DNA from: Verrucomicrobiia bacterium | GTDB lineage: Bacteria > Patescibacteriota > Saccharimonadia > Saccharimonadales > JAGQNK01 | Length of the DNA: 64,000 nt | Reading direction: 5' to 3' | Assembly: GCA_035489575.1 (NCBI GenBank) | Contig: DATHJY010000005.1 | Coordinates: 6,612 to 70,611, forward strand | In this document: piece after piece, positions 1-64,000 of the stretch | Position numbering within the stretch: position 1 is the stretch's first letter | Layout: each line of letters begins with the position of its first letter | Program-made: the position numbers and the translations under genes | The notes under the pieces: generated by a model | Database searches by the model: none | What the model saw: the letters and a program-made list of their open reading frames with translations, nothing else | Told to the model about the DNA's origin: nothing

Positions 1-937
1 GTAGGTTCTTGGCATCTTTACCGGTAACTGCCAGAAAGACATCGTCCAGGCTAGGGCGGTGCAGGGCGATAGACTCGGGCGCAATCTTGGCAGCGTCTAG
101 GGTCCGAACAACTTCTACCAGCTTTTTGCGTCCGTCACGCACGGGCAGGGTAATGGTGGCACCTTCTATCTTTGGATCTTTGGTGCCAAACATACGAACG
201 GCCTGCGCAGCCTTCTCTACCTGGGATGGCTTGACTTCGAATTCTATGACGTCACCACCCATTTGGCTCTTCAGCTGGTCGCTGGTGCCTTCCACGATAA
301 CTTTGCCGTGGTCTATGACAGCAATCTGATCCGCCAGCTCATCTGCCTCTTCCAGGTACTGTGTGGTCAGTAGGATGCTGGTGCCATCCTGGACGAGTTC
401 ACGGATAGTGTCCCATAGATCCAGGCGAGTGCGGGGGTCTAGGCCAGTCGTGGGTTCGTCCAAAAACAGTATCTTGGGGCGAGCCACCAAGCTGCCACCC
501 AGGTCCAGTCGACGGCGCATACCGCCAGAGTAGGTACGGGCTGGACGATTGGCAGCGTCGGTCAGGCCGAGGTTTTCCAAGATTTCATCGGCCCGTGCAT
601 AGGCTTCTTTTTTGCCCATGTGGTACAGCCGCCCCACCATGTATAGGTTCTCGCGGCCGGTCAAAAACTCGTCTACAGCAGCATACTGCCCAGCCAGCCC
701 GATCATCTCACGCACACGATGTGGTTGCTTAACCACGTCTACGCCCATAACATGCAACGTTCCTTTGTCTGGGTTCATGAGCGTACTGAGCATACGCACC
801 AGCGTAGTCTTGCCAGCGCCGTTAGGGCCCAGCAGGCCAAAAACTTTTCCTTGTTCTGCCCGGAGACTCACGCCATCCAGGGCTTTGACGTCGCCAAAAT
901 GTTTGTAGACGTCGGCTACTTCGAAAGCTATTTTCAT
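1..937 (-). CDS. ABC transporter ATP-binding protein (DrrA/ABC-2 exporter type); C-terminus runs off the window start
   Basis: Absent from the ORF track because it has no stop in the window. Reverse translation from ATG 937-935 gives MKIAFEVADVYKHFGDVKALDGVS. Walker [13 protein letters not shown], signature YSGGMRRRL, Walker B ILFLDEPTTGLD. Track ORFs 9..329, 612..908 and 719..949 (+) are antisense shadows of this gene. Confidence 0.85.
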   Translation of the reverse strand, partial: MKIAFEVADVYKHFGDVKALDGVSLRAEQGKVFGLLGPNGAGKTTLVRMLSTLMNPDKGTLHVMGVDVVKQPHRVREMIGLAGQYAAVDEFLTGRENLYMVGRLYHMGKKEAYARADEILENLGLTDAANRPARTYSGGMRRRLDLGGSLVARPKILFLDEPTTGLDPRTRLDLWDTIRELVQDGTSILLTTQYLEEADELADQIAVIDHGKVIVEGTSDQLKSQMGGDVIEFEVKPSQVEKAAQAVRMFGTKDPKIEGATITLPVRDGRKKLVEVVRTLDAAKIAPESIALHRPSLDDVFLAVTGKDAKNL

Positions 938-1044
938 ATGTATAGTTAACTCGTTAAGTGTTATCGTCTCGTATTTTAGCTCTCGATACTTAACACGTCA
1001 AGTGTTTATCCACACAAACGGGCAGGGGACTAAAAAAGCGCTCC

Positions 1045-1881
1045 CTACTGCACTACTAACGACTTCAGAATAGCCTGGGCAACCGACAGAATCTTGTCAC
1101 TCCCCCAGGCCTCGGGGTCAATAGCTATGCCCTCTTTGCACTCCTGGCCGCCATCACACTTCACAAAAGATACACCAATGATAGGTTCTGACTTGGCAAC
1201 ATCAGTTTTGGGAATATCCTGGCCTTTTTTATAACCCGCATCACCGGTGATATAGACCGCATCCACCCCTGTCGAGCCATCAAAGCCAGCAAAACTCAGG
1301 TAGGTCTCTTTGCGCTGGCTTTGCGAAGGCTGAGCATAGGCTATCTTTTGGGAGTCTACTACCGCCTTGCCTGTCGGGTTGGCAAACTTGGGCACTGTCG
1401 AGCCGGCAGTCACAATAGTTATAAGTACTTTGCCCGATTTTTTGCTGCCATCACTCGTAGTTATCTGGGCTGCGGGTGACTGCAGGGTAAGCTGCCCCTG
1501 CGTGGCATCGTCTTTCTGCCAGGTCTTGGGGTGGTCAATCGACATCTGAATATCCTGGGATACCAGGTGTTCGCTCAGTTCTTCGTCGACACTTTCTACG
1601 GGCTGCTGCTGTGGGGCTGACGGCTGGCCCGAGCCTTGCGACGGAGTGGACTGCCTGCGCAGCACCAAGAAATACATAGCGGCACCTATCGCCACCAGAA
1701 CGACCAGTGCAATAAAAATAATGCCCTTTATTTTGCGTTTCTTTTTTTGCGCCTTTACGGGTTCTAGATTATGAATATAGTCAGCAGTCGATTGGCTGGC
1801 AGCAGCATATTCGTCCTGCTCTTCAGGAGGCTGCTGCGGAGGTGTTGGCGGTGGCCCTTGAACCGGGCCCTGCGGTTCCAT
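1045..1881 (-). CDS. hypothetical single-pass membrane protein (Pro/Gln-rich N-terminus, extracytoplasmic C-terminal domain)
   Basis: 278-aa ORF. One hydrophobic helix GIIFIALVVLVAIGAAMYFLVL follows a KKKRKIK stretch. No motif recognised. Confidence 0.6.
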   Translation of the reverse strand: MEPQGPVQGPPPTPPQQPPEEQDEYAAASQSTADYIHNLEPVKAQKKKRKIKGIIFIALVVLVAIGAAMYFLVLRRQSTPSQGSGQPSAPQQQPVESVDEELSEHLVSQDIQMSIDHPKTWQKDDATQGQLTLQSPAAQITTSDGSKKSGKVLITIVTAGSTVPKFANPTGKAVVDSQKIAYAQPSQSQRKETYLSFAGFDGSTGVDAVYITGDAGYKKGQDIPKTDVAKSEPIIGVSFVKCDGGQECKEGIAIDPEAWGSDKILSVAQAILKSLVVQ

Positions 1882-1904
1882 ACCTACTAGTATATCCTAT
1901 AGCT

Positions 1905-2546
1905 ATGGCAACAACCGCAAATGAACAGACTCTTACCTTGGCGATTCATTATTTATCGAAGGCCGACCCCAGTCTGGCCCCGGTTATCGCCAGCAGCCCC
2001 TTGCCTGACCTGCACCCACACCAGAACTACTATCAAGAGTTAGTGGATAGCATCATCAGCCAGCAGCTGAGCGTCAAAGCTGCCCGCACCATAGAGAAGC
2101 GCTTTTGCGAACTCTTTGGTGGCGCCGATTTCCCCCTGCCCGAACAGATCCTGACAAAAGACATAGAAGAGTTGCGCAGTGCTGGCCTAAGCCGCCCCAA
2201 GGCCGCGTATATTCGTGACCTAGCCCAGCACGTGGTAGACGGCAAAGTAAAGTTTGGCCACCTGGACAGCCTGTCTAACGACGAAGTTATTGCAGAGCTG
2301 ACAGCCGTCAAAGGCATCGGCGAATGGACCGCCCACATGTTCCTGATGTTCTGCATGGGCCGCTTAGACGTGCTGCCCTCGGGCGACCTAGGCATTCGCA
2401 ATGGTGTACGGGCCCTGTACGGCCTGGACCACTGCCCGCAATCTGACGAAGTCAAAGTACTTGCCCAGAAAAATCAGTGGCACCCTTATGAATCTGTTGC
2501 CGCCTGGTACCTGTGGCAATCCCTAGACAACGCGCCCGCTATTTAA
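1905..2546 (+). CDS. DNA-3-methyladenine glycosylase II family (HhH-GPD, AlkA-like)
   Basis: HhH-GPD signature LTAVKGIGEWTAHMFLMF, then PSGDLGIRNG with the catalytic Asp. Start moved to ATG 1905 (MATTANEQ), which avoids overlap with the divergent gene. Confidence 0.75.
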   Translation: MATTANEQTLTLAIHYLSKADPSLAPVIASSPLPDLHPHQNYYQELVDSIISQQLSVKAARTIEKRFCELFGGADFPLPEQILTKDIEELRSAGLSRPKAAYIRDLAQHVVDGKVKFGHLDSLSNDEVIAELTAVKGIGEWTAHMFLMFCMGRLDVLPSGDLGIRNGVRALYGLDHCPQSDEVKVLAQKNQWHPYESVAAWYLWQSLDNAPAI

Positions 2547-2922
2547 CGCAATGACCCTCAAGCCAAGCGGCTATTTCATTCACCGACAAATGGTCTGTTG
2601 CAACCTTTACTGCAAAATCCTCTAACTCACCCCGCTTAGCAGAAAATCGCTTCTTGTTCATCCGCAAGAACATGACACCACTCGTAATCCCCGTCCGTTT
2701 GTTGCCGTCAGCAAAAGGGTGGTCAGCAATAATATTGCGAACATAAACAGCCGCCTTCTCGTACAAGCTCGGATATTGCTCCACGCCGAAAGCTTCCTGC
2801 CGAACGGCGTGAGCAACCGACTTTATTCGTTCAATGTCACGCACGCCATGCGATCCACCATATCGCTCTACGAGCTGGAAGTGTACAAGCAGGATCTGCT
2901 CTTCAGTAAGATATGTAATCAT
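2539..2922 (-). CDS. doc: Fic/Doc family death-on-curing toxin
   Basis: Doc/Fic motif HPFADGNKRTG. 127 aa. 4-nt overlap with the upstream antitoxin gene. Confidence 0.85.
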   Translation of the reverse strand: MITYLTEEQILLVHFQLVERYGGSHGVRDIERIKSVAHAVRQEAFGVEQYPSLYEKAAVYVRNIIADHPFADGNKRTGITSGVMFLRMNKKRFSAKRGELEDFAVKVATDHLSVNEIAAWLEGHCVK

Positions 2923-3125
2923 CTCTGAGCAAGATTCTTTAGGTCCTGATCGTAGGTATCCATGAACTTCTCTAGATCGTTCATGAACTTCTCATGTTTG
3001 TTTTGTTTTGGCTTCTTGACATCAATCTGAGCATCGTCACCGATACGAAGCCCCAGCTCTTCGAGCTGCTTCTTTGGGATAATGACGCCGGCACTTGAGC
3101 CAACTTTTATAATCCTATAGGTCAT
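2919..3125 (-). CDS. AbrB/MazE/SpoVT-fold antitoxin partnered with Doc
   Basis: 68 aa. N-terminal swapped-hairpin pattern IIKVGSSAGVIIPKKQLEELGL. Overlaps the doc start. Confidence 0.75.
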   Translation of the reverse strand: MTYRIIKVGSSAGVIIPKKQLEELGLRIGDDAQIDVKKPKQNKHEKFMNDLEKFMDTYDQDLKNLAQR

Positions 3126-3172
3126 AGCATTGATTATAACTATATTATAATAATGCGTCTACAAAATTATGC

Positions 3173-3796
3173 TTAGCCCAGAAGTTTTTCCAGTTCGGAT
3201 TTTACCAGGTTCGAAATAAGTTCATGGCCTGTTTCGTTTGGATGAAGCCCGTCCACCAGCAGCTCGGGCTTGTCACGAAAGTGATTGAATAATCTCACCA
3301 GTGGAATATTCTGCTGGGTACAGAAGTCGCTCAGCATATTCTCGTACTCCAGAATACTTTCGTTAGTAAACACATAGTCGCCCCAAGAGACTGGTTTGGT
3401 TTTTGATTCATCACAAGCGGTCAGGCCGACAAATAGGATCTTGTCCGTATACTCCCTGATAGCATTCACAATATCCTGGAGGTCTTTAGGAAAGATTCTT
3501 GCCTCGTAACCCACCCTGAGACCGTGATCCCACATAGAGTCGTTGAGACCCACCGCCACTACGGCTACTACTTGCTGCTGGCGACTCCGGTAGAGTATCT
3601 CGCTGCCTATGCGCTCGGCTATATGTGGTGCTGCAGTACCGCCACTGACGCCCAGATTATAAACCTCGGGAATAGCAGCCCCTAAATCGCGTAGCTGTAG
3701 CTCATCATAATGACGCTTGATGCGAGCCACCCAGCCACCGCCTTCTACATCCCACATGCCGTACACAATGCTATCGCCAAAAACTAATATCCTCAT
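3173..3796 (-). CDS. SGNH/GDSL hydrolase family protein
   Basis: Block I VFGDSIVYG, block III GLNDS, block V DGLHPN. Confidence 0.75.
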   Translation of the reverse strand: MRILVFGDSIVYGMWDVEGGGWVARIKRHYDELQLRDLGAAIPEVYNLGVSGGTAAPHIAERIGSEILYRSRQQQVVAVVAVGLNDSMWDHGLRVGYEARIFPKDLQDIVNAIREYTDKILFVGLTACDESKTKPVSWGDYVFTNESILEYENMLSDFCTQQNIPLVRLFNHFRDKPELLVDGLHPNETGHELISNLVKSELEKLLG

Positions 3797-4572
3797 GTCA
3801 GCTCCTTCAGCAAATCGTCTAGATGTCTCTTTACTTCTGCAACTTTGTTGCCAGACTTATTTTTAAAGTTGTGGTCTACATTTGGGATTTTTATGAGTCT
3901 TTTGTTGTCGCCCGGAATGGCATCGAATAATAGCTTTTGGTGAGCATAAGGCGTCGGCTCGTCATTGCTACCGGCCATCAGGAGCACGGGCATGGTCAGG
4001 GCTTTCGCGCCCTTCAGCAAATCGTGATTTTTCAAGTCCTCTACAAAACCCCAGCCCGGTCGCAGTAGTAGTCCGGGCCTGGACAGGCTTTCTCTTTCAA
4101 AGTAGCCTCTGTCCTTCCAGGCTTTCAAGAAGTCTGGATCGACAGTACCAACAAAGAGCTCTTGGTTTATGCACGCAGAAATAGGCGCTACACAAAAAAC
4201 TTCGGCTGGATGATTTTCGGCGTACAGCGCCGTAGACATGCCGCCCATGCTGTGCCCCGCCAGACCAAATGGCTGCTTGAACCACTCTTGGGTGCGCGCC
4301 CAGGCAACCACGTCCTCTAGGTCTTCGTAGTAGTTAGTAATGGTCACATTGCGCATATCACCATCACTTTCACCAGTAGAGTTGGTGGCATCGAACCGGA
4401 CCACCCGATAGCCGTTTTCTAAGAATGCCTCGGCAAAAGCCTGAATATGTTTCTGACCCATAAAGCCGCCTTGGCCGTGAGCCACAAACGCCAAGCCGGT
4501 CTCATGCTCGGGCTCATCCACCCGAATCACCAGCTTCAGACCATGCCGATTTTTGATCTCGGGGCGCTTCAT
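3793..4572 (-). CDS. alpha/beta-fold hydrolase
   Basis: Nucleophile elbow GHSMGG. C-terminal VDHNF supplies a candidate catalytic His. 4-nt overlaps with both neighbouring genes. Confidence 0.75.
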   Translation of the reverse strand: MKRPEIKNRHGLKLVIRVDEPEHETGLAFVAHGQGGFMGQKHIQAFAEAFLENGYRVVRFDATNSTGESDGDMRNVTITNYYEDLEDVVAWARTQEWFKQPFGLAGHSMGGMSTALYAENHPAEVFCVAPISACINQELFVGTVDPDFLKAWKDRGYFERESLSRPGLLLRPGWGFVEDLKNHDLLKGAKALTMPVLLMAGSNDEPTPYAHQKLLFDAIPGDNKRLIKIPNVDHNFKNKSGNKVAEVKRHLDDLLKELT

Positions 4573-4967
4573 CGGAGCGCTTGCGCCCTCCCCCCGGACT
4601 TCTTGATCAAATCATTGTCATAGGTATAGAGCGGCGAAGCATTGTTGAGCTCTGCATAAAATAGACTGCAACAATCAACCCAGGATAGCCGAGACTCTGT
4701 CTCATACAGCTTGAGGGCTCGCTTGATAAGCGGGCGATTACAGTTTATTGCCCTTTCGGCTACGATTCTGCTCAGGTTTTTGGTAATCGCGACTCTTGGA
4801 AATTTAGCAGACTGCAGCACGTACACAATTTCGGCAAACACCATATCAGAGACATGCAGGGTTAGTGTGCTATCGAGCAACCGCTGGGTTGCTGCCGATC
4901 GAGCGCTGTCCCTATCGAGCAACCAATCAAGCAGTACGTTAGTGTCAAGACTTGCTGATGTCGCCAT
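4569..4967 (-). CDS. vapC: PIN-domain toxin (VapC-like)
   Basis: N-terminal LDTNVLLDWLL with the conserved Asp. 132 aa. Overlaps the upstream AbrB-type antitoxin. Confidence 0.75.
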   Translation of the reverse strand: MATSASLDTNVLLDWLLDRDSARSAATQRLLDSTLTLHVSDMVFAEIVYVLQSAKFPRVAITKNLSRIVAERAINCNRPLIKRALKLYETESRLSWVDCCSLFYAELNNASPLYTYDNDLIKKSGGRAQALR

Positions 4968-5226
4968 ATTTTTCTTTTACATGGGCAGCAAACCCGTCAC
5001 CAGCCTTGTAATTTTTCAGTATATCCGTGGTCCCAAGTTTTTTCAGAAGTGCTTGGTTCATAGACCGAACTTCTTCGATAGAGGGCATTGGCTCAAGTGT
5101 GATAGCTCCGGTTTTGGCATCTTCCTCAAAACGAACCTCACTGCCCGGCTTAAGCCCGAGCTTTTCGCGTATATCCGCAGGGATGGTAGTCGTGCCCTTG
5201 CTGGTAATTCTTGAGGTATAGATCAT
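4945..5226 (-). CDS. AbrB/SpoVT-fold antitoxin (VapB-like)
   Basis: RITSKGTTTIPADIREKLGLKPGSEV looped-hinge-helix pattern. 93 aa. Overlaps the PIN gene. Confidence 0.75.
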   Translation of the reverse strand: MIYTSRITSKGTTTIPADIREKLGLKPGSEVRFEEDAKTGAITLEPMPSIEEVRSMNQALLKKLGTTDILKNYKAGDGFAAHVKEKYGDISKS

Positions 5227-5233
5227 GTATTAC

Positions 5234-5262
5234 ATGATACATGATGTAATACCTCGTGTCAA
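5234..5262 (-). promoter_or_regulatory. sigma70-like promoter with inverted repeats, driving a leaderless antitoxin mRNA
   Basis: Minus strand reads TTGACA (5262-5257), a 17-nt spacer, TATCAT (5239-5234), 7 nt, then ATG 5226. GTAATAC/GTATTAC repeats flank the boxes. No SD. Confidence 0.55.
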
Positions 5263-5267
5263 TGGTA

Positions 5268-6590
5268 TTACGGCGTCAAGCGATTCATATCGCGGGGGAA
5301 GAGTGTGGCCTCTTTGACATTGTTGAGGTTCAGAATTTTCTCTACAGTGCGCTCCAGTCCCCAGCCCCAGCCACCATGTGGTGGCATGCCGTGACGATAC
5401 ACGCTGAGCAGTGGTGCAAAGCCCGGATTTTTCGGATCGCCGCCCATGGCCTTTAGCTGTTTTAGTAGGCGGTCATAACGGTGTTCGCGCATGCTGAGGG
5501 TAGTGATCTCTACGCCACGAAATAGCAGGTCGGCGCGATCAGCGATCTCTGGATTTTCTTCGTTTGCACGGTGGTAGAACTTAAAGGTCTTGCTACGACT
5601 AGACCAGCCCGTTACCAGCACGGCCTCGCTACCCAGCTGTTTCTTGGCGTAGTCGCAGATCCAGCGTTCTTCTCCTGGAGCTAGGTCGTCCTCGCCCGTG
5701 TGGTCTTCTTTGGTGGCCTTCAGGAACTTCTCGTGAATTTCGTCGATACTAATACGGGGAATGTCCTGTGGTTTTTTGGGCAATGTAAAGCCCTGAATGT
5801 TCCACATCTTGAGTTCTTTGGCACACTCAGCCTCTGCATACCTAACCACCGTGAGCAGACAGCCGCCGGCTAGATTCTGTAGCTCGTCAAAATCTATAAA
5901 GCCGATCTCGGCATCAACAGACTGGTATTCGGTCATGTGGCGGGTGGTAGCGCTGGGTTCTGCCCGAAACACGGGGTTGGTTTCAAATACTCGCTCAAAA
6001 ACGCCAACCATCATCTGCTTGTAGAACTGGGGCGACTGAGCCAGGGTGGCAGTTTTGCCAAAATAATCGAGCTTGAAGACTTCGGTGCCGCCCTCGGTAG
6101 CCTCGGCCAAAAGCTTGGGGGTGATGATCTCGGTAAAATCGTTGGCTGCAAAGAATGTACGAAAACCCTCTAGTACCTTGGCTTGGACTTTAAAAATAGC
6201 CGTCTCCTGTAAGTTGCGTAGTCCAATCGGGCGGTTGTCGAACAAGGTGTCTAGATTGTCGGGACGGTGGCTAAGGGGCTTGTCGATTTCTATAGGCGGT
6301 TCATCGGTGACAGGAATTACTACTTCCAGGGTGGGCTCGTGGATCTCGGCACCACCAGGGGCACGGTCGTCCTGAACCACTTGGCCTGTAATAGTCAAAA
6401 CGGTGCCAATTTGCAGGCCACGTAGTTTCTCTACTTCATTTTTGTCCTCTACCAAGACCTGTATCAGGCCACTGCGGTCACGAATGTTTATAAAAGTCAG
6501 GCCGCCCATCAGACGCTTTTTGTGGATCCACCCCTGAACTTGAGCTGATGTACCGATATGGTCCTTCAGTTCGCGAGCTAGTGTTCTCAT
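5268..6590 (-). CDS. aspS: aspartate--tRNA ligase, archaeal/eukaryal-type (about 440 aa; AsnRS not strictly excluded)
   Basis: N-terminal OB fold VQGWIHKKRLMGGLTFINIRD. Class II motif 2 FRAEPSATTRHMTEYQSVDAE. Motif 3 GGWGWGLERTV. Confidence 0.85.
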   Translation of the reverse strand: MRTLARELKDHIGTSAQVQGWIHKKRLMGGLTFINIRDRSGLIQVLVEDKNEVEKLRGLQIGTVLTITGQVVQDDRAPGGAEIHEPTLEVVIPVTDEPPIEIDKPLSHRPDNLDTLFDNRPIGLRNLQETAIFKVQAKVLEGFRTFFAANDFTEIITPKLLAEATEGGTEVFKLDYFGKTATLAQSPQFYKQMMVGVFERVFETNPVFRAEPSATTRHMTEYQSVDAEIGFIDFDELQNLAGGCLLTVVRYAEAECAKELKMWNIQGFTLPKKPQDIPRISIDEIHEKFLKATKEDHTGEDDLAPGEERWICDYAKKQLGSEAVLVTGWSSRSKTFKFYHRANEENPEIADRADLLFRGVEITTLSMREHRYDRLLKQLKAMGGDPKNPGFAPLLSVYRHGMPPHGGWGWGLERTVEKILNLNNVKEATLFPRDMNRLTP

Positions 6591-6711
6591 GTTTTTCTCC
6601 GAAAGTTAAGTGTCAGTAAAACGGCTGAAACGGGTCAGATGCCCCTGCTCGCCTAGCAGTGGCAGACCCGCAAATTTGTATCAGTGTTTACTCGTAACAC
6701 AATCATTTGGC

Positions 6712-7782
6712 TTATTTTACCACCTCTGGCGGTTCTTCGGTAGGGGCTTCTGGTTCTTCTTGGGGCCTTTCGGGTTCATTGTTTTGGGTATGTTCTTTTT
6801 TGGCAGCCCGGGCAGCAACGGCTCGCATGTCGTCGTATCGGTCGAATTCATCAATAATAGGCTTGCCTATGGCCCGTTCCAGTATGTCCTCTATGGTGAT
6901 AATACCTACAAACTCTTCAAAACTATTTACCACAATGAATAAGTGCCGTTTGGTTTTTAGTACAGCCTGCAGGGCGTCAGTGAGCGGTTGTTCTTCGTGC
7001 ACATACATAACTTCTGCGTTCATATATTTTTCTATGTGTCCGCCGGACTTGGCCCGGATCAGGTCGCGCAAATACAAAATGCCAACAATGGTATCTTTTT
7101 TGTCAGCGTAGACCGGGAACCGCGAAAAACCACTGTCGTGGAGCTCGCTCATCAGCACCGTACCAACGGCTTCGGTGGCAGCTATCATTTTTACAGCCCG
7201 GCGCGGCACCATGGCCTGCACAACACTCACGTCACCGAATGTCAGAGCGTGCAGTGCAATCTCTAGCTCAGTTTTCTCGACCCGGTTGTCGGGCTGGGCT
7301 TGCTGATACTGCAACAGCTCTATGATGTCATTGCGATCATATAGTCCGGTATGAATAGTGACCGGCCAGTGACGCCCAAAAAAACCCGACAAGCCGTCGA
7401 TAACAGGATGCAGATAACTGAGCAACCAAGCCAGTGCCGGCGCAAGTTTGCTAGCTGTCCAGGCGCTCAGCTTGGTAACGTTGCGGGCTGGCAGCCAGAC
7501 AAATCCCGCCCAAATAACAAAAGCACTAACTATCACCGCAAACCAAGTTGGCGTACTGCGCGCTACCAGCACAAAGAACAATGCGTTGGTCACCCCGACA
7601 ATAATCCACAGCACCGTGGTCAAGCTATGCCCATATGCCACTGCTTTATAGAGTGTCTTGGCTAGTTCGTCGCCTTCGCGTGCCCGCTTGCGCAGCTCGC
7701 GCTCTGGGACATGCCGATAGACCTTGAGCAGGCTAATAGAAGAAAGCGCCAGCAAAGCGGACACTAAAAGCACGATCATCAT
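6712..7782 (-). CDS. DUF21 + tandem CBS domain membrane protein (CNNM/CorB-type putative divalent-cation transporter)
   Basis: About 4 N-terminal TM helices, then a CBS pair (e.g. HLFIVVNSFEEFVGIITIEDILERAIG). Acidic Pro/Glu tail. No CorC_HlyC domain seen. Confidence 0.8.
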   Translation of the reverse strand: MMIVLLVSALLALSSISLLKVYRHVPERELRKRAREGDELAKTLYKAVAYGHSLTTVLWIIVGVTNALFFVLVARSTPTWFAVIVSAFVIWAGFVWLPARNVTKLSAWTASKLAPALAWLLSYLHPVIDGLSGFFGRHWPVTIHTGLYDRNDIIELLQYQQAQPDNRVEKTELEIALHALTFGDVSVVQAMVPRRAVKMIAATEAVGTVLMSELHDSGFSRFPVYADKKDTIVGILYLRDLIRAKSGGHIEKYMNAEVMYVHEEQPLTDALQAVLKTKRHLFIVVNSFEEFVGIITIEDILERAIGKPIIDEFDRYDDMRAVAARAAKKEHTQNNEPERPQEEPEAPTEEPPEVVK

Positions 7783-7984
7783 GAACTCATTTTACATCTC
7801 AAGTCTGTTAAGCAAAGCCTATTCTGATAAGTACGATTTGTCAGTTCTTGTACGAAGGCGTACCCGTAGGTACGCCGACAAGCAAGACTGGCAAAGCGCA
7901 CACACCCCACAAAACAGATTTTGTGGGGACCTTGTTGTGCTATCAGAATGGCTTGAGGCTGGAGTGGAGATGTAAAATAAGTTC
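7783..7984 (-). ncRNA. candidate structured cis-regulatory 5' leader RNA, copy A
   Basis: Paralogue of 13619-13781. 18-bp closing helix 7783-7800/7967-7984. P2 at 7817-7826/7944-7952. UACG-tetraloop hairpin 7857-7876. Hairpin with conserved AACUGACA loop 7831-7854. Extra 10-bp hairpin 7905-7928. Compensatory changes and minus-strand-only G.U pairs. Confidence 0.6.
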
Positions 7985-8048
7985 GCGCTCAATAGTAACA
8001 GACATGGACCCCATGATAATATGTACATACCAATTAAGGGGATATTTC

Positions 8049-8708
8049 ATGAACAAACGCTTTATTGCTATTCTTGCCGCTTGTATCATTGCATTTGCCG
8101 GCTTGCTCATATTAACCAAAAAGGACAGCAAGACGCCTTCCGAGCAGACAGACAATAACCCAAGCTCCCAGCTGAGCAATCACATAAAAGGCCAAGGCAC
8201 CACAGGCGTGACGCTTACCGAATACGGTGACTTTGCCTGCCCAGCCTGCTACCAATACTTCCCAATCGTGCAACAGGTCAAAGAAAAATACGGTGACCAG
8301 ATCAAGTTCCAGTTCCGCCACTACCCACTGACCGAGATCCACCAGAACGCTCTGGTTAGCGCCCGGGCCGCCGAAGCAGCTGGCAAACAAAATAAGTTCT
8401 TTGAGATGCACGACCTGCTGTACCAAAACCAGCCGACCTGGCGCGACAGCAGCAATCCTACGCCACTGTTCGAGAATTATGCCAATCAGCTCGGCCTCGA
8501 TCTGAGTAAGTTCAAAGAGGACGTAAAAAACAGCGTCACCAATGCCACAGTCCAGGCCGACCGTGCCGAGGCAAGACGACTCAACTACTCTTCTACCCCT
8601 ACGTTTGAGGTAGATGGTAAGCAGGTCGAGAACCCACGTAGCCTCGAAGACTTTACAAAGCTGATAGACAACGCTATTAAAGAAAAACAGGCCCAGAAGC
8701 AACAGTAG
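8049..8708 (+). CDS. DsbA-family thiol:disulfide oxidoreductase (membrane-anchored or secreted)
   Basis: Start at ATG 8049 (MNKRFIAILAACIIAFAGLLIL signal/anchor), preceded by AAGGGG. Thioredoxin active site CPAC in GDFACPACYQYFP. Confidence 0.8.
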   Translation: MNKRFIAILAACIIAFAGLLILTKKDSKTPSEQTDNNPSSQLSNHIKGQGTTGVTLTEYGDFACPACYQYFPIVQQVKEKYGDQIKFQFRHYPLTEIHQNALVSARAAEAAGKQNKFFEMHDLLYQNQPTWRDSSNPTPLFENYANQLGLDLSKFKEDVKNSVTNATVQADRAEARRLNYSSTPTFEVDGKQVENPRSLEDFTKLIDNAIKEKQAQKQQ

Positions 8709-8728
8709 TTGTTGCCTATTACAATGTT

Positions 8729-8766
8729 AAAACCGGCTCTTTGTGGCCGGTTTTAGTTTTTTGTTT
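8729..8766 (+). terminator. rho-independent terminator after the DsbA-like gene
   Basis: AAAACCGGC / GCCGGTTTT stem (8729-8737 / 8746-8754) followed by a T-rich run. Confidence 0.7.
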
Positions 8767-9031
8767 TTGGTCCTAATGGGCTAGTAGGTTATAAATTGCT
8801 GCCATTTAGGACGCTTCACTTTTACTTGCACTCTCATACCTCGTGAAGACATTAGTTTTATTTTTACAGGCAAAGCCTGACTACTCCCTTTTTTCTCCTC
8901 ACACCTCATGGAACACACCTAGTACCCTCTATTTTTTTGTAATGTTTTTGTCTTCGACGCGTCCTCAAACTGAACGCTAGAAGTAATTCAATAATACATA
9001 AGCATGATGTGGCCGTCAATGCCGCTTTTGG

Positions 9032-9445
9032 CTAGTTGCCCTTGCGGGTGGCGTGTGCTTCGGCAATCTTACTGTGTAGTTTCTTCATAGTCCTACTGGT
9101 CGACTGCTTGCTGTGGATCTCGCGAAACTCACGGTCCAGCTCGTCCAATTCTTCGTCGGTCATGTCCTCTAGATCCACGAATGCATCGCGGCCGCGTGTC
9201 GACAGTAGCAGCTCGTCCAGCTTTAGCTGCATAGCTTTGCCATCGCGGTTCTGCGTATTCTGAATAAGAAAAACCATCAGGAAGGTAGTGATTGTTGTAC
9301 CGGTATTGATAAACAGCTGCCAGGTATTAGAAAACTCAAAGAATGGGCCAGTTACTGCCCAGCCAATGACCAACAAAAAGGCCAAGGTAAAGGCCGCAGC
9401 ATGACCGGTGGCGATGGAAATCCTCGTAGCAATTTTTCTAAACAC
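9032..9445 (-). CDS. low-affinity iron permease family protein (Fet4-like, PF04120-type)
   Basis: Conserved core FSNTWQLFINTGTTITTFLMVFLIQNTQNRDGKAMQLKLDELL. Start uncertain. GTG 9445 gives the family-typical length. The ATG at 9508 would overlap the divergent promoter. Confidence 0.7.
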   Translation of the reverse strand: MFRKIATRISIATGHAAAFTLAFLLVIGWAVTGPFFEFSNTWQLFINTGTTITTFLMVFLIQNTQNRDGKAMQLKLDELLLSTRGRDAFVDLEDMTDEELDELDREFREIHSKQSTSRTMKKLHSKIAEAHATRKGN

Positions 9446-9506
9446 TTTTTGTACCTGATTATTTGTTATAGAATAACACTTATAGTTATCTAGAAAATAA
9501 AAATGC

Positions 9507-11216
9507 ATGCATAACGTCTTTAATGAACTGAGTCTAATCATCGCCATCGGCGTGGCGGTCAGTTTATTCATGCGCACTATTCGGCAACCGCTGACTATTG
9601 CCTATATTCTGACAGGCGTGTTGGTGGGACCGGCTGCATTCGACCTGATCAGCTCACCCGACACGCTCGAGGTCTTTTCTAGTTTTGGCATAGCCCTGCT
9701 GCTATTGATTGTTGGCCTGGGGCTCAACCCGAGAGTCATCAAAGAAATTGGTAAGATTGCCGCCTATATAGCCATTATCAAGGTATTGCTGGTGACTGCC
9801 ATTGGGTACATATTGTCTGGCTTCTTGGGCTTTACCACCACCGAGTCGCTCTATATTGGTATTGCACTGTCTTTCTCTAGCACCATTATCATCTTGAAGC
9901 TACTGACTGATAAGCGAGAGCAGACACGTATGTACGGAAAGGTCGCTATTGGTTATCTGCTGATCGAGGACATACTGGCCACCCTTATTCTGGTGGGAGT
10001 GTCTACGTCCAGTGGCGGCGAGGTGTCGATGACCGCCTTTATTCAGTTACTCCTGAAGAGTCTCCTGCTGATCAGTGGGCTCGTGCTATTCCGCATGCTC
10101 GTCCTGCCCAGACTCAACACCATTATTGCCAAGTCTCAGGAATTCTTGTTTTTGTTTGCCATTGGCTGGGGGCTAGGAATTGCTGCCCTGTTCAGCGCTG
10201 CCGGCTTCTCTCTGGAGATTGGCGCCCTGGTAGCGGGCGTTATGCTGGCTTCGCTGCCCTACGCCACCGAGATCTCGTCCCGACTCAAGCCGTTGCGTGA
10301 CTTCTTTATTGTGCTGTTTTTTGTGCAGCTGGGCTCGCACCTAGAACTGAGCCAGATAATCGACGTGCTGCCCAGAGCCCTGCTGTTCTCGCTAGTGGTG
10401 CTGATTGCCAACCCACTGATTGTTATGGCCGTTATGGGACTGGGCGGCTATACAAAAAAGACCAGCTTCAAGGCCGGGCTGACTGGTGCCCAGGTCAGTG
10501 AGTTCTCGCTGATTTTGCTGCTGCTGGCCTTTGACCTGGGCCATATCAGCGAACAAATAACTACCCTTATCACCGTAGTCGCTTTTGTTACCATTGCCGT
10601 GAGCACTTATACCATCACCTATGCCGACTGGCTCTACGACTTTCTGGAGAAATATATTCGGCTATTTGAACGCTCCAAGATTAGCGAGCAAAAAGAGGTG
10701 CACCATCACTACGACCTTGCTCTGCTGGGGTATCAGAAAGGCGGGCATGAGTTTGTGCGGGTCTTTAATCAGCTCAAAAAACCCTATGTGGTCATAGACT
10801 ACGACCCTAACATTATTGACGTGCTAGAGAGCAAGCGGATTAACTTTATGTATGGCGACGTGACCGACCTAGAGCTGCTGGATGAGGTGAATTTGCGACA
10901 CGCCCACCTGATTATTTCGTCTATCACTGACTTTGCTACCAACGTCTTTATCAGCCGCTGGCTCGAGAAAGAAAACCAGCACGCGGTCTTTATATGCACC
11001 GCAGACACCGTGGAACAAGCCGCAGAACTGTACGAGCTTGGCGCTGCGTACGTTATGCTGCCCCACTACATTGGCTCTGAGAAAATCGGCGCCTTCATAC
11101 GCAAGAGCGGCCTAAAAAAGACCGAGTTCAAAAAGTACCGCGAGAAACATCTGGCCTACCTGCAAGAACACTACGAGCTTATGCCCGATCCAGACCCAGA
11201 TTCAACTGAAGCATAG
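9507..11216 (+). CDS. cation:proton antiporter (CPA2/Kef-type) with C-terminal RCK/TrkA-N domain
   Basis: About 12 TM helices with N-terminus QPLTIAYILTGVLVGP. C-terminal Rossmann-like LALLGYQKGGHEF. Confidence 0.85.
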   Translation: MHNVFNELSLIIAIGVAVSLFMRTIRQPLTIAYILTGVLVGPAAFDLISSPDTLEVFSSFGIALLLLIVGLGLNPRVIKEIGKIAAYIAIIKVLLVTAIGYILSGFLGFTTTESLYIGIALSFSSTIIILKLLTDKREQTRMYGKVAIGYLLIEDILATLILVGVSTSSGGEVSMTAFIQLLLKSLLLISGLVLFRMLVLPRLNTIIAKSQEFLFLFAIGWGLGIAALFSAAGFSLEIGALVAGVMLASLPYATEISSRLKPLRDFFIVLFFVQLGSHLELSQIIDVLPRALLFSLVVLIANPLIVMAVMGLGGYTKKTSFKAGLTGAQVSEFSLILLLLAFDLGHISEQITTLITVVAFVTIAVSTYTITYADWLYDFLEKYIRLFERSKISEQKEVHHHYDLALLGYQKGGHEFVRVFNQLKKPYVVIDYDPNIIDVLESKRINFMYGDVTDLELLDEVNLRHAHLIISSITDFATNVFISRWLEKENQHAVFICTADTVEQAAELYELGAAYVMLPHYIGSEKIGAFIRKSGLKKTEFKKYREKHLAYLQEHYELMPDPDPDSTEA

Positions 11217-11794
11217 AGCCCTTCTTGCTTAATGTAGGCGTACACCACTAGTGGCAAATCCCGTGGCTTGTGTCCCCGCCTGACGCTAATTCTGATAGCC
11301 CTGGACGAACAAGCCGGTAAGTCAGTAGACAAGATCTGGTAGTCCATGACTAGGGCCCGCGTACGCTGCACCGTGTCCAGCCGACGTTCGACCTCTGCCT
11401 TTTCATGAGTGCGCAGACCAATAATAAAACGCACCTGCCGCATCAGCTCTTCTACGTGCGGCCAGTCACCAAAATGACTCAGTGTGTCGTCGCCCATGAT
11501 CAAGTACAGTTCTGCGCCCTTGAATCGTTCCATGAGCAGCGGCAGCGTATCTAGTGGCGTAAAGCGCTGCTGCTCTAGCAGGATAGACCCAAACCGTGGC
11601 TCGTGCTTGATAGCCAGACGAACCATAGCACTGCGATGCTCTAGTGCCTTGACGCCCTGCTTGCGCCGAGGCCGTGGCTCTATCAAAAAGAATACTTTTT
11701 CAAGATCGCACTCTTGGGCGGCGGCTGCCGCAAGCGCCAGGTGTCCTTCGTGAATGGGATCAAACGTCCCAAAATAAATCCCAACCTTTTTCAT
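11171..11794 (-). CDS. nadD: nicotinate-nucleotide adenylyltransferase
   Basis: GIYFGTFDPIHEGH (HxGH nucleotidyltransferase motif). Start ATG 11794-11792 overlaps the stop of the upstream small ORF (TAATG). Confidence 0.85.
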   Translation of the reverse strand: MKKVGIYFGTFDPIHEGHLALAAAAAQECDLEKVFFLIEPRPRRKQGVKALEHRSAMVRLAIKHEPRFGSILLEQQRFTPLDTLPLLMERFKGAELYLIMGDDTLSHFGDWPHVEELMRQVRFIIGLRTHEKAEVERRLDTVQRTRALVMDYQILSTDLPACSSRAIRISVRRGHKPRDLPLVVYAYIKQEGLYASVESGSGSGISS

Positions 11795-11961
11795 TACAGC
11801 TCTGCTGGAATACCTTCGCAGCATTTTGTGGGTAGGTGGCACTCCGGACATACAAAATGTCCGTGCACGGGCACGATGGGATAGTGTCCACAGTTATCGC
11901 AAAAGAATTCTGGGGACTGTTCTTTTACGAGCTGCTGGTAGGTCTCGTCGTCTGCTTGCAT
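11794..11961 (-). CDS. small zinc-ribbon protein (55 aa), below the ORF-track size cutoff
   Basis: Translation is MQADDETYQQLVKEQSPEFFCDNCGHYPIVPVHGHFVCPECHLPTKCCEGIPAEL. CxxC-X13-CxxC. AGGTAAGG lies upstream. Stop is coupled to the nadD start. Confidence 0.5.
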   Translation of the reverse strand: MQADDETYQQLVKEQSPEFFCDNCGHYPIVPVHGHFVCPECHLPTKCCEGIPAEL

Positions 11962-11965
11962 GGCC

Positions 11966-12172
11966 TTACCTGTTCACCGTGACTTCGCATTTGGGGCAAC
12001 TGATGGTAGTGGGCGTCAGAATAGCGTTGACGACTTCTTTGCAAAACGGGCAGGTGACGCAGCGCATCAGGTCTGGCCGGGCCGCCAGCATATCGTCTGT
12101 AATAATACACAGCCCATCACAGTCGGCTACCTGCTGTTCATAGTGTTCTTTGGTCAGATGCGTGTGTGTCAT
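11966..12172 (-). CDS. small zinc-ribbon protein (68 aa)
   Basis: CVTCPFC ... CPKC cysteine pairs. AAGGA SD 7 nt upstream of ATG 12172. Confidence 0.55.
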   Translation of the reverse strand: MTHTHLTKEHYEQQVADCDGLCIITDDMLAARPDLMRCVTCPFCKEVVNAILTPTTISCPKCEVTVNR

Positions 12173-12195
12173 ATGTTGTCCTTTATTTTATCCGC

Positions 12196-13626
12196 TTAGG
12201 CCGCAAGTGGCATAGGCTCGGGCTCGACTATCTTTGGTTTGATGAGTTCTATCGTTGCAGGCGCCTTGGGCTTGGGCCGGGTTGTCAGCTTGGTAGGATC
12301 CTGGCCTTTGTCGAATTTGGCCTGACACTTGCGACAGACGCTACAGGGCCCAACTTCGGTTTGGCCTGGGCGAGTTGCACAGCTCATCACGCGGCAAATG
12401 CCTGCCTTCCACCCCCAAAGTTCCTTGGTGTTTTTCAAGTTGTTTGCCATGCTGTCCAGACCCAAGCCCAGTTCGGCCTCTTCTTCGTCGCTCAGTGATG
12501 CTCCACATATCACTACTACTTCTTCATGCTGACGGGCATCACTGATAATTCGCTGCGCCCGATCAAAGTCCCCGGTCAAAACTGCGTCTGATGCCCGCTG
12601 ATAGTACGTGGCCGCCTTTTGCCCGAAACAGTCAGCGGCATATTCGGGCGCCATGGTACAAATGGCCCGCAAGGTGTGCAGGATTTTCTTGCCATACTGG
12701 CTATCGCGCTGGCGCTGTTCTATAAGGCCTTGGGCCACCAGTGCGTCCAACTTCTCTTCGTACGCAGCTATTCCGTCCAGGAGCTTCTCGGCCTGCTTTT
12801 CACGCGCCATAGATTCTTGGCGCACCTGGTCGTAGTTAACATGCAACGGGTTGGCACCAATAATTTCGCCGTAGCGAATGTTGGGGCCAGCGTGTTGGTC
12901 CAGTCGCTTTTGGATATCAACCACGCCGTTGGTGTAATCCTGGACGCTATATAAGAAAGGTGTTGCTAGCGCTGTGACGTCCGCTGTTTCCCGATGCATG
13001 GGCGTAATCCCCGCAGCCTTCAAGAATCCAAAAGTACTGCGCCAGGTACCATTACTGCGGCTCATCTGTTCGATGATCCGCGTATAAGTACCGTCTGGGT
13101 GAGCCACTAGGTGAGTCGAGCGCACCATGCCTTTTTTGTTATCTGGTCGGTAGCCCAAGTTGCGGGCACTTTTTTCCGGCATGTCCTCTGGGAAATCACT
13201 GGCCAGGGCTACTGCAGTCGATTCTGGCAGTTCGTCTGCAACAATAGCTTTTTGGACCGCCTGGATGGTCAGCTCTTCGCATATCTCCGGAAAACGACGT
13301 CGTTTTTCGGCCTCTGGCAGACGATCGCTCCAGCCTCGTAGCAACCGAGACAGTACTTGGGCATTGATCTCTTCGAATGTTCCATGGATTTCTATACGGG
13401 ACAGGTGACCGGATTTGGTCAGACCCTCCCACAGGGCTGTGCGGGCATTGTCACGACGCTCTTGCTGAGCTACCTCGACATCGTTCAGGGATTCGCGGTT
13501 AGCAATAAGACCCCAGGCCTGTGCCTCTATGGCATCACGATCCACGAACTCAGCAGCATCACAGATACCTGGATGCTCTGGCCCTCGTGGCCGTTCCCCC
13601 GAAAAATCCCCCTCCATTGAACTCAT
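12196..13626 (-). CDS. hypothetical cytoplasmic protein (476 aa) with a C-terminal Cys cluster; no family recognised
   Basis: Long ORF. C-terminal cluster is ICRVMSCATRPGQTEVGPCSVCRKCQ. Start taken as ATG 13626, with GAGGTG 4 nt upstream. An in-frame ATG at 13617 is also possible. The track start at 13692 would run through the leader RNA. Confidence 0.7.
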   Translation of the reverse strand: MSSMEGDFSGERPRGPEHPGICDAAEFVDRDAIEAQAWGLIANRESLNDVEVAQQERRDNARTALWEGLTKSGHLSRIEIHGTFEEINAQVLSRLLRGWSDRLPEAEKRRRFPEICEELTIQAVQKAIVADELPESTAVALASDFPEDMPEKSARNLGYRPDNKKGMVRSTHLVAHPDGTYTRIIEQMSRSNGTWRSTFGFLKAAGITPMHRETADVTALATPFLYSVQDYTNGVVDIQKRLDQHAGPNIRYGEIIGANPLHVNYDQVRQESMAREKQAEKLLDGIAAYEEKLDALVAQGLIEQRQRDSQYGKKILHTLRAICTMAPEYAADCFGQKAATYYQRASDAVLTGDFDRAQRIISDARQHEEVVVICGASLSDEEEAELGLGLDSMANNLKNTKELWGWKAGICRVMSCATRPGQTEVGPCSVCRKCQAKFDKGQDPTKLTTRPKPKAPATIELIKPKIVEPEPMPLAA

Positions 13627-13781
13627 TTCACACCTCACGTCTGTTAAGTGAAAGCCGTTCTGGCGAGTACAGTATGTCAGTTCTCGCGACAAAGCGTACC
13701 CGTAGGTACACTGCGAAGCGAAACTGCCATAGTGTGCCGTCAGAACGGCTTGAGGCTGGAGGGGAGATGTGAAATGAGTTC
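13619..13781 (-). ncRNA. candidate structured cis-regulatory 5' leader RNA, copy B
   Basis: Same fold as copy A. P1 at 13619-13636/13764-13781. P2 at 13654-13662/13741-13749. UACG hairpin 13693-13712. AACUGACA-loop hairpin 13663-13687. The P1 3' arm contains the SD-like GAGGUG and AUG 13626. Confidence 0.6.
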
Positions 13782-13791
13782 ATAAAAAACC

Positions 13792-14109
13792 CTACTTTTT
13801 TCTTTGGTCTCGAAAAGCAGGGTATGATGGTCCGTTTGTGACGCTCCTGCTCGAGAGACTTAATCTACCGTGTCTGGCTTGGCGCATTCCTTTGAGGAGA
13901 GGCACCTTACAGTTGCGGCACAGCTCAGGATTCTCACCTGATTCCGGCATATTTTCACACATCACGCACCAGCCAGCTTGCTCCTGAGCAGAGCCCAGGA
14001 CCCTGCTGTCTTCTTGGCACCCAGCACATTTTTTCTCTGCGATGCTCCCGCACCGTACTAAAGTACGGCTTGGTCCACTTCTCGAGAATAAAATGCACTG
14101 AGCACTCAA
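13792..14109 (-). CDS. questionable Cys-rich ORF (three CxxC pairs); no ATG start
   Basis: Cysteine pairs CAGC, CVMC and CRNC spaced like a double zinc ribbon. However, the ORF opens on TTG and ends 10 nt before leader copy B. Confidence 0.3.
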   Translation of the reverse strand: MSAQCILFSRSGPSRTLVRCGSIAEKKCAGCQEDSRVLGSAQEQAGWCVMCENMPESGENPELCRNCKVPLLKGMRQARHGRLSLSSRSVTNGPSYPAFRDQRKK

Positions 14110-14241
14110 GTGCGAAATGCGTGTTTGTTAAACCTGAAGTGTTTTGCTGTTACTTCTACTAGTAGTATAGCTTATCGCGCTCACGCTATATGTAGTATTT
14201 TTGCCTGCAACTTGCCCTCCGTGCATAGTGCTACGCCAAGA

Positions 14242-14981
14242 CTACTGTACAGAACTTATGGGATCAGGGTAGAGTACCCACTCCGCGACTGCCGTTTTAG
14301 CAAGGTGCGTCTTAGCTTGACTATGCCCCTCTGCTTTTGTAGATTTCCAAATTGAAAATCCTTCGGCTGTCCAGGGACGTTTTTCGGTAATCCATTGTTC
14401 TGGTCGAGCAATGGCAACCATAGGAACTCCCTGTCTCTGGGCAGCTACCGCCAATTGCAAATCTGAAGCATTACGCATTGGAAAATCCTCATCGAGGTCA
14501 AGTTTAATTGTATCCCGGCTCCACATTGTTGTTGCCGTGCCCAGTAGGTGCACCTGGCGTGCCTTGTCGAGTGGCTCATAGAAACGAAAGCGCTCATCAC
14601 GCGACTCAACAAAATCTTCTACAGGGTGCAGAAACGTGGAGCCATGAACGCCGACAATAGCCTGCCCCCCCGAGCATCAAATTCGCGAACGAGCGTTGAG
14701 ACGTAATCGTCCGGATAGCCTAGATCATCGTCAATAGTTAGGTAGTGAGTATGATCTTCCAGGCCATCTTTTCCGTCCATCCAGTAGAGTTTGCCTTCGG
14801 CACCGAGGTCACCTCGAGCATCACCAGAGAGCGTTGCTTCTTCAGGGCCAAGGAAGTCCGGCACCTCCACGAAGTTATTGAGGTAGACGCGCAAAACATC
14901 TACTTGTGGACGTATGGTTTCGACCACTTCTTCTAAATAGGGCAAACGATCCGGCATAGTAGCCATTCCTGCGACGAGCAT
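14242..14981 (-). pseudogene. putative GT-A-fold glycosyltransferase interrupted by a frameshift in a G7 (coding-strand) homopolymer
   Basis: Track ORFs 14619..14981 and 14242..14553 join seamlessly (...REFDARGG|QAIVGVHGSTFLHPVEDFVESRDERFRFYEPLDKARQVHLLGTATT...) if the run at 14665-14671 had 8 nt rather than 7. Contains a DDD (DxD-like) motif in YLTIDDDLGYPDDY. Confidence 0.65.
14665..14671. repeat. C7/G7 homopolymer at the frameshift site
   Basis: Direct reading gives cctgCCCCCCCgag. Confidence 0.9.
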
Positions 14982-15019
14982 ATAGATACTCCATTTAAAG
15001 GATTAATTTTGTAACCTGA

Positions 15020-15661
15020 CTAGGCGGCTATGTGAACGATTTCGCGAAAGCTCTCAATAATATGGGTGGGATGTAACCGCCTGAGCTCTTCAATGTCATA
15101 GAACTTGGCGTGCTCAGGTGGAAAGAACAGGACAGAATCAACCCCAGCGTTATTAGCGGCCCTGATATCACTGGCTGCGTCACCAACCATGACGGCTTCG
15201 ACTTTTGTAGCACCGAATAGTTTTATCGCCCTCTCGATTGGTTCGGGGTTTGGCTTGTGGTGCGTGACATCATCACCGCACACGATTAGGTCAAACATAT
15301 CTTGCAGCTTGTACTTTTCTAACAAAGGGTCGATCTGGCCATGACGTGAAGTTGTTACGAGTGCGATTTTTTTGCCTGCTTTATGGAGCATATCAAGTGT
15401 CACTAATGCATCGGGGTAAAGTTCAACATTCGGTGCTTCACGGGTGGCGATCTCGTCTGCCTCAGCTACCATAGCGTCAATATCAGTAATCCCAAGTGCT
15501 TCCATACGTTCTTGAAAGACCGTAAAGTTGGCACCAATTTCTTCATCACTAAAGAAGTGGCCACGCTTCTCCAGCGGCACCTTGAGGGCCGCCAGCCAAA
15601 TGTCGAGGGTTCGCGCCAGATTACCATCCCAGTCCAACAGGATATATTTGTATTGTTTCAC
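15020..15661 (-). CDS. HAD-IA family hydrolase (phosphatase)
   Basis: Motif I LLDWDGNL, motif IV GDAASDIRAANNAGV. GTG start preceded by TAAAAT 7 nt upstream. Confidence 0.8.
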   Translation of the reverse strand: MKQYKYILLDWDGNLARTLDIWLAALKVPLEKRGHFFSDEEIGANFTVFQERMEALGITDIDAMVAEADEIATREAPNVELYPDALVTLDMLHKAGKKIALVTTSRHGQIDPLLEKYKLQDMFDLIVCGDDVTHHKPNPEPIERAIKLFGATKVEAVMVGDAASDIRAANNAGVDSVLFFPPEHAKFYDIEELRRLHPTHIIESFREIVHIAA

Positions 15662-15803
15662 AGCGCATATTTTAGCAGGCTTTGGTTAAGCGCCCGAATC
15701 AAAATAAGAAATATTAGACCGTACAGTAATAGTGGCTTGTACGAGTTTCAGGTAAACCGAAGGTGCAATTTGCCCTCCGAGCATAGTGCTATACTGCTTG
15801 ACT

Positions 15804-16754
15804 ATGAGCACGCTAGAAACTTTCCGGTATGATGATTTATCTGACAACCTGCGGGCGAGTGTACATGACGACCTAGCAAGTACTACCTTGAAGCACATCA
15901 TGGCCAACCCTGACCTATTCGAGCCACTTCCCTACGACCCAGAAAAACACAGGTCACAACAACTCGAAACCGTTGAGTTATCGCCCACTCTTGCTACCTA
16001 CGATGAGATAGAAGCCATAGCCACTGGCGCTGCCCCGGAACTGTTTCTGGCTGCCCGTACAGCCCTGCGAGAACAGACCGACATTCGCGATGCGGTGCTC
16101 GAAAAACTAAGACAGGGCGAGCATGTTTCTGCAGTCACCACCCACGGCACATTGGCAGACGTAGCAATTTGGTCTGCCGCCCTGGCAGAATATTTAGAAG
16201 AAGAGGACTCTGAGGCCTGGAAGGACCATAACGGTTTGGTAATTAGTCGAGGGATCACTACCATCGGGATTGTCGGCATGGGGATAGCAGGCTCAGAGCT
16301 TCTCCAGAAGGGTAATCGTGTATTCATGAGCCTGCAACGAACTAACACTATTGCCCAGCTTGGCCTACCGGATTCACTCGTTAGCACCAATAACGCTCGC
16401 ATGCGCCAGAGAGTCCACCGCTGGATCGACCAGCCAGCAGCCTCACGTACGCTCACTGGGAGAAACCTCAACATGGCTTGGTCTGGCAAGACTGACGCCA
16501 TAGAATATGGCGACGATCATCAACCCGAACACGTAACACTGGGCAGTGTAAATCAGCGCACCGTAGACATTGTCAGGCGAGGCTGGGTACTACCCGCTGT
16601 CCTCTGGGCTGATGCCGAACGCCAAAAGGCAGTGCTCGGCGCCCCCACTAAGGTCGAGACCAAACTCGGTGCCCAAAGAGTACAGCGCTGGCAGGCAGAC
16701 ACCCTTGCTACTATCCTAGAGATATCTGCCGACGCCGTAGATGTCGAGTCTTAG
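15804..16754 (+). CDS. hypothetical protein (317 aa)
   Basis: Start at ATG 15804, behind an extended -10 TGCTATACT (15788-15795). It contains THGTLAD, an HX4D-like string as in acyltransferases, but that is too weak for a functional call. Confidence 0.55.
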   Translation: MSTLETFRYDDLSDNLRASVHDDLASTTLKHIMANPDLFEPLPYDPEKHRSQQLETVELSPTLATYDEIEAIATGAAPELFLAARTALREQTDIRDAVLEKLRQGEHVSAVTTHGTLADVAIWSAALAEYLEEEDSEAWKDHNGLVISRGITTIGIVGMGIAGSELLQKGNRVFMSLQRTNTIAQLGLPDSLVSTNNARMRQRVHRWIDQPAASRTLTGRNLNMAWSGKTDAIEYGDDHQPEHVTLGSVNQRTVDIVRRGWVLPAVLWADAERQKAVLGAPTKVETKLGAQRVQRWQADTLATILEISADAVDVES

Positions 16755-17446
16755 AGCGCCCTGAAAGACCGGACAATGGTATACAGGATGGTGTAGTCCG
16801 GCTGGATATTGTGGTCAGTATAAACAAAGAAGTATTTGTGTTTGCCCTTGGTGGGTCCGGCAATGGTGGCAGCGTTCAGGGCACCTGGCGTGTTTACCCC
16901 CACCTTGTTCTGCACAAAATTAGGGACATCACATATAAAATCGACCCCTTGCCACTTGGATGGTAATGGGGTCTTGTTCTGCGGGTTTGGCACCGTCGTG
17001 AAATTGGCGCAGTTATCTGATACCTGGCGGTAGGACAGCGTATTGTCCACGATATCTACCGGCAACAGACGGTTGACTGGTAGGTCGGCGGGAATGGTGT
17101 CGAAATAAATCTTGAACCACCGATTGTCCTCGCCTTTTTTAGTAGCCTGCCAGGTTATACTCTGTTCGTTAGGGCTCTTGGTGCGTTCTTTTAGCTTCCA
17201 GTCTGGCGGCAGACTAAAAGAAAAAAGAGGTTCTGTCACATTTACTGGATCGGTGGCGTCTTTTTCACCGGCCTGGGTTACCGTCCGGCTAACGCCCATG
17301 ACTTCTTCTTGCTTACTGTTTCGTTGAGTGTCCCAGACCAAGAACCCGCCCAGCCCGCCAACAATAACCATCGAACACGCCACCACCGCAAAGACTTTGC
17401 GTCCACGGTTTTTGGGGTTACGACCTACACGATACTTTCTTGTCAT
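16751..17446 (-). CDS. hypothetical membrane-anchored extracytoplasmic protein
   Basis: Basic N-terminus, then the TM helix VFAVVACSMVIVGGLGGFLVW. No motif recognised. Confidence 0.6.
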   Translation of the reverse strand: MTRKYRVGRNPKNRGRKVFAVVACSMVIVGGLGGFLVWDTQRNSKQEEVMGVSRTVTQAGEKDATDPVNVTEPLFSFSLPPDWKLKERTKSPNEQSITWQATKKGEDNRWFKIYFDTIPADLPVNRLLPVDIVDNTLSYRQVSDNCANFTTVPNPQNKTPLPSKWQGVDFICDVPNFVQNKVGVNTPGALNAATIAGPTKGKHKYFFVYTDHNIQPDYTILYTIVRSFRAL

Positions 17447-17458
17447 ATGTGAATCTCA

Positions 17459-18250
17459 TTATAACGTGACGAGCAAAACAAGTAGGCCCAAACCAATCCG
17501 ATAATAAGCAAAAGCAGCCAGCGTATGTCCCGAAAGATATTTCAGTAAGAATTTGATGGCGAACAGTCCGCTCACCAAAGCCGTCACAATGCCTACCACA
17601 AACAAACCTGTCTCTTGCCCCATCATGTGTGCCGACTCACCCGTTGCCAGAACTTTTACAATGGCTCCGGCGGTAATAGGTATGCCCAGCAAGAACGAGA
17701 ACCGCGTGGCCGCCACCCGGTCGATCCCCATAAACAAACCAGTGGTAATGGTGCCGCCCGAACGTGACACGCCGGGAACAATTGCCGCCCCCTGGGCTAT
17801 GCCCACGGCCAGCGCTTGCTTCCACGAGATCTCTTTTAGTCCCGCCTTATGTTTGTAGCGCTTGGCAAAAGCTTCGGCCGCCAGCATAAGTAGTGCCACT
17901 GCAATCAGGTTGACCGCCACCAACCGAGTAGACCGAAAAGCTGATTCGGCAGAACCCTGTAGCACCATGCCAGCAATCACTGCCGGAATGGTTGCCAGAG
18001 CAATCAGCCAAGCCACCCGCTTGTATTCGTTTCTGCCCAGTATTCCCTGAATCAACAAAACAATGTCTTTACAAAAATACAGCACAAGCGCACCAAGCGT
18101 GCCAATATGTAAGGCCACGTCAAAGGTCAGGCCATTTTCTGTAATCCCCATGGCTTGATGCAACAGTACCAAGTGGCCAGAACTCGATACCGGGATAAAC
18201 TCGGTCAGACCCTGCGTCAGTCCTAGGATAATCGCCTCTATGGTAGTCAT
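17459..18250 (-). CDS. uppP: undecaprenyl-diphosphate phosphatase
   Basis: BacA/UppP motifs TEFIPVSSSGHL and PGVSRSGGTI. Start moved to ATG 18250 (MTTIEAIILG). Confidence 0.85.
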   Translation of the reverse strand: MTTIEAIILGLTQGLTEFIPVSSSGHLVLLHQAMGITENGLTFDVALHIGTLGALVLYFCKDIVLLIQGILGRNEYKRVAWLIALATIPAVIAGMVLQGSAESAFRSTRLVAVNLIAVALLMLAAEAFAKRYKHKAGLKEISWKQALAVGIAQGAAIVPGVSRSGGTITTGLFMGIDRVAATRFSFLLGIPITAGAIVKVLATGESAHMMGQETGLFVVGIVTALVSGLFAIKFLLKYLSGHTLAAFAYYRIGLGLLVLLVTL

Positions 18251-18325
18251 GCTAAAAGTATACCGTGCTGTTAGCATTCCCCATACTTGCCAGGCCACCG
18301 CCCCATCAGATACCTTATACTTTAT

Positions 18326-19168
18326 ATGGGAAGTCCTTTTGATTTTGCATCACCAGAAACCTTTGATGAATGGTGGGCAGACAGTCTTCGGAGTGGCATT
18401 ATGATACTTGGTGGCATGCACGGCAACGAACCACTCGGTCCAGCCGTAGTCGAACACCTAAATGAGACGAGTGAATCGCTCTATCCGTCCATAGCAAACA
18501 CTTCGGCCGTTCAAGAGGCAGAGCGCTATATACATTGCGAGCTAAGCACAGCGAAGATACGCCCCCATTCAAACAAGTTTGAAGAACGAAGATTGCCTCG
18601 GCTTATACGGATCTGCAACGCCTTTCCCCTTACTATAGATATCCATAACTCTCTTTCCTCAGAATATGCCTTTACCGGTCCAAACCCGGAGCCAAGCCTG
18701 CTCAAGGTTGCCTCTTTTTTAGGACGCAGTCGTATTCTACTTACCGATTACACCTTTTATGAAAGAGTCCCGCGTGCACTGGGTGTTGAATTTGCCTGCC
18801 CTGCAGACACTGCAGAACTTGAGCCATGGCTTGAGCAAAAAGTGCCTGAAGTCTGTGAACGACTGGGTAAACTCGCAACTTTTGGTAGTTTTTCAGAGTT
18901 GCCAGAGGTTGATTGGGACAGTCTTGAATTCTACAGAGACTGGCGAAGTATTGATCAGCAGGAGGCGGTCAAGCTTGGGCTGCCCGATTACTCCATTCAG
19001 CCATTCGAAGCCTTGCCTTCACGGTTGGCGTCAGGCTTGGGCAGATCACCAGAGCAGCCGCCTGTACATGCTCTGTTTTGGGATAATCTCTCATACGGCC
19101 CTAACTTTGCTGGTCTGGCCGAACGGTGCGATCCACCCCTTAAGCTTCAGGAATTATTGGCAGCATAA
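18326..19168 (+). CDS. succinylglutamate desuccinylase/aspartoacylase-like (AstE/AspA family zinc hydrolase), tentative
   Basis: ILGGMHGNEPLG zinc-ligand motif near the N-terminus. Start at ATG 18326. Confidence 0.5.
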   Translation: MGSPFDFASPETFDEWWADSLRSGIMILGGMHGNEPLGPAVVEHLNETSESLYPSIANTSAVQEAERYIHCELSTAKIRPHSNKFEERRLPRLIRICNAFPLTIDIHNSLSSEYAFTGPNPEPSLLKVASFLGRSRILLTDYTFYERVPRALGVEFACPADTAELEPWLEQKVPEVCERLGKLATFGSFSELPEVDWDSLEFYRDWRSIDQQEAVKLGLPDYSIQPFEALPSRLASGLGRSPEQPPVHALFWDNLSYGPNFAGLAERCDPPLKLQELLAA

Positions 19169-19216
19169 TGTATCTTCACAGTCTGTGCCAGGTCCTTAAG
19201 ATTGCAGGCGGCACGT

Positions 19217-20155
19217 ATGTTTGAGACTATTAAAAGTATGGATGAACAACAAAACGCTATAGATGTGAAGAACCTGGTGAAAAAGTTCGGCAACTTTAAG
19301 GCGTTGGACGGACTAGAGCTGGCCGTCCGCAAAGGTGAAGTGCATGGCCTGCTTGGGCCCAACGGAGCCGGCAAGTCGACAACCATTCGCGTTCTGTTGG
19401 GCCTGCTCGACAAAACTTCTGGGTCTGCTCAGCTGCTGGGCGGTGACCCAAAGAAAGATGCCGTCACCCTACACCGCCGTTTGGCCTATGTGCCCGGTGA
19501 TGTAAATCTGTGGCCAAACTTGTCCGGCGGCGAGTCTATTGACCTGCTGGGCGCACTGCGTGGTGGCCTAGACAAAGAACGCCGAGCCATGTTGCTGGAC
19601 CGCTTCCAGCTGGACCCACGCAAAAAATTCCGCACCTACTCTAAGGGTAATCGCCAAAAGGTCGCCCTCATCGCCGCCCTGGCTTCTGACGTCGATCTGT
19701 ATATATTAGACGAACCAACCTCTGGCTTGGATCCGCTCATGGAAGCTGTCTTCCAGGAGTGCATAAAAGAGCTCAAGAAAGCTGATAAAACTATTCTACT
19801 TTCTAGTCACATCCTGGCCGAGGTCGAGGCACTGTGTGACAGAGTCACCATCATCCGCGAGGGGCGCACCGTCCAATCCGGCACGCTCGACGACCTTCGC
19901 CACTTGCACCGCACCACTGTCAAAGCCCATGTGGAACACCCGGCGACCAAGTCACTGTTCAAGGACGTCCATAATCTGGAGGTCAACGACAAAGGCCGTT
20001 ATGTCCAGTTCGAGGTAGACAGTCACCGATTAGACGCCGCACTGGAAGCACTCACCAAGCTCAACGTCCGCTCCCTCACCAGTCACCCACCGACGCTCGA
20101 GGAGCTATTCCTTTCGCACTACGATAACGACACCAAGCCGACGGAGACAGAGTAA
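19217..20155 (+). CDS. ABC transporter ATP-binding protein
   Basis: Walker [13 protein letters not shown], signature YSKGNRQKV, Walker [13 protein letters not shown]. Start ambiguous among TTG 19202, ATG 19217 and ATG 19238. Confidence 0.85.
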
Positions 20156-21780
20156 TGCATGGGTTTACTGGGACATGGCGACTCGTCAGACTCGCCCTGC
20201 GACGTGATCGGATCAAGCTTCCGATCATAATCGCTGTACTGTTCTTTGTTTTCATGTCTTCTGTAGCGCAGACCATCACGGTATACGGAAGCTCTACCGA
20301 GCAGTTAGTGCTGTATGCCCGGACATCCGCCCCAAGCGTGGTGCAGCGCGTGTTTGCGGGACCACTGGACGGGCCGAACATTGGTGCCATCGTCCTGAAC
20401 GAGACCTTTCTGTTCCTTGCCCTGGCTATAGCTTTCATGAGCACCCTCACCGTCGTACGTCACACCCGACAGAACGAAGAGTTCGGCCGTTCAGAACTGA
20501 TCGAATCAGGTGTCGTCAGCCGACACGCCAGTCTGATCGCCGCCTTGGTTGTGGCCGTCTTGGCCAACCTTGTCTTTGCCGGACTTGCCACCCTTGCTCT
20601 GCTGTCCAACGACCTGCCTACTGCCGGTTCTGCTGGCACCGGGCTGGCCTTTGCAGCCACCGGGATCACGTTTGCCGCCATCGCGGCGGTAGCAGCCCAA
20701 CTGGCTGATAGCGCTCGCGGGGCTAACAGTTTCTCTGCTATGGCTATTGGCACTGCGTTTCTGCTACGCGCTGTTGGTGACAGTCTGGGCAGCCTGAAAG
20801 ATGGTGGGCTGGCTATCCAGAGCGCTTTTCCAACCTGGTTATCACCTCTTGGCTGGGCCCAGCTGATACATCCCTATACCCAAGCTAACTGGTGGATATT
20901 CGGCCTGTTCGGCACGCTATTTGTAATAACGGTCGGCCTGTCTGTGGCTTTTATGGCCAAACGAGACATTGGCCTGGGCATGATAGCCACCCGTCCCGGA
21001 CCAGCCCGCGCTGCGCGCTCATTGCTCAGTACATTTGGTCTGGCCATACGGCTGCAGCGTGGTATCTTGCGCGGTTGGATTGCCACCATTGTGGTTTTGG
21101 GTGTGACCTATGGCCTGGTGGTTAAAGAATTCCAGGACCTTTTGGCAGAAAATGAAGAATTTCAACAATTTATTGGACAGCTTGGGGGTGATGTTAACGA
21201 TGCTTTCTTGGGCATACTCATCAGCTTTATGGCTGTCACCGTTGCCGGCTACGCCGCGCAGTCGCTGCTGAGGATGCGCAGCGAAGAAGCCAATGGGCAG
21301 CTCGAATCTGTCCTGAGCGGCAGTGTTGGTAGGCGCCAATGGATGCTGAGTCACATCATCTACATCGCTATAGGTATAGTCACCCTGATGCTACTGACCG
21401 CCCTCAGCATGGGCGTCACATTTGTCCTAGCTTCTGACGCAGCGTGGAGCAAGTTGGGCGAGATCATCATCGCTTCGCTGGTCCAATCGGCCGCTATTTT
21501 TGCCTTCGCTGGTTTTGCCATAGCCGTGTTCAGCTTTTTGCCACGCATGGCTGTAGCAGTCGTATGGGGAGGTTTCGCCGCCTGTCTACTGGTCATGCAG
21601 TTGGGTGTTCTCTTGGAATTGCCACAATGGATAATGGACCTTTCACCATTTGGCCACCTGCCGCCCATGCCAGCCTCGGACTTCTCTACCGCTCCCGTAA
21701 TTGGCCTGATGGCTGCCGCTATCATTCTGACCGTACTTGGACTGACCTATTTCAACCACCGCGATATAACTACAACCTAG
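20155..21780 (+). CDS. ABC exporter permease (12-TM, ABC-2-like)
   Basis: ATGA overlap with the ATPase gene. 541 aa, highly hydrophobic, with two 6-TM halves. Confidence 0.75.
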   Translation: MHGFTGTWRLVRLALRRDRIKLPIIIAVLFFVFMSSVAQTITVYGSSTEQLVLYARTSAPSVVQRVFAGPLDGPNIGAIVLNETFLFLALAIAFMSTLTVVRHTRQNEEFGRSELIESGVVSRHASLIAALVVAVLANLVFAGLATLALLSNDLPTAGSAGTGLAFAATGITFAAIAAVAAQLADSARGANSFSAMAIGTAFLLRAVGDSLGSLKDGGLAIQSAFPTWLSPLGWAQLIHPYTQANWWIFGLFGTLFVITVGLSVAFMAKRDIGLGMIATRPGPARAARSLLSTFGLAIRLQRGILRGWIATIVVLGVTYGLVVKEFQDLLAENEEFQQFIGQLGGDVNDAFLGILISFMAVTVAGYAAQSLLRMRSEEANGQLESVLSGSVGRRQWMLSHIIYIAIGIVTLMLLTALSMGVTFVLASDAAWSKLGEIIIASLVQSAAIFAFAGFAIAVFSFLPRMAVAVVWGGFAACLLVMQLGVLLELPQWIMDLSPFGHLPPMPASDFSTAPVIGLMAAAIILTVLGLTYFNHRDITTT

Positions 21781-22253
21781 TCTTTGTCGATCGTCTGCTT
21801 GATGGCACTCAATCGGGGCATGAAGCTCTGGGCTGCGCCGTCCAGACCCAATACTTTGAGGGCACCAATCAGCACGTATAGTTCGTCTATTTTAGCCTGC
21901 TCAGCTTTGGCGGCTTGCTCTAGTTGCGAAAAGAAATGTTCTACTTTTTCTACCAGCCACTTTTCTTCACCGTCTTTGACAACGTTGGTCTTGACCTTGG
22001 TTTGCTCGCTTGGAGCCACCACTTCGAGCGATCGGGCCGACCGGTCGCGTTTGCGCAAATGCCCTCGCTTAATAAGATTGTTGACGTGCAGTGCTACTGT
22101 GGCGACGGACGTGTATTCCAGGCCCGTCATGATCTCTCGGTAGCTCGGGCTGTAGCCGTGCTCGGTGATAAAAGCTTCTATATAAGCCAGCAGCTCGCGC
22201 TGCTTTTTAGTGGGCCGAACGCTGTTAGTTGGTTCTGATGCTGCCTGTGCCAT
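21777..22253 (-). CDS. LexA-type winged-helix DNA-binding protein lacking the S24 peptidase domain
   Basis: TKKQRELLAYIEAFITEHGYSPSYREIMTGLEYTSVATVALHVNNLIKRGHLRK matches the LexA N-terminal domain pattern. The C-terminal about 70 aa are helical, with no Ser-Lys dyad motifs. Confidence 0.65.
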   Translation of the reverse strand: MAQAASEPTNSVRPTKKQRELLAYIEAFITEHGYSPSYREIMTGLEYTSVATVALHVNNLIKRGHLRKRDRSARSLEVVAPSEQTKVKTNVVKDGEEKWLVEKVEHFFSQLEQAAKAEQAKIDELYVLIGALKVLGLDGAAQSFMPRLSAIKQTIDKD

Positions 22254-22744
22254 TATTTGCCCCTTAGATAGCCATGGTGGCTGTGTGCCCGGTGCGCTAC
22301 CACCTTAGGCACGGTGATCTTAGTCTTCTTGGTAAACTTCTCTGGAAAAACCCAGTATTTGTACCATAGATAATTCCAAACAGTGAAGAAACCGGACGAC
22401 GCAAACTGGCCCAAATACGGCGTAATGCCGACAGACTGTAGACTAGCCACAATGACATAGTCCAACACCCAGTCTACGAGCGTAATTATACTGTAACGCC
22501 CCGTGACTTCTGTCTGATTTTTAGCCAAGGCCGGATTATTAAATACCCAGTAGCGCTGCAGAGCATAGTTGATCAGCCAACCGGTTACGTTGGCCAGTAG
22601 CTTAGCCCACCACAAGTTGAGCCCCAAACCCTTGTCCAGCACAAAGAACATGAGGTAGCCCGACCAAAAGTACGCCCCGCCGGTCACCATATATTCGGTG
22701 ATACGGATGAGTTCTTTGCGCTGTTTCTTTTTGAGTCGAGCCAT
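22253..22744 (-). CDS. GtrA family membrane protein
   Basis: 4 TM helices. Pattern TGGAYFWSGYLMFFVL ... NYALQRYWVFNN is typical of GtrA-like proteins. Confidence 0.75.
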   Translation of the reverse strand: MARLKKKQRKELIRITEYMVTGGAYFWSGYLMFFVLDKGLGLNLWWAKLLANVTGWLINYALQRYWVFNNPALAKNQTEVTGRYSIITLVDWVLDYVIVASLQSVGITPYLGQFASSGFFTVWNYLWYKYWVFPEKFTKKTKITVPKVVAHRAHSHHGYLRGK

Positions 22745-22824
22745 AAACGCTTTCGCTTTTTGTTTAGTATACCAGGAGTAACCAGCGAAAGACGAGTCAT
22801 CTCGCCATAGACATACCGATACGC

Positions 22825-23634
22825 TTAGCGGACCGACATCACCTTTGTCTGGTTCTCGGCCAGCTCCCGTCCAGAGGTATCTTGATCAAGCGAACGCACT
22901 GCAATATAGCTGTCTGTTGCTACTACCATGGCAACGTCATGGTAGACCCCGAGCTGGCCATTTTCTCCAGGCTCAAAAGTATAACGGACGGGCAGTATGT
23001 GTGATGCCGGAATGCCCCGATCCTCGTAATACTGCTGATCATCGACGAGTGCCTTGGCCGACCAGGACTGCTCTTCATGACTCAGGCTGGCCACAACATA
23101 AGTGTTACCTGGGGATATGCCCTTGTCTTCAAAAAACTTTAGCACCACGTCTGTAGCATCCGTCTCGCTGAAGGCCACGTGGCCAACTGCCATACCATCG
23201 GACCCATACCCCACTAGTAGGCTGCATGAACTTAGACCAGCAAACGCGTAGGGCTTGGGCCCGTACGGAACTTCCCACACAGAACCTTGATCGATCTCTA
23301 GGATGCGTCGATCGGGAGTATCCAGAACCCTAAAGTCCCTTCTGGTGGCATTGGCCTGATAATCTTCTATAACTGCGTCTTTGGTTGCATTGCCTGGCAT
23401 ATCCGGGTGCACAGACCGTCGAAGGCCATGCCTTGGCTCGTCAAGCGTCCACGTTTGATGTCCCTGGTCATACCATCGCTCGCCAAAAGCTTGCGTAACA
23501 GTTGTAATAATAAGCGAGGCGGCAGCATCTCTTTCGTCTGGATCTTCAGATTCAATCAGCAACGACTCGGCGTAGTCTAGCTCTTGATCGGTCGCAGAAG
23601 TTAGGACTTCTTGTCCAGACAAAGTGTTTGACAT
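22825..23634 (-). CDS. hypothetical acidic protein (269 aa)
   Basis: Long ORF with no family recognised. Weak Cys...His string GLSSCSLLVGYGSDGMAVGHVAF. Confidence 0.55.
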   Translation of the reverse strand: MSNTLSGQEVLTSATDQELDYAESLLIESEDPDERDAAASLIITTVTQAFGERWYDQGHQTWTLDEPRHGLRRSVHPDMPGNATKDAVIEDYQANATRRDFRVLDTPDRRILEIDQGSVWEVPYGPKPYAFAGLSSCSLLVGYGSDGMAVGHVAFSETDATDVVLKFFEDKGISPGNTYVVASLSHEEQSWSAKALVDDQQYYEDRGIPASHILPVRYTFEPGENGQLGVYHDVAMVVATDSYIAVRSLDQDTSGRELAENQTKVMSVR

Positions 23635-23699
23635 AGATATAATTATTATAACACAATTTTATAGTAAAGTAAATATTTTAAGCTCACATCCTGGCGGTA

Positions 23700-23956
23700 T
23701 GCCGTCATGCAAAAATTATTACAGCCGCACACGCAGGCGGAAAGATTGTAAAACGCTACTTTGGCGAAGTACTAACGATCGAGGAAAAGTCCAAGGCCGG
23801 CGATCTAGAAGATTACGTAGCTGCCAAAGTATGGTCAGTGAGGCTGGCGGTAAGGTTACTGACTTTTCAAGACAAACCAGTGAATGGCGAGCTCCTGACT
23901 TTGTAACTACCAACGGAACAACCCTACATGACAAGATCGTGGAGCTGCTGGGCTAA
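23700..23956 (+). pseudogene. remnant of an inositol-monophosphatase (SuhB/IMPase) family gene
   Basis: One frame reads ITAAHAGGKIVKRYFGEVLTIEEKSKAGDL (N-terminal-like). A different frame reads VSEAGGKVTDF...TTNGTTLHDKIVELLG (C-terminal-like). The about 170 aa that normally lie between them are missing. Confidence 0.45.
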
Positions 23957-24456
23957 TTAGCAAAATCGAGCTGGCCGCCCTCAAGAAGGTCAAAGGCTTT
24001 ACGAAGATTGCGGATCTCTATATCATCTTCACCTTTTCCGGCAGATATAACTTTGTGCAATTCGTTCTTGGCTACCCACTCATAAGATGAGTGATCTTCG
24101 AGATGAAGCTTGATGGCGTCCGGCGAGTCAACCAGGGTTGCAAAGTAAATAACCTCGATCGAATGTGAACCCTTTACGTGATTCGTGTAACCAAAGGCCG
24201 CAAATGGATCACCAATAGCAATAGTCACGCTTAACTCTTCTTGTATCTCGCGCTTAAGGCCGGCAATAATATCTTCGCCGAAGTCTATGTGACCACCTGG
24301 AAGCTCATAGATGCTAGGCAAGAATTTCTTAGTATCCGCTCGCTTGGGCAGTAGTATTTTAGTAGCTCCATCAAATACGTGATGAATAACTGCGACCGCC
24401 GTTATGACTTGCTGGCCGTGAGCCGGAGTCTCGCTATCATGGGAAATTTTACTCAT
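23953..24456 (-). CDS. NUDIX hydrolase
   Basis: Nudix box GGHIDFGEDIIAGLKREIQEELSV. Start moved to ATG 24456 (MSKISHD). Confidence 0.8.
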   Translation of the reverse strand: MSKISHDSETPAHGQQVITAVAVIHHVFDGATKILLPKRADTKKFLPSIYELPGGHIDFGEDIIAGLKREIQEELSVTIAIGDPFAAFGYTNHVKGSHSIEVIYFATLVDSPDAIKLHLEDHSSYEWVAKNELHKVISAGKGEDDIEIRNLRKAFDLLEGGQLDFAN

Positions 24457-24510
24457 AGCCTCACTATAACAAACCGTAGAACGTAACAGTGGTACAATGA
24501 TGCCTAGATA

Positions 24511-25929
24511 ATGAAAAACAACGCCTCTCTTGTGTATGCACTTATCCTGGTACTCGGCGACTTCTTGGCCCTGGTTGCCGCCTTTACGGCTGCCTACATC
24601 TTGCGAGTCAAGGTAGACCCTCGTCCGCTTATCGAACAAATACCGGCCATGACCTACCTGCACGCCTCGTTGACTATCTTGCCACTCTGGGTTTTGGTGC
24701 ATGGCTTTATCGGCCTGTACAGTCCCGATGTATACGAAAAACGATTCTCTGAATTTGGTCGGTTGTTGGTTGGCTCTTTTATAGGCATCCTGGTGGTTAT
24801 TGGCTATGACTTTGTAAGCGCCAACGAATTATTCCCAGCTCGATTGGTGCCCGTATACGCCCTGGTGCTCGGGTTTAGTTTTTTGCTGCTTTTCCGCACC
24901 ATTGCACGCATTGCTCGGCGTACCCTCTTTAAATACGGTATTGGCATCAGCAACGTCCTGTTGGTTGGCAACACCAGCGCCAGCCAGGAAATGGCCTTTG
25001 CTATCAGCAACACCAAGCGAACAGGGCAGCATGTCTTGGGTATTGTCGGACGTGACGTCAAACAGTTTCGCGACTTCCCCACCTTTGCCGAAGCTATTCA
25101 GGACCTAGCAGAGCCTATTCATGGCATTATTCAGACAGAGCTCTACAAAGACCAGGACAGGAATAACGAGATCTTGCAATACTCCCAGCAAAACCACGTC
25201 TCGTACCGCTTTGTCCCCGGCAACACCGACCTGTTTGTGGGCAATATCGCCGTAGAACTGTTTGCCGGCAGCCTGCCAGTGATTGCCGTGCACCAAACTG
25301 CCCTGATTGGCTGGGGGCGCATCGTGAAGCGCATTTTTGACCTGATTGCCGCCACACTTATTCTGATCATTTTGTCCCCGCTCTTTATGCTGGTGGCCAT
25401 TGCTATCAAGCTATCTGACCCTAGGGAACCTGTGTTCTTCCGGCAGAACCGGCTAACACGGTTCAATCGTGAATTCCGGGTTTTCAAGTTTCGCAGTATC
25501 AAGCGTGGCTATAACTGCTCGCCCGAAGAAGGGTTCAAGCGCATGCACCGGTTGGACCTACTCAAAGAATTTCGGGCCAATGGCGATTTTCTACCCAACG
25601 ATCCACGCATATCCAAAATCGGCAGGTTTACGCGTGCCACCAGCATCGACGAACTACCCCAACTATTCAACGTCCTCCAGGGCGATATTAGCCTGGTAGG
25701 ACCCCGTGCGCTGGTGCCACAAGAACTGAATGCCTACGAAAAGAAACACGCCATCCTGAGCGTCAAATCAGGCATGACAGGCCTGGCCCAAATCTCTGGC
25801 CGCAAAGATATCGACTTTGACGAACGGCGACAACTGGACATCTACTACGTGCAAAACTGGAGCTTTTGGAACGACGTGGTTATCATCATCAAGACCTTTC
25901 GCAAAATTATTACCGCAAGTAGCAATTAG
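24511..25929 (+). CDS. polyprenyl-phosphate glycosyl-1-phosphate transferase (WbaP/bacterial sugar transferase family)
   Basis: N-terminal TM block. C-terminal catalytic domain KRIFDLIAATLILIILSPLF ... DPRISKIGRFTRATSIDELPQLFNVLQGDISLVGPRA. Confidence 0.85.
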   Translation: MKNNASLVYALILVLGDFLALVAAFTAAYILRVKVDPRPLIEQIPAMTYLHASLTILPLWVLVHGFIGLYSPDVYEKRFSEFGRLLVGSFIGILVVIGYDFVSANELFPARLVPVYALVLGFSFLLLFRTIARIARRTLFKYGIGISNVLLVGNTSASQEMAFAISNTKRTGQHVLGIVGRDVKQFRDFPTFAEAIQDLAEPIHGIIQTELYKDQDRNNEILQYSQQNHVSYRFVPGNTDLFVGNIAVELFAGSLPVIAVHQTALIGWGRIVKRIFDLIAATLILIILSPLFMLVAIAIKLSDPREPVFFRQNRLTRFNREFRVFKFRSIKRGYNCSPEEGFKRMHRLDLLKEFRANGDFLPNDPRISKIGRFTRATSIDELPQLFNVLQGDISLVGPRALVPQELNAYEKKHAILSVKSGMTGLAQISGRKDIDFDERRQLDIYYVQNWSFWNDVVIIIKTFRKIITASSN

Positions 25930-25931
25930 CA

Positions 25932-25960
25932 TTGACAAACTTAGCTAAGTTAGCTAATAT
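25932..25960 (+). promoter_or_regulatory. sigma70-like promoter plus palindromic operator, leaderless antitoxin transcript
   Basis: TTGACA (25932-25937), 17 nt, TAATAT (25955-25960), 6 nt, ATG 25967. The spacer holds the perfect palindrome AACTTAGCTAAGTT (25938-25951). Confidence 0.6.
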
Positions 25961-25966
25961 GTAAAC

Positions 25967-26233
25967 ATGAAAACCGTCAGCATCCACGATGCAAAGACCA
26001 ACCTCAGTAAGTACATCGCCGCAGTCAAGCGTGGCGAGGATATTTATATTGGCAGCCACGGCAAACCAGAAGTTAAGCTAGTGGTAGAAGTACCAAAAAA
26101 GCCAAAACGTAAACTTGGCGTCCTGAAGGGACAAATATCCAAAGAATCGCTTACCTACGACAAACATACCGATCCTGAGTGGCAACAAATGGTCGAGGAT
26201 ATGTACAACAAACCCATCGAACCACATGAATAA
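25967..26233 (+). CDS. Phd/YefM-family antitoxin
   Basis: MKTVSIHDAKTNLSKYIAAVKRGEDIYI N-terminal pattern. Overlaps the downstream PIN gene. Confidence 0.8.
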   Translation: MKTVSIHDAKTNLSKYIAAVKRGEDIYIGSHGKPEVKLVVEVPKKPKRKLGVLKGQISKESLTYDKHTDPEWQQMVEDMYNKPIEPHE

Positions 26234-26615
26234 ACTACTCCTTGATACTCATGCACTTGTTTGGCTTGCGGCCGGCGTAAAGCTCGGCCCTCAGACTTTG
26301 CGCCACATAAGCGAGGCAGACGTAGTCCTCGTATCGGCGCTAAGTATCTTTGAGCTTCGCCTAAAAGCCGCAACAGGCAAGTTCCCAGAAGCCGAAGTTA
26401 TCATCTCGAGCATATCGACCATGAGCCTGGAAGTATTGAACTTTACCGAGTGGCATACAGAGGCCTATAAAATATTTAACTCTCTGAATAAGGATCCTTA
26501 CGACAATGCACTTGTCAGCGTTGCTATTGCTGAATCAGTGCCACTCGTCACCGCAGATAGAGTTATCCTGTCATTAAAGATTAAAGGACTGCGAAGTGTC
26601 AGTGCCAGCGCCTAA
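26226..26615 (+). CDS. vapC: PIN-domain toxin (VapC-like)
   Basis: LLLDTHALVWL N-terminal acidic motif. DPYDNALV and TAD motifs. 129 aa. Confidence 0.8.
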   Translation: MNKLLLDTHALVWLAAGVKLGPQTLRHISEADVVLVSALSIFELRLKAATGKFPEAEVIISSISTMSLEVLNFTEWHTEAYKIFNSLNKDPYDNALVSVAIAESVPLVTADRVILSLKIKGLRSVSASA

Positions 26616-27705
26616 AGTTGCCATTGTCTGCGACTGGCTGGTTGGGATTGGTGGTGCCGAGCTGGTGGTGTTGGAAGTACACAAGATGTTCCCCAATGCC
26701 CCTATTTACACCTCACAGTACGACCCCCAAAAGCTGGACTGGTTTGTCGATGCCAATATTCGGACGGGGTGGCTACAAAAGCTGCCTATTGGTCTAAAGA
26801 AATTCCTGCCGGTGCTGCGGGCCTGGTACTTTAGCCACCTGGACCTGAGCGGCTATGACATGGTAGTTAGCATCAATTTTGGCGCAGAGTCCAAGGCCAT
26901 AAAGACCGGACCCAACACCACACACATCTGCTACTGCAATGCCCCTACGCATTATTACTGGAGCCGTTACGAAGACTACATAAAACACCCCGGCTTTGGG
27001 GTATTTGACCCGCTAGCCCGCCTGGGCCTGAAGCTCTTGGTTGGACCCATGCGGCGCTGGGACTTCAAAGCCGCGCAAAGGCCAGACCACATGATCGCCA
27101 ACTCCAGCCACATTCAAAAAGAGATCAAAAAGTACTACCACCGCGACTCCGAGATCATTCACCCACCCGTAGACACCGAGCGCTTTGGCAAGTCCAAATC
27201 CACCCCACGCTCAGGCTTTGTCATTACCGGGCGACACACACCCTACAAAAAAATAGATCTGGCCGTCCAGGCCTGTACCAAGTTGAATCTGCCGCTAACC
27301 GTCATTGGCGATGGCCCCGAGCACCAAAAGCTCGTAGACATGGCAGGACCCACCATCACGTTTGCCGGCCAACTGCCGCATGACGAGGTGCCTACCTACT
27401 TGGCCAGCGCCACAGCCTTTATTTTTCCCAACCTGGATGATTTTGGCATTGCACCGGTAGAGGCCATGGCCGCCGGGACGCCCGTAATTGCCTATAAGGC
27501 CGGCGGTACCTTGGATTACGTGGTGCCGGGCAAGTCCGGCGAGTTCTTTACGCCCCAAACGGCCGAGGCGCTCCAAAAAACATTAGCGCGTTTCAAACCT
27601 ACCAAATATTCATCTGGTGATATAAAAACCCATGCCCGAGCGTTCTCGCAAGTAAACTTTCAAAAAAGTTTGTCAAAATATATAAAAAACGTATTGCAAG
27701 ACTGA
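26596..27705 (+). CDS. glycosyltransferase family 4 (GT-B)
   Basis: C-terminal EX7E-type region DDFGIAPVEAMAAGTPVIAY. 369 aa. Confidence 0.8.
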   Translation: MSVPAPKVAIVCDWLVGIGGAELVVLEVHKMFPNAPIYTSQYDPQKLDWFVDANIRTGWLQKLPIGLKKFLPVLRAWYFSHLDLSGYDMVVSINFGAESKAIKTGPNTTHICYCNAPTHYYWSRYEDYIKHPGFGVFDPLARLGLKLLVGPMRRWDFKAAQRPDHMIANSSHIQKEIKKYYHRDSEIIHPPVDTERFGKSKSTPRSGFVITGRHTPYKKIDLAVQACTKLNLPLTVIGDGPEHQKLVDMAGPTITFAGQLPHDEVPTYLASATAFIFPNLDDFGIAPVEAMAAGTPVIAYKAGGTLDYVVPGKSGEFFTPQTAEALQKTLARFKPTKYSSGDIKTHARAFSQVNFQKSLSKYIKNVLQD

Positions 27706-27720
27706 AATAAAAAGAGCGGA

Positions 27721-27766
27721 GGTGACGGGGATTCTTGTTCTGGGATATACCCAGGAATCCCCGTCA
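27721..27766. terminator. bidirectional hairpin between convergent genes
   Basis: 13-bp stem GTGACGGGGATTC / GAATCCCCGTCAC (27721-27733 / 27754-27766), with the nested CTGGG..CCCAG hairpin inside. Confidence 0.6.
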
Positions 27767-27817
27767 CGCTGCCGCATTTGTCAGTATCGTCCGTCTCGAT
27801 ACTGAGGACTTATCTAC

Positions 27818-29512
27818 TTACGAACCAGCCCCGTGCCCGTGGATCCACTGGGTGGGTGAGTAGAACCCGGTGCCGCTTGAGATTGACACATACCAGTCTC
27901 CGTTTGTCGCAGCGGCATCGAAGAAGATGAAGTCAGCCTTGTCGTCGCCAGTCACGTCGGCCAGGTATTGCTCCGTTGGGTTCAAACCGTGGCCGTGTGC
28001 CCATGCACCGTTGGCAGCAAAGCCCGTACCGGTCGAGAGTGAGGCATCGATATGTCCGACGTCCGCATAGTAGTACGCAGTGTCGGCTTTGCCACCGCCG
28101 TTGATGTCACCAACCATCTTCCTGCCTGATCCCTGCATGTAAGACCACTGGCCAGGAGTACCGAGCGTCGTGCTGCCGGGATATGCCGAGAGCCCGACAT
28201 ACCAGCTTTCGCTGCCTGCCACATAGATCCCAGCATCCGCTTTGCTGTCGCCATTGAAATCGGCAACTGCCTGTGTCGTCGAGTTCACTCCATGCCCAGT
28301 GCGCCACAGTGTGGGCGGCCCAACGAAACCATTGCCATCCGAAAGCGACACTCGCCAATCACCATTGACCGTCCCGTCAAAAGTGATGGCATCGGCCTTG
28401 TCGTCATCGTCGACATCAGCAACCCACTGAGCGACAGTGCCCTGACCCTGGCTGGCTGCCCAATCAGTCGGTGGCCAGAAGCCTGAACTTGACGACAGAC
28501 TTACTGTCCACCTTCCACTCGCCGAGTAGAAAGCCACCAAGTCATCCCAGCCGTCACCATTGACGTCACCGAGCATGTAGCGATCAGCATCCGGTGAGTG
28601 ACCGATTGCCCATGCGCCTTGATTGACAAACGTTGTCGTCTGAGGGTAATCCGAGAGTGCCACATAGGCGTTACCGGGACTCCTATACATCACCACAGCG
28701 TCTGCCTTGCCATCACCGTTCACATCGCCGACGAGGCGAGCATTACCCGATGTACCACTTGTTTGTGTCCCGGGCTGCGTACCGCTACAGGTCTGCCGAA
28801 TCCCGGCATTGTTGGCACCAAGCCACCCAAGTACCGCGCCCTCGGCCAGAGAAGCCCCGGGGTTGCCCCAGCTCTGATAGCAGGCACGATTGTTTGAGTT
28901 CTTCAGCTCGAAGTGAACGTGCGGGCCAGGGTTGCACCCTGCTGTGGCAACCTTGCCCACCACCATGCCATTCGTTGGTGCGGTCGCCGTAGAGGCTGCG
29001 TCGGTCAAGTGAGTGAAGTAGATACTTCCTACGCCCACACTGTCAACGCTCACATTGATGACGCGGGCAACTTGACCCGTGCAAGGCGCGGACCCTGAGC
29101 CCCAGGAGAGGCTCAGCACACCCGAGGGATTGCTGAGCTTCAGCTTGACCTCAGTGCCGGTCCCAGCATACAGATCGGTTGCCCAATCTCCCCAGAGATA
29201 CCCCGTGTCCGCATCGGTTGAGTGCACGGTTGGGTGACTGGAAGTCGAGTCGCTGTAGTTGCCGTTGGCATCCGGGTTAACGTTAGCATTGTATGCCCAC
29301 TTACCCCCAAACAGCATTCCAACCTGGACACTTTCATTGTTGTCGGTGGCAGCAGCCGGCGAAGCCGACTGAACCACGGTGGCAGTTGTGATCCCCAGCG
29401 TTCCAGCCATGAGGGCAAAGAACGCCACCAAAAAACGAAGCACGGGATGCTTCGCCTGTGTCGTCTCGGACAATTCTACCTCTTTCAAGGTTTTGTAGGT
29501 ATGTAAGTACAA
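27818..29512 (-). CDS. secreted M23 (LytM-type) peptidase domain fused to an FG-GAP/VCBS repeat beta-propeller
   Basis: Signal/anchor FLVAFFALMAGTLGITTA. M23 motif NPGPHVHFEL. At least 6 repeats of the type GDVNGDGKADAVVMY / GDVNGDGWDDLVAFY / ADFNGDSKADAGIYV. Confidence 0.75.
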   Translation of the reverse strand: MYLHTYKTLKEVELSETTQAKHPVLRFLVAFFALMAGTLGITTATVVQSASPAAATDNNESVQVGMLFGGKWAYNANVNPDANGNYSDSTSSHPTVHSTDADTGYLWGDWATDLYAGTGTEVKLKLSNPSGVLSLSWGSGSAPCTGQVARVINVSVDSVGVGSIYFTHLTDAASTATAPTNGMVVGKVATAGCNPGPHVHFELKNSNNRACYQSWGNPGASLAEGAVLGWLGANNAGIRQTCSGTQPGTQTSGTSGNARLVGDVNGDGKADAVVMYRSPGNAYVALSDYPQTTTFVNQGAWAIGHSPDADRYMLGDVNGDGWDDLVAFYSASGRWTVSLSSSSGFWPPTDWAASQGQGTVAQWVADVDDDDKADAITFDGTVNGDWRVSLSDGNGFVGPPTLWRTGHGVNSTTQAVADFNGDSKADAGIYVAGSESWYVGLSAYPGSTTLGTPGQWSYMQGSGRKMVGDINGGGKADTAYYYADVGHIDASLSTGTGFAANGAWAHGHGLNPTEQYLADVTGDDKADFIFFDAAATNGDWYVSISSGTGFYSPTQWIHGHGAGS

Positions 29513-29608
29513 GTGCCCGCTACTTAGGGTTCACGGAAGACTCTACCTCCTTTTATGTAAGGGAGCACACTCTAAGATAATTAAAGAGTAAGCGATATAC
29601 AAAGACAA

Positions 29609-30124
29609 CTATTTTATATGATTATGTTTTCTGAAGTCTTTTACGGCAAGCTCGATGAAATTTTCCTGGGACTGCATGAGGTTATCTGGCAGATTGTCGG
29701 CTGGATAGAAGTGGCCGGCCTTGGGTTTGCCAAGCACCTCCACCCAAAATATCTGGGCTTGCTCTACACCGCGCTGACTAGAATGCAAATTACTGCCCAC
29801 ATAATGAGGAAGGGCAACTTCTGTGCCACCCAGCTCTTCCATGATTCGATCAAACGCCTGGTAGTTCCTCTTCGTGCTGTCTGTGGCCCGGATAACCGTG
29901 CCGGGAGTATGCAGCCCAAATGGCCAAACATCACGCTCCAGCAGCAGCACTTCCACACGCCCTTCGCTGGTACGCAGAGGCACAAACTCAATAATAGGCA
30001 AAACCACCAGCCGAGCCACCTCTATAAACACTTCGAATGGCAGAAAGCCAGGATGCAGTTTTTGGAGGAGTTCGACGAGTGTTTGCTTGTCAGCGTCAGT
30101 TAGCACATCCGCGTTAAGCGACAT
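29609..30124 (-). CDS. hypothetical; possible Nudix-fold protein with a degenerate Nudix box (Gmm/NudD-like by context)
   Basis: Last gene of the manC-PMM operon (11-nt overlap). RVEVLLLERDVWPFGLHTPGTVIRA...FDRIMEELGG parallels the Gmm layout, but the catalytic glutamates are not evident. Confidence 0.4.
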   Translation of the reverse strand: MSLNADVLTDADKQTLVELLQKLHPGFLPFEVFIEVARLVVLPIIEFVPLRTSEGRVEVLLLERDVWPFGLHTPGTVIRATDSTKRNYQAFDRIMEELGGTEVALPHYVGSNLHSSQRGVEQAQIFWVEVLGKPKAGHFYPADNLPDNLMQSQENFIELAVKDFRKHNHIK

Positions 30125-30887
30125 GCACTAGTACCCCTATCGCCAATGCGGTGTCTTGCCACCGTGATACTTCCAGAGAGTCAATTCCCATAGCTTTCAC
30201 CGGGTAGTCGTTGCCGCCCTCTTGCAAACGATCGCCCAAAAACAAAATGTCGTCTTTGGAGATATCCAGCACACCCATGAGTTTTTTCATGCCATAGGCT
30301 TTGTCTATGCCCAATTTCGTAACGTCTATAGAGGTAACGCCACCAACGCGGACCTCAAAATCTGGGATCAAAGGGGCCACATAGTCTCGTACTTTTTGTT
30401 TCTTGGAATTATCAGGATCCCATTCTTCTTTGCGACGTACGCCTTCTTTACCAAGTTCGTCCACAATGTCTTGTCCCAAAACCGAAAAGGTTACCTGGCT
30501 ACCACGATCTTCAACGGTTTCGCCGTAAACTTCTTTTTCGCGCAGGCCCAGGTCATCAAAACCTTTGTTGAGTGCAGCAATAATCTTTTTCTTTTCTGAT
30601 TCGGTAAAGTCTTCGGCATAAACCTGCTCCCACTCACCCCTACCAGCGTCAAAGTGATAGTACCGGGTGCCGCAGGTGGGCATGAGGTGTAGTTTCTCTA
30701 GCTTGTCTGGCGCAACCTTTAGGTTGGACAACAGTTGCTTTTCGAACTGGCCAAATTTACCGCCAGAGATAACGCATACATGAAACTTCTCGAGTAGTTG
30801 GCCGAGTAGTTCGCTGACCCGGTCTTCTACGGGCGATTTGCTGTCTGCTAAGGTACCGTCCAGGTCGAACGCAATTGCTTTCTTCAT
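30114..30887 (-). CDS. HAD-IIB hydrolase, eukaryotic-type phosphomannomutase-like
   Basis: Motif I AFDLDGTLA. Motif IV GDRLQEGGNDYP. Lies directly downstream of manC. Confidence 0.7.
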   Translation of the reverse strand: MKKAIAFDLDGTLADSKSPVEDRVSELLGQLLEKFHVCVISGGKFGQFEKQLLSNLKVAPDKLEKLHLMPTCGTRYYHFDAGRGEWEQVYAEDFTESEKKKIIAALNKGFDDLGLREKEVYGETVEDRGSQVTFSVLGQDIVDELGKEGVRRKEEWDPDNSKKQKVRDYVAPLIPDFEVRVGGVTSIDVTKLGIDKAYGMKKLMGVLDISKDDILFLGDRLQEGGNDYPVKAMGIDSLEVSRWQDTALAIGVLVHVA

Positions 30888-30897
30888 AGATACTCCG

Positions 30898-31938
30898 TTA
30901 CTTCTTGCTGATTCGCTTACTTACTTCACCGATTTTTTGGGCCTGATCCTTGCGGGCCACCAATATACCGTCTTTGGTGTTTATGACCACTACGTTATCT
31001 AGTCCCACGACAGCCACCGGCTTTTCTTCGAAGTTCTGAACAAAAGAGTTTTCTACCCCCTCTAGTTCTACGCCCGGCCCAAAGATATGGTTGCCTTGTT
31101 CGTTGCTGACCACCGCCTTGTGCAAGTCGCTATATGACCCCAGGTCCATCCAATCAAAGGCCGCAGGTACTACTAGCAGATCGTCCAGGTGCTCCATGAG
31201 CGCGTAGTCGATAGTGTCGTTCTTGAACGACAGGTAGATCTCTGCGTATTCTTCGGGATTTTTGGCAGCCAACAGCTTTTGGTAATTCTCGAGCATACCA
31301 GGGGCGTGCTTTTTCATCTTGTCCTGGAACGTCTCGAGCGATCCTATAAAGTAGCTGCAGTTCCATAGATAGTTTCCGCTCTGGACATACTGCTGGGCAA
31401 CTGCGTATTCTGGCTTTTCCTTGAAGGAGTGCACGTCAAACACGACAGCCTCTGCGTCATACAGCCCGTCCTTCTGAATATAACCAAAGCCTGTTGCGGG
31501 ATGATCAGGCTCAACCCCCACCAGCACAATTCGCTTGGCCTTCTCAGAGGCCTCGGCGGCAACCTGGAAGCTACTGGCAAACCCATCCGTATCGCGGATG
31601 TAATGGTCGGACGCAATAAAGGCAATTGGCTCATTGGCGTCATGCTTGTCAGTGATATGTGCCAGGGCGGCCACAATACAGTTGGCCGTTCCCCGGCGGC
31701 CCGGCTCCGTTACAAAAGCGTCTTCTGGCAGTTCGCTCAGTTGCTCTTTTACGTGTTCTACATGGCTGATATCCGGTACAACATACACACTATCGGTCAG
31801 CTTCTTGGCCCGATCATAGGTGTGTTGCAGCAGACTCCGCTTGTCGCCGTCGATCTTTAATAAGTGCTTTGGATAGGTCGGCGTAGATAGCGGCCACAGT
31901 CGCGTACCTGATCCGCCGGCGATGATAACAACAATCAT
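30898..31938 (-). CDS. manC: mannose-1-phosphate guanylyltransferase
   Basis: IIAGGSGTRLWPLS nucleotidyltransferase motif. Start moved to ATG 31938 (MIVVIIAGG). Confidence 0.85.
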   Translation of the reverse strand: MIVVIIAGGSGTRLWPLSTPTYPKHLLKIDGDKRSLLQHTYDRAKKLTDSVYVVPDISHVEHVKEQLSELPEDAFVTEPGRRGTANCIVAALAHITDKHDANEPIAFIASDHYIRDTDGFASSFQVAAEASEKAKRIVLVGVEPDHPATGFGYIQKDGLYDAEAVVFDVHSFKEKPEYAVAQQYVQSGNYLWNCSYFIGSLETFQDKMKKHAPGMLENYQKLLAAKNPEEYAEIYLSFKNDTIDYALMEHLDDLLVVPAAFDWMDLGSYSDLHKAVVSNEQGNHIFGPGVELEGVENSFVQNFEEKPVAVVGLDNVVVINTKDGILVARKDQAQKIGEVSKRISKK

Positions 31939-32087
31939 GCAACCATCATAGCAAACCATCGCAAACCCGCTGGCTGTAAAAACCACATTGGTTTAGTAAA
32001 GCTTCTGTAATATATTGAACTGCTTGGTTACTTCTCTTATAGTATAAAGTCCCTTGCCTAGCACAAGCGCAATCTTGAATTCTGCTT

Positions 32088-32696
32088 ATGTTTGTGGTAT
32101 ACTACGTAATGAATAGGACAAAACAAATAATGCAGCAACCCAAGCGAATACGGTTCACCAAAAAATCACTTATCATCGGCGCCGTTCTAGCCCTTGTTAT
32201 CGCCGGTGGCGGAGTATTTGCTTATCAACAGACGCGTCCAGATAACCCCCGCAAGGTTTCCGAAAATCCAGAGAGCACTGCCCAGAATGAAGACGAGATC
32301 AACCTAGACCCAGCTACCGATGAAGAAAAGAAAGAAACCGACCAACACAAAGACGAGCTAGTAAAACAGAACGAACAGCCCCAACCAGGCGGCGGCAACA
32401 AGTCTGTCACCCCCAGTATCGTAGACGCTTCACAGTACGGCCAACAAGTCGAAGTCCGCGCCCTAGTATCTGGCGTATACGAAGAAGGCGGCACCTGCAA
32501 AGCAACCTTTACCAAAAGCGGCCAAACGGTTAGCAAACAATCTGCCGGTTTTAAAGACGCCACCACTACCACCTGCACACCCATGACCATCCCGCGCGCA
32601 GAGTTCCCAAGCGCTGGTGACTGGAGCGTAACCGTAACTTACACCTCTGGCAGCTCCACGGGCACTTCGGCTAGCAAAACTGTGAGGATCCAGTAG
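32088..32696 (+). CDS. hypothetical membrane-anchored secreted protein
   Basis: TM helix LIIGAVLALVIAGGGVFAY. Charged linker, then a beta-rich C-terminus. Start could be ATG 32109. TTGAAC-N17-TATAGT promoter-like boxes lie upstream. Confidence 0.55.
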   Translation: MFVVYYVMNRTKQIMQQPKRIRFTKKSLIIGAVLALVIAGGGVFAYQQTRPDNPRKVSENPESTAQNEDEINLDPATDEEKKETDQHKDELVKQNEQPQPGGGNKSVTPSIVDASQYGQQVEVRALVSGVYEEGGTCKATFTKSGQTVSKQSAGFKDATTTTCTPMTIPRAEFPSAGDWSVTVTYTSGSSTGTSASKTVRIQ

Positions 32697-34444
32697 TGCG
32701 TCGGCAAGCGTTTAGATTCGCGCTTGCCTTGTTGCTTCCTCTATTTATTGTCGCTCCGTATTTTGGCAGCCTGTCTCCCCAGAAGGCCTCGGCACTTGCC
32801 GGCCACGAGTTTCAGTCTGGGCGCATCATAGACGATGGTGTGTTCTTTAACGGCAACGCTCTCTCCCAGCAACAGATCCAAGAATTTATGAATGCCAAGG
32901 TGTCCACCTGTGACACCTGGGGTAGCCAGCCGCGTGGTGGTACCACCCGGGCCGCCCATGGTTCGGCCAACGGAGCACCGCCTCCTTATATATGCCTCAA
33001 GGAATACAGCATGTCTACGCCGTTCAAACCTGCAGATGGTCTGTGCAACGGCCACAACCCGGGCAACAAAGGCAGTGCTCAGATTTTGTACGAGGTCCAA
33101 CAGAGCTGTGGCGTCAGTGCCAAGGCCTTGTTGGTTCTCTTGCAAAAAGAGCAGTCCCTGGTCACCGACGATTGGCCGTGGCCCATCCAGTACCGCAGTG
33201 CCACCGGCTATGGCTGCCCAGATAGCGCTCCTTGTGATTCAGAATATTATGGCTTCTTTAACCAGGTCTATAACGCCGCTCGGCAGTTTAGGCGTTATGC
33301 CCGCGATGCCAGCATGTTCAACTATCGTCGTGACCGCAACAACTTTATCCAGTACAACCCCAACGGCGGTTGTGGCGGTGGCAATGTCTACATACAGAAC
33401 AGTGCAACAGCCGGACTGTACAACTACACACCCTACCAACCCAACTCCGCCGCCTTGAATAACCTATATGGCACTGGCGACGGCTGTAGCGCCTACGGCA
33501 ATCGCAACTTTTGGCGCATGTACAACGACTGGTTTGGTAATACCTTTGGCTTTCCGTTTGCCGCTTCATTCAGGGGTGGTAGTCCACCCGTTGTCGTCAA
33601 ACACGGGCAAAATGCCTCTATGTCCTTTGACTTCCAGAATACTGGGTCGCAGTTCTGGAAAGACGATGCCAGTGCCCTGCCTTATTACCCACGCACTCGA
33701 CTGATGGGAACCTGGCCAATCAACCGCGGCAGCGCCTTTAGCAATGCAACATGGCCAAATCCCAGCCGGCCAGTATCAGTCTTTACGGCTGTCTACGAAA
33801 ACGACGGAACTACTCCGGCTGCCGACCAACACACGGTGTGGCCGGGACAGGTCGGACGCTTCCAGTTCGCCGTTTCCTACCCGGGCTACGGCATCGGTGG
33901 TGGCATTCACCAAGAACACTTCGAACTGGTCCAAGACGGCGCATCTAATTTCTGGGTACCTGGTGGCTATGCCTGGCAGTCAATTGTAACGGCCGAACCA
34001 TTTGCTGCTGGCTTCCGCGGCGTCAGCCCCGAGCCAACCGTACGCCCCGGTATCAACGACACCATGTATTTTGACTTCCAAAACCTCGGGTCGCAGTTCT
34101 GGAAGGACGATGCCAGCGCATTATCCTACTATCCTCGCACTCGACTGATGGGCGCTTGGCCTATCAACCGTAATAGCGCCTTTGTGCATAGTTCGTGGCT
34201 ATCTGCCAGCCGACCAGTAAATGTCTTTAACAAAGTCTACGAAGCCGACGGAGTCACCCTGGCTGCCGACCAACACACTGTATGGCCGGGACAGGTCGGA
34301 CGCTTCCTGATGACCGTACAGCACCCCACCAACGGCACGCCTGTTGGCAAGTACAAAGAACACTTTGAACTAGTTCAAGACGGCGTACCCAACTTCTGGG
34401 TACCTGGTGGCTATGCCTGGCAAGCCGTCAACATCGCCCCTTAG
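32696..34444 (+). CDS. secreted protein with a tandemly duplicated about 149-aa beta-sandwich (NBR1/Ig-like?) C-terminal domain
   Basis: Signal peptide ALALLLPLFIVAPYFGS. Repeats at 33551-33997 and 33998-34441 share the blocks FDFQN.GSQFWKDDASAL.YYPRTRLMG.WPINR and AADQHTVWPGQVGRF and HFELVQDG..NFWVPGGYAWQ. Confidence 0.7.
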   Translation: MRRQAFRFALALLLPLFIVAPYFGSLSPQKASALAGHEFQSGRIIDDGVFFNGNALSQQQIQEFMNAKVSTCDTWGSQPRGGTTRAAHGSANGAPPPYICLKEYSMSTPFKPADGLCNGHNPGNKGSAQILYEVQQSCGVSAKALLVLLQKEQSLVTDDWPWPIQYRSATGYGCPDSAPCDSEYYGFFNQVYNAARQFRRYARDASMFNYRRDRNNFIQYNPNGGCGGGNVYIQNSATAGLYNYTPYQPNSAALNNLYGTGDGCSAYGNRNFWRMYNDWFGNTFGFPFAASFRGGSPPVVVKHGQNASMSFDFQNTGSQFWKDDASALPYYPRTRLMGTWPINRGSAFSNATWPNPSRPVSVFTAVYENDGTTPAADQHTVWPGQVGRFQFAVSYPGYGIGGGIHQEHFELVQDGASNFWVPGGYAWQSIVTAEPFAAGFRGVSPEPTVRPGINDTMYFDFQNLGSQFWKDDASALSYYPRTRLMGAWPINRNSAFVHSSWLSASRPVNVFNKVYEADGVTLAADQHTVWPGQVGRFLMTVQHPTNGTPVGKYKEHFELVQDGVPNFWVPGGYAWQAVNIAP

Positions 34445-34447
34445 TGC

Positions 34448-34603
34448 CCTACCCCAGATCTCCCTTTCGAGCCCAAAATTGATCCATTTTGGATGACAAT
34501 CCGTTCTGGCTTCTGTGGCGTAACCATAGTTACGGCTCAGAAGTTAGGGCGGATTGGCGCCGGAATGGGCGGTTTTGGGACGGAATTGGGGATCTGGGGT
34601 AGG
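34448..34603. repeat. long-range inverted repeat enclosing nested hairpins, between convergent genes
   Basis: CCTACCCCAGATC (34448-34460) pairs with GATCTGGGGTAGG (34591-34603). Inner hairpins are CCAAAAT..ATTTTGG and CGTAAC-CATA-GTTACG, the latter flanked by CTTCTG/CAGAAG. The 3' half is G-tract rich. Confidence 0.6.
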
Positions 34604-34617
34604 CTCTTAGATAAGTT

Positions 34618-36012
34618 CTAGTAGACCTGGACCTTAACGGTCACAGCGCTCTCGTCGATCCAGCCCACTCCCTCTTGGAGTACGCTAAATTCTTCGGTGT
34701 AGGTACCTGTCTCGAGCTTGTTACTGTCAAGGGTAAAAGCAAAACTAAAGTTCTGGCGCGGCCGTACATGATCAGCCAATTCATAGACTCCGCTCTTCTT
34801 TATGCGCAGGTCGTGAGCGGGCCGATTGTTATTGCTGCCCACCCAGGATTTATCCTGAAATTTTGACTCACGATCTTTGGGATCCGAAGTGCCCAGCACA
34901 ATTGGCTTGGTCTCGCTCAGGCGACTATACAAACTGCAGAGTGGGTAGGGTGTTCTGTTGGTAAAATCCAAAAATACTTCTTTGCTGGTGCCCTTTTTTA
35001 TACGGACCTTAACTTCCTTTTGGGCGGGTGTAATCTTGATACTGCCCAAAGGAGCCTTCTGGCTTTTTAGGAGTGCAGCAATCAGTGGATTCTTGCGCTT
35101 GTAGCCAAAGAGCGTCCGAATGTTTTGGGCGTACACGACGTTTAGGTGACTCTCGTGTTTTATGCGCGAAGCCTGCGCTTTTACCGACACATATGGCTGC
35201 AGGGGCTTATGAATAATCAGTATTGCCTGTGTTGCCAAGTGTCCGCCAACTTGGATCTTTGAGTAGTCGTTACCATACTGTGGACGCAGGCTGACGCGAG
35301 AGTCTTGCGCACGTGTGCCCAATGTAAATCGCAGCGGACTGACGCGGTAGCCTTTGCGCACCAGCCGGTTTTGCAGCCGTTGGATATCACGCAGCCGGAA
35401 AATCACAGTGCTGCCAGCGTCGACCGTCTTGGTGTTGGACAGCACGTTAATTTCAGTGGTGTGTACAGCCATGCCGCCTGGCTTTAGGCAGTCCAGGCTA
35501 TTTTCTATAAAATCCAACCCAGCGTCTATAGACCCCAGGTGACCCAACGCGCAGTTGGACCATACAAAATCATACTTGCCCGCCAGCTTCTTGGAAATCT
35601 TGGTCATGTCTATTGGCATGTAGCTAACCATTTCTTTAAACTTTTTGGGATCACAAATACCCAAACGATTGAGCGACTGAGCGCTCTCAGCCAGCTCGTG
35701 CTGCTTCCAGTGCTTGGCCTTGGCAGTGGTAAAATCTTGGTCGGTGGCCATCACCTGCACGCCGTAATGGGCAAACAGTGCCGGCAATCGCTCTTGGCCC
35801 ACGCCAAATCCAACGCCGCTCAAATCGCTTCTACTAAAGTCTAGGCGCTCCCACAGAGCTTGCACTAGCGCCGCGTTTTGCCAAAACTTGTTGGCACGCA
35901 GGGCGTGATTGTCCAGGTTGTGTTTGTCTTGTTTTAACTCTTTTGCCCACCGCTTGTACCAGTCGCTGTCAAAATCTTTTGTAACCAACGTGTGGCTTTT
36001 GATATGTATCAT
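34618..36012 (-). CDS. class I SAM-dependent methyltransferase with a C-terminal beta-sandwich domain related to the repeats of the neighbouring secreted protein
   Basis: Methyltransferase core VGFGVGQERLPALFAHYGVQVMATD. The C-terminus (RPRQNFSFAFTLD...GTYTEEFSVLQEGVGW) follows the same pattern as the 32696..34444 repeats. Confidence 0.7.
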   Translation of the reverse strand: MIHIKSHTLVTKDFDSDWYKRWAKELKQDKHNLDNHALRANKFWQNAALVQALWERLDFSRSDLSGVGFGVGQERLPALFAHYGVQVMATDQDFTTAKAKHWKQHELAESAQSLNRLGICDPKKFKEMVSYMPIDMTKISKKLAGKYDFVWSNCALGHLGSIDAGLDFIENSLDCLKPGGMAVHTTEINVLSNTKTVDAGSTVIFRLRDIQRLQNRLVRKGYRVSPLRFTLGTRAQDSRVSLRPQYGNDYSKIQVGGHLATQAILIIHKPLQPYVSVKAQASRIKHESHLNVVYAQNIRTLFGYKRKNPLIAALLKSQKAPLGSIKITPAQKEVKVRIKKGTSKEVFLDFTNRTPYPLCSLYSRLSETKPIVLGTSDPKDRESKFQDKSWVGSNNNRPAHDLRIKKSGVYELADHVRPRQNFSFAFTLDSNKLETGTYTEEFSVLQEGVGWIDESAVTVKVQVY

Positions 36013-36072
36013 AACGACTGGCTTACCCTCCGTGCTACCACCCTGAGTTAAATTGGTGTTGTCTTGCCAAAG

Positions 36073-36190
36073 TATAGCACTCCCAAAACAAAACCTGTCT
36101 TTTTCTGGTGATGGATCAGTGAGCCAAAAAGCTGCTTTTGGGCCGCTGAGGCCCGGCAGAAATGGCGAGTTTTGTTTTGGGAGTGCTATA
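36073..36190. repeat. perfect 22-bp inverted repeat with a 74-nt spacer
   Basis: TATAGCACTCCCAAAACAAAAC (36073-36094) and GTTTTGTTTTGGGAGTGCTATA (36169-36190). The spacer holds the CCAAAA..TTTTGG and GGGCC..GGCCC hairpins. Each arm carries an outward-facing TGCTATA extended -10-like box. Confidence 0.8.
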
Positions 36191-36213
36191 TATAGGCAAT
36201 GACGGTCTTTCGT

Positions 36214-37695
36214 CTACAGAGTCGTAACCTTTTTACGAGGCACTGACTGCTTGCTTGCCACATACCAGCCATACCACACACAAGCAGCTACCAGCGCCAT
36301 TCCGGCAAGTGTCTTTAGCCAGCTGAAGCGACCAACCAACTCGGTGTGTAGCGTGTACTGTGGCAGCAGTCTATCAAACCCGACTCCCACCCGTTTCTCT
36401 AGTTCCGAGAAAAATACAGCCCGCGGTTCGTAACCTGGATAGCTCAGACGAATACGCGTGGCAAAAACTGTAACCATCAGCGTGGCTAGAGTCAGTACCG
36501 CTACAAACGCCTTTTGGTATGTGGTGCGTATCGCTAACAAAAAGAAAGCCACCGCCGGCATAAGAGCCGGCATAAAATCCATAAGGTAGCGACCCAAGGG
36601 AGCATACCCGCCCCACCATTCGCTGAATGACATAGTTATGACATAGGCTGGTATCAGGATTATGGCTACCGTAGACAGCGACGCCCTGTGTGCTTTCCAC
36701 CACAGCGGTAACCCGCACAGTAGCAGCAAGAACCCTGGGTTATACACCAGCAAGCCGCGGCGAACATCCCACAAGCTAGCTGGAATACTGCTGAATGGCG
36801 ACACCATGCCCAGGTAGGTGGGGTATATGGCTGTTGGATTCCACACCCCAAACCACCGATGCGTCAGCCAGAAAAATACCAATGCGGCGGGCACGCTGAC
36901 CGCAAGCACGGGCCACGGGATCTGCTTGTGTTGCTTATAATTTTTGTACAGCATGAGTGTGCCCAACGGCAAGGCAAAGGCCAGAGACTTGGCATGCACA
37001 AAAGCCATGGCCACCAGTAGCACCGCAAAGACAGCTTGCCACAGCCTGTCTTTATAAAACCGCTGCAGAATAATGAGTGCGCCCAGCAGCAGCCCGGCCG
37101 TTACAAAGTCGGGATACAAATACCCGGCCAGGCCGTTGAAAAAGTAGCTGATAGCGAGCAGCAGCGTACTGAATAGGGATACCTTGGCATTTTTAGTGAG
37201 CAGCAGCGTCCACCACCATGTCAACAGCAGTACTATGGTGGCCACTAGCAGCATCACCAGCATGGGGCCGATCCGCTCGTTCCACAAAAAGGCGGGCAAT
37301 ATCATAAATGGCAGACCAATGCCGTGGAACGAATACCAGCCCGAGAACTTTTGGGTAGTGTTGAGCGGGCTGGCATGGTCTGGCGTTGGCGCCGGATAGT
37401 ACCGGAAGTAGTCGAAGTTCTGATAGTTGTTCTTTAGGTCCAGGTCGTGATCATGGGTCAGGCTGTAGTCCATGAGTAGATAGTGCGGTTCATCACCACT
37501 CAGAGGGTGCTGCACATACTGCCGCACCCCATATAAAAAGCCAAACAATACCAGCCATACCAGAACGACAGAGAGCATCGGGTGTCCGACTGCCCACTGA
37601 TAGACGGTGCCTGCAGACTTCTTCCAAGAGTGTTTACGCATATGCAGGAATTGTAGCAGTCGCTTGTCTGCCGGGCTATGTTTCATTTTTACCAA
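36214..37695 (-). CDS. GT-C-fold polyprenyl-phosphate-sugar-dependent glycosyltransferase (PMT/ArnT-like), putative
   Basis: 493 aa, about 12 TM helices. Acidic first-loop motif SGDEPHY. Divergent from a GT2/GtrA operon. Confidence 0.65.
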   Translation of the reverse strand: MVKMKHSPADKRLLQFLHMRKHSWKKSAGTVYQWAVGHPMLSVVLVWLVLFGFLYGVRQYVQHPLSGDEPHYLLMDYSLTHDHDLDLKNNYQNFDYFRYYPAPTPDHASPLNTTQKFSGWYSFHGIGLPFMILPAFLWNERIGPMLVMLLVATIVLLLTWWWTLLLTKNAKVSLFSTLLLAISYFFNGLAGYLYPDFVTAGLLLGALIILQRFYKDRLWQAVFAVLLVAMAFVHAKSLAFALPLGTLMLYKNYKQHKQIPWPVLAVSVPAALVFFWLTHRWFGVWNPTAIYPTYLGMVSPFSSIPASLWDVRRGLLVYNPGFLLLLCGLPLWWKAHRASLSTVAIILIPAYVITMSFSEWWGGYAPLGRYLMDFMPALMPAVAFFLLAIRTTYQKAFVAVLTLATLMVTVFATRIRLSYPGYEPRAVFFSELEKRVGVGFDRLLPQYTLHTELVGRFSWLKTLAGMALVAACVWYGWYVASKQSVPRKKVTTL

Positions 37696-37734
37696 AACAT
37701 AAGCAAACTACTGGTACAATATATATCTAGAATC

Positions 37735-38475
37735 ATGGGAAAAAACTACGACCTCACTATTTTAGTGCCGGTTTACAACGAAGAAGTTAGCCTGCCAACT
37801 ATTTTAAAGAAAATAGAGACTGCTGAGTTGCCAAACGCCGAGGTAGTTATCGTCAACGACGGCTCGGCCGACAACAGCAAACACATCATCGAAAAATGGG
37901 CCAAGAAAAAAGACCTGCCCTTCAGGGTGCGGGTAGTCCACCACCCCAAGAACAAAGGCAAAGGTGCAGCTATTCAGACGGGACTGAGCCTGTCCGAAGG
38001 CAGGTACTTTGTCATCCAAGACGCCGATCTAGAGTATGATCCCGCAGAAATCCCCAGCCTGCTCGAGGTTGTCCTGGAGAGCGAGGCACCGGTTATCTAC
38101 GGCTCACGCTTTATGGGTACCATCAGTGACATGCCCAGAGCCAACTACTATGCCAATCGCTTTTATAACATTTTGGTACGCAGTCTCTACGGGGTCCGCA
38201 TAACCGACATGCACACCTGCTACAAAATGATAGAAACCGACCTATTCAAGGAGTTGGACATTCAACAGCACGGCTTTGGCTATGCTCCAGAAGTTATCTC
38301 TAAATTGCTGCGCAAGAAGGTGCCTATCGTGGAAATACCTATCAGCTACACGGGCCGAACGGTCAAAGAAGGCAAAAAGATAAACACCCGCGATGGCTGG
38401 GAGTGCCTGACTCAGCTGGTAAGATATAGGTTCGTAAACGAAAGCAACTTGTTTGATCGTAAAGAAAATATTTGA
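37735..38475 (+). CDS. GT2 polyprenyl-phosphate glycosyltransferase (GtrB/DPM1/ArnC-like)
   Basis: LTILVPVYNEE, VNDGSADNS and QDADLEYDP motifs. Start at ATG 37735. Confidence 0.85.
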   Translation: MGKNYDLTILVPVYNEEVSLPTILKKIETAELPNAEVVIVNDGSADNSKHIIEKWAKKKDLPFRVRVVHHPKNKGKGAAIQTGLSLSEGRYFVIQDADLEYDPAEIPSLLEVVLESEAPVIYGSRFMGTISDMPRANYYANRFYNILVRSLYGVRITDMHTCYKMIETDLFKELDIQQHGFGYAPEVISKLLRKKVPIVEIPISYTGRTVKEGKKINTRDGWECLTQLVRYRFVNESNLFDRKENI

Positions 38476-38905
38476 CCAGTTTGTAGTGTTCAGCACTAAG
38501 ACCCAAGTGGGTCGTTTTTTGGTAGTGGGCTCCGGAGCCTTTCTGGTCAATGTCGTGCTGCTGTATCTCTTTCATGGCGTTATGGGAATACCCATTTTGC
38601 CTGCCCAGATCTTGGGCGCCGAGGGTACTATTATTTTTAGTTTCTACCTGCACCATTACTGGACATATCGTCAATACAGCGAAAAACCCCTGTGGCTTCG
38701 GTTTATCGAATTCAACGGCAGTGCCCTGGGCGGTTCGCTCATCTCTACCCTGTCGGTTCTTATCTGCACACAGCTGCTGCATGTTCACTACCTTGCCGGC
38801 CTGTCCATAGGGGCGGTCTTGGCTACATCGTGGAATTACTTCTCTAACCAGTATTTCATTTGGACAAAGGGCAGGAAGCAACAGGTGGAGTATGCAGAAG
38901 ACTAA
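38453..38905 (+). CDS. GtrA family membrane protein
   Basis: VGRFLVVGSGAFLVNVVLLYLF ... FYLHHYWTYR pattern. TTG start is uncertain. Overlaps both neighbours. Confidence 0.7.
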   Translation: MIVKKIFDQFVVFSTKTQVGRFLVVGSGAFLVNVVLLYLFHGVMGIPILPAQILGAEGTIIFSFYLHHYWTYRQYSEKPLWLRFIEFNGSALGGSLISTLSVLICTQLLHVHYLAGLSIGAVLATSWNYFSNQYFIWTKGRKQQVEYAED

Positions 38906-39323
38906 AACCACGAGACAAGTCTCGGGGGTGGGGTCGTCTGTGCTTAAAAAAGAAGCAAAGAGCTTTGCCCGTTATCTGGTCAGACAAGAACCAAGTAGAC
39001 AAGTCATTGCTCGGTATACAGAAGCGCTTGCCCATAACCCTCCGTCTATATCTGCCACCGATATCCATTTGCTAGAGTTCATACGCAAACATCCATGGTC
39101 ACTTGGCTGCATAGAGGCCGGATTGGCACTCAGGCAGCCCCACTCGGAAGTCCGCCGCCGGCTGTATATTATGCTAGCCATTTTAGAATCGTCGCCAGAC
39201 CACACTGCTGCCTTTTTGCCCCAAGAACGATCAGCTTGGTACATAGTGCCTCTCGCTTTGGCGGGTCTGCGGGCCGTCGGCAAAGCCCTGGTTGGTGTAA
39301 TCATGGTGGGAGTTGTACGGTGA
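38892..39323 (+). CDS. hypothetical protein (143 aa), hydrophobic C-terminus
   Basis: GGTGGAG SD before ATG 38892. GTGA overlap with the oxidoreductase start. No family recognised. Confidence 0.55.
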   Translation: MQKTKTTRQVSGVGSSVLKKEAKSFARYLVRQEPSRQVIARYTEALAHNPPSISATDIHLLEFIRKHPWSLGCIEAGLALRQPHSEVRRRLYIMLAILESSPDHTAAFLPQERSAWYIVPLALAGLRAVGKALVGVIMVGVVR

Positions 39324-40930
39324 AAACTTTCGACTACTTGGTAGTAGGATCAGGCTGTTCGGGCGCTATGGCAGCTCAGACTTTGGTAGAAGCCGGATTG
39401 GACGTTGTTATGCTAGACGCTGGGTTTACCAAAGACCCAGAGACCTCGACCATACCCGACGAAGACTACCTGGACCTGCGCCAGTCAGACACTAGCCAGC
39501 ATCAGTACCTCATTGGTCCTCGTGCCGAGGGTGTGGCCTGGGGCAACGTTGGCAAGGGCGAACAAATTACCCCGCCGCGCAAGCACATCACCGAGCAAGT
39601 CGATGATCTTATACCCATAGACTCTGCCGATTTTTCACCGCTCGAGAGCCTAGCGTATGGCGGGCTGGGAGCCGGCTGGGGCCTGCAGTGCTGGCAGTTT
39701 TCTACCTACGACCTCAAACAAGCAGGACTAAAGCCAGCTATGTTTGACGCTTACGAAACCGTTGCCAAACGTATTGGCGTCAGCGCCACCGCCGACAAAG
39801 CCGCGCGATACACTCTGGGCAAGCTCAAAACTTACCAGCCCTCTGCCGACATGGACCGCAACCATACCTATATTCTTCGGAAGTACCTGGCGGATACCAA
39901 GCGCTTCAAGCACCAGGGCTTTATCATGGGCAGGACACCCCTAGCACTCATAACTCAGGACCACGATGGTCGGACCGGCTACAAGTATCGGGATATGGAC
40001 TTTTATTCCGACAACGACCAGAGCGCCTGGCGCCCGTGGATTACCATAGACAAACTCAAACAGCATAAAAACTTCCACTATATTGGTGGCTATCTGGTAC
40101 TCAGTTTTTCCGAAACTGCCGAGGGCGTGGTGGTCGAATGCCTGCGCACCGCCGACAACAGCCGCCAAACCGTCCGCTGTCGCAAACTCATCCTGGCTAC
40201 CAGCGCTCTGGGCAGCGCCCGCGTAGTACTGCGCTCTCTGGGTGACGAAGCGACCAAACTACCCTTGCTGTGCAATCCCTATCGCTATGTTCCCTGCGTA
40301 CAGCCCAAGCTGGTCGGTAAGGCTGCCGAGAGCCACAAGCTCGGGTTTACCCAATTGTCGCTTTTCTTGGACGAGGCCCATCGCAACCAAGACGTATCGG
40401 TCGCTTCTTTGTATAGCTACCAATCGCTTATGTTGTTTAGGATCATCCGCCATGCGCCGCTCGATTTTGTCGACGCTCGGCTGCTCATTCAGTATCTGAT
40501 GTCCGGCATTGTTATCATGGGCATTCACCACCCAGACAGACAAACCGCCAACAAATGGCTGCAACTGCAACCCACACCTGACACGCCAACTGGCGACAAT
40601 CTGCGCATTATGTACCAATTACAGGCAGAAGAAAGTGCCGAGTTTGATCGTCGCGAAAAGAAGTACCTAAAGGCTATGCGCAGCATGGGAACCTACGGAC
40701 TCAAGCGCATCAATCCCGGCGAAGGTGCTAGTATTCATTATGCGGGCACCTTGCCGTTTAGCCAGGAGCCAAAAGACTTCAGTCTTAGTCCAGATGGGCG
40801 GCTGCACGGTACGCGTAATGTCTATGTGGCGGACAGCGCTGGCTTTACTTACCTGCCCGCCAAAGGCCTGACATTCTCACTCATGGCCAATGCCCATCTC
40901 GTGGCAGAAAGCGTTATAAAAAATGGCTAA
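39320..40930 (+). CDS. GMC-family FAD-dependent oxidoreductase
   Basis: Start at GTG 39320 (VKTFDYLVVGSGCSGAMAAQTL, a GxGxxG FAD fold). C-terminal IHYAGTLP ... NVYVADSAG. The track's 5' extension from 39095 is another gene's frame. Confidence 0.8.
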   Translation: MKTFDYLVVGSGCSGAMAAQTLVEAGLDVVMLDAGFTKDPETSTIPDEDYLDLRQSDTSQHQYLIGPRAEGVAWGNVGKGEQITPPRKHITEQVDDLIPIDSADFSPLESLAYGGLGAGWGLQCWQFSTYDLKQAGLKPAMFDAYETVAKRIGVSATADKAARYTLGKLKTYQPSADMDRNHTYILRKYLADTKRFKHQGFIMGRTPLALITQDHDGRTGYKYRDMDFYSDNDQSAWRPWITIDKLKQHKNFHYIGGYLVLSFSETAEGVVVECLRTADNSRQTVRCRKLILATSALGSARVVLRSLGDEATKLPLLCNPYRYVPCVQPKLVGKAAESHKLGFTQLSLFLDEAHRNQDVSVASLYSYQSLMLFRIIRHAPLDFVDARLLIQYLMSGIVIMGIHHPDRQTANKWLQLQPTPDTPTGDNLRIMYQLQAEESAEFDRREKKYLKAMRSMGTYGLKRINPGEGASIHYAGTLPFSQEPKDFSLSPDGRLHGTRNVYVADSAGFTYLPAKGLTFSLMANAHLVAESVIKNG

Positions 40931-41795
40931 GACAGTTATCATTACCGGCGCCAATGGATTCCTCGGGACCCAGCTGGTCAAACATTTCTCGGGTCAGGGA
41001 TGGCACGTTCGGGCCTTGGTCCGAGAGCCCCAAAAGCATATCAGTACCAGGCAGCTCACTTACCTGGCCTACGACTTGACCAAATCACTCAATCCGGACA
41101 TCTTTAAAGGCGCCGACTATCTGGTACACGCCGCTTATATAAAACATGACAAACACCACCCCCACGCCAGCGAACTCAACATCGACGCAGCCAAACAGTT
41201 ACTGGCTGCCAGCCGAGTCCACAACTTAAAGAAGAATGTGTTTATTTCTAGCATGTCTGCCCACGCCGAGGCCGTATCGGTTTACGGCAAGCACAAGTTT
41301 GCCATAGAAAAACTGTTCAACACCTCCGCCGACATCAGCCTGCGACCGGGTCTCATCATTGGCAACGGCGGTATTGTCCGTACCATGGTGGCCTTCATGA
41401 AGACCAAACACGTGGTGCCACTCATGGGTGGCGGCAAGCAGCCGGTGCAGATTATTGGCCGAGACGATCTGGTACAGGCTATCGACACAGCCCTTGTCAC
41501 CAAGGTCTCCGGCGTCCTCACCATAGCCCATCCAAAAGTGCTGACCTACAAGCAGTTTTACCAAACCATCAGCAAACAGCTGGGCATCAAAGTTGTCTTT
41601 GTACCCGTTCCATATCACGCTGTGCTGGCTGGCCTGACCATTGCCAGCAAACTCCCCCTACCGCTGGGTATTGGGCCCGACAATCTGCGTGGCCTTAGAA
41701 AACTACAATCAGTAGACAACCACGCCGACCTAGAGCAGCTCCACCTCAAGCTCATGACTCTAGAAAAATGCCTGCAAAAAACCACCCTCCATTGA
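40923..41795 (+). CDS. NAD(P)-dependent epimerase/dehydratase-family SDR
   Basis: VIITGANGFLGTQL Rossmann motif. Catalytic YGKHK (YxxxK). 8-nt overlap with the oxidoreductase gene. Confidence 0.8.
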   Translation: MAKTVIITGANGFLGTQLVKHFSGQGWHVRALVREPQKHISTRQLTYLAYDLTKSLNPDIFKGADYLVHAAYIKHDKHHPHASELNIDAAKQLLAASRVHNLKKNVFISSMSAHAEAVSVYGKHKFAIEKLFNTSADISLRPGLIIGNGGIVRTMVAFMKTKHVVPLMGGGKQPVQIIGRDDLVQAIDTALVTKVSGVLTIAHPKVLTYKQFYQTISKQLGIKVVFVPVPYHAVLAGLTIASKLPLPLGIGPDNLRGLRKLQSVDNHADLEQLHLKLMTLEKCLQKTTLH

Positions 41796-41819
41796 CAGAA
41801 ATATGATAGTCTTTTATGC

Positions 41820-42533
41820 ATGACAAACTCTTATGAATTCATAGAGGGCACACCGGGCGTTACCGAAGATGACATAACCCACCTCATTATTCCCAGTCGC
41901 TACCGCGGACCAGACGGCCTTGGCTTGGGCGAAATCAGTCAACAGCGAGTCGACACAGCGGCCGCCTTTTTTATAGATCATGCACTTGACGGTTTTATCA
42001 TCTGCAGCGGCTACAAGAATCCTGCCGACAAAGGAGGCACCCCTTGGCGTGACCCGATCGGCCGCGAATTTGAAGGACAACCGGAAGCCTATGGCATGCT
42101 CGATAGGTTGCGGAGCACACACCCTGGCGTAGATCCCAACCGCCACCTGGTCGAACCCTTTTCTATAGACACCGTAACTAATATGACTCTTGTGCAGCAT
42201 CTTCTAGATATTGGCCCTGACGAACGACCAGTTGGTATTGTCGCCCACCAAGAGCACCTAGAGCGGATTCTGGACATCATTGCTCCGCGGACCCTGAAAC
42301 AACCCTTTGCCGGGATCATGGCACCAGAGGTACCCGGCCACCCAGACAAAGACCCTCGTGGCGTGCGGCTGGTTAGCCGCTGGGTAACTCGTGGACTTAC
42401 ACCCGACACCCCCAACATCACTGAGATCGCCGAACGACGCATACTCAAAATCTACGGCGTCGTGCTTGCTCCCCAAGCACTCAAAGAACATCTTGGCGGA
42501 CTTTTTGACCGCAAGACTCAAGAAGTTGTGTAA
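41820..42533 (+). CDS. DUF218/YdcF(ElyC)-like protein, tentative
   Basis: Pattern R..TAAAFF......FIICSGY .. EAYGMLDRL .. EPFSIDTVTNM .. VGIVAHQEHLERI matches the DUF218 layout. Confidence 0.5.
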   Translation: MTNSYEFIEGTPGVTEDDITHLIIPSRYRGPDGLGLGEISQQRVDTAAAFFIDHALDGFIICSGYKNPADKGGTPWRDPIGREFEGQPEAYGMLDRLRSTHPGVDPNRHLVEPFSIDTVTNMTLVQHLLDIGPDERPVGIVAHQEHLERILDIIAPRTLKQPFAGIMAPEVPGHPDKDPRGVRLVSRWVTRGLTPDTPNITEIAERRILKIYGVVLAPQALKEHLGGLFDRKTQEVV

Positions 42534-42628
42534 ACTAAGCATTTCCCGGTATCATAGACGGTATACATATCACTAATATATAAAGCCAGGTTAAGTACAT
42601 TGGGGACCATCTGGCTTACGGGGGATTC

Positions 42629-43582
42629 ATGCAAAGAGTCAGTTACTCAAAGTTAACCAAGGAGGCCGAAGCCTATTGGAAATGGGCCGAAGAAACCCCC
42701 ATTGTTCCCGTTCCCGCTAGCGTAGCCCGCGAAGGCGCCGGGTCCGAGATCCGCACCCCAATCATGCACTACGGCGTTATCATGCCAGTCTATATGTCCG
42801 TAGCCCGCTACCTGCGTGCCCTCAAGCCCAAAAAGGGCATGCGTCTTATCGAGCTAGGCTCTGGCTCTGGCCGGCCGCTCACCTACCTAAAGACCCTGTT
42901 TCCAGAACTAGAAGTTTGGGGTGTCGATTATTCCGAAGGTGGTATAACTTACGCCAAGCAAGTCTATGGCAAGCAAGGCGTCAAGTTCAAACACGTACCA
43001 GCGCAAGATACCTCACTGAAGGCTGGGTACTTTGACTTTGTTATTTCGTCGCATGTTATCGAGCACGTCACCAAAGAAGAAGCACTAGACTTCATGCAAG
43101 AAGCAAACCGACTGCTCAAAAAAGGCGGCTACGCCTTCATCGGTACGCCAGAACGACGCAAGTGCCAAGAGCTATACATGAAGAACCCGACCGAGGCCAA
43201 AAAGAATCGCCTGGTCCCACCACACGAACATGAATTCAGGCTGCCCGAGCTACAAGCACTGGGCGAGCAAGTCTTTCCAAAAAAGAACGTTCGAGTAGAC
43301 TCGCTAGTAAACCCAACTTTTCATAAAGTTTTCAAATCTAGCATCGACAAGTTTCGACCCAAAAAGTCTGTCAGCAGCAAGCTGGTCAATACCACCTATC
43401 GCACCATTCGCGACAAGACTCCACGCCCCGTCTTTGACACCATCACCCGCATTGGTGCCAAGCGGCAGATGAAGCAGCACGACATCAGCTTCCAGGACAT
43501 CCTAATGGACAACAGTATCGCAAGCGCCAAAGACAAGCCATCTCCAGACAACCTATTCCTGGTCTGCCAGAAGCCAGAGTAA
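42629..43582 (+). CDS. class I SAM-dependent methyltransferase
   Basis: Motif I LIELGSGSGRP. Acidic post-I WGVDYSE. Confidence 0.75.
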   Translation: MQRVSYSKLTKEAEAYWKWAEETPIVPVPASVAREGAGSEIRTPIMHYGVIMPVYMSVARYLRALKPKKGMRLIELGSGSGRPLTYLKTLFPELEVWGVDYSEGGITYAKQVYGKQGVKFKHVPAQDTSLKAGYFDFVISSHVIEHVTKEEALDFMQEANRLLKKGGYAFIGTPERRKCQELYMKNPTEAKKNRLVPPHEHEFRLPELQALGEQVFPKKNVRVDSLVNPTFHKVFKSSIDKFRPKKSVSSKLVNTTYRTIRDKTPRPVFDTITRIGAKRQMKQHDISFQDILMDNSIASAKDKPSPDNLFLVCQKPE

Positions 43583-43591
43583 AGAGGAGCT

Positions 43592-44440
43592 CTAACCCTT
43601 CACAATCTTAGACGCGTAGCCGCGGGCCCGGCGCTTGCCGGCGGCAGCTATAGTACGTACCTGCCGGCGGCGAATCTTGTGGTATTCGGTTTCCAGCTGA
43701 TCGTAAGCTTGGGACTTTCCAGCCAGCTGCGTCTCTAGCTCGTCAATTTTCTTCTGTAGCTGCAGCTCGCGCGAAGTGTAATTGCCGGTACCCAAAACTC
43801 GTGGTGCGTAGTTATAAATGGTAAGCGACTCGGGTTCTACAGTATCCAGGTAGTAATTGTTCAGCCCGTCAAAAAACTCCAGCTTGTAACCAAGTTTCTT
43901 TAGCATAGGGTTAATTTTTTGGCGTACCGTAGCCTCGACAGCTAGGACGCTTGGCCGGTATTTATCCCAATCGTTGCCGTTAAGCGCCTCAACCTCAAAG
44001 CCCTCGACGTCTACCTTCATAAAATCTATCGGTGGAATATCTTGTTTGGCCAGCAAATCAGACAGAGGTTTTACCTCGACTTCTGAATCTTCGTAGGGCA
44101 GGTCCTGCCCTTCGTGAATCTTCATGATCTCTTCAGAGAATGTCGAAAGTCCGTTGTGGTGAGGATAGTTCCGAAAACGTAGCAGGCCTTTTTTATCGGC
44201 CACACCGAGGTTTAGGTTGATATCGCGGCGACGGGTGCGGGCAAAGGTCTTGTGAAGCTCCGGATTTGGTTCGATATTAATTCCGCGCCAGCCACGATCA
44301 TAGAACAACTTGGTAACCGAATGAAACTCTGGGTGGTGCGCGCCAACATCTACATAAAAACCTTTTTTGCGGTGCCCTAGTAGGGCCCACAAGTACATAT
44401 CCTCACGATTTTGTGCATACGTTACAAGCGGCGTGCTCAC
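43592..44440 (-). CDS. FkbM-family methyltransferase with a C-terminal coiled coil
   Basis: N-terminus YAQNREDMYLWALL..KGFYVDVGAHHP..S.TKLFYDRGWRGINIEPNP. C-terminus RELQLQKKIDELETQLAGKSQAYDQLETEY. Confidence 0.8.
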   Translation of the reverse strand: MSTPLVTYAQNREDMYLWALLGHRKKGFYVDVGAHHPEFHSVTKLFYDRGWRGINIEPNPELHKTFARTRRRDINLNLGVADKKGLLRFRNYPHHNGLSTFSEEIMKIHEGQDLPYEDSEVEVKPLSDLLAKQDIPPIDFMKVDVEGFEVEALNGNDWDKYRPSVLAVEATVRQKINPMLKKLGYKLEFFDGLNNYYLDTVEPESLTIYNYAPRVLGTGNYTSRELQLQKKIDELETQLAGKSQAYDQLETEYHKIRRRQVRTIAAAGKRRARGYASKIVKG

Positions 44441-44673
44441 TGTTTATCCCCTTTTGTGACACTATAGCATCTGCCAGCATGATTTGGGACAAATTGTTTT
44501 ATTTACATACCAAACTCATCCAGCTTAAAAAGAATGATTTTGCATGCTGCTCTGCTCTTTGAGGAAAAGTCGATTATTTACTACAGCATTTATGAATCAA
44601 CAGAACTTACAATAAATAACATTCGTAGAGGAACGCCCTCTTTGGCTCCTCTTTGACTTTGATCTGAAAATAC

Positions 44674-44702
44674 TTGACAAGCTAGACAGTCTAGCCTATC
44701 AT
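44674..44702 (+). promoter_or_regulatory. sigma70-like promoter plus palindromic operator, leaderless antitoxin transcript
   Basis: TTGACA (44674-44679), 17 nt, TATCAT (44697-44702), 6 nt, ATG 44709. Palindrome GCTAGACAGTCTAGC (44681-44695) sits in the spacer. Confidence 0.6.
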
Positions 44703-44708
44703 CATACC

Positions 44709-44957
44709 ATGACGTGGCAAATGCAAGACGCAAAAAATAAACTGAGCGAAGTCGTTGATACCAGCATCAGCAAGGGGCCGCAAATTATTAGTCGGCGTGG
44801 CCGCAACACCGCTGTTGTTATGAGTTACGAGGACTACCGGCGGCACATTACGCCAAAGAAAGGGCTTAAAAAGCTCCTCATGTCTACTGACCTTGACGAG
44901 CTTGACCTTGCCCGAGATCAATCCGTATCCGGTCGCGCCACCGACCTCAAACTATGA
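44709..44957 (+). CDS. Phd/YefM-type antitoxin
   Basis: MTWQMQDAKNKLSEVVDTSISKGPQIISRRGRNTAVVMSYEDY. ATGA overlap with the PIN gene. Confidence 0.8.
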   Translation: MTWQMQDAKNKLSEVVDTSISKGPQIISRRGRNTAVVMSYEDYRRHITPKKGLKKLLMSTDLDELDLARDQSVSGRATDLKL

Positions 44958-45382
44958 CAAACTACCTGTTGGATACCAACGCGCTTAGCGAAGCGCCAAA
45001 AAAGGCTCCCGATGGCAGCTTTATGGAGTGGTTTGCATCTGCTGATGAGCTCAACCTTTTCACTTCCTGCCTTGTGCTGGGTGAAATTAAAAAAGGTATA
45101 TCCCTAAACACAGACGGTGATAAACAAAAGCTTTTCAACAAGTGGCTGGCTGAAATCGTAGACGGTTTTGATAACCGAATTATAGAAGTAGATAAAGAAG
45201 TGTGCTTACTATGGGGTGAGCTTACAGCTACTGGCCAGCGACTTGGCAAGACCCCTCCCGCCATCGATGCCCTCATCGCCGCACAATGTCTCCAGCACAA
45301 CCTAGTACTCGTCACTCGCAATGTGAAGGATTTCGAACAGTTCTCTGACTTGAAGATTCTTTGCCCCTGGTCTAACCAGTAG
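44954..45382 (+). CDS. vapC: PIN-domain toxin (VapC/FitB-like)
   Basis: YLLDTNALSE N-terminal motif. VTRNVKDF near the C-terminus. 142 aa. Confidence 0.8.
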   Translation: MTNYLLDTNALSEAPKKAPDGSFMEWFASADELNLFTSCLVLGEIKKGISLNTDGDKQKLFNKWLAEIVDGFDNRIIEVDKEVCLLWGELTATGQRLGKTPPAIDALIAAQCLQHNLVLVTRNVKDFEQFSDLKILCPWSNQ

Positions 45383-45392
45383 CTAGCAAGCT

Positions 45393-45475
45393 CTTCTATC
45401 TGTTAGAAGACAGTCTTCGTTATTACAGTCTTCGTTATTACCTTCTATCTGTTAGAAGACAGTCTTCGTTATTAC
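45393..45475. repeat. tandem direct repeat (34-nt unit twice, 49-nt period, plus a 15-nt partial copy)
   Basis: CTTCTATCTGTTAGAAGACAGTCTTCGTTATTAC occurs at 45393-45426 and 45442-45475. AGTCTTCGTTATTAC is repeated at 45427-45441. Each unit holds the CTTCTA..TAGAAG hairpin. Confidence 0.9.
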
Positions 45476-45480
45476 TGTTA

Positions 45481-46065
45481 TTATTGCGGTTTTACTCGAG
45501 AGCGCCTCACCAAAAGAAACGCGAATAGCGAAACATTCATGAAAAAGACAACACCCGGATATAGTATATTTGTCAGTGAGTAGACTTCAAGGGCAAGAAG
45601 AGAGAAACATATGGAAGTTGCGTAAGTGAAATAAGCAAACGCAGTTTCTTCGTAAGGATTGCTGTAAGATTTTCGAAAAGTAGGGAAAAATCCACCAACT
45701 GCCTCCACGAGAGTAATGAGTACGGCGGCGATCAGAGGTTGATCTGTAGCAATCCAAAAAACAAAGGCTATGCCCGCGAAAAGCAGGCTTACTTTATCGA
45801 CAATTTGTATGTCCTTGTGTCCGTAAAGCAGAGAGAGTATGAAGATAAAGAGAGTCGCAGCCACAGTTAAGCCTAGAAGCCACGAGCCAGGCCCCCCTTT
45901 ACCCTGAACCTGTATACCGAAGCCCACCAACCCCAACACGGCCCAAACTAACCATGAATAAGCATGCGGCTTTGTTCTTTTTCTTAGGACATTATTGATG
46001 TATGGCACATAGCCGACAGATGCCACAACAAGAGAACATACTCCGAGAACAACTTTTAGATCCAT
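45481..46065 (-). CDS. hypothetical integral membrane protein (about 6 TM)
   Basis: 194 aa, hydrophobic throughout. No motif recognised. Confidence 0.6.
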   Translation of the reverse strand: MDLKVVLGVCSLVVASVGYVPYINNVLRKRTKPHAYSWLVWAVLGLVGFGIQVQGKGGPGSWLLGLTVAATLFIFILSLLYGHKDIQIVDKVSLLFAGIAFVFWIATDQPLIAAVLITLVEAVGGFFPTFRKSYSNPYEETAFAYFTYATSICFSLLALEVYSLTNILYPGVVFFMNVSLFAFLLVRRSRVKPQ

Positions 46066-46258
46066 GCCGTGTAGTGTAGCAGAAGGATTAGCGCAACACC
46101 CACCTCCTAGTAGTTATATGAACACCCAGCAAATCTATGACACGATAGAGTTTGCTTTACAGAACACCGCCAGTAAATGCCGCATGGAAGCCCCCAAATA
46201 TCCTTAATAGTCGTAAGTATATAGCCAGGCTTAGATTATGGGAATGTTTTTGTAGAAC

Positions 46259-47890
46259 TTACTGGTTTAGTCGTTCGAGTTCGCACAGCCGGAACTTGAG
46301 CGGGATCGTTTCGCGTGTATAGACAGGCAGCTCCTGGCATGACCGTGTCTTGAAGCCAAAGTGATTCAGGGTGTTCTCGGTAGCCACCGCCTCTTCATCG
46401 GCCTTGAGGGCATAGAACGGCGCGTTCTGCCTTTTCTTTTGCTCTACGGCCTGACGTAATTTGTTCTGCATGGCTGGAGTGCCCATGGCGGGCGAGCTCA
46501 GGTCACTTTCTATGCGAATGGCTTGGCTACTTTCTGGAAAATACGGCACCGTAAATCCAAATGGCGCAAAGCCCGGTATCAGCACGGCGGCATTTTCTAG
46601 GTGCGCAAAAGTGGCCTTACTCACACCAAAGTATGTCGGCCGCCACGAGACCCGCCCCCAGTCTATGGGCACCGTCAGCCGGGTAATAGTCACGGCCACC
46701 ACGACGACCGCTGCGGTAGCGTAGGTAAATCGAGGTACCAGGGTGTACACAGCGGTAGTTATAGCTACGAGCGCTAGTAGTTCGAGTGGCATGAGGTAAC
46801 GATAGTACGAGAACTTGGCCGTCCAGATCACAAATGACACCACCACAAAAATCCAAAAAGCGGTGTGCGGTTTGGACCATCTTGGCAGCGATGTCTTTTC
46901 CTTCAGCACCCACTTGCGCACCACGAAATATCCGACCAGCACAACCAGCGCAGTGTAGGCTACGGCCAGCCGCGGATCTTTAAATGGTATTTCCGAAGAT
47001 AGTGCCTGCTTGGATGCATAGTAGAACGGCGCAAAGACTGCGTGCAGCAAAGACTTTGGTATCCAACGCACGTCTTCAAAATTCTTGGCCGGATAATAGG
47101 GCGACTGAAAAACAGCATTATAAAAAGGGAAGATAGGACTCTTAAATAACTGCCATAGCTTGAGATACCAGAAGCCACCCGTCAGCAGCGTGCCAATGCC
47201 TATGGCCAATCCATGAAAGAAGCCTTCTTTGATTTTTTTGACCCAGCTGCCCTCTACCAATAGCCCCGCCGCCAGGAGTGCCAAAGCATAGATAACCCCG
47301 GTCAGCTTCAACCCAACACCAGCGCCAATAACAAAGTACGCCGCCAAACGAACTAGCCTCTGCGACGGCCAGACTTTTGGCCTAGAAAAGCTAAAGAGCA
47401 ACAGCAGCAGGCCGCCCAGCACAAATAGACTGGCCAAATTATCGCCCATAGTATTGCCGACTTCTGATATATTGCCTGCCCCAAAGAACGACAAAATACC
47501 GACGAACAAGGCAACCGCCCAGCGCTGCCAGCTCCAGATCCTCTTCCGCGGCAACAAGAGCAGCACAATCTCAAAGATTAGGAAGATGTTCAGACCCTGG
47601 ATCATGCCCAAGCCGGTTGCTGCTATCCGCGGACGAACATGGCTGATCAGCAGATAGCCCGGAATATCAGGCAGCGGGTTGGCATAGCTCTCCAGTTCGC
47701 CAATGGCTATGTCGTGCTCTATACGGTCGTTTAGGAATATATGTGGGTTAGCGTAGTGGTAATTCTGCAAGTCAAAGTTAATATCCTGGCCCAGACGTGC
47801 TGCCATGAAGCCACCAATGCCCACCGCAACAACCAGAGCAAAGATATGAATTCCGTATTTTTTTAGTGAGTGTTTTATTTTTGTTTTCAC
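46259..47890 (-). CDS. large polytopic membrane protein, putative GT-C-type glycosyltransferase (DUF2029/GT87-like)
   Basis: 543 aa, more than 10 TM helices. N-terminal loop QDINFDLQNYHY. Located inside the glycan locus. Confidence 0.55.
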   Translation of the reverse strand: MKTKIKHSLKKYGIHIFALVVAVGIGGFMAARLGQDINFDLQNYHYANPHIFLNDRIEHDIAIGELESYANPLPDIPGYLLISHVRPRIAATGLGMIQGLNIFLIFEIVLLLLPRKRIWSWQRWAVALFVGILSFFGAGNISEVGNTMGDNLASLFVLGGLLLLLFSFSRPKVWPSQRLVRLAAYFVIGAGVGLKLTGVIYALALLAAGLLVEGSWVKKIKEGFFHGLAIGIGTLLTGGFWYLKLWQLFKSPIFPFYNAVFQSPYYPAKNFEDVRWIPKSLLHAVFAPFYYASKQALSSEIPFKDPRLAVAYTALVVLVGYFVVRKWVLKEKTSLPRWSKPHTAFWIFVVVSFVIWTAKFSYYRYLMPLELLALVAITTAVYTLVPRFTYATAAVVVVAVTITRLTVPIDWGRVSWRPTYFGVSKATFAHLENAAVLIPGFAPFGFTVPYFPESSQAIRIESDLSSPAMGTPAMQNKLRQAVEQKKRQNAPFYALKADEEAVATENTLNHFGFKTRSCQELPVYTRETIPLKFRLCELERLNQ

Positions 47891-47901
47891 TGGTTTATTG
47901 C

Positions 47902-49215
47902 TTACATCTTATCTACAAACTTTTTTACTTGAGTAAAGGTGTGGTCCCATGCAACGGGCTGGTAGGTCTTTTGTATCTGCGCCTCTTTCTTTGCCAGCGT
48001 GGGCTTGTCCATGTATTTCTGTAGCAGCTCCAAACAACCAACCGTGTCATAGGGCGAGAAGTACTCTATGAGGTCTCCGGCAATCTCGGTCATAGACGAA
48101 GTGTCAGACGCCAAGCACAATTTGCCATGAGCCAATGACTCGGCAATAGGCAGCCCCCAGCCCTCATACACAGACGGATAAACCGTCAACAGACAATTTT
48201 GATACAGCCACTCTAGCTCTTGGTCACTGCGGCCGCCAATATACACCATGTCACGAAACGCTGGGTCATGCGTAAACTGGTACATGACATCGCCCGTGTA
48301 CCACCCCTTACCCCCTACCACTACCAGTTTGGGCAGTTTGAGGCCACGCCGAAAGCCTTCTTTGTAGGCGGTATACAGTAGCTGGTGATTCTTGCGTACC
48401 TCGACCGTGCCACAGCACAGTATAAAGTTGCCCGGCTTGAGTGATTTTATCCCCGGCTTTACCGGCTCTACTTTGGCAAAATCATCACCCAGTCTAATGA
48501 CATCGATGGGGGGCGGCGGAATCAGCATGCCTTTGCAATAATTCAGCATATCCCGCTTGGACGACTCAGAAATAGCCAGCAAGCCATCAGACAAAGCACC
48601 CACCTCAAACATGTGTTGGGTATAGGGTTTGAACAGCGGCAGGCCAAACAGGTGCGGGAAAAAGATCGGTATAAGATCGTACACTACCTGGATAATTTTG
48701 AAGTGCTGATCCAGCTTGTCCTTGCGCAGCGCTTCCATAAATGACCGATAGTCCCACGCCTTGCCCGTTATCAGCACTATGTCATCAGCACCAAATCGCA
48801 TAGCCGGAGTAGTAGGGGTCGCCACTGCGGGCTGCGGTGGCCGCATGGTGCGCTTGGCTTTTTTTAGCACGCGCTTTATAAGAGTTCGTCGTTCGGGTGT
48901 CAGCCGCTTGCGCACCGCTTCTGGAGAATTCTGGTACACGCGAGCTACCATAACACGAGCCCGAATAGACTTGGACGGCTTGGGGGGTGGTGCACCTGCT
49001 TCGGCTTCTTGCGCGGCAGCCTCGACGCGTTGGATCACTTCATCAAATGAATGCTGGTGAAAGGTATTGCTGCGTGGATTAAACACAAAGTAGTCAACGT
49101 TTGGCTGGCCCCGATACCGTTTGGCAATCTGATAGACCACACGCTGAGTGCCGGTATGGTAGCCAGCCCAAACACTAATGTCACTGATATCAATCCATAC
49201 TTTTTTGGCGCTCAT
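47902..49215 (-). CDS. glycosyltransferase family 4 (GT-B)
   Basis: EGWGLPIAESLAHGKLCLAS motif. Start moved to ATG 49215 (MSAKKVWIDISD), giving an ATGA overlap with the upstream gene. Confidence 0.8.
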   Translation of the reverse strand: MSAKKVWIDISDISVWAGYHTGTQRVVYQIAKRYRGQPNVDYFVFNPRSNTFHQHSFDEVIQRVEAAAQEAEAGAPPPKPSKSIRARVMVARVYQNSPEAVRKRLTPERRTLIKRVLKKAKRTMRPPQPAVATPTTPAMRFGADDIVLITGKAWDYRSFMEALRKDKLDQHFKIIQVVYDLIPIFFPHLFGLPLFKPYTQHMFEVGALSDGLLAISESSKRDMLNYCKGMLIPPPPIDVIRLGDDFAKVEPVKPGIKSLKPGNFILCCGTVEVRKNHQLLYTAYKEGFRRGLKLPKLVVVGGKGWYTGDVMYQFTHDPAFRDMVYIGGRSDQELEWLYQNCLLTVYPSVYEGWGLPIAESLAHGKLCLASDTSSMTEIAGDLIEYFSPYDTVGCLELLQKYMDKPTLAKKEAQIQKTYQPVAWDHTFTQVKKFVDKM

Positions 49216-50423
49216 AGTGCTTTGACCCCTTCCACCATTGGCTGCAGGCAGTATTCCCACTGCACTTTTTCGGCTAGAGCCTCCTGCTCTTTGGTCCTTT
49301 TTTTGAATGGTGCATCAAAGGCTTTTAACAGTGTTTCGCGAAAAGCCTCGGGCGTGTCGGCCACATAGACATTGGGCAGATCCATATAGTCTTCAAACGA
49401 CCGAAAGGCATAACTGGTAGCCACAATCTTTTTGCCGGACAGGATAGCTTCGGCGGTTTTTAGATTTGACCCACCGCCTTCGGTAATCGGCAGCAGAATA
49501 ACGTCGCTGCTATCTATGAGGCCATATAAGGCGTCGTCACTCATTCGCCCTGCTGCATGTACGCGGTTCCAGAAAGTAACATATTCTGGCTGCAGCTTCT
49601 TCTCCACAAACGTGTCGTGGAAATAATCAGAGATACTGCCCGCCAGCATAATTCGGGCGTCTGACGGCATAAAGCCTACACGATCGCCAATGGTTGCCAA
49701 AAAGCCAAACCAGTTTGGTGGGTGAGCGCTACCTACAAAAGTTGCGATCTTGGTAACCCGCTCTTGCTCACGGAACTGCGTCCAGCGGTCACGAGCCGCC
49801 TGACTGGCGTGATGCTTAGCAATACCGTTCGGGGCAACAACTGGATGTTTTGCACCCAGCTCCGCCAACTCTGCGGCATCTTCAGGACTGACTGCTACCG
49901 ACAGGTCGGCATGGGTAGACATGTCTGATTCCCACTTTTTTATCAACTCGCTCGCCTCTTTTGCCTCGTCGGCATAGCCGGCGTTGCTCAGGATCTCCAG
50001 CTTCTGAATATATTCAATGTTCTGTGAACTTTGCACAATCTTAGGGTGCATATCCAGTTCCTCTAGAAGCGGTTTCAGGCCAAAGTAGGGAAAGACTTGC
50101 TCGCACTGGATAATATCCGGCTTAAAGGTTGTTAGCAACTTCTCCATGCGCTTACGCACCCTGGGATCGTCATGGATAGCCAAACCACAAATGATGTCAC
50201 CAGTGTAAGGCGAGTCTGTGGTCTTTTTGCGGGTAATACCCTTTACGGCAATGTCGCTGCGATCATACACCTGGTAGTAATCCGGTGGGAAAATAGCTAC
50301 AAACCTGACCTCTGAAAAGATCTGCTTGTACAGCTTGACGATAGCAGCCAGTCGCTTTTGCCCGCCGTGCTGCGGCCGCTTGATCGGATATACCCCAATG
50401 ATGAGAATTTTTTTCTTGACCAT
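49212..50423 (-). CDS. glycosyltransferase (GT-B, GT4-like)
   Basis: 403 aa. N-terminus KILIIGVYPIKRPQHGGQKR. C-terminus GGGSNLKTAEAILSGKKIVATS. Confidence 0.7.
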   Translation of the reverse strand: MVKKKILIIGVYPIKRPQHGGQKRLAAIVKLYKQIFSEVRFVAIFPPDYYQVYDRSDIAVKGITRKKTTDSPYTGDIICGLAIHDDPRVRKRMEKLLTTFKPDIIQCEQVFPYFGLKPLLEELDMHPKIVQSSQNIEYIQKLEILSNAGYADEAKEASELIKKWESDMSTHADLSVAVSPEDAAELAELGAKHPVVAPNGIAKHHASQAARDRWTQFREQERVTKIATFVGSAHPPNWFGFLATIGDRVGFMPSDARIMLAGSISDYFHDTFVEKKLQPEYVTFWNRVHAAGRMSDDALYGLIDSSDVILLPITEGGGSNLKTAEAILSGKKIVATSYAFRSFEDYMDLPNVYVADTPEAFRETLLKAFDAPFKKRTKEQEALAEKVQWEYCLQPMVEGVKAL

Positions 50424-50430
50424 GTATTCC

Positions 50431-52116
50431 TTAAATCTTTGTGATTATATCTTCAATGATGCTTTGGTTATTGCGCTGAGTGTCCAAAAAGTCAGCCCGG
50501 TGCACAACATTGCCAGCTTGTTCCAACAAAGCCGACATGGCTTCTACCTTGTGTTTGGCCCTCAGGCTCTTTTTGTCTGCCTCACCGATATATCCGGCAT
50601 GTACCAGCTCGCTCAGCAAACCGGCAGACTTGGGCATAACAAAACAAATACCCGGAACCGCCACAGCTCGGCGGACCACCTCTACACTAGCACCGGTCTC
50701 ATCAATAAAATATACGTTTTTTCTACTACGGAGCCCTGCAGGCGACAGATGCTTTACGTTCCCAACCCAGGCCATGCGATCCATGAAGTATGCCTTCTGG
50801 CTGCTGTCTACGTACACGTCCTCACTCACCCAGTAGTGAATATCCGCCTTGGTGCTCAGCCCCCATACCAGCGACTGCACGACTGCACCCAAGTTGCCGC
50901 TGCTTGTCGCCGGGTGCGGCAGTACAAAGTTATAAGCACCCTTCTTTGGCTTTTTTGCTGGCTGCTGGTGAGGCAAATGCTGCAAGCTGTCTGCTAAGCG
51001 CTCGGCACTGGCCCGCCAGGTATAGGTACTCTCGATACGCTTGTACTCGGCCTGTTTGTCGGCCCAGTTCAGTTTTGCCACACCATCTACCAACGCCTTG
51101 GTGATTGACTCTGCCGAATCAGGATTGGCAAAGTAAAAAGCTTTTTTGGAAAGTTCTTCAAATACATCGATTGTCGAACATATGACCGGCTTGTCATACA
51201 TAACTCCCTCAAGCAGAGGCAGACCCAAGCCCTCTATGTAGGACACTAGCATAATGGCCGCACTACCCCGGTAATAATAGTCCAGCACTTGTTCGGTTAT
51301 ATTGCCCGTAAACACAATGTTTTCGGTATAAGTCCGTAGTAGTTCCTGGCTGTCGTCAGAAAAAGTAGATGTGACAACCAGCGTAAAGTCGTCTCCAAAC
51401 TCACGGTTGAACTGCGCAAAGGCTTTGACGGCATTTTCGTTATTTTTGTGCGGGTAGTCAGCACTAATCATAAGAATGTAAGGCTTGGGCAGGTCTGGTT
51501 TCTTGACCAACTCCCTGGATTCTCGCTCTATAGTTGCCCCATTCAAGTTCACGATTTTTCCAGGAGCGATAGACAGCTCATTTTCTAGTTGACGCTTTGT
51601 AGTCTCGGAAATAGCATAGATAACATCGGCCTCAAATATGCCTGAGAAATGTGAAAAATACAGATTGGCCGAGAACAGTGCCGAAAAATCCCGCCACCGT
51701 ATCAGTGGAATAAGATCATAAAAAATGAGTAGTTTGGCCGCCACTTGTGTCGGAAAGCTAGCACAATAATGGAACATAAACAGCCCCAAAATCAGGAAAT
51801 GTACAGACTGCCCTTTGTGATTGATCCGAATATATTCGTCCAGCCGAGTCGTTGCCTTATGTTTACCACGAGCAACGTTACCGTCTAGCGTAGGCAAGTC
51901 CAGCATAACAATGTCCGACTGCGGAAAGTATTTCTTGAAGGTATGGCGCTTGGCGTCAGTCAGCTCAAGGTTTTTGTTACAAATAAATGTAATAGGAAGT
52001 GCATCATTGCGGGTGGCATAGTCTTTCAGCAGCGCCAGACAGTAAGCACCCATGCCGCGCTCCCAGGCAGCCGTCTGCAGCAGCTGGGCATCTACCAACA
52101 GTACTTTGTCACTCAT
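50431..52116 (-). CDS. glycosyltransferase family 4 with an about 190-aa C-terminal extension
   Basis: EGLGLPLLEGVMYDKPVICS motif at about residue 300. The extra C-terminal domain has no recognised family. Confidence 0.7.
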   Translation of the reverse strand: MSDKVLLVDAQLLQTAAWERGMGAYCLALLKDYATRNDALPITFICNKNLELTDAKRHTFKKYFPQSDIVMLDLPTLDGNVARGKHKATTRLDEYIRINHKGQSVHFLILGLFMFHYCASFPTQVAAKLLIFYDLIPLIRWRDFSALFSANLYFSHFSGIFEADVIYAISETTKRQLENELSIAPGKIVNLNGATIERESRELVKKPDLPKPYILMISADYPHKNNENAVKAFAQFNREFGDDFTLVVTSTFSDDSQELLRTYTENIVFTGNITEQVLDYYYRGSAAIMLVSYIEGLGLPLLEGVMYDKPVICSTIDVFEELSKKAFYFANPDSAESITKALVDGVAKLNWADKQAEYKRIESTYTWRASAERLADSLQHLPHQQPAKKPKKGAYNFVLPHPATSSGNLGAVVQSLVWGLSTKADIHYWVSEDVYVDSSQKAYFMDRMAWVGNVKHLSPAGLRSRKNVYFIDETGASVEVVRRAVAVPGICFVMPKSAGLLSELVHAGYIGEADKKSLRAKHKVEAMSALLEQAGNVVHRADFLDTQRNNQSIIEDIITKI

Positions 52117-53192
52117 CGTATCTTCCTTTTTGCATAAGCCATGCCGCGCTTGACCCGGCCGTACTGCCGAGCAGCGGCTTGCTTGCCGTGCCTGAATTGC
52201 TTTTGCAGGCCAGCCTGCATATCTTGTTGTAGCTGCGCAACTCCCACTGCCGTATCAAGCCCATACGTTTCTGCTGACCTAACCGTAGTTGGCACAGCAG
52301 TAGATAGCTTGTGTTCTATTCGGGCGTCGACCCTTTTTACCAAACCCCTCACGTGCGTGCGCGCATCGATAGCCTGTGGCTTGCGTGCCGGCTTGATAGC
52401 CCCAAGCTCATCTATCTTTTGCTTGGCGCGCTTTAGCTGAAGAGCCAGTAGACGCTTTTCGCGGTCCAGATCGTTCAGGCGAATATACTCGTCCCATGCC
52501 ACAAAGCGCGGCCCTAGTAGCACCTTGTCTGGATACGAATATTTCTGGATACGCTTTTCGTCTTCGTTGCGTACAAAGTATTCATTCAACCCATCAAAAA
52601 ATACCTTGGTGTAGTTGGCTTTTTTAAGGATAGGGTGCCAATCTTTAAAAACGTGATTGGCTTCTATACATACCACCCGTGGTCGATACTTGTGCCAGTC
52701 ATTGCTGATCAGTGCCTCGTATTCATACCCTTCTATATCTACTTTTAAGAAATCAATGGTCGGTACTTTGTGTTCTTTAAATATATGCTCGAGTGTTTGG
52801 ACGGGCACCTTATAGTCTTTGTAGATGCGGGTGAAGTAGTAGTTACTCTTTTCGTACTGCTGCTGCATGTCAGCTGAGAAGGTGGACAGGCCATCACCTC
52901 GCTCATAGTCGCGAAAGACTAATTCTGCGGCTTTATCAGAAACACCCACCATTAGGTTGATGTCACGTGGCCGATCAGCAGCCAACAGTCCGTGCAGTAA
53001 AGGAGAGGGTTCTATATTCATGCCCCGCCAGCCCAGACGATAAAAATGCTTGGTTACTGAGTCTTTGGCTGGGTGGTTGGCCCCTACGTCTACATAAAAG
53101 CCTTTTTTTATATCGTCCAGCAAGCTATACAAAATAATGTCTTCGCCATTCTGCCCAAAGCTGATGAATGACGTCGGTTTGTTGTCGGCCAT
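52113..53192 (-). CDS. FkbM-family methyltransferase with a C-terminal coiled coil/basic tail
   Basis: GQNGEDIILYSLL..KGFYVDVGANHP..S.TKHFYRLGWRGMNIEPSP. C-terminus LDREKRLLALQLKRAKQKIDELG. Confidence 0.8.
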   Translation of the reverse strand: MADNKPTSFISFGQNGEDIILYSLLDDIKKGFYVDVGANHPAKDSVTKHFYRLGWRGMNIEPSPLLHGLLAADRPRDINLMVGVSDKAAELVFRDYERGDGLSTFSADMQQQYEKSNYYFTRIYKDYKVPVQTLEHIFKEHKVPTIDFLKVDIEGYEYEALISNDWHKYRPRVVCIEANHVFKDWHPILKKANYTKVFFDGLNEYFVRNEDEKRIQKYSYPDKVLLGPRFVAWDEYIRLNDLDREKRLLALQLKRAKQKIDELGAIKPARKPQAIDARTHVRGLVKRVDARIEHKLSTAVPTTVRSAETYGLDTAVGVAQLQQDMQAGLQKQFRHGKQAAARQYGRVKRGMAYAKRKIR

Positions 53193-53199
53193 GTCTTTT

Positions 53200-54399
53200 C
53201 TAAGACCCTTCCTTTTCGACCTTCACCTGGATGCGCGGACCCACCACGTAGGGTGTTGACTCTTCGTTGACCACCTTAAAGGTTTTGGCGCCATCCCACC
53301 ACTCGCAGACCTCGACACCATCGGCATGCACTGCGGCTACGTTGACGTAGTAGGTACCGTCAGTAAAGAGGTTAGGTATTTTCCAGTCGAGGGTTACGGT
53401 CTGACCTTTTTTGATTGTACCCAGCTTTTGTCGTTTTATCTTGGTGTTGGTACCTAAGATGGTCGTACCTGCTGAGTTCGTTACCGAGAAACCAAAGATA
53501 GGATCTTCTATGTCCTGGTTGGCCCGCGCTACCGCCTGCACCTCTAGGTGTTTTTGATCACTCAGAACCGTTTCTGCGATTTTTACTTTTTGGTAGGTGA
53601 TAGCTTTGTCGCCCCACTTCGTGTCGCTGCTATCTGAGTCACTGGCGTGCAGCTCCTCGGTGAACATACGCGTATAGGCAGATGCCACCTTTTCAGAAAC
53701 ACCCTGGGTGATCATCTTGCTCTGTTCTATTAAAATAGCGCGGTCACAATATTCCCGTACTGCATTCATATCGTGGCTGACAAAGATAACTGTCTTCTTC
53801 TGCTTCTTGAGGTCGCGGAAATAGTTAAAGCATTTACGTTGGAAGTTGGCGTCGCCCACTGCCAAAACTTCGTCGATCAGCAAAATATCTGACTCTGCCA
53901 GGCGAGTCGCAACAGAGAATGCCAGTCGCACCTGCATGCCCGACGAATAGTTTTTGAGTTTTTGATCCATAAAACGTTCTAGTTCGGCAAAAGCCACAAT
54001 ATCGTCGTAGCGTGCTTCTACTTCTTTTTGGCTAAAGCCCAACAGCGCACCATTCAGAAACAAGTTTTCGCGGCCGGTCAGCTCACCATTAAAACCAACG
54101 CCCAGCTCGATAAAGGGCACTACACGGCCGTTCACCTGGACATCACCCTTGGTAGGCTGATAAATACCAGCTAGGATTTTCAGCAACGTACTCTTGCCGC
54201 TGCCGTTGCGGCCCACGATACCAAAGAATTCACCCTGTTTAATCTCGAAGCTAATATCCCGTAGGGCGTGCTGCGTCTCATATGTATGATTACCGAGCGA
54301 GAAGACATTAGTAAACATAGACTTGATAGAACCAGCCTTTTGGTGTGGCAACTTGAAGTTCTTGTGGACGCCGGTGACTTTGATTGCTGTGTCGTTCAT
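53200..54399 (-). CDS. wzt: polysaccharide ABC exporter ATP-binding protein with a C-terminal carbohydrate-binding extension (Wzt/TagH type)
   Basis: Walker A GIVGRNGSGKST, signature YSSGMQVRL, Walker B ILLIDEVLAVGD. An about 150-aa beta-rich C-terminal extension follows the NBD. Confidence 0.85.
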   Translation of the reverse strand: MNDTAIKVTGVHKNFKLPHQKAGSIKSMFTNVFSLGNHTYETQHALRDISFEIKQGEFFGIVGRNGSGKSTLLKILAGIYQPTKGDVQVNGRVVPFIELGVGFNGELTGRENLFLNGALLGFSQKEVEARYDDIVAFAELERFMDQKLKNYSSGMQVRLAFSVATRLAESDILLIDEVLAVGDANFQRKCFNYFRDLKKQKKTVIFVSHDMNAVREYCDRAILIEQSKMITQGVSEKVASAYTRMFTEELHASDSDSSDTKWGDKAITYQKVKIAETVLSDQKHLEVQAVARANQDIEDPIFGFSVTNSAGTTILGTNTKIKRQKLGTIKKGQTVTLDWKIPNLFTDGTYYVNVAAVHADGVEVCEWWDGAKTFKVVNEESTPYVVGPRIQVKVEKEGS

Positions 54400-54401
54400 G
54401 T

Positions 54402-55208
54402 CTAAATTTCCTCCGCGAAGAAGCGTGACTGTTTACGGAAGTATAGTCCGGCTATGACAGCCACCGCTATGGTGATAGACACCGGCACTATCCGGATCCA
54501 TTCATTGCCATAGACGGTACCAATAGTGGTAGTTTTGTCAGAGATCAGCAAATAACGCATGTCCTGCATAGTCTGTGCTAGGGGACTTATCATCAGCATC
54601 TTTTGCACCCACAGTGGTGCCAAGGTAATAGGGAAGAATATGGGCGTGCCGTAAAACAGGGCCTGCATAACCACATCCCATATATACCCAATGTCGCGAA
54701 GCTTGACATATGTAGCGCTCAGGAAGAACCCAAGGCCCAGGCTGAGGACAAACAGCTCGAAAAATACCAGCGGGGCCAACAGGGCTGACCATGACAGATC
54801 AATCCCGGTAAATGCCACAAAGATGGCAACCACAATAAGGTTCAGAAAGAAGTTAATAAGAGCCGAACAGGAGGTGGCCAGGACAATAACGTACTTTGGG
54901 AAGTTGAGCTTGCGCAGCAGGTCGCCCTTGCCCACGATAGCGCCCACGCTCCCACCAGTCAGCTCAGTAAAGAAAGACCACACCACCAACCCAAACAACA
55001 GATAAGCACCCGAGTTACGAACACCAAAGTCCACCGACAGGATTTTGACAAAAATCACGTACATGATGGCAAACAGAAACAGTGGCTTCAGAAGCGACCA
55101 CAGATACCCCAAGAAGGAGTTTTGGTAGCGAAGCTTGAAGTCGCTCTTTACGAGCTGCTTCAGGAGTATCACCGAATATCGGTATCGGCCTTTTGTACGT
55201 TGTATCAC
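54402..55208 (-). CDS. wzm: polysaccharide ABC exporter permease (ABC-2, Wzm/TagG type)
   Basis: 268 aa, 6 TM helices. N-terminus LLKQLVKSDFKLRYQNSFLGYLWSLLKP is typical of the ABC-2 family. Confidence 0.85.
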   Translation of the reverse strand: MIQRTKGRYRYSVILLKQLVKSDFKLRYQNSFLGYLWSLLKPLFLFAIMYVIFVKILSVDFGVRNSGAYLLFGLVVWSFFTELTGGSVGAIVGKGDLLRKLNFPKYVIVLATSCSALINFFLNLIVVAIFVAFTGIDLSWSALLAPLVFFELFVLSLGLGFFLSATYVKLRDIGYIWDVVMQALFYGTPIFFPITLAPLWVQKMLMISPLAQTMQDMRYLLISDKTTTIGTVYGNEWIRIVPVSITIAVAVIAGLYFRKQSRFFAEEI

Positions 55209-55293
55209 TTCTCACACATTCTACCTCTTTGAGATAGGCCGAGCAAGAAACGTCCGCCCAGATGTGCTAGGCTAAATGACAGAATCCTATCTT

Positions 55294-56394
55294 ATGAAAA
55301 TCATTATTAATGCCTATCAGTACTCTCCGTCCATCACCGGCACCGACCGGATGGCCTCTAACTTCTTGCGAGAGCTGCAAAAAATCGACACCACCAACAC
55401 CTACTACATCGTCTGCTCGTCAGAGCAATACATCCAGCCCATCATAACCGCTTCCAACTTTACGGTACTGCAACCCAAGCACTTCTTGCCCGGTAGCTTC
55501 ACCAAAAGGGTTGTTAACAAACTCTGGCGGACGCTGCTGCCATGGTATCTGTCACGCTTCAAGGCAGATGTGTACTTTTCCTTCCATAACATGCGTTTGC
55601 CACACCGACGAGTAGCTACCCAGATGATCGCCAGCAACCTGGATCTCATCCCGCTGAAGTTTGACGAATATAAAAACCTCAGCCCTGGACAAGTGGAAGA
55701 GATCAAGCAAACCGCCCAAACCGCTGACGCCTTTATGTCTATATCTGAATACTCCAAGCAAGAGCTGTGCAGCACACTTGCCGTCGACCCTAAAAAAGTA
55801 CATGTCATTCACCTGGCCGCCGACCCACTGTTCGACGGCAAGCCGCATCCGGCCTCGTTCGACCTACCCCCTTCTTTTATATTCACCATAGGTGGTAGCG
55901 AGCCACGCAAAAATGTCGACACCATTGCCAAAGCTTTCGCCCAGCTGCCCCCAGCCTTGCAAAAATCCTACCCACTCCTGATTGTCGGCGGTAGTTGGCA
56001 CGACCGCCCACTCGACCCACTACGCCTTTCCCCTCATATACAAACACTCGGGTATGTCAGCGATACCGACCTAGCCAGCCTGTACGCCCACACCACTGCC
56101 TTTATCTTTGCCTCTCAGTACGAGGGCTTTGGTTTTACCCTGCTAGAGGCCATGGCTTATGGCGCTCCGGTGCTTTCTGCCACCGGTTCGTCGCTAGACG
56201 AGGTTGCCGGTACCGCCACACTCAGCTTTGAGCCCAATGACGCCGACTCCTTAGCCACATTCCTGCAAGATGTTCTGACCAAACCGGCCATACGCAAAAA
56301 CCTACAAGCCGCAAGCCGCAAGCAAGCTCAAGAATTTTCCTGGGCCAAATCAGCCAAACAACTTCATTCATTGTTGACGGGCATGATAGGCTAG
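55294..56394 (+). CDS. glycosyltransferase family 4
   Basis: EGFGFTLLEAMAYGAPVLSA motif. Start ATG 55294 (MKIIINAY) is preferred over 55276. Confidence 0.8.
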   Translation: MKIIINAYQYSPSITGTDRMASNFLRELQKIDTTNTYYIVCSSEQYIQPIITASNFTVLQPKHFLPGSFTKRVVNKLWRTLLPWYLSRFKADVYFSFHNMRLPHRRVATQMIASNLDLIPLKFDEYKNLSPGQVEEIKQTAQTADAFMSISEYSKQELCSTLAVDPKKVHVIHLAADPLFDGKPHPASFDLPPSFIFTIGGSEPRKNVDTIAKAFAQLPPALQKSYPLLIVGGSWHDRPLDPLRLSPHIQTLGYVSDTDLASLYAHTTAFIFASQYEGFGFTLLEAMAYGAPVLSATGSSLDEVAGTATLSFEPNDADSLATFLQDVLTKPAIRKNLQAASRKQAQEFSWAKSAKQLHSLLTGMIG

Positions 56395-56398
56395 AGCC

Positions 56399-57331
56399 AT
56401 GTTGAAAATACTCGTAACTGGCGTTGGTGGGTTTGTGGGCAAACATTTGGTGCGTGAATTGCACGGACGCGGGCACACCGTTTTGGGTCTCGGCAACGCC
56501 CAGGCTGCCCACCCCGAAGTTGCTGACTTGCTCGAGTCTTATTTGGCTTGCGACTTGAGCGACAAGACCCAGGTTGACGCCCTGCCGTTCGAAGGCGTAG
56601 ACGCTGTTATCAACTTGGCTGGCCTTGCCCGCCAAGGCGATTCATTTAAAGATGCCGAGCACTACAAAAAGGTGAATGTTGCTGTTCTGGAGCTACTGGG
56701 CAATCGACTTATCAAGCTGGGCACCAAGCCGCGGCTGATCGCCGTCAGCACTGGCGCTGTCTATGTCAGCCAGCAGCCTATGCCACTTACCGAAGCCAGC
56801 AAGACCGACATGGCTGGTTCTCCCTATGCCGAGAGCAAGTTGCTCATGGAGACGGCCGCCGTTGCCTTGCGCAAAAAAGGTCTGCCCGTTGTAGTCGTCC
56901 GGCCATTCAATCATATCGGACCGGGCCAGGCCGAGGGCTTCCTCGTACCGGACTTGTACGCCAAGCTCAAGGTTTTTGCCGACACAGGGCAAACGGTCAT
57001 GGTCGGCAACCTAAAGACCAAGCGAGACTACACTGACGTGCGTGATATCGCGCGGGCCTACGCCGACCTCGCCGTGTCCGAAACGCTAGAATATGACACC
57101 TATAATATCTGTAGCGGCGAGAGCCACACGGGCCTTGATATCCTCAACCTCCTCTCGAAAGAGCTGGACCTAGAGGGAAAGGTCGTTACAGAAGTAGATT
57201 CAAGCCTCACACGCCACAACGATCCGGCTGAGCTGGTCGGCAGTAACCAACGCCTCCAAGAAGAAACAGGCTGGTCTCCAACTATTCCACTCGAACAAAC
57301 CATTGCTGATTTCGTGGCCTCCAAGAGGTAA
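56399..57331 (+). CDS. rmd: GDP-4-keto-6-deoxy-D-mannose reductase-like SDR (Rmd-like)
   Basis: ILVTGVGGFVGKHL, and VVRPFNHIGPGQ, which is nearly identical to the Rmd block ARPFNHIGPGQ as I recall it. The gmd gene lies nearby. Confidence 0.7.
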   Translation: MLKILVTGVGGFVGKHLVRELHGRGHTVLGLGNAQAAHPEVADLLESYLACDLSDKTQVDALPFEGVDAVINLAGLARQGDSFKDAEHYKKVNVAVLELLGNRLIKLGTKPRLIAVSTGAVYVSQQPMPLTEASKTDMAGSPYAESKLLMETAAVALRKKGLPVVVVRPFNHIGPGQAEGFLVPDLYAKLKVFADTGQTVMVGNLKTKRDYTDVRDIARAYADLAVSETLEYDTYNICSGESHTGLDILNLLSKELDLEGKVVTEVDSSLTRHNDPAELVGSNQRLQEETGWSPTIPLEQTIADFVASKR

Positions 57332-57334
57332 GAG

Positions 57335-59119
57335 TTACTCTGAAAATGCCGCTGACTGTTGCTCATAAAGTGTGGCATATTCACCCTTGTCGCGTATCAG
57401 TTTTGCGTGGCCTCCCTCTTCCAGGACCCTTCCATCAGCCATAACAACAATGTGATCTGCCTTCTTGATGTTAGAGAATTTATGCGAAATGATGATCTGT
57501 GCCTGGGAATTACTGCGCTCAAAGATAGCGTCAAATATTTCTTGCTCCGTTTTACTATCCACCGCAGAAGTGGGTTCATCCAGAATCAATAGCGACGCTT
57601 GACGGTAAAAACTGCGGGCAATGCTGAGCTTCTGCCACTGTCCGCCAGAAAGATTCACGCCGCCAGGAAAGTATTTGCCCAGAACATTCTCATCTTTCTT
57701 GGGCAGCCTCTCGATATCTTTGGCGATTCTTGCTTCTTTTATACTCTGCCTGTAGCGCTTTTCGTCAAATCGGCGAGTTTGGTCACCGATGATCACATTG
57801 TCTTTGGCCGATAAGTAAAACCTCGGCACGTCCTGCGATAAGTTACTTATGGTGCTTCGCCACACCGTATCGTCAATTGTTCCTAGGTCTACGCCGTTTA
57901 CCAAGATTACACCTTTGGTCGGCTGATAAAACTTGTTAGTCAGCCGTGTTATAGTCGTTTTGCCAGCTCCGTTGTGGCCGACGATAGCCAACTTTTCCCC
58001 TTGTTTTACCGTAAAACTGACGTCTGTTAATACTTGGCGATCAGACTCAGGGTAGGTGAAAGAAACATTTCTAAATTCTAGCTCTATACTACTCAGATCA
58101 ATAGTGGCCTCTTCAACCGGCTGATGCTCCGACATATCAAACAACGCAAAGAGATCTTTGACATAAATATTATTTTCACTGATCTGAAGATACGACATAT
58201 ACAGTCTATAACTATTGTTGTAAGCCTCGTCGATCAGTCGATAGTACAGCTGAAACTGACCAACACTTATACGGCCGTTCAATGTTGACCACACATAGTA
58301 GCCCTTTGGCAGAAACTGACCCAAGAGATTTGCAACCGTACCGATAGCGATCGCGCGAGGCTTATGATAACGCTGAATCCCCCGATTGCCACTGATAATA
58401 GTTTCCTGCGCCTTCTTGATCCTGTTCAGAAAAAAAGGAAATAGATTATAAGATTTTAGATTAAAGTACTGCGCTATATCCTGGGTAACAGAGATATAGT
58501 AACTACCTCGACGACGTTCAAGCGCCAACTCTTTATTGAGCTCCCGCATCTTGCGAATAATTTTTAGGTTATAGCGTACTTCCGGTATTGAAACAACTAT
58601 GATAATCAGTGCAACGTAGGGACTGCTCAGTAACAACGCGCCCAACGCGTACATAAAAAGCGACAAATACTGAACTAACAGGCCCACCAGGTTAAGATTC
58701 TCCACGAACTTTACCTTTCCAAAGGTATGAATGTTAGTCATGTAGTTCTGAAAATCACTGCTCTCAATAGTTTCCGTTGGCAAGCGATCAAGCTTGGTAA
58801 TTATCATGTTATCGGTGTAGTCCAGCACTCGAGGCTTATGTATATCATTCAAGTAATCCAAGAACTGGTTGCAAAGGTTTGCAGCAATCCACCGCACTAC
58901 TAAAGCGCCAAACCACCACCATGCTTCATTAACAATAGCCGGTGACCGTGAGCTTGTGTAGGCTATAAAAAGATCAATCAGCCGGGCCAGAATTAACAGC
59001 GCACTCAAATCTATGGCTGCATAGACAATGTTGGCCGCCACAAGTGCGATGACATAGAATCTACTAGCCTCATACGCCAACCGAAAATTTCTGAGCAACA
59101 AACTAAACATCTTTATCAA
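57335..59119 (-). CDS. ABC exporter, fused permease-ATPase (MsbA-like)
   Basis: 6-TM N-terminal domain. Walker A AIVGHNGAGKTT, signature LSGGQWQKL, Walker B LLILDEPTSAVD. Confidence 0.85.
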   Translation of the reverse strand: MIKMFSLLLRNFRLAYEASRFYVIALVAANIVYAAIDLSALLILARLIDLFIAYTSSRSPAIVNEAWWWFGALVVRWIAANLCNQFLDYLNDIHKPRVLDYTDNMIITKLDRLPTETIESSDFQNYMTNIHTFGKVKFVENLNLVGLLVQYLSLFMYALGALLLSSPYVALIIIVVSIPEVRYNLKIIRKMRELNKELALERRRGSYYISVTQDIAQYFNLKSYNLFPFFLNRIKKAQETIISGNRGIQRYHKPRAIAIGTVANLLGQFLPKGYYVWSTLNGRISVGQFQLYYRLIDEAYNNSYRLYMSYLQISENNIYVKDLFALFDMSEHQPVEEATIDLSSIELEFRNVSFTYPESDRQVLTDVSFTVKQGEKLAIVGHNGAGKTTITRLTNKFYQPTKGVILVNGVDLGTIDDTVWRSTISNLSQDVPRFYLSAKDNVIIGDQTRRFDEKRYRQSIKEARIAKDIERLPKKDENVLGKYFPGGVNLSGGQWQKLSIARSFYRQASLLILDEPTSAVDSKTEQEIFDAIFERSNSQAQIIISHKFSNIKKADHIVVMADGRVLEEGGHAKLIRDKGEYATLYEQQSAAFSE

Positions 59120-59182
59120 AGTATAATCCAGTGAAGTCGGGGCGTCACGCGAAGCATGGTGCCCATAGATGGATTAACCTCC

Positions 59183-59575
59183 CTAGATCAATAGTAAGCC
59201 AGCCGGTAGCTGAGGCCTCAGAACTTCAAAATCTTTATCAAGCGTCAGCAGGGGCATATGTAGTTGCTTGGCGAGCGCCGCTATCCATAAATCATTAAAC
59301 GACAATACCTTGCCGTTCTTCCGGGCATACATATATAGCTCTGCGTAAACCTTGGTGGTATCCAGGGTAACGTCAGTCAGCCTAACTCCTTCTGTTGCCA
59401 AGAATCTCTGGAGAACGGCTTCATTCTCGTCAGGCCTGGCACCATTCGCAAATCCATAGCGTAGTTCACCAATGACAATCACGGGCACAATAATAACGTC
59501 AGCCCCCGAAAAAGTGTTTTGGACGTCACTATTTCCTTGCTGAAGCGCACTATAGGCACTCGTATCAATGATCAC
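59183..59575 (-). CDS. vapC: PIN-domain toxin (VapC-like)
   Basis: MIIDTSAYSAL N-terminal motif. LLTLDKDF C-terminal motif. Overlaps the antitoxin gene. Confidence 0.8.
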   Translation of the reverse strand: MIIDTSAYSALQQGNSDVQNTFSGADVIIVPVIVIGELRYGFANGARPDENEAVLQRFLATEGVRLTDVTLDTTKVYAELYMYARKNGKVLSFNDLWIAALAKQLHMPLLTLDKDFEVLRPQLPAGLLLI

Positions 59576-59834
59576 TTTTTATCTCGCGGGCCATAATATT
59601 TTTCTGGTCCCTATCCGCACTATCAATAGCTTTTAGGGTAGCATCGTCCATGCTATTGCTCCCAATGAACCAATCAAGCGAATCAACTATACTTTTTTTG
59701 CCCACCCCTGCGTTTGCAGATAGTTCCGCAATTACTACCTCATTGAGACTCTTGCCACTCAACCGTGCCCGTTTGCGCAAGTAGCTGTCAACTTGAGGTG
59801 GTATGTTACGAATGGTATACTGTTTTACTGACAT
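59565..59834 (-). CDS. ribbon-helix-helix antitoxin (VapB/FitA-like)
   Basis: MSVKQYTIRNIPPQVDSYLRKRARLSGKSLNEVVIAEL is an RHH pattern. Start moved to ATG 59834 because the longer track ORF would overlap the promoter. Confidence 0.7.
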   Translation of the reverse strand: MSVKQYTIRNIPPQVDSYLRKRARLSGKSLNEVVIAELSANAGVGKKSIVDSLDWFIGSNSMDDATLKAIDSADRDQKNIMAREIKSDH

Positions 59835-59840
59835 GCATGC

Positions 59841-59870
59841 ATGGTAGCATGTCTGCATGCACTCTGTCAA
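59841..59870 (-). promoter_or_regulatory. sigma70-like promoter with GCATGC palindromes, leaderless antitoxin transcript
   Basis: Minus strand reads TTGACA (59870-59865), 18 nt, TACCAT (59846-59841), 6 nt, ATG 59834. TGCATGCA-type palindromes lie in and after the spacer. Confidence 0.55.
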
Positions 59871-59884
59871 TATGCAGGCACGCT

Positions 59885-60922
59885 CTAGCCTTTGTTTTCT
59901 TGTTCTAGATCATGAGCAACCATCAGCTTGACCAGGCCAGGGAAGTCTACTTTGCGCTTCCAGCCCAGCTTGGTCTCTGCCTTGGTGGGATCACCCAACA
60001 ACAGGTCTACCTCTGATGGTCGAAAAAAATCAGCGTTGATCTTGATCAATATCTGGCCCGAAGCATCCACGCCCTTCTCATCCACTCCGCTGCCTTCCCA
60101 CTTCAGATCGACACCAATCTCTTTGAAAGCTAGTTCACAAAACTCACGGATAGAGTGAGTTTCGCCCGTAGCTAGCACATAATCATCTGGTTCGTCCTGC
60201 TGCAACATGCGCCACATACCCTCAACATAGTCGCCAGCATAGCCCCAGTCGCGCTTCGCGTCCAGGTTACCCAGTTCTATATTTTCTTGTTTGCCCAGTT
60301 TAATCCGCGCGACTGCCTTGCTGATCTTGCGAGTCACAAATTCAGGGCCACGACGGTCGCCCTCATGGTTAAACAAAATACCGCTGGTGGCATGCATGCC
60401 GTAACTTTCGCGGTAGTTGCGGGTAATCCAGTGTCCGTATAATTTTGCCACGCCGTAAGGGCTGCGTGGGTGAAAGCTGGCTTCTTCGGTATAGCCATTA
60501 TCGGGTCGGTTATAGTCCAGGCCACCAAACATTTCTGAGGTCGAGGCTTGGTAGAATCGTGCCTTTTTCTCTAGGCCCGCAAGGCGAATAGCCTCCAACA
60601 TATTTAGGACACCCTTGCCGGTTACGTCAGCCGTCAAAATAGGGTCGCGAAACGAATAACCCACGTGGCTAATGGCCGCCAGGTTATACACTTCGTCGGG
60701 TTGAATCTCTTGCATGGCCCGTGTCAGCGCAGCCAGATCAAGGAGGTCTGCCATGACCAGTTGTACATACGGCATTTCGGCTTTAACAGCCTGGTACCTA
60801 GGATGGCTTGCCTCTAGCTGACCCCGTATAACCCCGTAGACTTCGTACCCTTTGTCGTTCAGCAGGGCAGCGAGGTGCCCACCATCTTGTCCGGCGATAC
60901 CTGTTATAAGTGCTTTTTTCAT
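59885..60922 (-). CDS. gmd: GDP-mannose 4,6-dehydratase
   Basis: ALITGIAGQDGGHLAALL N-terminus. 345 aa with family-typical blocks (YGVAKLYGHWITRNYRESYG, LFNHEGDRRG). Confidence 0.9.
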   Translation of the reverse strand: MKKALITGIAGQDGGHLAALLNDKGYEVYGVIRGQLEASHPRYQAVKAEMPYVQLVMADLLDLAALTRAMQEIQPDEVYNLAAISHVGYSFRDPILTADVTGKGVLNMLEAIRLAGLEKKARFYQASTSEMFGGLDYNRPDNGYTEEASFHPRSPYGVAKLYGHWITRNYRESYGMHATSGILFNHEGDRRGPEFVTRKISKAVARIKLGKQENIELGNLDAKRDWGYAGDYVEGMWRMLQQDEPDDYVLATGETHSIREFCELAFKEIGVDLKWEGSGVDEKGVDASGQILIKINADFFRPSEVDLLLGDPTKAETKLGWKRKVDFPGLVKLMVAHDLEQENKG

Positions 60923-61128
60923 CCGTTACTTACTCCTATCACAATTCCTGCGGCACGCATTAGTTCTTTTTGGTGTGCAAGGTCAATAGACTCAGGCCGA
61001 GCATCTACTCGTAGTTCGGAAAAGTGAGTAGTCTCGGGTGCTTGAGGTTCCCCGGCAGTATCCTCGGCTGTAAAAAATGACGCGTGTTCGAGTTGATCCA
61101 TTGGGCCTTGTGTTTCTGGGTTTGGCAT
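60919..61128 (-). CDS. small acidic hypothetical protein (69 aa)
   Basis: Strong SD AAGGAG 5 nt before ATG 61128. Stop overlaps the gmd start (ATGA). Confidence 0.55.
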   Translation of the reverse strand: MPNPETQGPMDQLEHASFFTAEDTAGEPQAPETTHFSELRVDARPESIDLAHQKELMRAAGIVIGVSNG

Positions 61129-61171
61129 AGCCTAGCTCCTTTTCTGCCTCTTAGGGTTTTGTTAGAGTATA

Positions 61172-62515
61172 TCACTTGCCCCTGGCGCGTTTGTTGTGAC
61201 TATTACGGACCACACTACCTGTTAATCCAGCCAACCCCCACCAGGTGTAGGCCACAGCCTCGTTAGACCAAATATGTACCAAAAAGTTAGTGAGTGCCAG
61301 GCCCAAAAAACTGGCCAGCAGTGCCTGTACTACGGGGTTTCCGACATGCAGTCGCCACAGTCGCCAGGCCACCAGAGCCAGGATAGCCACAAACAGCAAC
61401 AGTCCCGCCACCCCTACTTCGGTGGCAATCTGCAGGTAGTAGTTTTCGTTCAATATAGTCCCCTGAATATTATTGCGGACAGACGTAAGTCCAGCCGTTC
61501 CTGGCCCCTTACCCAACGGATGGTCAGCAATGTCTTGGATTGATTCCTTAAAGAAGCGAACCCGCAATTCGTTAGGGTCTTCCAGCACCGTACTTTGGTC
61601 CGAGTGCAGGATGACGTTCTGTACAAAGTAACTGTTTCGGAACACTACCAGACTAGCCATCATAAGCACCACTACTGCCACCGCATATATCACAATCACG
61701 GCACGGTGACGCTGCAGCCGCTCCTTAAAACCGTGGTCGGACAGAGCAATAAAGCCCATAAGCGCCAGAGCCAGTCCCAGCCATGCACTCCGCGAGAACG
61801 TAAACCACGTACAGACAACAGTAGCCGCAAGCAGACCGGCATAGCGAAGTTTGTACCTAGATTTTTTTGCCAGGAACAAAGCCGTGGCGGCCAGGGGAGC
61901 AATAATAATAAGGTATGAACCGAGCGAATTAGGATCCCGCAGAGTCGACATGACTCGCTCTAGGTCCGGTTTTTCGTCTATCAAGAACACAGGTAGCACG
62001 CCATTTTTGCGCTCGTACCCTAGGTGTTTGAGGCTGTCATTTGGCAAGGCCACGTACTGGATTATGCCAAAGGCAACAACAACCGCCCCCGCCACTAACA
62101 CAATTTGCACTGACCGCCGCAGAACATGCTTTGGGTCAAAAAGTCGCGTCAGCAACCCAGCATACAGAAAGAACATCAGAAAGCGCAAATTATAGACGAC
62201 CCCTAATATCTCGGCGTCTAGGTCGGTTGGCTTGACCAGAGCCATACCAACAGTCAGGAGTACATAGGCCAGAACCAGCCACACCAATTTATCTTTCAGC
62301 AGACGGCCAAACCACGGCTGGCGCCAGCTGCAGCACACTGCCGCCCCAAACCCCGCCACCACTACTATGTCTTTGGTAATCCGGGCAGCCTCGAGCAGCC
62401 CAAAACTTGTGCCCAGCCAAGTGCTCAAGAAGACATGCAGCGGCATGTAGGCCAGCAATCCATAAAATATCCAGAGTGCTGTGCGACCGAGCGAAGGTTT
62501 GGTGTTTTGTCTCAT
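61172..62515 (-). CDS. O-antigen ligase/polymerase family membrane protein (Wzy_C-type)
   Basis: 447 aa, about 11 TM helices. Periplasmic-loop block FTFSRSAWLGLALALMG is typical of the family. Confidence 0.75.
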   Translation of the reverse strand: MRQNTKPSLGRTALWIFYGLLAYMPLHVFLSTWLGTSFGLLEAARITKDIVVVAGFGAAVCCSWRQPWFGRLLKDKLVWLVLAYVLLTVGMALVKPTDLDAEILGVVYNLRFLMFFLYAGLLTRLFDPKHVLRRSVQIVLVAGAVVVAFGIIQYVALPNDSLKHLGYERKNGVLPVFLIDEKPDLERVMSTLRDPNSLGSYLIIIAPLAATALFLAKKSRYKLRYAGLLAATVVCTWFTFSRSAWLGLALALMGFIALSDHGFKERLQRHRAVIVIYAVAVVVLMMASLVVFRNSYFVQNVILHSDQSTVLEDPNELRVRFFKESIQDIADHPLGKGPGTAGLTSVRNNIQGTILNENYYLQIATEVGVAGLLLFVAILALVAWRLWRLHVGNPVVQALLASFLGLALTNFLVHIWSNEAVAYTWWGLAGLTGSVVRNSHNKRARGK

Positions 62516-62546
62516 ATTTATAGCCCCTATTGTAAACTAGTGACAT

Positions 62547-63644
62547 ATGAAGCACATCGTCATTGACGCCCGTATCCGTCCCAGCAGTACGGGTCGCTAT
62601 GTTGACCGCCTGATGGAACACCTGCAAAAGATCGATACCGAAAACACCTACACCGTTCTTCTTGAGCCCGGCGACAACTGGCAGCCGACCGCACCCAACT
62701 TTACCGCACAGGTCTGTCCCTACAAGCGATTTACTTTTAATCTCCTCGAACAAATCACCTATGGCCGCTACTTACGCAAACTAAACCCAGATCTGGTGCA
62801 CTTTAGTATGACACCGCTAGAACCAATCTTTTATTTCGGCAAACGTATTACCACCACCCATGACCTCACCATGTTGCGCTATACCCGTGCTGGCAAAACG
62901 CCCTTGCCGCTTCATTGGGCGCGCATGACAGGGTATCGGTTTCTGTTTTGGTACAGCCACAAAGCAGCCAACCGCATTATTGCTATCAGCAAGTTTGTAG
63001 CCAACGATATTGCGCAACTACATCCTTTTGCCGCCAAGAAAACCATCGTTACCTACGAATCTAGTGAGCCGCCACTAAAGGCCGCAGCCCAGCCTCTTAA
63101 AGGAGTAAATCAGCCCTTTATTATGCATACCGGCATCCCCTTCCCGCACAAAAACCTGGAACGATTAGTGCAAGCCTTTGAACTTATGAAAGAAAAACAG
63201 CCCGACCTGCAACTAGTGCTATCGGGCAAAAAAGAATATTACTTTGAGGAATTTATAAAGCAGCTGGCCACCAGTCCAGTCAGAGATTCCATTATCATTC
63301 CGGGTTTTGTTACCGACCCAGAGCTAAAGTGGCTCTATGAACACGCCGAGGCCTACGTACTGCCAGCTCTCAGCGAGGGCTTTGGGCTGCCTGGTCTAGA
63401 GGCTATGGCCCATGGCTGCCCACTCGTAAGCAGCAATGCCACCTGCCTGCCAGAAGTCTATGGCGAGGCAGCACTGTATTTCGATCCAGAAAACATAGAG
63501 GATATAGCCGCCAAGGTAGGGCAGGTCATAGATGACAAAAAGCTCCGTAAAGAACTAACCACGAAGGGTCAGGCCCAGCTCAAAAAATACTCCTGGGAGC
63601 GCATGGCCGAACAAACCCTAGCCCTCTATAACTCCGTCCTCTAA
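62547..63644 (+). CDS. glycosyltransferase family 4
   Basis: EGFGLPGLEAMAHGCPLVSS motif. 365 aa. Confidence 0.8.
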   Translation: MKHIVIDARIRPSSTGRYVDRLMEHLQKIDTENTYTVLLEPGDNWQPTAPNFTAQVCPYKRFTFNLLEQITYGRYLRKLNPDLVHFSMTPLEPIFYFGKRITTTHDLTMLRYTRAGKTPLPLHWARMTGYRFLFWYSHKAANRIIAISKFVANDIAQLHPFAAKKTIVTYESSEPPLKAAAQPLKGVNQPFIMHTGIPFPHKNLERLVQAFELMKEKQPDLQLVLSGKKEYYFEEFIKQLATSPVRDSIIIPGFVTDPELKWLYEHAEAYVLPALSEGFGLPGLEAMAHGCPLVSSNATCLPEVYGEAALYFDPENIEDIAAKVGQVIDDKKLRKELTTKGQAQLKKYSWERMAEQTLALYNSVL

Positions 63645-64000
63645 GCAGCGCTAGGAGCCGGCTTCAGAACAATGTGGCGGTCTCGCCCCTCGCCCTCTGA
63701 TTCTGTCTGTAGCCCCTCTTCTGAAGCCATCTTGTGTATAGTGCGACGGTCAGCAGCGTTCATGGGCTGCAGGTGCATCACCTCGCCCGTCTCCTTGACT
63801 TTCTTGACCCAGTCGGCAGCCTGGCCAACCAAACGGTCAGCTCGAGCCTTCTTGTAATCAGCAACGTCTATGTTAACCCGGGTTTTCTCAAAGTTCTTGC
63901 TGCGCAGGGCATTGCTGACAAGAAATTGCAGTGCCCGCATAGTCTCGCCGCGCTGGCCAATCAGGAAACCGTTCAGGTGCGTAGACGGCACATGTAGTTC
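63641..64000 (-). CDS. Jag/KhpB-type RNA-binding protein (KH + R3H domains); N-terminus beyond the window end
   Basis: KH GxxG IGQRGETMRALQ. R3H region MNAADRRTIHKMASEEGLQTESEGEGRDRHIV. The reading frame is open to position 64000. Confidence 0.75.
   Translation of the reverse strand, partial: ELHVPSTHLNGFLIGQRGETMRALQFLVSNALRSKNFEKTRVNIDVADYKKARADRLVGQAADWVKKVKETGEVMHLQPMNAADRRTIHKMASEEGLQTESEGEGRDRHIVLKPAPSAA

What the first reader, a model, noticed from the sequence alone, without database searches (positions are those of the whole stretch)
7783..7984. Unclassified two-copy structured 5' leader RNA (copy A) abutting the start codon of a CNNM/CorB-type transporter gene
The 202 nt between the DsbA-like gene and the ATG of the DUF21-CBS gene (6712..7782, minus strand) are a diverged paralogue of 13619-13781. 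That second copy lies in the same orientation, 0-1 nt from the start region of an unrelated gene.

Read on the minus strand, both copies fold the same way:
- **P1:** an 18-bp closing helix (A 7783-7800/7967-7984; B 13619-13636/13764-13781).
- **P2:** GCCRUUCUG/CAGAAYGGC (A 7817-7826/7944-7952; B 13654-13662/13741-13749).
- **Tetraloop hairpin:** an 8-bp stem capped by a UACG (UNCG-class) tetraloop (A 7857-7876; B 13693-13712).
- **Variable-stem hairpin:** the stem differs completely (GUAC/GUAC vs GCGAG/CUCGC), but the loop keeps AACUGACA (A 7831-7854; B 13663-13687).

Differences between the copies at paired positions are compensatory (P1 U-A to C-G; P2 A-U to G-C). All three non-Watson-Crick positions are C.A on the plus strand and G.U on the minus strand. 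This fixes the functional strand as the gene strand.

Copy A carries an extra perfect 10-bp hairpin (7905-7928) where copy B has nothing, which is how a variable peripheral stem behaves.

I compared the conserved unpaired blocks (CCAGCCUCAAGCC, AACUGACA, CUUAACAGAC) by eye with M-box, cobalamin, TPP, yybP-ykoY, NiCo, ydaO and glmS consensus features. They match none of them.
Basis: seen in the sequence. Interest (0 to 1): 0.8.

Follow-up and report, generated by a model that had tools for sequence, protein, structure and literature searches.

The report
Palindromic mobile repeat, not a riboswitch
The two look-alike "leader RNAs" are copies of a previously undescribed ~165-base palindromic repeat of Saccharibacteria that has been inserted exactly at gene boundaries. 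It is a selfish-DNA-type element that rides in mRNAs, not a dedicated sensor RNA.

Summary
The two copies are real: A at 7782-7985 and B at 13618-13782, both on the minus strand, about 78% identical, with no Rfam match. They are not a gene-specific leader RNA.

Each copy folds as one long rod hairpin, on either strand. Four more copies were found in other Saccharibacteria contigs. They sit next to unrelated genes (yidC-jag, a Mur ligase), and one lies between convergent genes with no downstream gene.

Close relatives have precise empty sites:
- The CorB orthologues at 78% and 66% identity have a -10-like box directly before the ATG, and no element.
- The 88% orthologue of gene B has the cobalamin riboswitch, a terminator and the ATG, and no element.
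- The source genome's own yidC-jag junction is empty.

About 74 kb of the source contig also holds two copies of a diverged sister family and a third palindromic repeat with a TA duplication.

Compensatory changes support the rod (31 of 61 pairs). However, G.U pairs do not outnumber C.A mismatches on the gene strand, and the opposite strand folds better.

Best reading: a MITE/ERIC-like non-autonomous repeat that lands at start or stop codons and supplies a Shine-Dalgarno-plus-AUG from its 3' arm. How it moves, and what its invariant asymmetric inner loop does, remain unknown.

The parts
7782..7985 (-). Family-1 palindromic repeat, copy A (204 nt including the outermost C/A position). It is inserted between a -10-like box and the CorB start codon.
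   Evidence: CM R1 hit of 154.9 bits. Rod fold of -90 kcal/mol, z = -10. Empty sites in L086 and L087.
7967..7984 (-). Copy A, 5' arm of the terminal inverted repeat / P1 helix (GAACUUAUUUUACAUCUC).
   Evidence: Pairs with 7783-7800. The P1-only hairpin is -24.1 kcal/mol.
7783..7800 (-). Copy A, 3' arm of P1. It carries a weak SD-like GAGA and an AUG at 7790-7788.
   Evidence: read directly from the sequence.
7779..7790 (-). Three-codon mini-ORF inside the 3' arm (AUG AGU UCA UGA). Its stop overlaps the two CorB AUGs at 7782-7780 and 7779-7777, forming an AUGA overlap.
   Evidence: Read directly from the sequence. The same arrangement occurs in L081.
7905..7928 (.). Perfect 10-bp hairpin inside a 39-nt insertion that is specific to copy A.
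   Evidence: No other copy of this insert was found in any fetched locus.
7992..8000 (-). TGnTACTAT extended -10-like box. It ends 7 nt before the element's first base, and is the likely promoter of the CorB transcript.
   Evidence: The same box lies 6-8 nt before the ATG in the empty-site orthologues L086 and L087. Many genes in the window show the same leaderless layout. Promoter function is inferred, not shown.
6712..7782 (-). CNNM/CorB-type CBS-domain transporter gene downstream of copy A.
   Evidence: Pfam CBS and CNNM; homologues.
8049..8708 (+). DsbA-like thioredoxin gene, divergent from CorB.
   Evidence: Pfam Thioredoxin_4 and DSBA.
13618..13782 (-). Family-1 palindromic repeat, copy B (165 nt). 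It is inserted between the riboswitch terminator's T-tract and the native ATG.
   Evidence: CM hit of 173.1 bits. Fold of -78.6 kcal/mol. Exact empty site in L091.
13624..13636 (-). SD-like GAGG (13636-13633) and element AUG (13626-13624) in the 3' arm of P1. The AUG is in frame with the native AUG at 13617-13615.
   Evidence: Read directly from the sequence. Public gene calls start at the element AUG (P0121, 476 aa), whereas the empty-site orthologue starts at the native AUG (P0122, 471 aa).
13870..13945 (-). Cobalamin riboswitch aptamer (partial Rfam match) upstream of copy B.
   Evidence: RF00174, 33.6 bits against a gathering score of 31.5. The full-length match is in L091.
13784..13822 (-). 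Terminator-like hairpin (CCCUGCUUUU ... AAAAGUAGGG) followed by U6: the riboswitch expression platform, lying just 5' of the element.
   Evidence: Read directly from the sequence and conserved in L091. Not flagged by the scan because the loop is longer than 8 nt. Inferred.
12196..13617 (-). Conserved Saccharimonadia protein with no Pfam domain, downstream of the riboswitch and copy B.
34445..34618 (.). Diverged sister-family (family 2) palindromic repeat. It fills the whole gap between two convergent stop codons.
   Evidence: CM hits of 39.2 bits (minus) and 37.3 bits (plus). Rod fold of -74.9 kcal/mol, z = -7.1. Empty sites in L092 (8-nt gap) and L093 (3-nt gap). 77% identical to the copy at L085 7844-7993.
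36073..36190 (.). Third palindromic repeat (family 3, about 118 nt), with a 21-bp perfect terminal inverted repeat and an apparent TA duplication.
   Evidence: CM hit of 27.2 bits. Fold of -54.6 kcal/mol, z = -8.9. Absent at the same spot in L092.

Best explanation
The finding is two copies of a previously undescribed family of roughly 165-bp, full-length palindromic, non-coding interspersed repeats of Saccharimonadia (Candidatus Saccharibacteria, Patescibacteria). The family is MITE/ERIC/RPE-like.

**Shown**
- The element is dispersed among unrelated loci and genomes.
- It is present or absent at orthologous sites.
- It sits exactly at gene boundaries: directly 5' of a start codon, directly 3' of a stop codon, or filling the few bases between convergent stop codons.
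- It has 18-21-bp terminal inverted repeats, and its complementarity is maintained by compensatory change along its whole length.
- Its 3' arm carries an SD-like GAGG/GGAG followed 6-7 nt later by an AUG. That AUG is either in frame with the native start codon or ends in an AUGA stop-start overlap with it.

**Inferred**
- It is (or was) mobilised in trans by an unidentified enzyme. That enzyme would recognise the invariant, slightly asymmetric sub-terminal segment (CTCCAGCCTCAAGCC on one side, GGCTTTCGCTTAACAGA on the other).
- It is co-transcribed with its neighbours and folds into a long mRNA hairpin.
- Only insertions that keep the downstream gene translatable survive. This would explain the start-codon register and possibly the uniform gene-sense orientation, which is the orientation that gives the weaker mRNA hairpin.
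- Side effects on expression are likely but untested. P1 occludes the SD and AUG. A ribosome terminating at the upstream stop codon could open P1. RNase III could cleave it, as it does Correia elements.
For: **Family and dispersal**
- There are six family-1 copies: A and B in the window, L081 and L082 in two Saccharibacteria MAGs, and L083 and L084 in two metagenome contigs.
- Pairwise identity is 60-78%. The covariance model scores them at 147-173 bits.

**Unrelated contexts**
- CorB; a riboswitch-controlled unknown protein; yidC|jag (Pfam confirmed); alpha/beta-hydrolase|Mur ligase; a methyltransferase-like gene|unknown.
- L082 lies between an ORF end and the convergent valS stop codon, so it has no downstream gene.

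**Empty sites**
- CorB site. L086 (78% aa) has TACTATTGATTCAT|ATG and L087 (66%) has TACTATTTATGC|ATG. The window has TACTATTGAGCGC[202 nt]ATG.
- Gene-B site. L091 (88% aa) keeps the riboswitch and terminator as GGGTTTTTAGT|ATGGAGGGGG. The window has GGGTTTTTTAT[164 nt]ATGGAGGGGG.
- yidC-jag site. The source genome has AGGAGGTGA TTC GTG. L083 has TAG[165 nt]ATG.
- Family-2 site. L092 and L093 have 8 and 3 nt between the convergent stop codons. The window has 171 nt.

**Repeat-rich setting**
- A second family-2 copy lies just outside the window. It is read through as a 74-aa tail of an ABC ATPase whose domains end at residue 304.
- A third palindromic repeat shows a TA duplication relative to L092.
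- That makes five palindromic repeats in about 74 kb of the source contig.

**DNA-level palindrome**
- The element folds as one rod on both strands.
- 31 of 61 pairs have changes on both sides, against 12.6 in shuffles and 3-9 in the slid controls.
- G.U versus C.A is 15 versus 20 on the gene strand, and the antisense strand is more stable in 6 of 6 copies.

**No autonomous partner nearby**
- No recognisable transposase domain was found in the window's large ORFs or in the precomputed Pfam lists of the flanking loci. This is as expected for a non-autonomous element.

**Fit to the published description**
- Length, inverted repeats, intergenic location and stable transcript hairpins match the description of prokaryotic MITEs. 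That description also states that flanking direct repeats fade with age (PMC10969869).
Against: - **No target-site duplication.** None is consistent at the three family-1 sites that have empty-site relatives. Site A shows 0 nt. Site B shows at most an ambiguous AT.
- **No partner element.** No autonomous element with matching ends was found.
- **Few copies.** Only six family-1 copies were recovered from 596 Gb of genomes plus the metagenome set using exact-motif scans. Copy number per genome is therefore unknown.
- **Old copies.** Copies within one genome (A versus B, 78%) are hardly closer than copies between genomes (60-74%). These are old insertions or slowly evolving elements, not a recent burst.
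- **Uniform orientation.** All six orientation-informative copies are gene-sense (binomial p = 0.016 one-sided). A randomly inserting DNA transposon does not predict this.
- **Pattern of conservation.** The most conserved part is an asymmetric inner segment rather than the termini. Together with whole-length covariation, this is also what a selected RNA or single-stranded DNA structure would show.
- **Direction of change.** Deletion of palindromes, rather than insertion, cannot be formally excluded as the cause of the empty sites. That would require precise loss in several lineages.
Confidence: 0.7

Rival explanations
1. One reading: a new cis-regulatory leader RNA, riboswitch-like or metal/ligand-sensing. 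Its P1 helix would sequester the ribosome-binding site of the downstream gene and open or close on ligand binding.
For: - It lies in the 5' untranslated region at sites A and B and abuts the start codon.
- P1 contains an SD-like motif and an AUG.
- Internal sequence blocks are invariant while the helices covary.
- There is no Rfam match.
Against: - The downstream genes are functionally unrelated.
- Two copies, one family-1 (L082) and one of the sister family (window 34445-34618), lie between convergent genes with nothing to regulate.
- The element is absent from the same loci in relatives at 66-88% protein identity, where expression signals sit directly at the ATG.
- Copy B follows a complete cobalamin riboswitch with its own terminator.
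- It is a single rod with no junction or pocket.
- The opposite strand folds better, and G.U does not exceed C.A.
Confidence: 0.05
2. A domesticated, or at least selected, RNA module with a general post-transcriptional job that has spread by mobility. Candidate jobs are:
- an intercistronic translational-coupling device (a terminating ribosome melts the 5' arm and frees the SD and AUG in the 3' arm);
- an RNase III processing site;
- a 3'-end protective hairpin.

The invariant inner loop would bind a host protein.
For: - Six of six informative copies are gene-sense.
- The 5' arm starts 0-24 nt after an upstream stop codon in L081, L083 and L084, and the upstream reading frame runs a few codons into the element in L082.
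- The element AUG is in frame with the native start, or forms an AUGA overlap with it, in A, B, L081, L083 and L084. The N-terminus of P0002 (..IEMGSM) suggests the same there.
- The position homologous to the AUG is not an AUG in L082, the copy without a downstream gene.
- The asymmetric loop is invariant across at least five genomes while the helices drift with compensation.
- Correia elements are known RNase III substrates, and ERIC elements alter transcript levels (PMC10969869).
Against: - There is no strand signal for RNA pairing on the gene strand.
- Close relatives do well without the element at the same junctions.
- Because P1 is an inverted repeat, the SD-AUG would be present at the 3' end in either orientation, so it cannot explain the orientation.
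- The sample is small (n = 6).
- This reading is compatible with, and not exclusive of, the selfish-repeat explanation.
Confidence: 0.15
3. A strand-specific mobile element that moves through a single-stranded DNA (HUH/IS200-IS605/REP-RAYT-like) or RNA intermediate. The whole-length hairpin and its asymmetric bulge would be the substrate recognised by the enzyme. Orientation would be tied to replication or transcription direction.
For: - There is no target-site duplication.
- Whole-length hairpin complementarity is maintained.
- The sub-terminal asymmetry is conserved.
- Orientation is uniform. In the source contig and in L083 it coincides with the leading-strand direction away from dnaA.
- One strand folds consistently better, in 6 of 6 copies.
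- Flanks and empty sites often resemble an element end, which hints at recognition by pairing or microhomology. Examples: TGAACCC after L081; RTTC at the empty sites of L086, L089 and L092.
Against: - No HUH or other transposase gene was seen in about 74 kb of the source contig.
- IS200/IS605-type elements have distinct sub-terminal hairpins at each end, not an 18-21-bp terminal inverted repeat spanning both ends.
- No conserved tetra- or pentanucleotide lies 5' of the insertion points.
- The better-folding strand is not the lagging-strand template in the window (inference from GC skew).
Confidence: 0.1

Closest known systems
ERIC / IRU (enterobacterial repetitive intergenic consensus, about 127 bp) and related RU elements
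   Same: - Imperfect full-length palindromes of 100-170 bp.
- Confined to transcribed intergenic regions and co-transcribed as stable hairpins.
- Present or absent between related genomes.
- Can change the fate of the mRNA they sit in (PMC10969869; remaining points from my own knowledge).
   Different: - No sequence similarity, and a different phylum.
- The element here sits at 0-1 nt from start codons and supplies an in-frame AUG.
- It has an invariant asymmetric inner segment with drifting, covarying arms.
- All informative copies are gene-sense. By my recollection ERIC occurs in both orientations (not checked here).
Correia elements (CREE/NEMIS) of Neisseria
   Same: - About 100-155 bp with 26-bp inverted repeats.
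- Inserted close to genes and co-transcribed.
- The inverted repeats pair in the mRNA and are cut by RNase III (PMC10969869).
- They can supply expression signals to the neighbouring gene (my own knowledge).
   Different: - Correia elements duplicate TA and carry an IHF site and promoter elements (my own knowledge).
- In family 1 here no TA duplication is visible, and the donated signal is a ribosome-binding site plus AUG, not a promoter.
Rickettsia palindromic elements (RPE)
   Same: - About 150-bp palindromic repeats in a reduced genome.
- They tolerate, or favour, in-frame insertion into reading frames (PMC10969869).
- Here, one family-2 copy is read through as a 74-aa C-terminal tail, and family-1 copies add 3 to about 20 N-terminal residues.
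   Different: - RPEs sit inside coding regions and encode a conserved peptide.
- These elements sit at gene boundaries, and no conserved peptide is evident.
Riboswitches and other cis-regulatory leader RNAs
   Same: - Located in the 5' untranslated region at two sites.
- A closing helix contains the SD and AUG.
- Internal bases are conserved and the helices covary.
   Different: - No gene-class association.
- Absent at orthologous loci.
- Copies exist without any downstream gene.
- Rod rather than junction.
- No strand-specific pairing signal.
- One copy lies downstream of a genuine riboswitch.

Membership tests
Prokaryotic MITE (as described in PMC10969869) | Total length under 500 bp and no transposase gene inside. 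| tested here: met
   The copies are 163-204 nt, too short to encode a transposase.
Prokaryotic MITE | Terminal inverted repeats of about 4-30 bp. | tested here: met
   Arms are 18-21 bp in all six copies. Helix 1 is 91.3% paired. P1-only hairpins range from -18 to -41 kcal/mol.
Prokaryotic MITE | Several dispersed copies at unrelated loci, with presence/absence at orthologous sites. | tested here: met
   Six family-1 copies in at least five genomes. There are four independent filled-versus-empty comparisons.
Prokaryotic MITE | Flanking direct repeats (target-site duplication), at least in young copies. | tested here: inconclusive
   - Site A: none.
- Site B: at most an ambiguous AT.
- Family-2 site: an ambiguous TA or CTA.
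- Family 3 (36073-36190): shows a TA duplication.
- The review notes that these repeats fade with age, and the copies here are old (60-78% identity).
Prokaryotic MITE | A related autonomous insertion sequence with the same ends that can mobilise it in trans. | not tested
   No transposase domain was found in the window or the flanking loci.
Prokaryotic MITE | Insertion in either orientation. | tested here: not met
   Six of six informative copies are gene-sense. The sample is small, so this lowers confidence in strict membership but does not exclude it.
Riboswitch / dedicated cis-regulatory leader | Consistent association with a functional class of downstream genes. | tested here: not met
   The neighbours are CorB, an unknown protein, Jag/KhpB, a Mur ligase and an unknown gene. 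L082 has no downstream gene, and the sister-family copy at 34445-34618 has none either.
Riboswitch / dedicated cis-regulatory leader | Conservation at orthologous loci in related genomes. | tested here: not met
   The element is absent from the CorB locus at 78% and 66% identity and from the gene-B locus at 88%. It is probably present at the CorB locus of an 84% relative, judged from the protein's N-terminus and a 258-nt spacer only.
Riboswitch / dedicated cis-regulatory leader | Strand-specific RNA pairing: G.U tolerated, C.A avoided, and a better fold on the transcribed strand. | tested here: not met
   G.U is 15 against C.A 20. The antisense strand is more stable in 6 of 6 copies, with 35 G.U pairs against 16.
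Any Rfam 15 family | A covariance-model score at or above the gathering threshold. | tested here: not met
   There is no hit for either copy, even at E up to 10.
IS200/IS605-derived or REP/RAYT-type single-strand elements | Distinct sub-terminal hairpins, a conserved target tetra/pentanucleotide 5' of the left end, and an associated HUH transposase. | tested here: not met
   The ends form one long inverted repeat. The left-flank bases are not conserved. No HUH gene was seen nearby. A genome-wide search for the enzyme was not possible.

The most novel reading that the evidence does not exclude
The element is not merely selfish DNA. It would be a mobile, strand-specific structured nucleic-acid module under purifying selection.
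- Its invariant asymmetric inner loop (CUCCAGCCUC opposite UCGCUUAACAGA) would be a functional core, such as a protein-binding or catalytic site.
- It would insert by a duplication-free, end-homology-guided mechanism precisely at start and stop codons.
- It would convert leaderless genes into SD-led, structure-gated genes in the streamlined genomes of Saccharibacteria.
Probability: 0.15. Interest if true: 0.75.

Novelty: new member of a known kind. Interest (0 to 1): 0.4.

Why it matters
- **A false lead removed.** It takes a plausible-looking "new riboswitch" out of the candidate list and shows why two-copy covariation in a palindrome is not evidence for a functional RNA strand.
- **Repeats in reduced genomes.** Saccharibacteria and other Patescibacteria have very small, gene-dense genomes in which interspersed repeats have hardly been described. 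My two literature searches found nothing.
- **Effect on gene starts.** A repeat family that lands exactly on start codons, many of them belonging to leaderless genes, and brings its own ribosome-binding site and AUG would change how those genes are expressed. It already changes how they are annotated: public gene calls start inside the element, as in P0121 and P0002.
- **Practical use.** These repeats coincide with at least one assembly break (the Logan contig L085 begins inside copy A), and they could serve as strain markers.

Tried and rejected
- **Rfam.** Searched at gathering threshold on the whole window and at E up to 10 on both copies. The elements gave nothing; the only real hit is the neighbouring cobalamin riboswitch.
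- **Plasmid collection.** blastn found no match.
- **Viral contigs.**
  - The 15-mer gave 79 hits, none with the rest of the element.
  - The gapped two-block pattern gave none.
- **L080** (Verrucomicrobiota MAG). It is a chance 21-mer match inside GC-rich sequence and gave no covariance-model hit.
It was tested against the rod on six sequences, and the extra hairpin is not supported.
- **Promoter inside the element.**
  - The scan gave one hit, TTGAGA-16-GATGAT. It would start transcription downstream of the CorB AUG, so I rejected it.
  - The -35-like TTAACA in the invariant block has no -10 partner (by eye).
- **Target-site duplications.** I looked for TA, AT and longer duplications at all eight copies and found nothing consistent for family 1.
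- **Target motif.** I looked for an IS91-type GTTC target and an IS200-type conserved 5' tetranucleotide. Neither is supported by the empty sites.
- **Transposase in the window.** None was recognisable by Pfam.
- **DNA of the 84% relative.** DNA for the P0002 and P0123 contigs (both from JGI sample 3300078620; P0002 is the 84% CorB orthologue) was not retrievable.
- **Literature.** Searches for MITEs in Saccharibacteria and Patescibacteria returned nothing relevant.
Full report
**1. What is in the sequence**

Read on the minus strand, 7783-7984 (copy A, 202 nt) and 13619-13781 (copy B, 163 nt) are clearly homologous.
- Alignment identity is 78%. BLAST gives E = 2.8e-17 and 2.1e-12 for the two blocks on either side of a 39-nt insertion in A.
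- Both begin with GAACUYAUUUYACAUCUC and end with its reverse complement.
- Both abut a start codon.
  - In A, the last A of the element is the A of the first CorB ATG (7782-7780).
  - In B, the element ends at 13618 and the native ATG is at 13617-13615.
- The extra 10-bp hairpin of A (7905-7928) is real.
- Rfam 15 has no match for either copy, even at E up to 10. The only genuine hit nearby is a cobalamin riboswitch aptamer at 13870-13945, immediately upstream of copy B.
- The DsbA-like gene is on the plus strand (8049-8708). Copy A therefore fills 202 of the 266 nt of a divergent intergenic region.

**2. Structure**

- Each copy folds into one long, imperfect rod hairpin: -90 and -78.6 kcal/mol, z about -10.
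- The complementary strand folds at least as well: -94.3 and -88.9 kcal/mol.
- The element is therefore a full-length palindrome, not a multi-branched RNA.

**3. Relatives**

One exact-motif scan of 185,579 species genomes and one of the JGI metagenome contigs gave four further copies.
- L081 and L082 are both labelled Candidatus Saccharibacteria MAGs.
- L083 and L084 come from metagenome contigs.
- A fifth hit, L080, is a chance match.
- The six sequences are 60-78% identical to each other.

*Test of the rod model on their alignment (A4)*
- RNAalifold returns the rod.
- 31 of 61 pairs carry changes on both sides, against 12.6 ± 2.4 in column shuffles and 3-9 in the slid controls.
- 89.9% of cells are paired.

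- The 'variable hairpin with an AACUGACA loop' is only 56.7% paired across the family.
- Those bases pair instead with the 5' half of the element (helix 5: 85.9% paired, 10 of 13 pairs compensatory).
- The UNCG tetraloop is not conserved.

*Invariant segments*
- Two segments are invariant in all six copies: CTCCAGCCTCAAGCC and (GG)CTTTCGCTTAACAGA.
- They face each other as an imperfect inverted repeat, with a 5-nt bulge and a 3x2 loop.

**4. Strand**

That does not hold for the whole structure or for the family.
- Alignment-based counts are 15 G.U against 20 C.A cells. A few of A's C.A cells come from alignment register.
- An alignment-free check shows the antisense strand is more stable in 6 of 6 copies, by 4-31 kcal/mol, with 35 G.U pairs against 16.
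- Complementarity therefore seems to be kept at the DNA level, or on both strands, rather than for the mRNA strand.

**5. Context**

The neighbours are unrelated.

| Copy | Location |
|---|---|
| A | upstream of CorB |
| B | between the riboswitch terminator and a conserved 471-476-aa protein with no Pfam domain |
| L083 | exactly between the yidC stop codon (TAG) and the jag ATG (Pfam confirmed) |
| L084 | between an alpha/beta-hydrolase stop codon and a Mur-ligase start codon |
| L081 | after a methyltransferase-like gene |
| L082 | between an ORF end and the convergent valS stop codon, so there is no downstream gene |

*More copies found with covariance model R1*
- A diverged copy at window 34445-34618 fills the gap between two convergent stop codons.
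- A 77%-identical sister of that copy lies just beyond the window start (L085 7845-8008). It is read through as a 74-aa tail of an ABC ATPase whose domains end at residue 304.
- With filters off, the model also picks up a third palindromic repeat at 36073-36190. It has a perfect 21-bp inverted repeat.
- That is five palindromic repeats in about 74 kb of one contig.

**6. Empty sites (the decisive evidence)**

| Site | Relatives without the element | Sequence with the element |
|---|---|---|
| CorB | L086 (78% aa): TGGTACTATTGATTCAT-ATG; L087 and L088 (66%): TGTTACTATTTATGC-ATG | window: TGTTACTATTGAGCGC-[element]-ATG |
| Gene B | L091 (88%): ...AAAAAAGCAGGGTTTTTAGT-ATGGAGGGGG | window: ...AAAAAAGTAGGGTTTTTTAT-[164 nt]-ATGGAGGGGG |
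| yidC-jag | source genome (L089): AGGAGGTGA-TTC-GTG | L083: 165 nt between the stop and start codons |
| Family 2 | L092 (77%): convergent stop codons 8 nt apart; L093 (67%): 3 nt apart | window: 171 nt |
| Family 3 | L092: GCTATATACTTT | window: GCCTATA[TAGCAC...GTGCTA]TACTTT |

- At the CorB site, the relatives have an extended -10-like box 6-8 nt before the ATG. That is a leaderless layout, common in this window.
- At the gene-B site, L091 retains the cobalamin riboswitch (full-length RF00174 hit) and the terminator-like hairpin.
- The family-3 comparison indicates a TA duplication.
- An 84% CorB orthologue (P0002) probably has the element. Its called N-terminus ends ..KEGIEMGSM-IVLLV, which matches the GAGAUGGGUUCA-AUG type of 3' arm, and its spacer is 258 nt. 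Its DNA could not be fetched.

These comparisons show that the elements are insertions (or, less parsimoniously, precise deletions) and not conserved parts of the leaders.

**7. Features that are unusual for a plain MITE**

1. **No consistent target-site duplication in family 1.**
   - Flanks or empty sites often resemble an element end.
   - TGAACCC follows L081's right end and equals its own left end.
   - CGAACCCGAA follows L082.
   - A 21-nt tandem duplication of the left end occurs in L085.
   - RTTC lies right at the insertion point in the empty sites of L086, L089 and L092.
2. **The 3' arm carries an SD-like motif and an AUG 6-7 nt downstream.**
   - This matches the spacing of native SDs in the window.
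   - The AUG is in frame with the native start in B, L083 and L084 (and by inference in P0002).
   - In A and L081 it opens a 3-codon ORF whose UGA overlaps the native AUG.
   - L082, which has no downstream gene, has no AUG at the homologous position.
   - Public gene calls already start at the element AUG (P0121, 476 aa, against P0122, 471 aa).
3. **All six orientation-informative copies are gene-sense** (one-sided binomial p = 0.016).
   - Because P1 is an inverted repeat, the SD-AUG would be present in either orientation and cannot be the reason.
   - One possible reason is that the gene-sense orientation is the one giving the weaker mRNA hairpin.
4. **The inner asymmetric segment is more conserved than the termini.**

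**8. Most likely explanation**

A non-autonomous, MITE/ERIC/RPE-like palindromic repeat family of Saccharimonadia (confidence about 0.7).
- *Shown:* dispersal, insertion polymorphism, inverted repeats, whole-length compensated palindromy, location at gene boundaries, and the start-codon register.
- *Inferred:*
  - trans-mobilisation by an unknown enzyme that reads the invariant sub-terminal segment;
  - co-transcription;
  - survival only of insertions that keep the neighbour translatable;
  - side effects on translation and mRNA processing (P1 of -18 to -41 kcal/mol hides the SD and AUG).
- These effects have precedents. RNase III cuts Correia inverted repeats, and ERIC elements alter transcript levels (PMC10969869).
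- The published description of prokaryotic MITEs fits: under 500 bp, inverted repeats of 4-30 bp, intergenic location, stable transcript hairpins, and direct repeats that fade with age.
- RPEs provide the precedent for in-frame read-through.

**9. Rivals**

- A ligand-sensing leader is now very unlikely (0.05).
- A selected RNA module (coupling device, processing site or protected 3' end) remains possible on top of mobility (0.15).
- A single-strand or otherwise strand-specific mobile element would explain the missing duplication, the uniform orientation and the strand asymmetry. It lacks the expected end architecture, target motif and enzyme (0.1).

**10. Limits**

- Only six family-1 copies were recovered, because the exact-motif scans of the large collections are capped and require invariant blocks. 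Divergent copies, such as the one inferred upstream of P0002, would be missed.
- No transcript data are available.
- No partner transposase was found, and none is recognisable by Pfam in the window's large ORFs or in the precomputed Pfam lists of the flanking loci.
- Literature searches found no description of such repeats in Saccharibacteria or Patescibacteria.

**11. Verdict**

- It is a new family of a known kind of element, with some intriguing and unexplained properties.
- Interest is 0.4.

Noticed in passing
window 13870-14010 (-) and 12196-13617 (-); L091 9811-11416: A cobalamin riboswitch with a terminator-type expression platform controls a 471-476-aa protein with no Pfam domain. The protein is conserved across Saccharimonadia (95 homologues, 34-88% identity). 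It is a candidate B12-related function (uptake or binding?) in organisms that cannot make B12.
   Followed up: partly
window 36073-36190: A third palindromic repeat of about 118 nt, with a perfect 21-bp inverted repeat (ATAGCACTCCCAAAACAAAAC). It is absent at the same spot in the 77% relative L092, with an apparent TA duplication, which makes it a classical MITE. Its ends resemble those of the L084 copy of family 1 (AGCACCC...).
   Followed up: partly
window 34445-34618; L085 7845-8008 (just outside the window start): A sister family (family 2) of the repeat. One copy fills the gap between convergent stop codons. The other is translated as a 74-aa C-terminal tail of an ABC ATPase and is preceded by a 21-nt tandem duplication (GATGCCAAGAACCTAYCCAAG).
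   Followed up: partly
whole window (for example 1881, 23634, 25929, 46065, 62547 start regions): Many genes have a TAnnnT box 6-8 nt before the ATG and no Shine-Dalgarno sequence, which suggests leaderless mRNAs. Genes inside operons have GGAG 6-9 nt upstream.
   Followed up: partly
window 63665-64000 and L089 11095-14751: The window ends inside jag. The rnpA-yidC-jag and dnaA-dnaN genes follow within about 3 kb, so the window lies next to the replication origin. The uniformly negative plus-strand GC skew fits this.
   Followed up: partly
P0121 / P0216 source names: NCBI labels the source MAG proteins (locus tags VK694_*) 'Verrucomicrobiae bacterium'. All close homologues and the gene content are Saccharimonadia/Patescibacteria, so the taxonomic label is probably wrong.
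   Followed up: no
L085 position 1 (equivalent to window 7834): A Logan assembly contig of the same organism begins inside copy A. This fits the repeat breaking short-read assemblies.
   Followed up: no
L082 35-37: The reading frame upstream of the L082 copy looks like the C-terminus of a HAD hydrolase (judged by eye) but has an in-frame TAA. It may be a pseudogene or an assembly error. The last four codons and the stop codon of this frame lie inside the element.
   Followed up: no
window about 4945-5226 and 2607-3264 of L085; L089 6637-7288: Several toxin-antitoxin-type modules (MazE-PIN, FitA-like-PIN, Fic) occur in a very small genome, according to the precomputed Pfam lists.
   Followed up: no

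What the first reader, a model, noticed from the sequence alone, without database searches (positions are those of the whole stretch)
13619..13781. Copy B of the leader: the closing helix buries the SD and AUG, with a conserved start-stop dicodon and a uORF/in-frame switch between copies
In copy B the 3' arm of the 18-bp P1 helix (minus-strand 13636-13619, GAGGUGUGAAAUGAGUUC) contains an SD-like GAGGUG and the AUG at 13626-13624 that opens the 476-aa ORF. Forming P1 would therefore occlude translation initiation.

In copy A the homologous AUG (7790-7788) opens a 3-codon uORF, AUG AGU UCA UGA. Its stop overlaps the main start (AUGA, 7782-7779). In copy B a single extra A puts the same AUG in frame with the main ORF (MSSMEG...).

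Just upstream in the same arm, copy A reads AUG-UAA (7797-7792) and copy B reads GUG-UGA (13633-13628). Both are a start codon followed directly by a stop codon, even though the nucleotides themselves covary with the 5' arm.

An 18-bp P1 is unusually long for a ligand-gated riboswitch and is long enough to be an RNase III substrate. Processing, or a protein- or temperature-dependent mechanism, is equally possible.

Copy B begins only 10 nt after the stop of the questionable Cys-rich ORF 13792..14109. It is therefore either intercistronic or the true 5' UTR.
Basis: partly seen in the sequence, partly recalled or inferred. Interest (0 to 1): 0.65.

Follow-up and report, generated by a model that had tools for sequence, protein, structure and literature searches.

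The report
Mobile hairpin repeat inside riboswitch leader
The supposed "leader" is one copy of a 163-base mobile palindromic repeat that landed between a vitamin-B12 riboswitch and the start codon of a Saccharibacteria gene. Its long hairpin is real and would cover the ribosome-binding region, but the start-stop and mini-ORF details are repeat sequence shared by descent and are not conserved in the independent homologues.

Summary
That includes the 18-bp helix (19 bp with its flanks), GAGGUG plus AUG 13626 in the 3' arm, GUG-UGA / AUG-UAA, and the AUGA uORF in copy A. The fold is far beyond chance (z about -10; 27 of 63 pairs compensated across 4 homologues).

The element is not a dedicated leader:
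- A close relative (88% identical protein) has the same cobalamin riboswitch and terminator running straight into ATG-GAG-GGG. Copy B is therefore a 163-nt insertion, and the ancestral start is AUG 13617.
- The "Cys-rich ORF" is the riboswitch, which itself carries another 169-nt hairpin insertion.
- Homologues in two other Saccharibacteria lie beside a convergent valS and between a terminator and the thrS leader. Neither has the start-stop, and only one has an AUG in the arm.
- Related copies sit in a 3' UTR with an exact CTAAG target duplication, and in frame inside an ABC ATPase gene, where an empty site exists in the relative.

Best reading: a MITE/RPE-like palindromic repeat family, new for this phylum. 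As a side effect its hairpin should occlude translation initiation or offer an RNase III site.

Open points: copy A is conserved between genomes well above synonymous sites, and related copies fold on one strand only.

The parts
13619..13781 (-). Copy B: 163-nt rod-forming palindromic repeat, 19-bp closing helix if 13618/13782 are included. It is an insertion relative to the orthologous locus L144.
   Evidence: (183 bits to the family model).
13764..13781 (-). 5' arm of P1 (terminal inverted repeat), GAACUCAUUUCACAUCUC.
13619..13636 (-). 3' arm of P1, GAGGUGUGAAAUGAGUUC. It contains the SD-like GAGGUG, GUG-UGA (13633-13628) and AUG 13626-13624.
13624..13626 (-). AUG inside the inserted DNA, in frame with the ORF. 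It is the annotated start of the 476-aa product (MSSMEG...).
   Evidence: P0001, 476 aa, identical.
13615..13617 (-). Ancestral start codon (MEGDFSG...), 1 nt after the element.
   Evidence: (P0002 and P0003 start MEG).
12196..13617 (-). Conserved Saccharibacteria hypothetical protein with no Pfam domain and a C-terminal Cys-rich segment (...CRVMSC...CSVCRKC...).
13785..13825 (-). Intrinsic terminator, the expression platform of the riboswitch: CCCUGCUUUU...AAAAGUAGGG followed by U6. It is nearly identical in L144.
13870..13945 (-). Core of the cobalamin riboswitch aptamer (RF00174). The 5' strand of the aptamer lies beyond the 169-nt insertion, at about 14124-14145.
   Evidence: 33.6 bits, gathering score 31.5; full-length match in L144.
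13955..14123 (-). A second, unrelated rod-like insertion (169 nt) at the P2 position of the riboswitch. It is absent from L144. It folds only on the transcribed strand (-85 vs -49.5 kcal/mol; 11 G.U vs 1).
7783..7984 (-). Copy A: the same family, inserted between the -10-like TACTAT and the start codon of a CNNM/CBS (CorC-like) gene. It is absent in L146 and orthologously present in L151.
7902..7940 (-). 39-nt nested hairpin insertion inside copy A, absent from the orthologous copy in L151.
34445..34605 (+). Related subfamily copy ('C3') between convergent genes. It is flanked by exact CTAAG repeats (34606-34610 and 34440-34444 on the - strand). The stop codon of the + strand gene lies in the duplication. 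It folds much better on the + strand (-106 vs -74 kcal/mol).
   Evidence: (41 bits).
36064..36199 (.). Another long hairpin with a 22-bp perfect stem between co-directional genes. Its family relation is weak (24 bits).

Best explanation
Copy B is a member of a family of about 163-nt non-coding palindromic repeats that are mobile or have been mobile (MITE / RPE / ERIC-like) in Saccharibacteria. Each copy is an imperfect whole-length palindrome. It has 18-20-bp terminal inverted repeats (the 'P1'), a conserved asymmetric internal loop (CUCCAGCCUCAAGCC / GGCUUU-N1-2-CUUAACAGAC) and a conserved apical hairpin.

In this strain one copy was inserted between the U-tract of a cobalamin-riboswitch terminator and the original start codon (AUG 13617) of a conserved hypothetical gene. 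Another copy lies between the promoter and the start codon of a CNNM/CBS gene.

Shown:
- The fold and its covariation.
- The presence/absence polymorphism.
- The unrelated genomic contexts of homologues.
- Target duplication and an in-ORF copy for the sister subfamily.
- The riboswitch upstream.

Inferred:
- When the riboswitch lets transcription read through, the element is part of the 5' UTR. It folds into a rod of -79 kcal/mol whose 3' arm holds the only SD-like sequence and AUG 13626 and ends 1 nt before AUG 13617.
- It should therefore lower translation initiation unless the duplex is cut (RNase III, as for Correia elements) or melted.
- The SD-like motif, AUG, start-stop and uORF are sequence of the terminal repeat. 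At most they have been co-opted secondarily.
For: Fold: z about -10.

Covariation: 27 of 63 pairs doubly changed in 4 sequences, 94.4% paired, controls far lower.

No Rfam family matches the element.

Empty sites:
- L144 has the riboswitch and terminator running directly into the ATG.
- L146 has TACTAT-tgattcat-ATG.

Contexts elsewhere:
- L081 lies next to the 3' end of a convergent valS.
- L082 lies between a terminator and the thrS promoter/leader.

Further copies and relatives:
- In the window, at 34445-34605 and 36064-36199.
- Just outside the window, inside an ABC ATPase ORF.
- All 119 listed homologues of that ATPase lack the 57-aa tail.
- The relative has the empty site ggatgCTAAGaaaaag, against CCAAG[element]CTAAG in this strain.
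- C3 is flanked by exact CTAAG/CTAAG.

Other points:
- Copy B is only 77-79% identical to either orthologous copy A, although it is absent from the sister genome. It therefore derives from another lineage of the family.
- An assembly of the same strain breaks inside copy A.
- No conserved ORF exists on either strand.
- MITE properties and the Correia/RNase III and ERIC precedents are from PMC10969869 and PMC2649163.
Against: - No target-site duplication can be shown for copy B itself (flanks TTATG / CAATG) or for copy A.
- No transposase, integrase or reverse transcriptase is encoded in the 64-kb window, and no parent IS is known.
- Only 5 family copies were found in 4 genomes. Exact-pattern scans of metagenome and viral collections gave only chance hits.
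- Orthologous copies A are 92% identical (the 3' 68 nt are 100% identical), while codon position 3 of the adjacent gene is 64% identical. All 12 substitutions are transitions and one pair is doubly compensated. That looks like purifying selection in situ, which is not expected for inert junk.
- The loops are invariant in 4 of 5 copies while the stems covary.
- The sister subfamily folds on one strand only (16 G.U vs 0). A double-stranded cut-and-paste element does not need that.
Confidence: 0.72

Rival explanations
1. A dedicated (or domesticated) cis-regulatory leader RNA. The rod would be a translational gate that hides the SD and AUG and opens on a signal (protein, RNase III processing, temperature). 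It would be present upstream of two genes because both need the same control.
For: - Both window copies are in the sense orientation and end 0-1 nt before a start codon.
- The loops are invariant while the stems covary.
- The orthologous copy A is conserved far above synonymous sites and evolves only by transitions and compensation.
- A purine-rich GAGG/GGGA motif opens the 3' arm in all copies.
Against: - It is absent from the orthologous site of the closest relative for copy B and from L146 for copy A.
- L081 and L082 have no gene start abutting or inside the arm that the helix could occlude.
- Sister copies lie in a 3' UTR and inside an ORF.
- The start-stop and uORF are not conserved.
- No alternative fold is apparent; one rod dominates the ensemble.
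- The antisense strand folds better in every copy.
- The loop is altered in the conserved orthologue L151.
Confidence: 0.15
2. The functional molecule is an RNA (or single-stranded DNA) of the opposite strand. It would be either a small RNA gene antisense to the two 5' UTRs or the single-stranded transposition or replication intermediate of the element. The mRNA-sense hairpin would be only its mirror image.
For: The opposite strand is more stable in all copies:
- Copy B: -88.9 vs -78.6 kcal/mol.
- L081: -92.6 vs -70.0.
- L082: -85.3 vs -72.3.
- C3: -106 vs -74.
- The ABC-gene copy: -110 vs -56, with 16 G.U vs 0.

Replication skew would favour G.T on the other strand, since the + strand is C-rich and dnaA lies to the right of the window.
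Against: - No promoter-like site was found on the + strand within copy B or just upstream of it in the scanned region.
- One 'native' copy lies antisense inside an operon.
- For the A/B subfamily the G.U excess is modest (22 vs 12), and much of it comes from the invariant loops, so it counts as a single event.
- A 5-bp target duplication points to double-stranded integration.
Confidence: 0.08
3. A small protein gene on the + strand overlapping the element. ORFs 7724..7975 and 13521..13772 both end ...LEAG-x-EM*, and the copies differ by exactly 39 nt, which is 13 codons.
For: The two window ORFs keep frame and share peptide stretches.
Against: L082 has an in-frame stop and L081 a frameshift in the same frame. 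The similarity is explained by nucleotide conservation.
Confidence: 0.01

Closest known systems
Correia repeat-enclosed elements (CREE/NEMIS) of Neisseria
   Same: - Element of about 100-160 bp with terminal inverted repeats and a conserved core.
- Inserted close to gene starts and co-transcribed.
- The transcript folds into a long hairpin that RNase III can cleave.
- Presence/absence differs between strains and changes expression.
(PMC2649163; PMC10969869)
   Different: - No sequence similarity.
- No TA duplication.
- No outward promoter or IHF site was detected here.
- Different phylum.
- The stems covary between copies while the internal loops stay invariant.
- RNase III cleavage was not tested.
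Rickettsia palindromic elements (RPE)
   Same: - Palindromic repeats of about 150 bp in a reduced genome.
- They insert into intergenic DNA, structural RNAs and, in frame, into protein genes (PMC10969869).
- Here a sister copy adds a 57-aa in-frame tail to an ABC ATPase, and an unrelated rod sits in a riboswitch helix.
   Different: No sequence relation. The mobilising mechanism is unknown in both. Here a 5-bp CTAAG duplication is visible for the sister subfamily.
ERIC / QMITE2-type bacterial MITEs
   Same: - Whole-length imperfect palindromes.
- Located in transcribed intergenic regions and 3' UTRs.
- Very stable predicted transcript hairpins.
- Direct repeats that fade with age.

   Different: - Low copy number (2 + 2 in about 80 kb examined).
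- Not AT-rich (GC 0.45-0.54, against 0.51 for the genome).
- One-strand-only folding in the sister subfamily.
Cobalamin riboswitch (RF00174), for the upstream 'Cys-rich ORF'
   Same: It scores above the gathering score in the window and in the orthologous locus. The core is conserved and is followed by a terminator hairpin and a U-tract.
   Different: The scores are only just above threshold (33.6 and 33.1 vs 31.5). P2 is missing in L144 and is replaced by a 169-nt rod in the window. The regulated gene has no known link to B12.

Membership tests
Prokaryotic MITE / palindromic intergenic repeat | Small (<0.5 kb) element without coding capacity | tested here: met
   The elements are 163-202 nt. 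There is no frame conserved across the family on either strand.
Prokaryotic MITE / palindromic intergenic repeat | Terminal inverted repeats | tested here: met
   Arms of 18-19 bp in copy B, 18 bp in copy A, and 15-20 bp in L081 and L082.
Prokaryotic MITE / palindromic intergenic repeat | Presence/absence polymorphism at orthologous sites (mobility) | tested here: met
   - Copy B is absent in L144.
- Copy A is absent in L146 but present in L151.
- The ABC-gene copy is absent in L151 and in 119 homologues.
Prokaryotic MITE / palindromic intergenic repeat | Target-site duplication flanking the element | tested here: inconclusive
   - Sister subfamily: exact CTAAG/CTAAG around 34445-34605, and CCAAG/CTAAG around the ABC-gene copy with CTAAG at the empty site.
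- Copy B: TTATG/CAATG, with only ATG shared.
- Copy A: none.
- L081 has CTTAG and L082 has TTAAG on the left flank only.
Prokaryotic MITE / palindromic intergenic repeat | Several copies per genome, in unrelated intergenic contexts | tested here: met
   There are 2 A/B-type and 2 C3-type copies in about 80 kb of this genome. Contexts are 5' UTR, 3' UTR, the gap between a terminator and a promoter, and inside an ORF.
Prokaryotic MITE / palindromic intergenic repeat | Parent IS / transposase with matching ends | tested here: inconclusive
   Pfam found no transposase, integrase or RT among 37 window ORFs. Only about 80 kb of the genome was seen.
Prokaryotic MITE / palindromic intergenic repeat | Transcript forms a very stable stem-loop | tested here: met
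   MFE of -78.6 to -110 kcal/mol, z from -10 to -14.
Ligand-gated riboswitch / dedicated leader | Conserved position upstream of a consistent gene set | tested here: not met
   It is absent at the orthologous sites. The homologues lie beside a convergent valS and ahead of the thrS promoter and leader, about 260 nt upstream of the thrS ATG, so no gene start abuts or lies inside the arm.
Ligand-gated riboswitch / dedicated leader | Alternative (on/off) structures or an expression platform | tested here: not met
   A single rod dominates the MFE and the centroid, with and without flanks. No competing helix was found.
Ligand-gated riboswitch / dedicated leader | Match to a described RNA family | tested here: not met
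   Rfam 15, both strands, E up to 10: nothing for either copy.
Start-stop / uORF translational control | Start-stop dicodon or uORF conserved in homologues | tested here: not met
   L081 reads GGU-AUG-AAU and L082 reads AUA-UAA. L082 has no AUG in the arm.
RNase III-processed hairpin (Correia-like) | Cleavage of the duplex by RNase III | not testable with these tools
   A perfect duplex of 18-19 bp is long enough in principle. No RNA data are available.
Cobalamin riboswitch RF00174 (upstream element) | Covariance-model score at or above the gathering score | tested here: met
   33.6 bits in the window and 33.1 bits in L144, against a gathering score of 31.5.
Small protein gene on the + strand | Open reading frame kept in homologues | tested here: not met
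   In-frame stop in L082 and frameshift in L081.

The most novel reading that the evidence does not exclude
The rods are not ordinary cut-and-paste MITEs. They would be a superfamily of strand-specific structured nucleic acids that spread through Saccharibacteria genomes via a single-stranded (RNA or ssDNA) phase.

Evidence that does not exclude this:
- One strand carries up to 16 G.U pairs and the other none.
- The loops are invariant while the stems covary.

Some copies would have been domesticated as 5'-UTR modules that gate translation or RNase III processing. Copy A is held at 92-100% identity between genomes whose synonymous sites are only 64% identical. Copy B would then be a fresh recruitment of such a module downstream of a B12 riboswitch.
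Probability: 0.2. Interest if true: 0.7.

Novelty: new member of a known kind. Interest (0 to 1): 0.4.

Why it matters
- It corrects three annotations. A spurious 105-aa ORF is really a cobalamin riboswitch. A start codon was called inside inserted DNA. An ABC ATPase has a tail made of repeat sequence.
- It shows that streamlined Saccharibacteria genomes carry several families of rod-forming palindromic insertions. They sit in UTRs, inside a riboswitch helix and inside a gene. The paper library searched holds no description of these.
- Such insertions can mimic leaders or riboswitches in motif scans because they covary strongly.
- The pair of strains with and without copy B is a natural experiment on what a 163-nt hairpin placed against a start codon does to a riboswitch-controlled gene.

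Tried and rejected
- **Known RNA family:** Rfam at the gathering score and at E up to 10, on both strands, gave nothing for the element. 6S-like, SRP-like and Y-RNA-like ideas were dropped for that reason and because the element is missing from close relatives.
- **Small protein on the + strand:** rejected, because of a stop and a frameshift in the homologues.
- **Integron attC site:** the ends do not fit RYYYAAC / GTTRRRY on direct reading.
- **Intrinsic terminator on either strand:** there is no U-tract after the rod.
- **Outward promoter in the element (Correia-like):** only a weak 9/12 match in copy A and none in copy B.
- **Replication- or transcription-linked mutation bias as the cause of the strand asymmetry:** the - strand is the G-rich leading strand and the coding strand of both genes, so the bias would favour the wrong strand. 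The riboswitch insert 200 nt away has the opposite polarity.
- **More family members:**
  - The viral scan gave 79 chance hits.
  - The metagenome scan gave 61 chance hits.
  - The genome scan gave 2 true hits and 1 chance hit.
  - The model search of L144-L151 found only the orthologous copy A, the same strain's copy A again, and the ABC-gene copy in two assemblies of the strain.
- **DNA not retrievable:** the DNA of the 70-84% relatives (sample 3300078620) could not be fetched.
- **51-codon uORF:** a uORF from AUG 13783 runs through the rod to UGA 13628. It is open in copy B only, which is about what chance allows, so it was not pursued.
Full report
**1. The observation**

On the minus strand, 13781-13764 (GAACUCAUUUCACAUCUC) pairs with 13636-13619 (GAGGUGUGAAAUGAGUUC). 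That gives 18 bp with one G.U, or 19 bp counting U13782-A13618. The 3' arm contains GAGGUG, GUG-UGA (13633-13628) and AUG 13626, which is in frame with the long ORF. Copy A (7984-7783) has AUG-UAA and AUG AGU UCA UGA overlapping the main AUG 7782.

Copy B folds at -78.6 kcal/mol (z -10.3) and copy A at -90.0 (z -10.0). The rod and the upstream terminator both persist when flanks are added. The sequence facts are correct and the helix is not chance.

**2. What lies upstream**

Rfam finds a cobalamin riboswitch at 13945-13870 on the minus strand (33.6 bits, gathering score 31.5). It is followed by CCCUGCUUUU...AAAAGUAGGG plus U6 (13825-13785).

The 'Cys-rich ORF 13792..14109' is therefore a riboswitch with its terminator. 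No Rfam family matches the element itself on either strand, even at E up to 10.

**3. Homologues**

An exact-pattern scan of one genome per species found two true homologues, both in Saccharibacteria MAGs:
- L081:172-338 and L082:6253-6422 keep the loops CUCCAGCCUCAAGCC and GGCUUUCGCUUAACAGAC.
- Their P1, P2 and apical stems have different sequences that still pair.
- RNAalifold gives 63 pairs, 27 of them with compensatory changes.
- Explicit counting gives 94.4% of cells paired and 27 doubly changed pairs, against 11 +/- 2.3 in shuffles and at most 6 in slid controls.

Their contexts do not fit a leader:
- L081 abuts the 3' end of a convergent valS.
- L082 lies between a terminator U-tract and the promoter and leader of thrS.
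- The 3' arms read CGAGGGUAUGAAUCGGGCUCU and GUGGGAUAUAAAAGGGUUCU. Neither has a start-stop, and L082 has no AUG.

Viral and metagenome scans returned only chance matches.

**4. Copy B is an insertion**

The 476-aa protein has 96 homologues, all hypothetical and mostly Saccharibacteria. It has no Pfam domain.

The contig of the 88%-identical protein (L144) has the same riboswitch (33.1 bits, full-length model match) and a nearly identical terminator. It then reads '...aaaaaagcagggtttttagtATGgagggggatttttcg'. The window reads '...aaaaaagtagggttttttat[163 nt]aATGgagggggatttttcg'. The family model finds nothing in L144.

The relatives' proteins start MEGDFSG / MEGYGSG. The ancestral start is therefore AUG 13617, and AUG 13626 (the annotated start, P0001) lies in inserted DNA.

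**5. Copy A**

In L146 (78% identical protein) the divergent dsbA-CNNM spacer is 98 nt. A -10-like TACTAT sits 8 nt (tgattcat) before the ATG. In the window the 202-nt element sits exactly between TACTAT-tgagcgc and the ATG.

The closest relative (L151, the same sample as L144) does have an orthologous copy A (168 bits). It lacks the 39-nt nested hairpin 7940-7902. So copy A predates the split of the two genomes, whereas copy B is private to this one.

Copy B is only 77-79% identical to either copy A. It therefore came from another lineage of the family.

**6. A superfamily of rods**

The family model also hits two further sites in the window:
- 34447-34604 scores 41 bits. It lies between convergent genes.
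- 36069-36195 scores 24 bits. It has a 22-bp perfect stem.

Just left of the window, in assemblies of the same strain, it hits a copy inside the 3' end of an ABC ATPase ORF (L147:7843-8011). That ATPase is 378 aa, while all 119 listed homologues are 312-342 aa. The relative's empty site is 'ggatgCTAAGaaaaaggg', against 'ggatgCCAAG[element]CTAAGaaaaaggg' here.

The 34445-34605 copy is flanked by exact CTAAG repeats, and the stop codon of the upstream gene lies inside one of them.

A third, unrelated 169-nt rod (14123-13955) sits at the P2 position of the riboswitch and is absent from L144. This explains why the Rfam match in the window is partial.

No transposase, integrase or reverse transcriptase is encoded among 37 window ORFs.

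**7. Strand**

|---|---|---|
| Copy B | -88.9 | -78.6 |
| Copy A | -94.3 | -90.0 |
| L081 | -92.6 | -70.0 |
| L082 | -85.3 | -72.3 |
| C3 | -106.2 | -74.2 |
| ABC-gene copy | -110.1 | -56.0 |

- G.U pairs are 16 vs 0 for the ABC-gene copy and 11 vs 0 for C3.
- The riboswitch insert has the opposite polarity (11 vs 1).
- dnaA lies about 3.4 kb right of the window, and the + strand is C-rich throughout. Replication bias would therefore favour the other strand.

I cannot explain this for an element that makes target duplications. It points to a single-stranded phase, or to selection on one strand.

**8. Constraint**

Between the window and L151:
- Coding DNA is about 85% identical. In the CNNM gene, codon positions 1+2 are 95% identical and position 3 is 64%.
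- The orthologous copy A is 92% identical, and its 3' 68 nt are 100% identical.
- The 64-nt promoter spacer is 97% identical.
- All 12 substitutions in copy A are transitions, and one pair is doubly compensated.
- A further non-coding block (8760-8999) is 100% identical, while another spacer (6600-6659) is 72%.

Copy A is therefore constrained in situ. This may reflect co-option as part of the CNNM 5' UTR, or conversion among copies. It is the main evidence against 'inert junk'.

**9. Mechanism**

Shown: the riboswitch and terminator come first, then the rod, then the start codon.

Inferred:
- Read-through transcripts carry a rod whose 3' arm sequesters the only SD-like motif and AUG 13626 and ends 1 nt before AUG 13617. 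Initiation should be hindered unless the duplex is cleaved or melted.
- Correia elements are the precedent for RNase III cleavage at the inverted repeats, and ERIC elements for effects on mRNA stability (PMC2649163; PMC10969869).
- The start-stop and uORF are terminal-repeat sequence. They are not conserved in independent homologues.

**10. Verdict**

This is a new family of a known kind, a MITE/RPE-like palindromic repeat. I found no description of one for Saccharibacteria in the paper library.

The reading of it as a dedicated leader with a conserved start-stop device is not supported.

Noticed in passing
window 13855-14145 (-), L144:9811-9931: A cobalamin riboswitch with a terminator controls a conserved Saccharibacteria hypothetical protein (476 aa, no Pfam domain, C-terminal Cys-rich segment ...CRVMSC...CSVCRKC...). 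The gene has no known link to B12. A 49%-identical homologue locus (L145) shows no riboswitch at the gathering score.
   Followed up: partly
window 13955-14123 (-): A 169-nt rod-like insertion sits at the P2 position of the riboswitch and is absent from the orthologous L144. It folds only on the transcribed strand (-85 vs -49.5 kcal/mol; 11 G.U vs 1). Its apical hairpin CCGUACUUUAGUACGG resembles the apex of copies A and B.
   Followed up: partly
L147:7843-8011 (just left of window position 1; same strain), L151:10880-10970: A C3-type element is inserted in frame in the 3' end of an ABC ATPase gene and adds a 57-aa tail. An empty site with CTAAG exists in the closest relative. There is a 21-nt tandem duplication at the left junction. 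The antisense strand folds at -110 kcal/mol (z -13.8) with 16 G.U pairs, against -56 for the sense strand.
   Followed up: yes
window 34440-34610: A C3-type element lies between convergent genes and is flanked by exact CTAAG direct repeats. The TAG stop of ORF 32696..34444 lies inside the duplication.
   Followed up: yes
window 36064-36199: A 136-nt hairpin with a 22-bp perfect stem lies between two co-directional minus-strand genes. It is only weakly related to the family (24 bits). No target duplication was seen.
   Followed up: partly
window 7902-7940 (-): A 39-nt nested insertion (10-bp hairpin CCCCACAAAA/UUUUGUGGGG) lies inside copy A and is absent from the orthologous copy in L151. On the + strand it scores as terminator-like.
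   Followed up: partly
window 8760-8999: This non-coding block between dsbA and the iron-permease gene is 100% identical to the relative L151, while the flanking genes are 67-85% identical. It has no convincing ORF and no Rfam hit at the gathering score. It may be an unknown RNA or regulatory region.
   Followed up: no
L146:255-360 and window 7985-8048: In the element-free relative, the CNNM/CBS gene has a -10-like TACTAT 8 nt (tgattcat) before its ATG, which suggests a leaderless or near-leaderless mRNA. In the window the element would then make up the whole 5' UTR.
   Followed up: no
window 13628-13783 (-): An AUG at the left junction of copy B (13783-13781) opens a 51-codon frame that runs through the whole rod. 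It stops at UGA 13630-13628, 1 nt before AUG 13626. The frame is not open in the other family members.
   Followed up: partly
L082:6425-6685: Downstream of the L082 element there is a promoter-like TGGTACAAT, a structured leader with a terminator, and then thrS. No Rfam family (for example T-box) reached the gathering score there.
   Followed up: no
L149:12536-14751 (about 3.4 kb right of the window end): rnpA, yidC and the KH/R3H protein gene lie next to dnaA-dnaN, so the replication origin is just outside the window. The + strand GC skew is negative across the whole window.
   Followed up: partly
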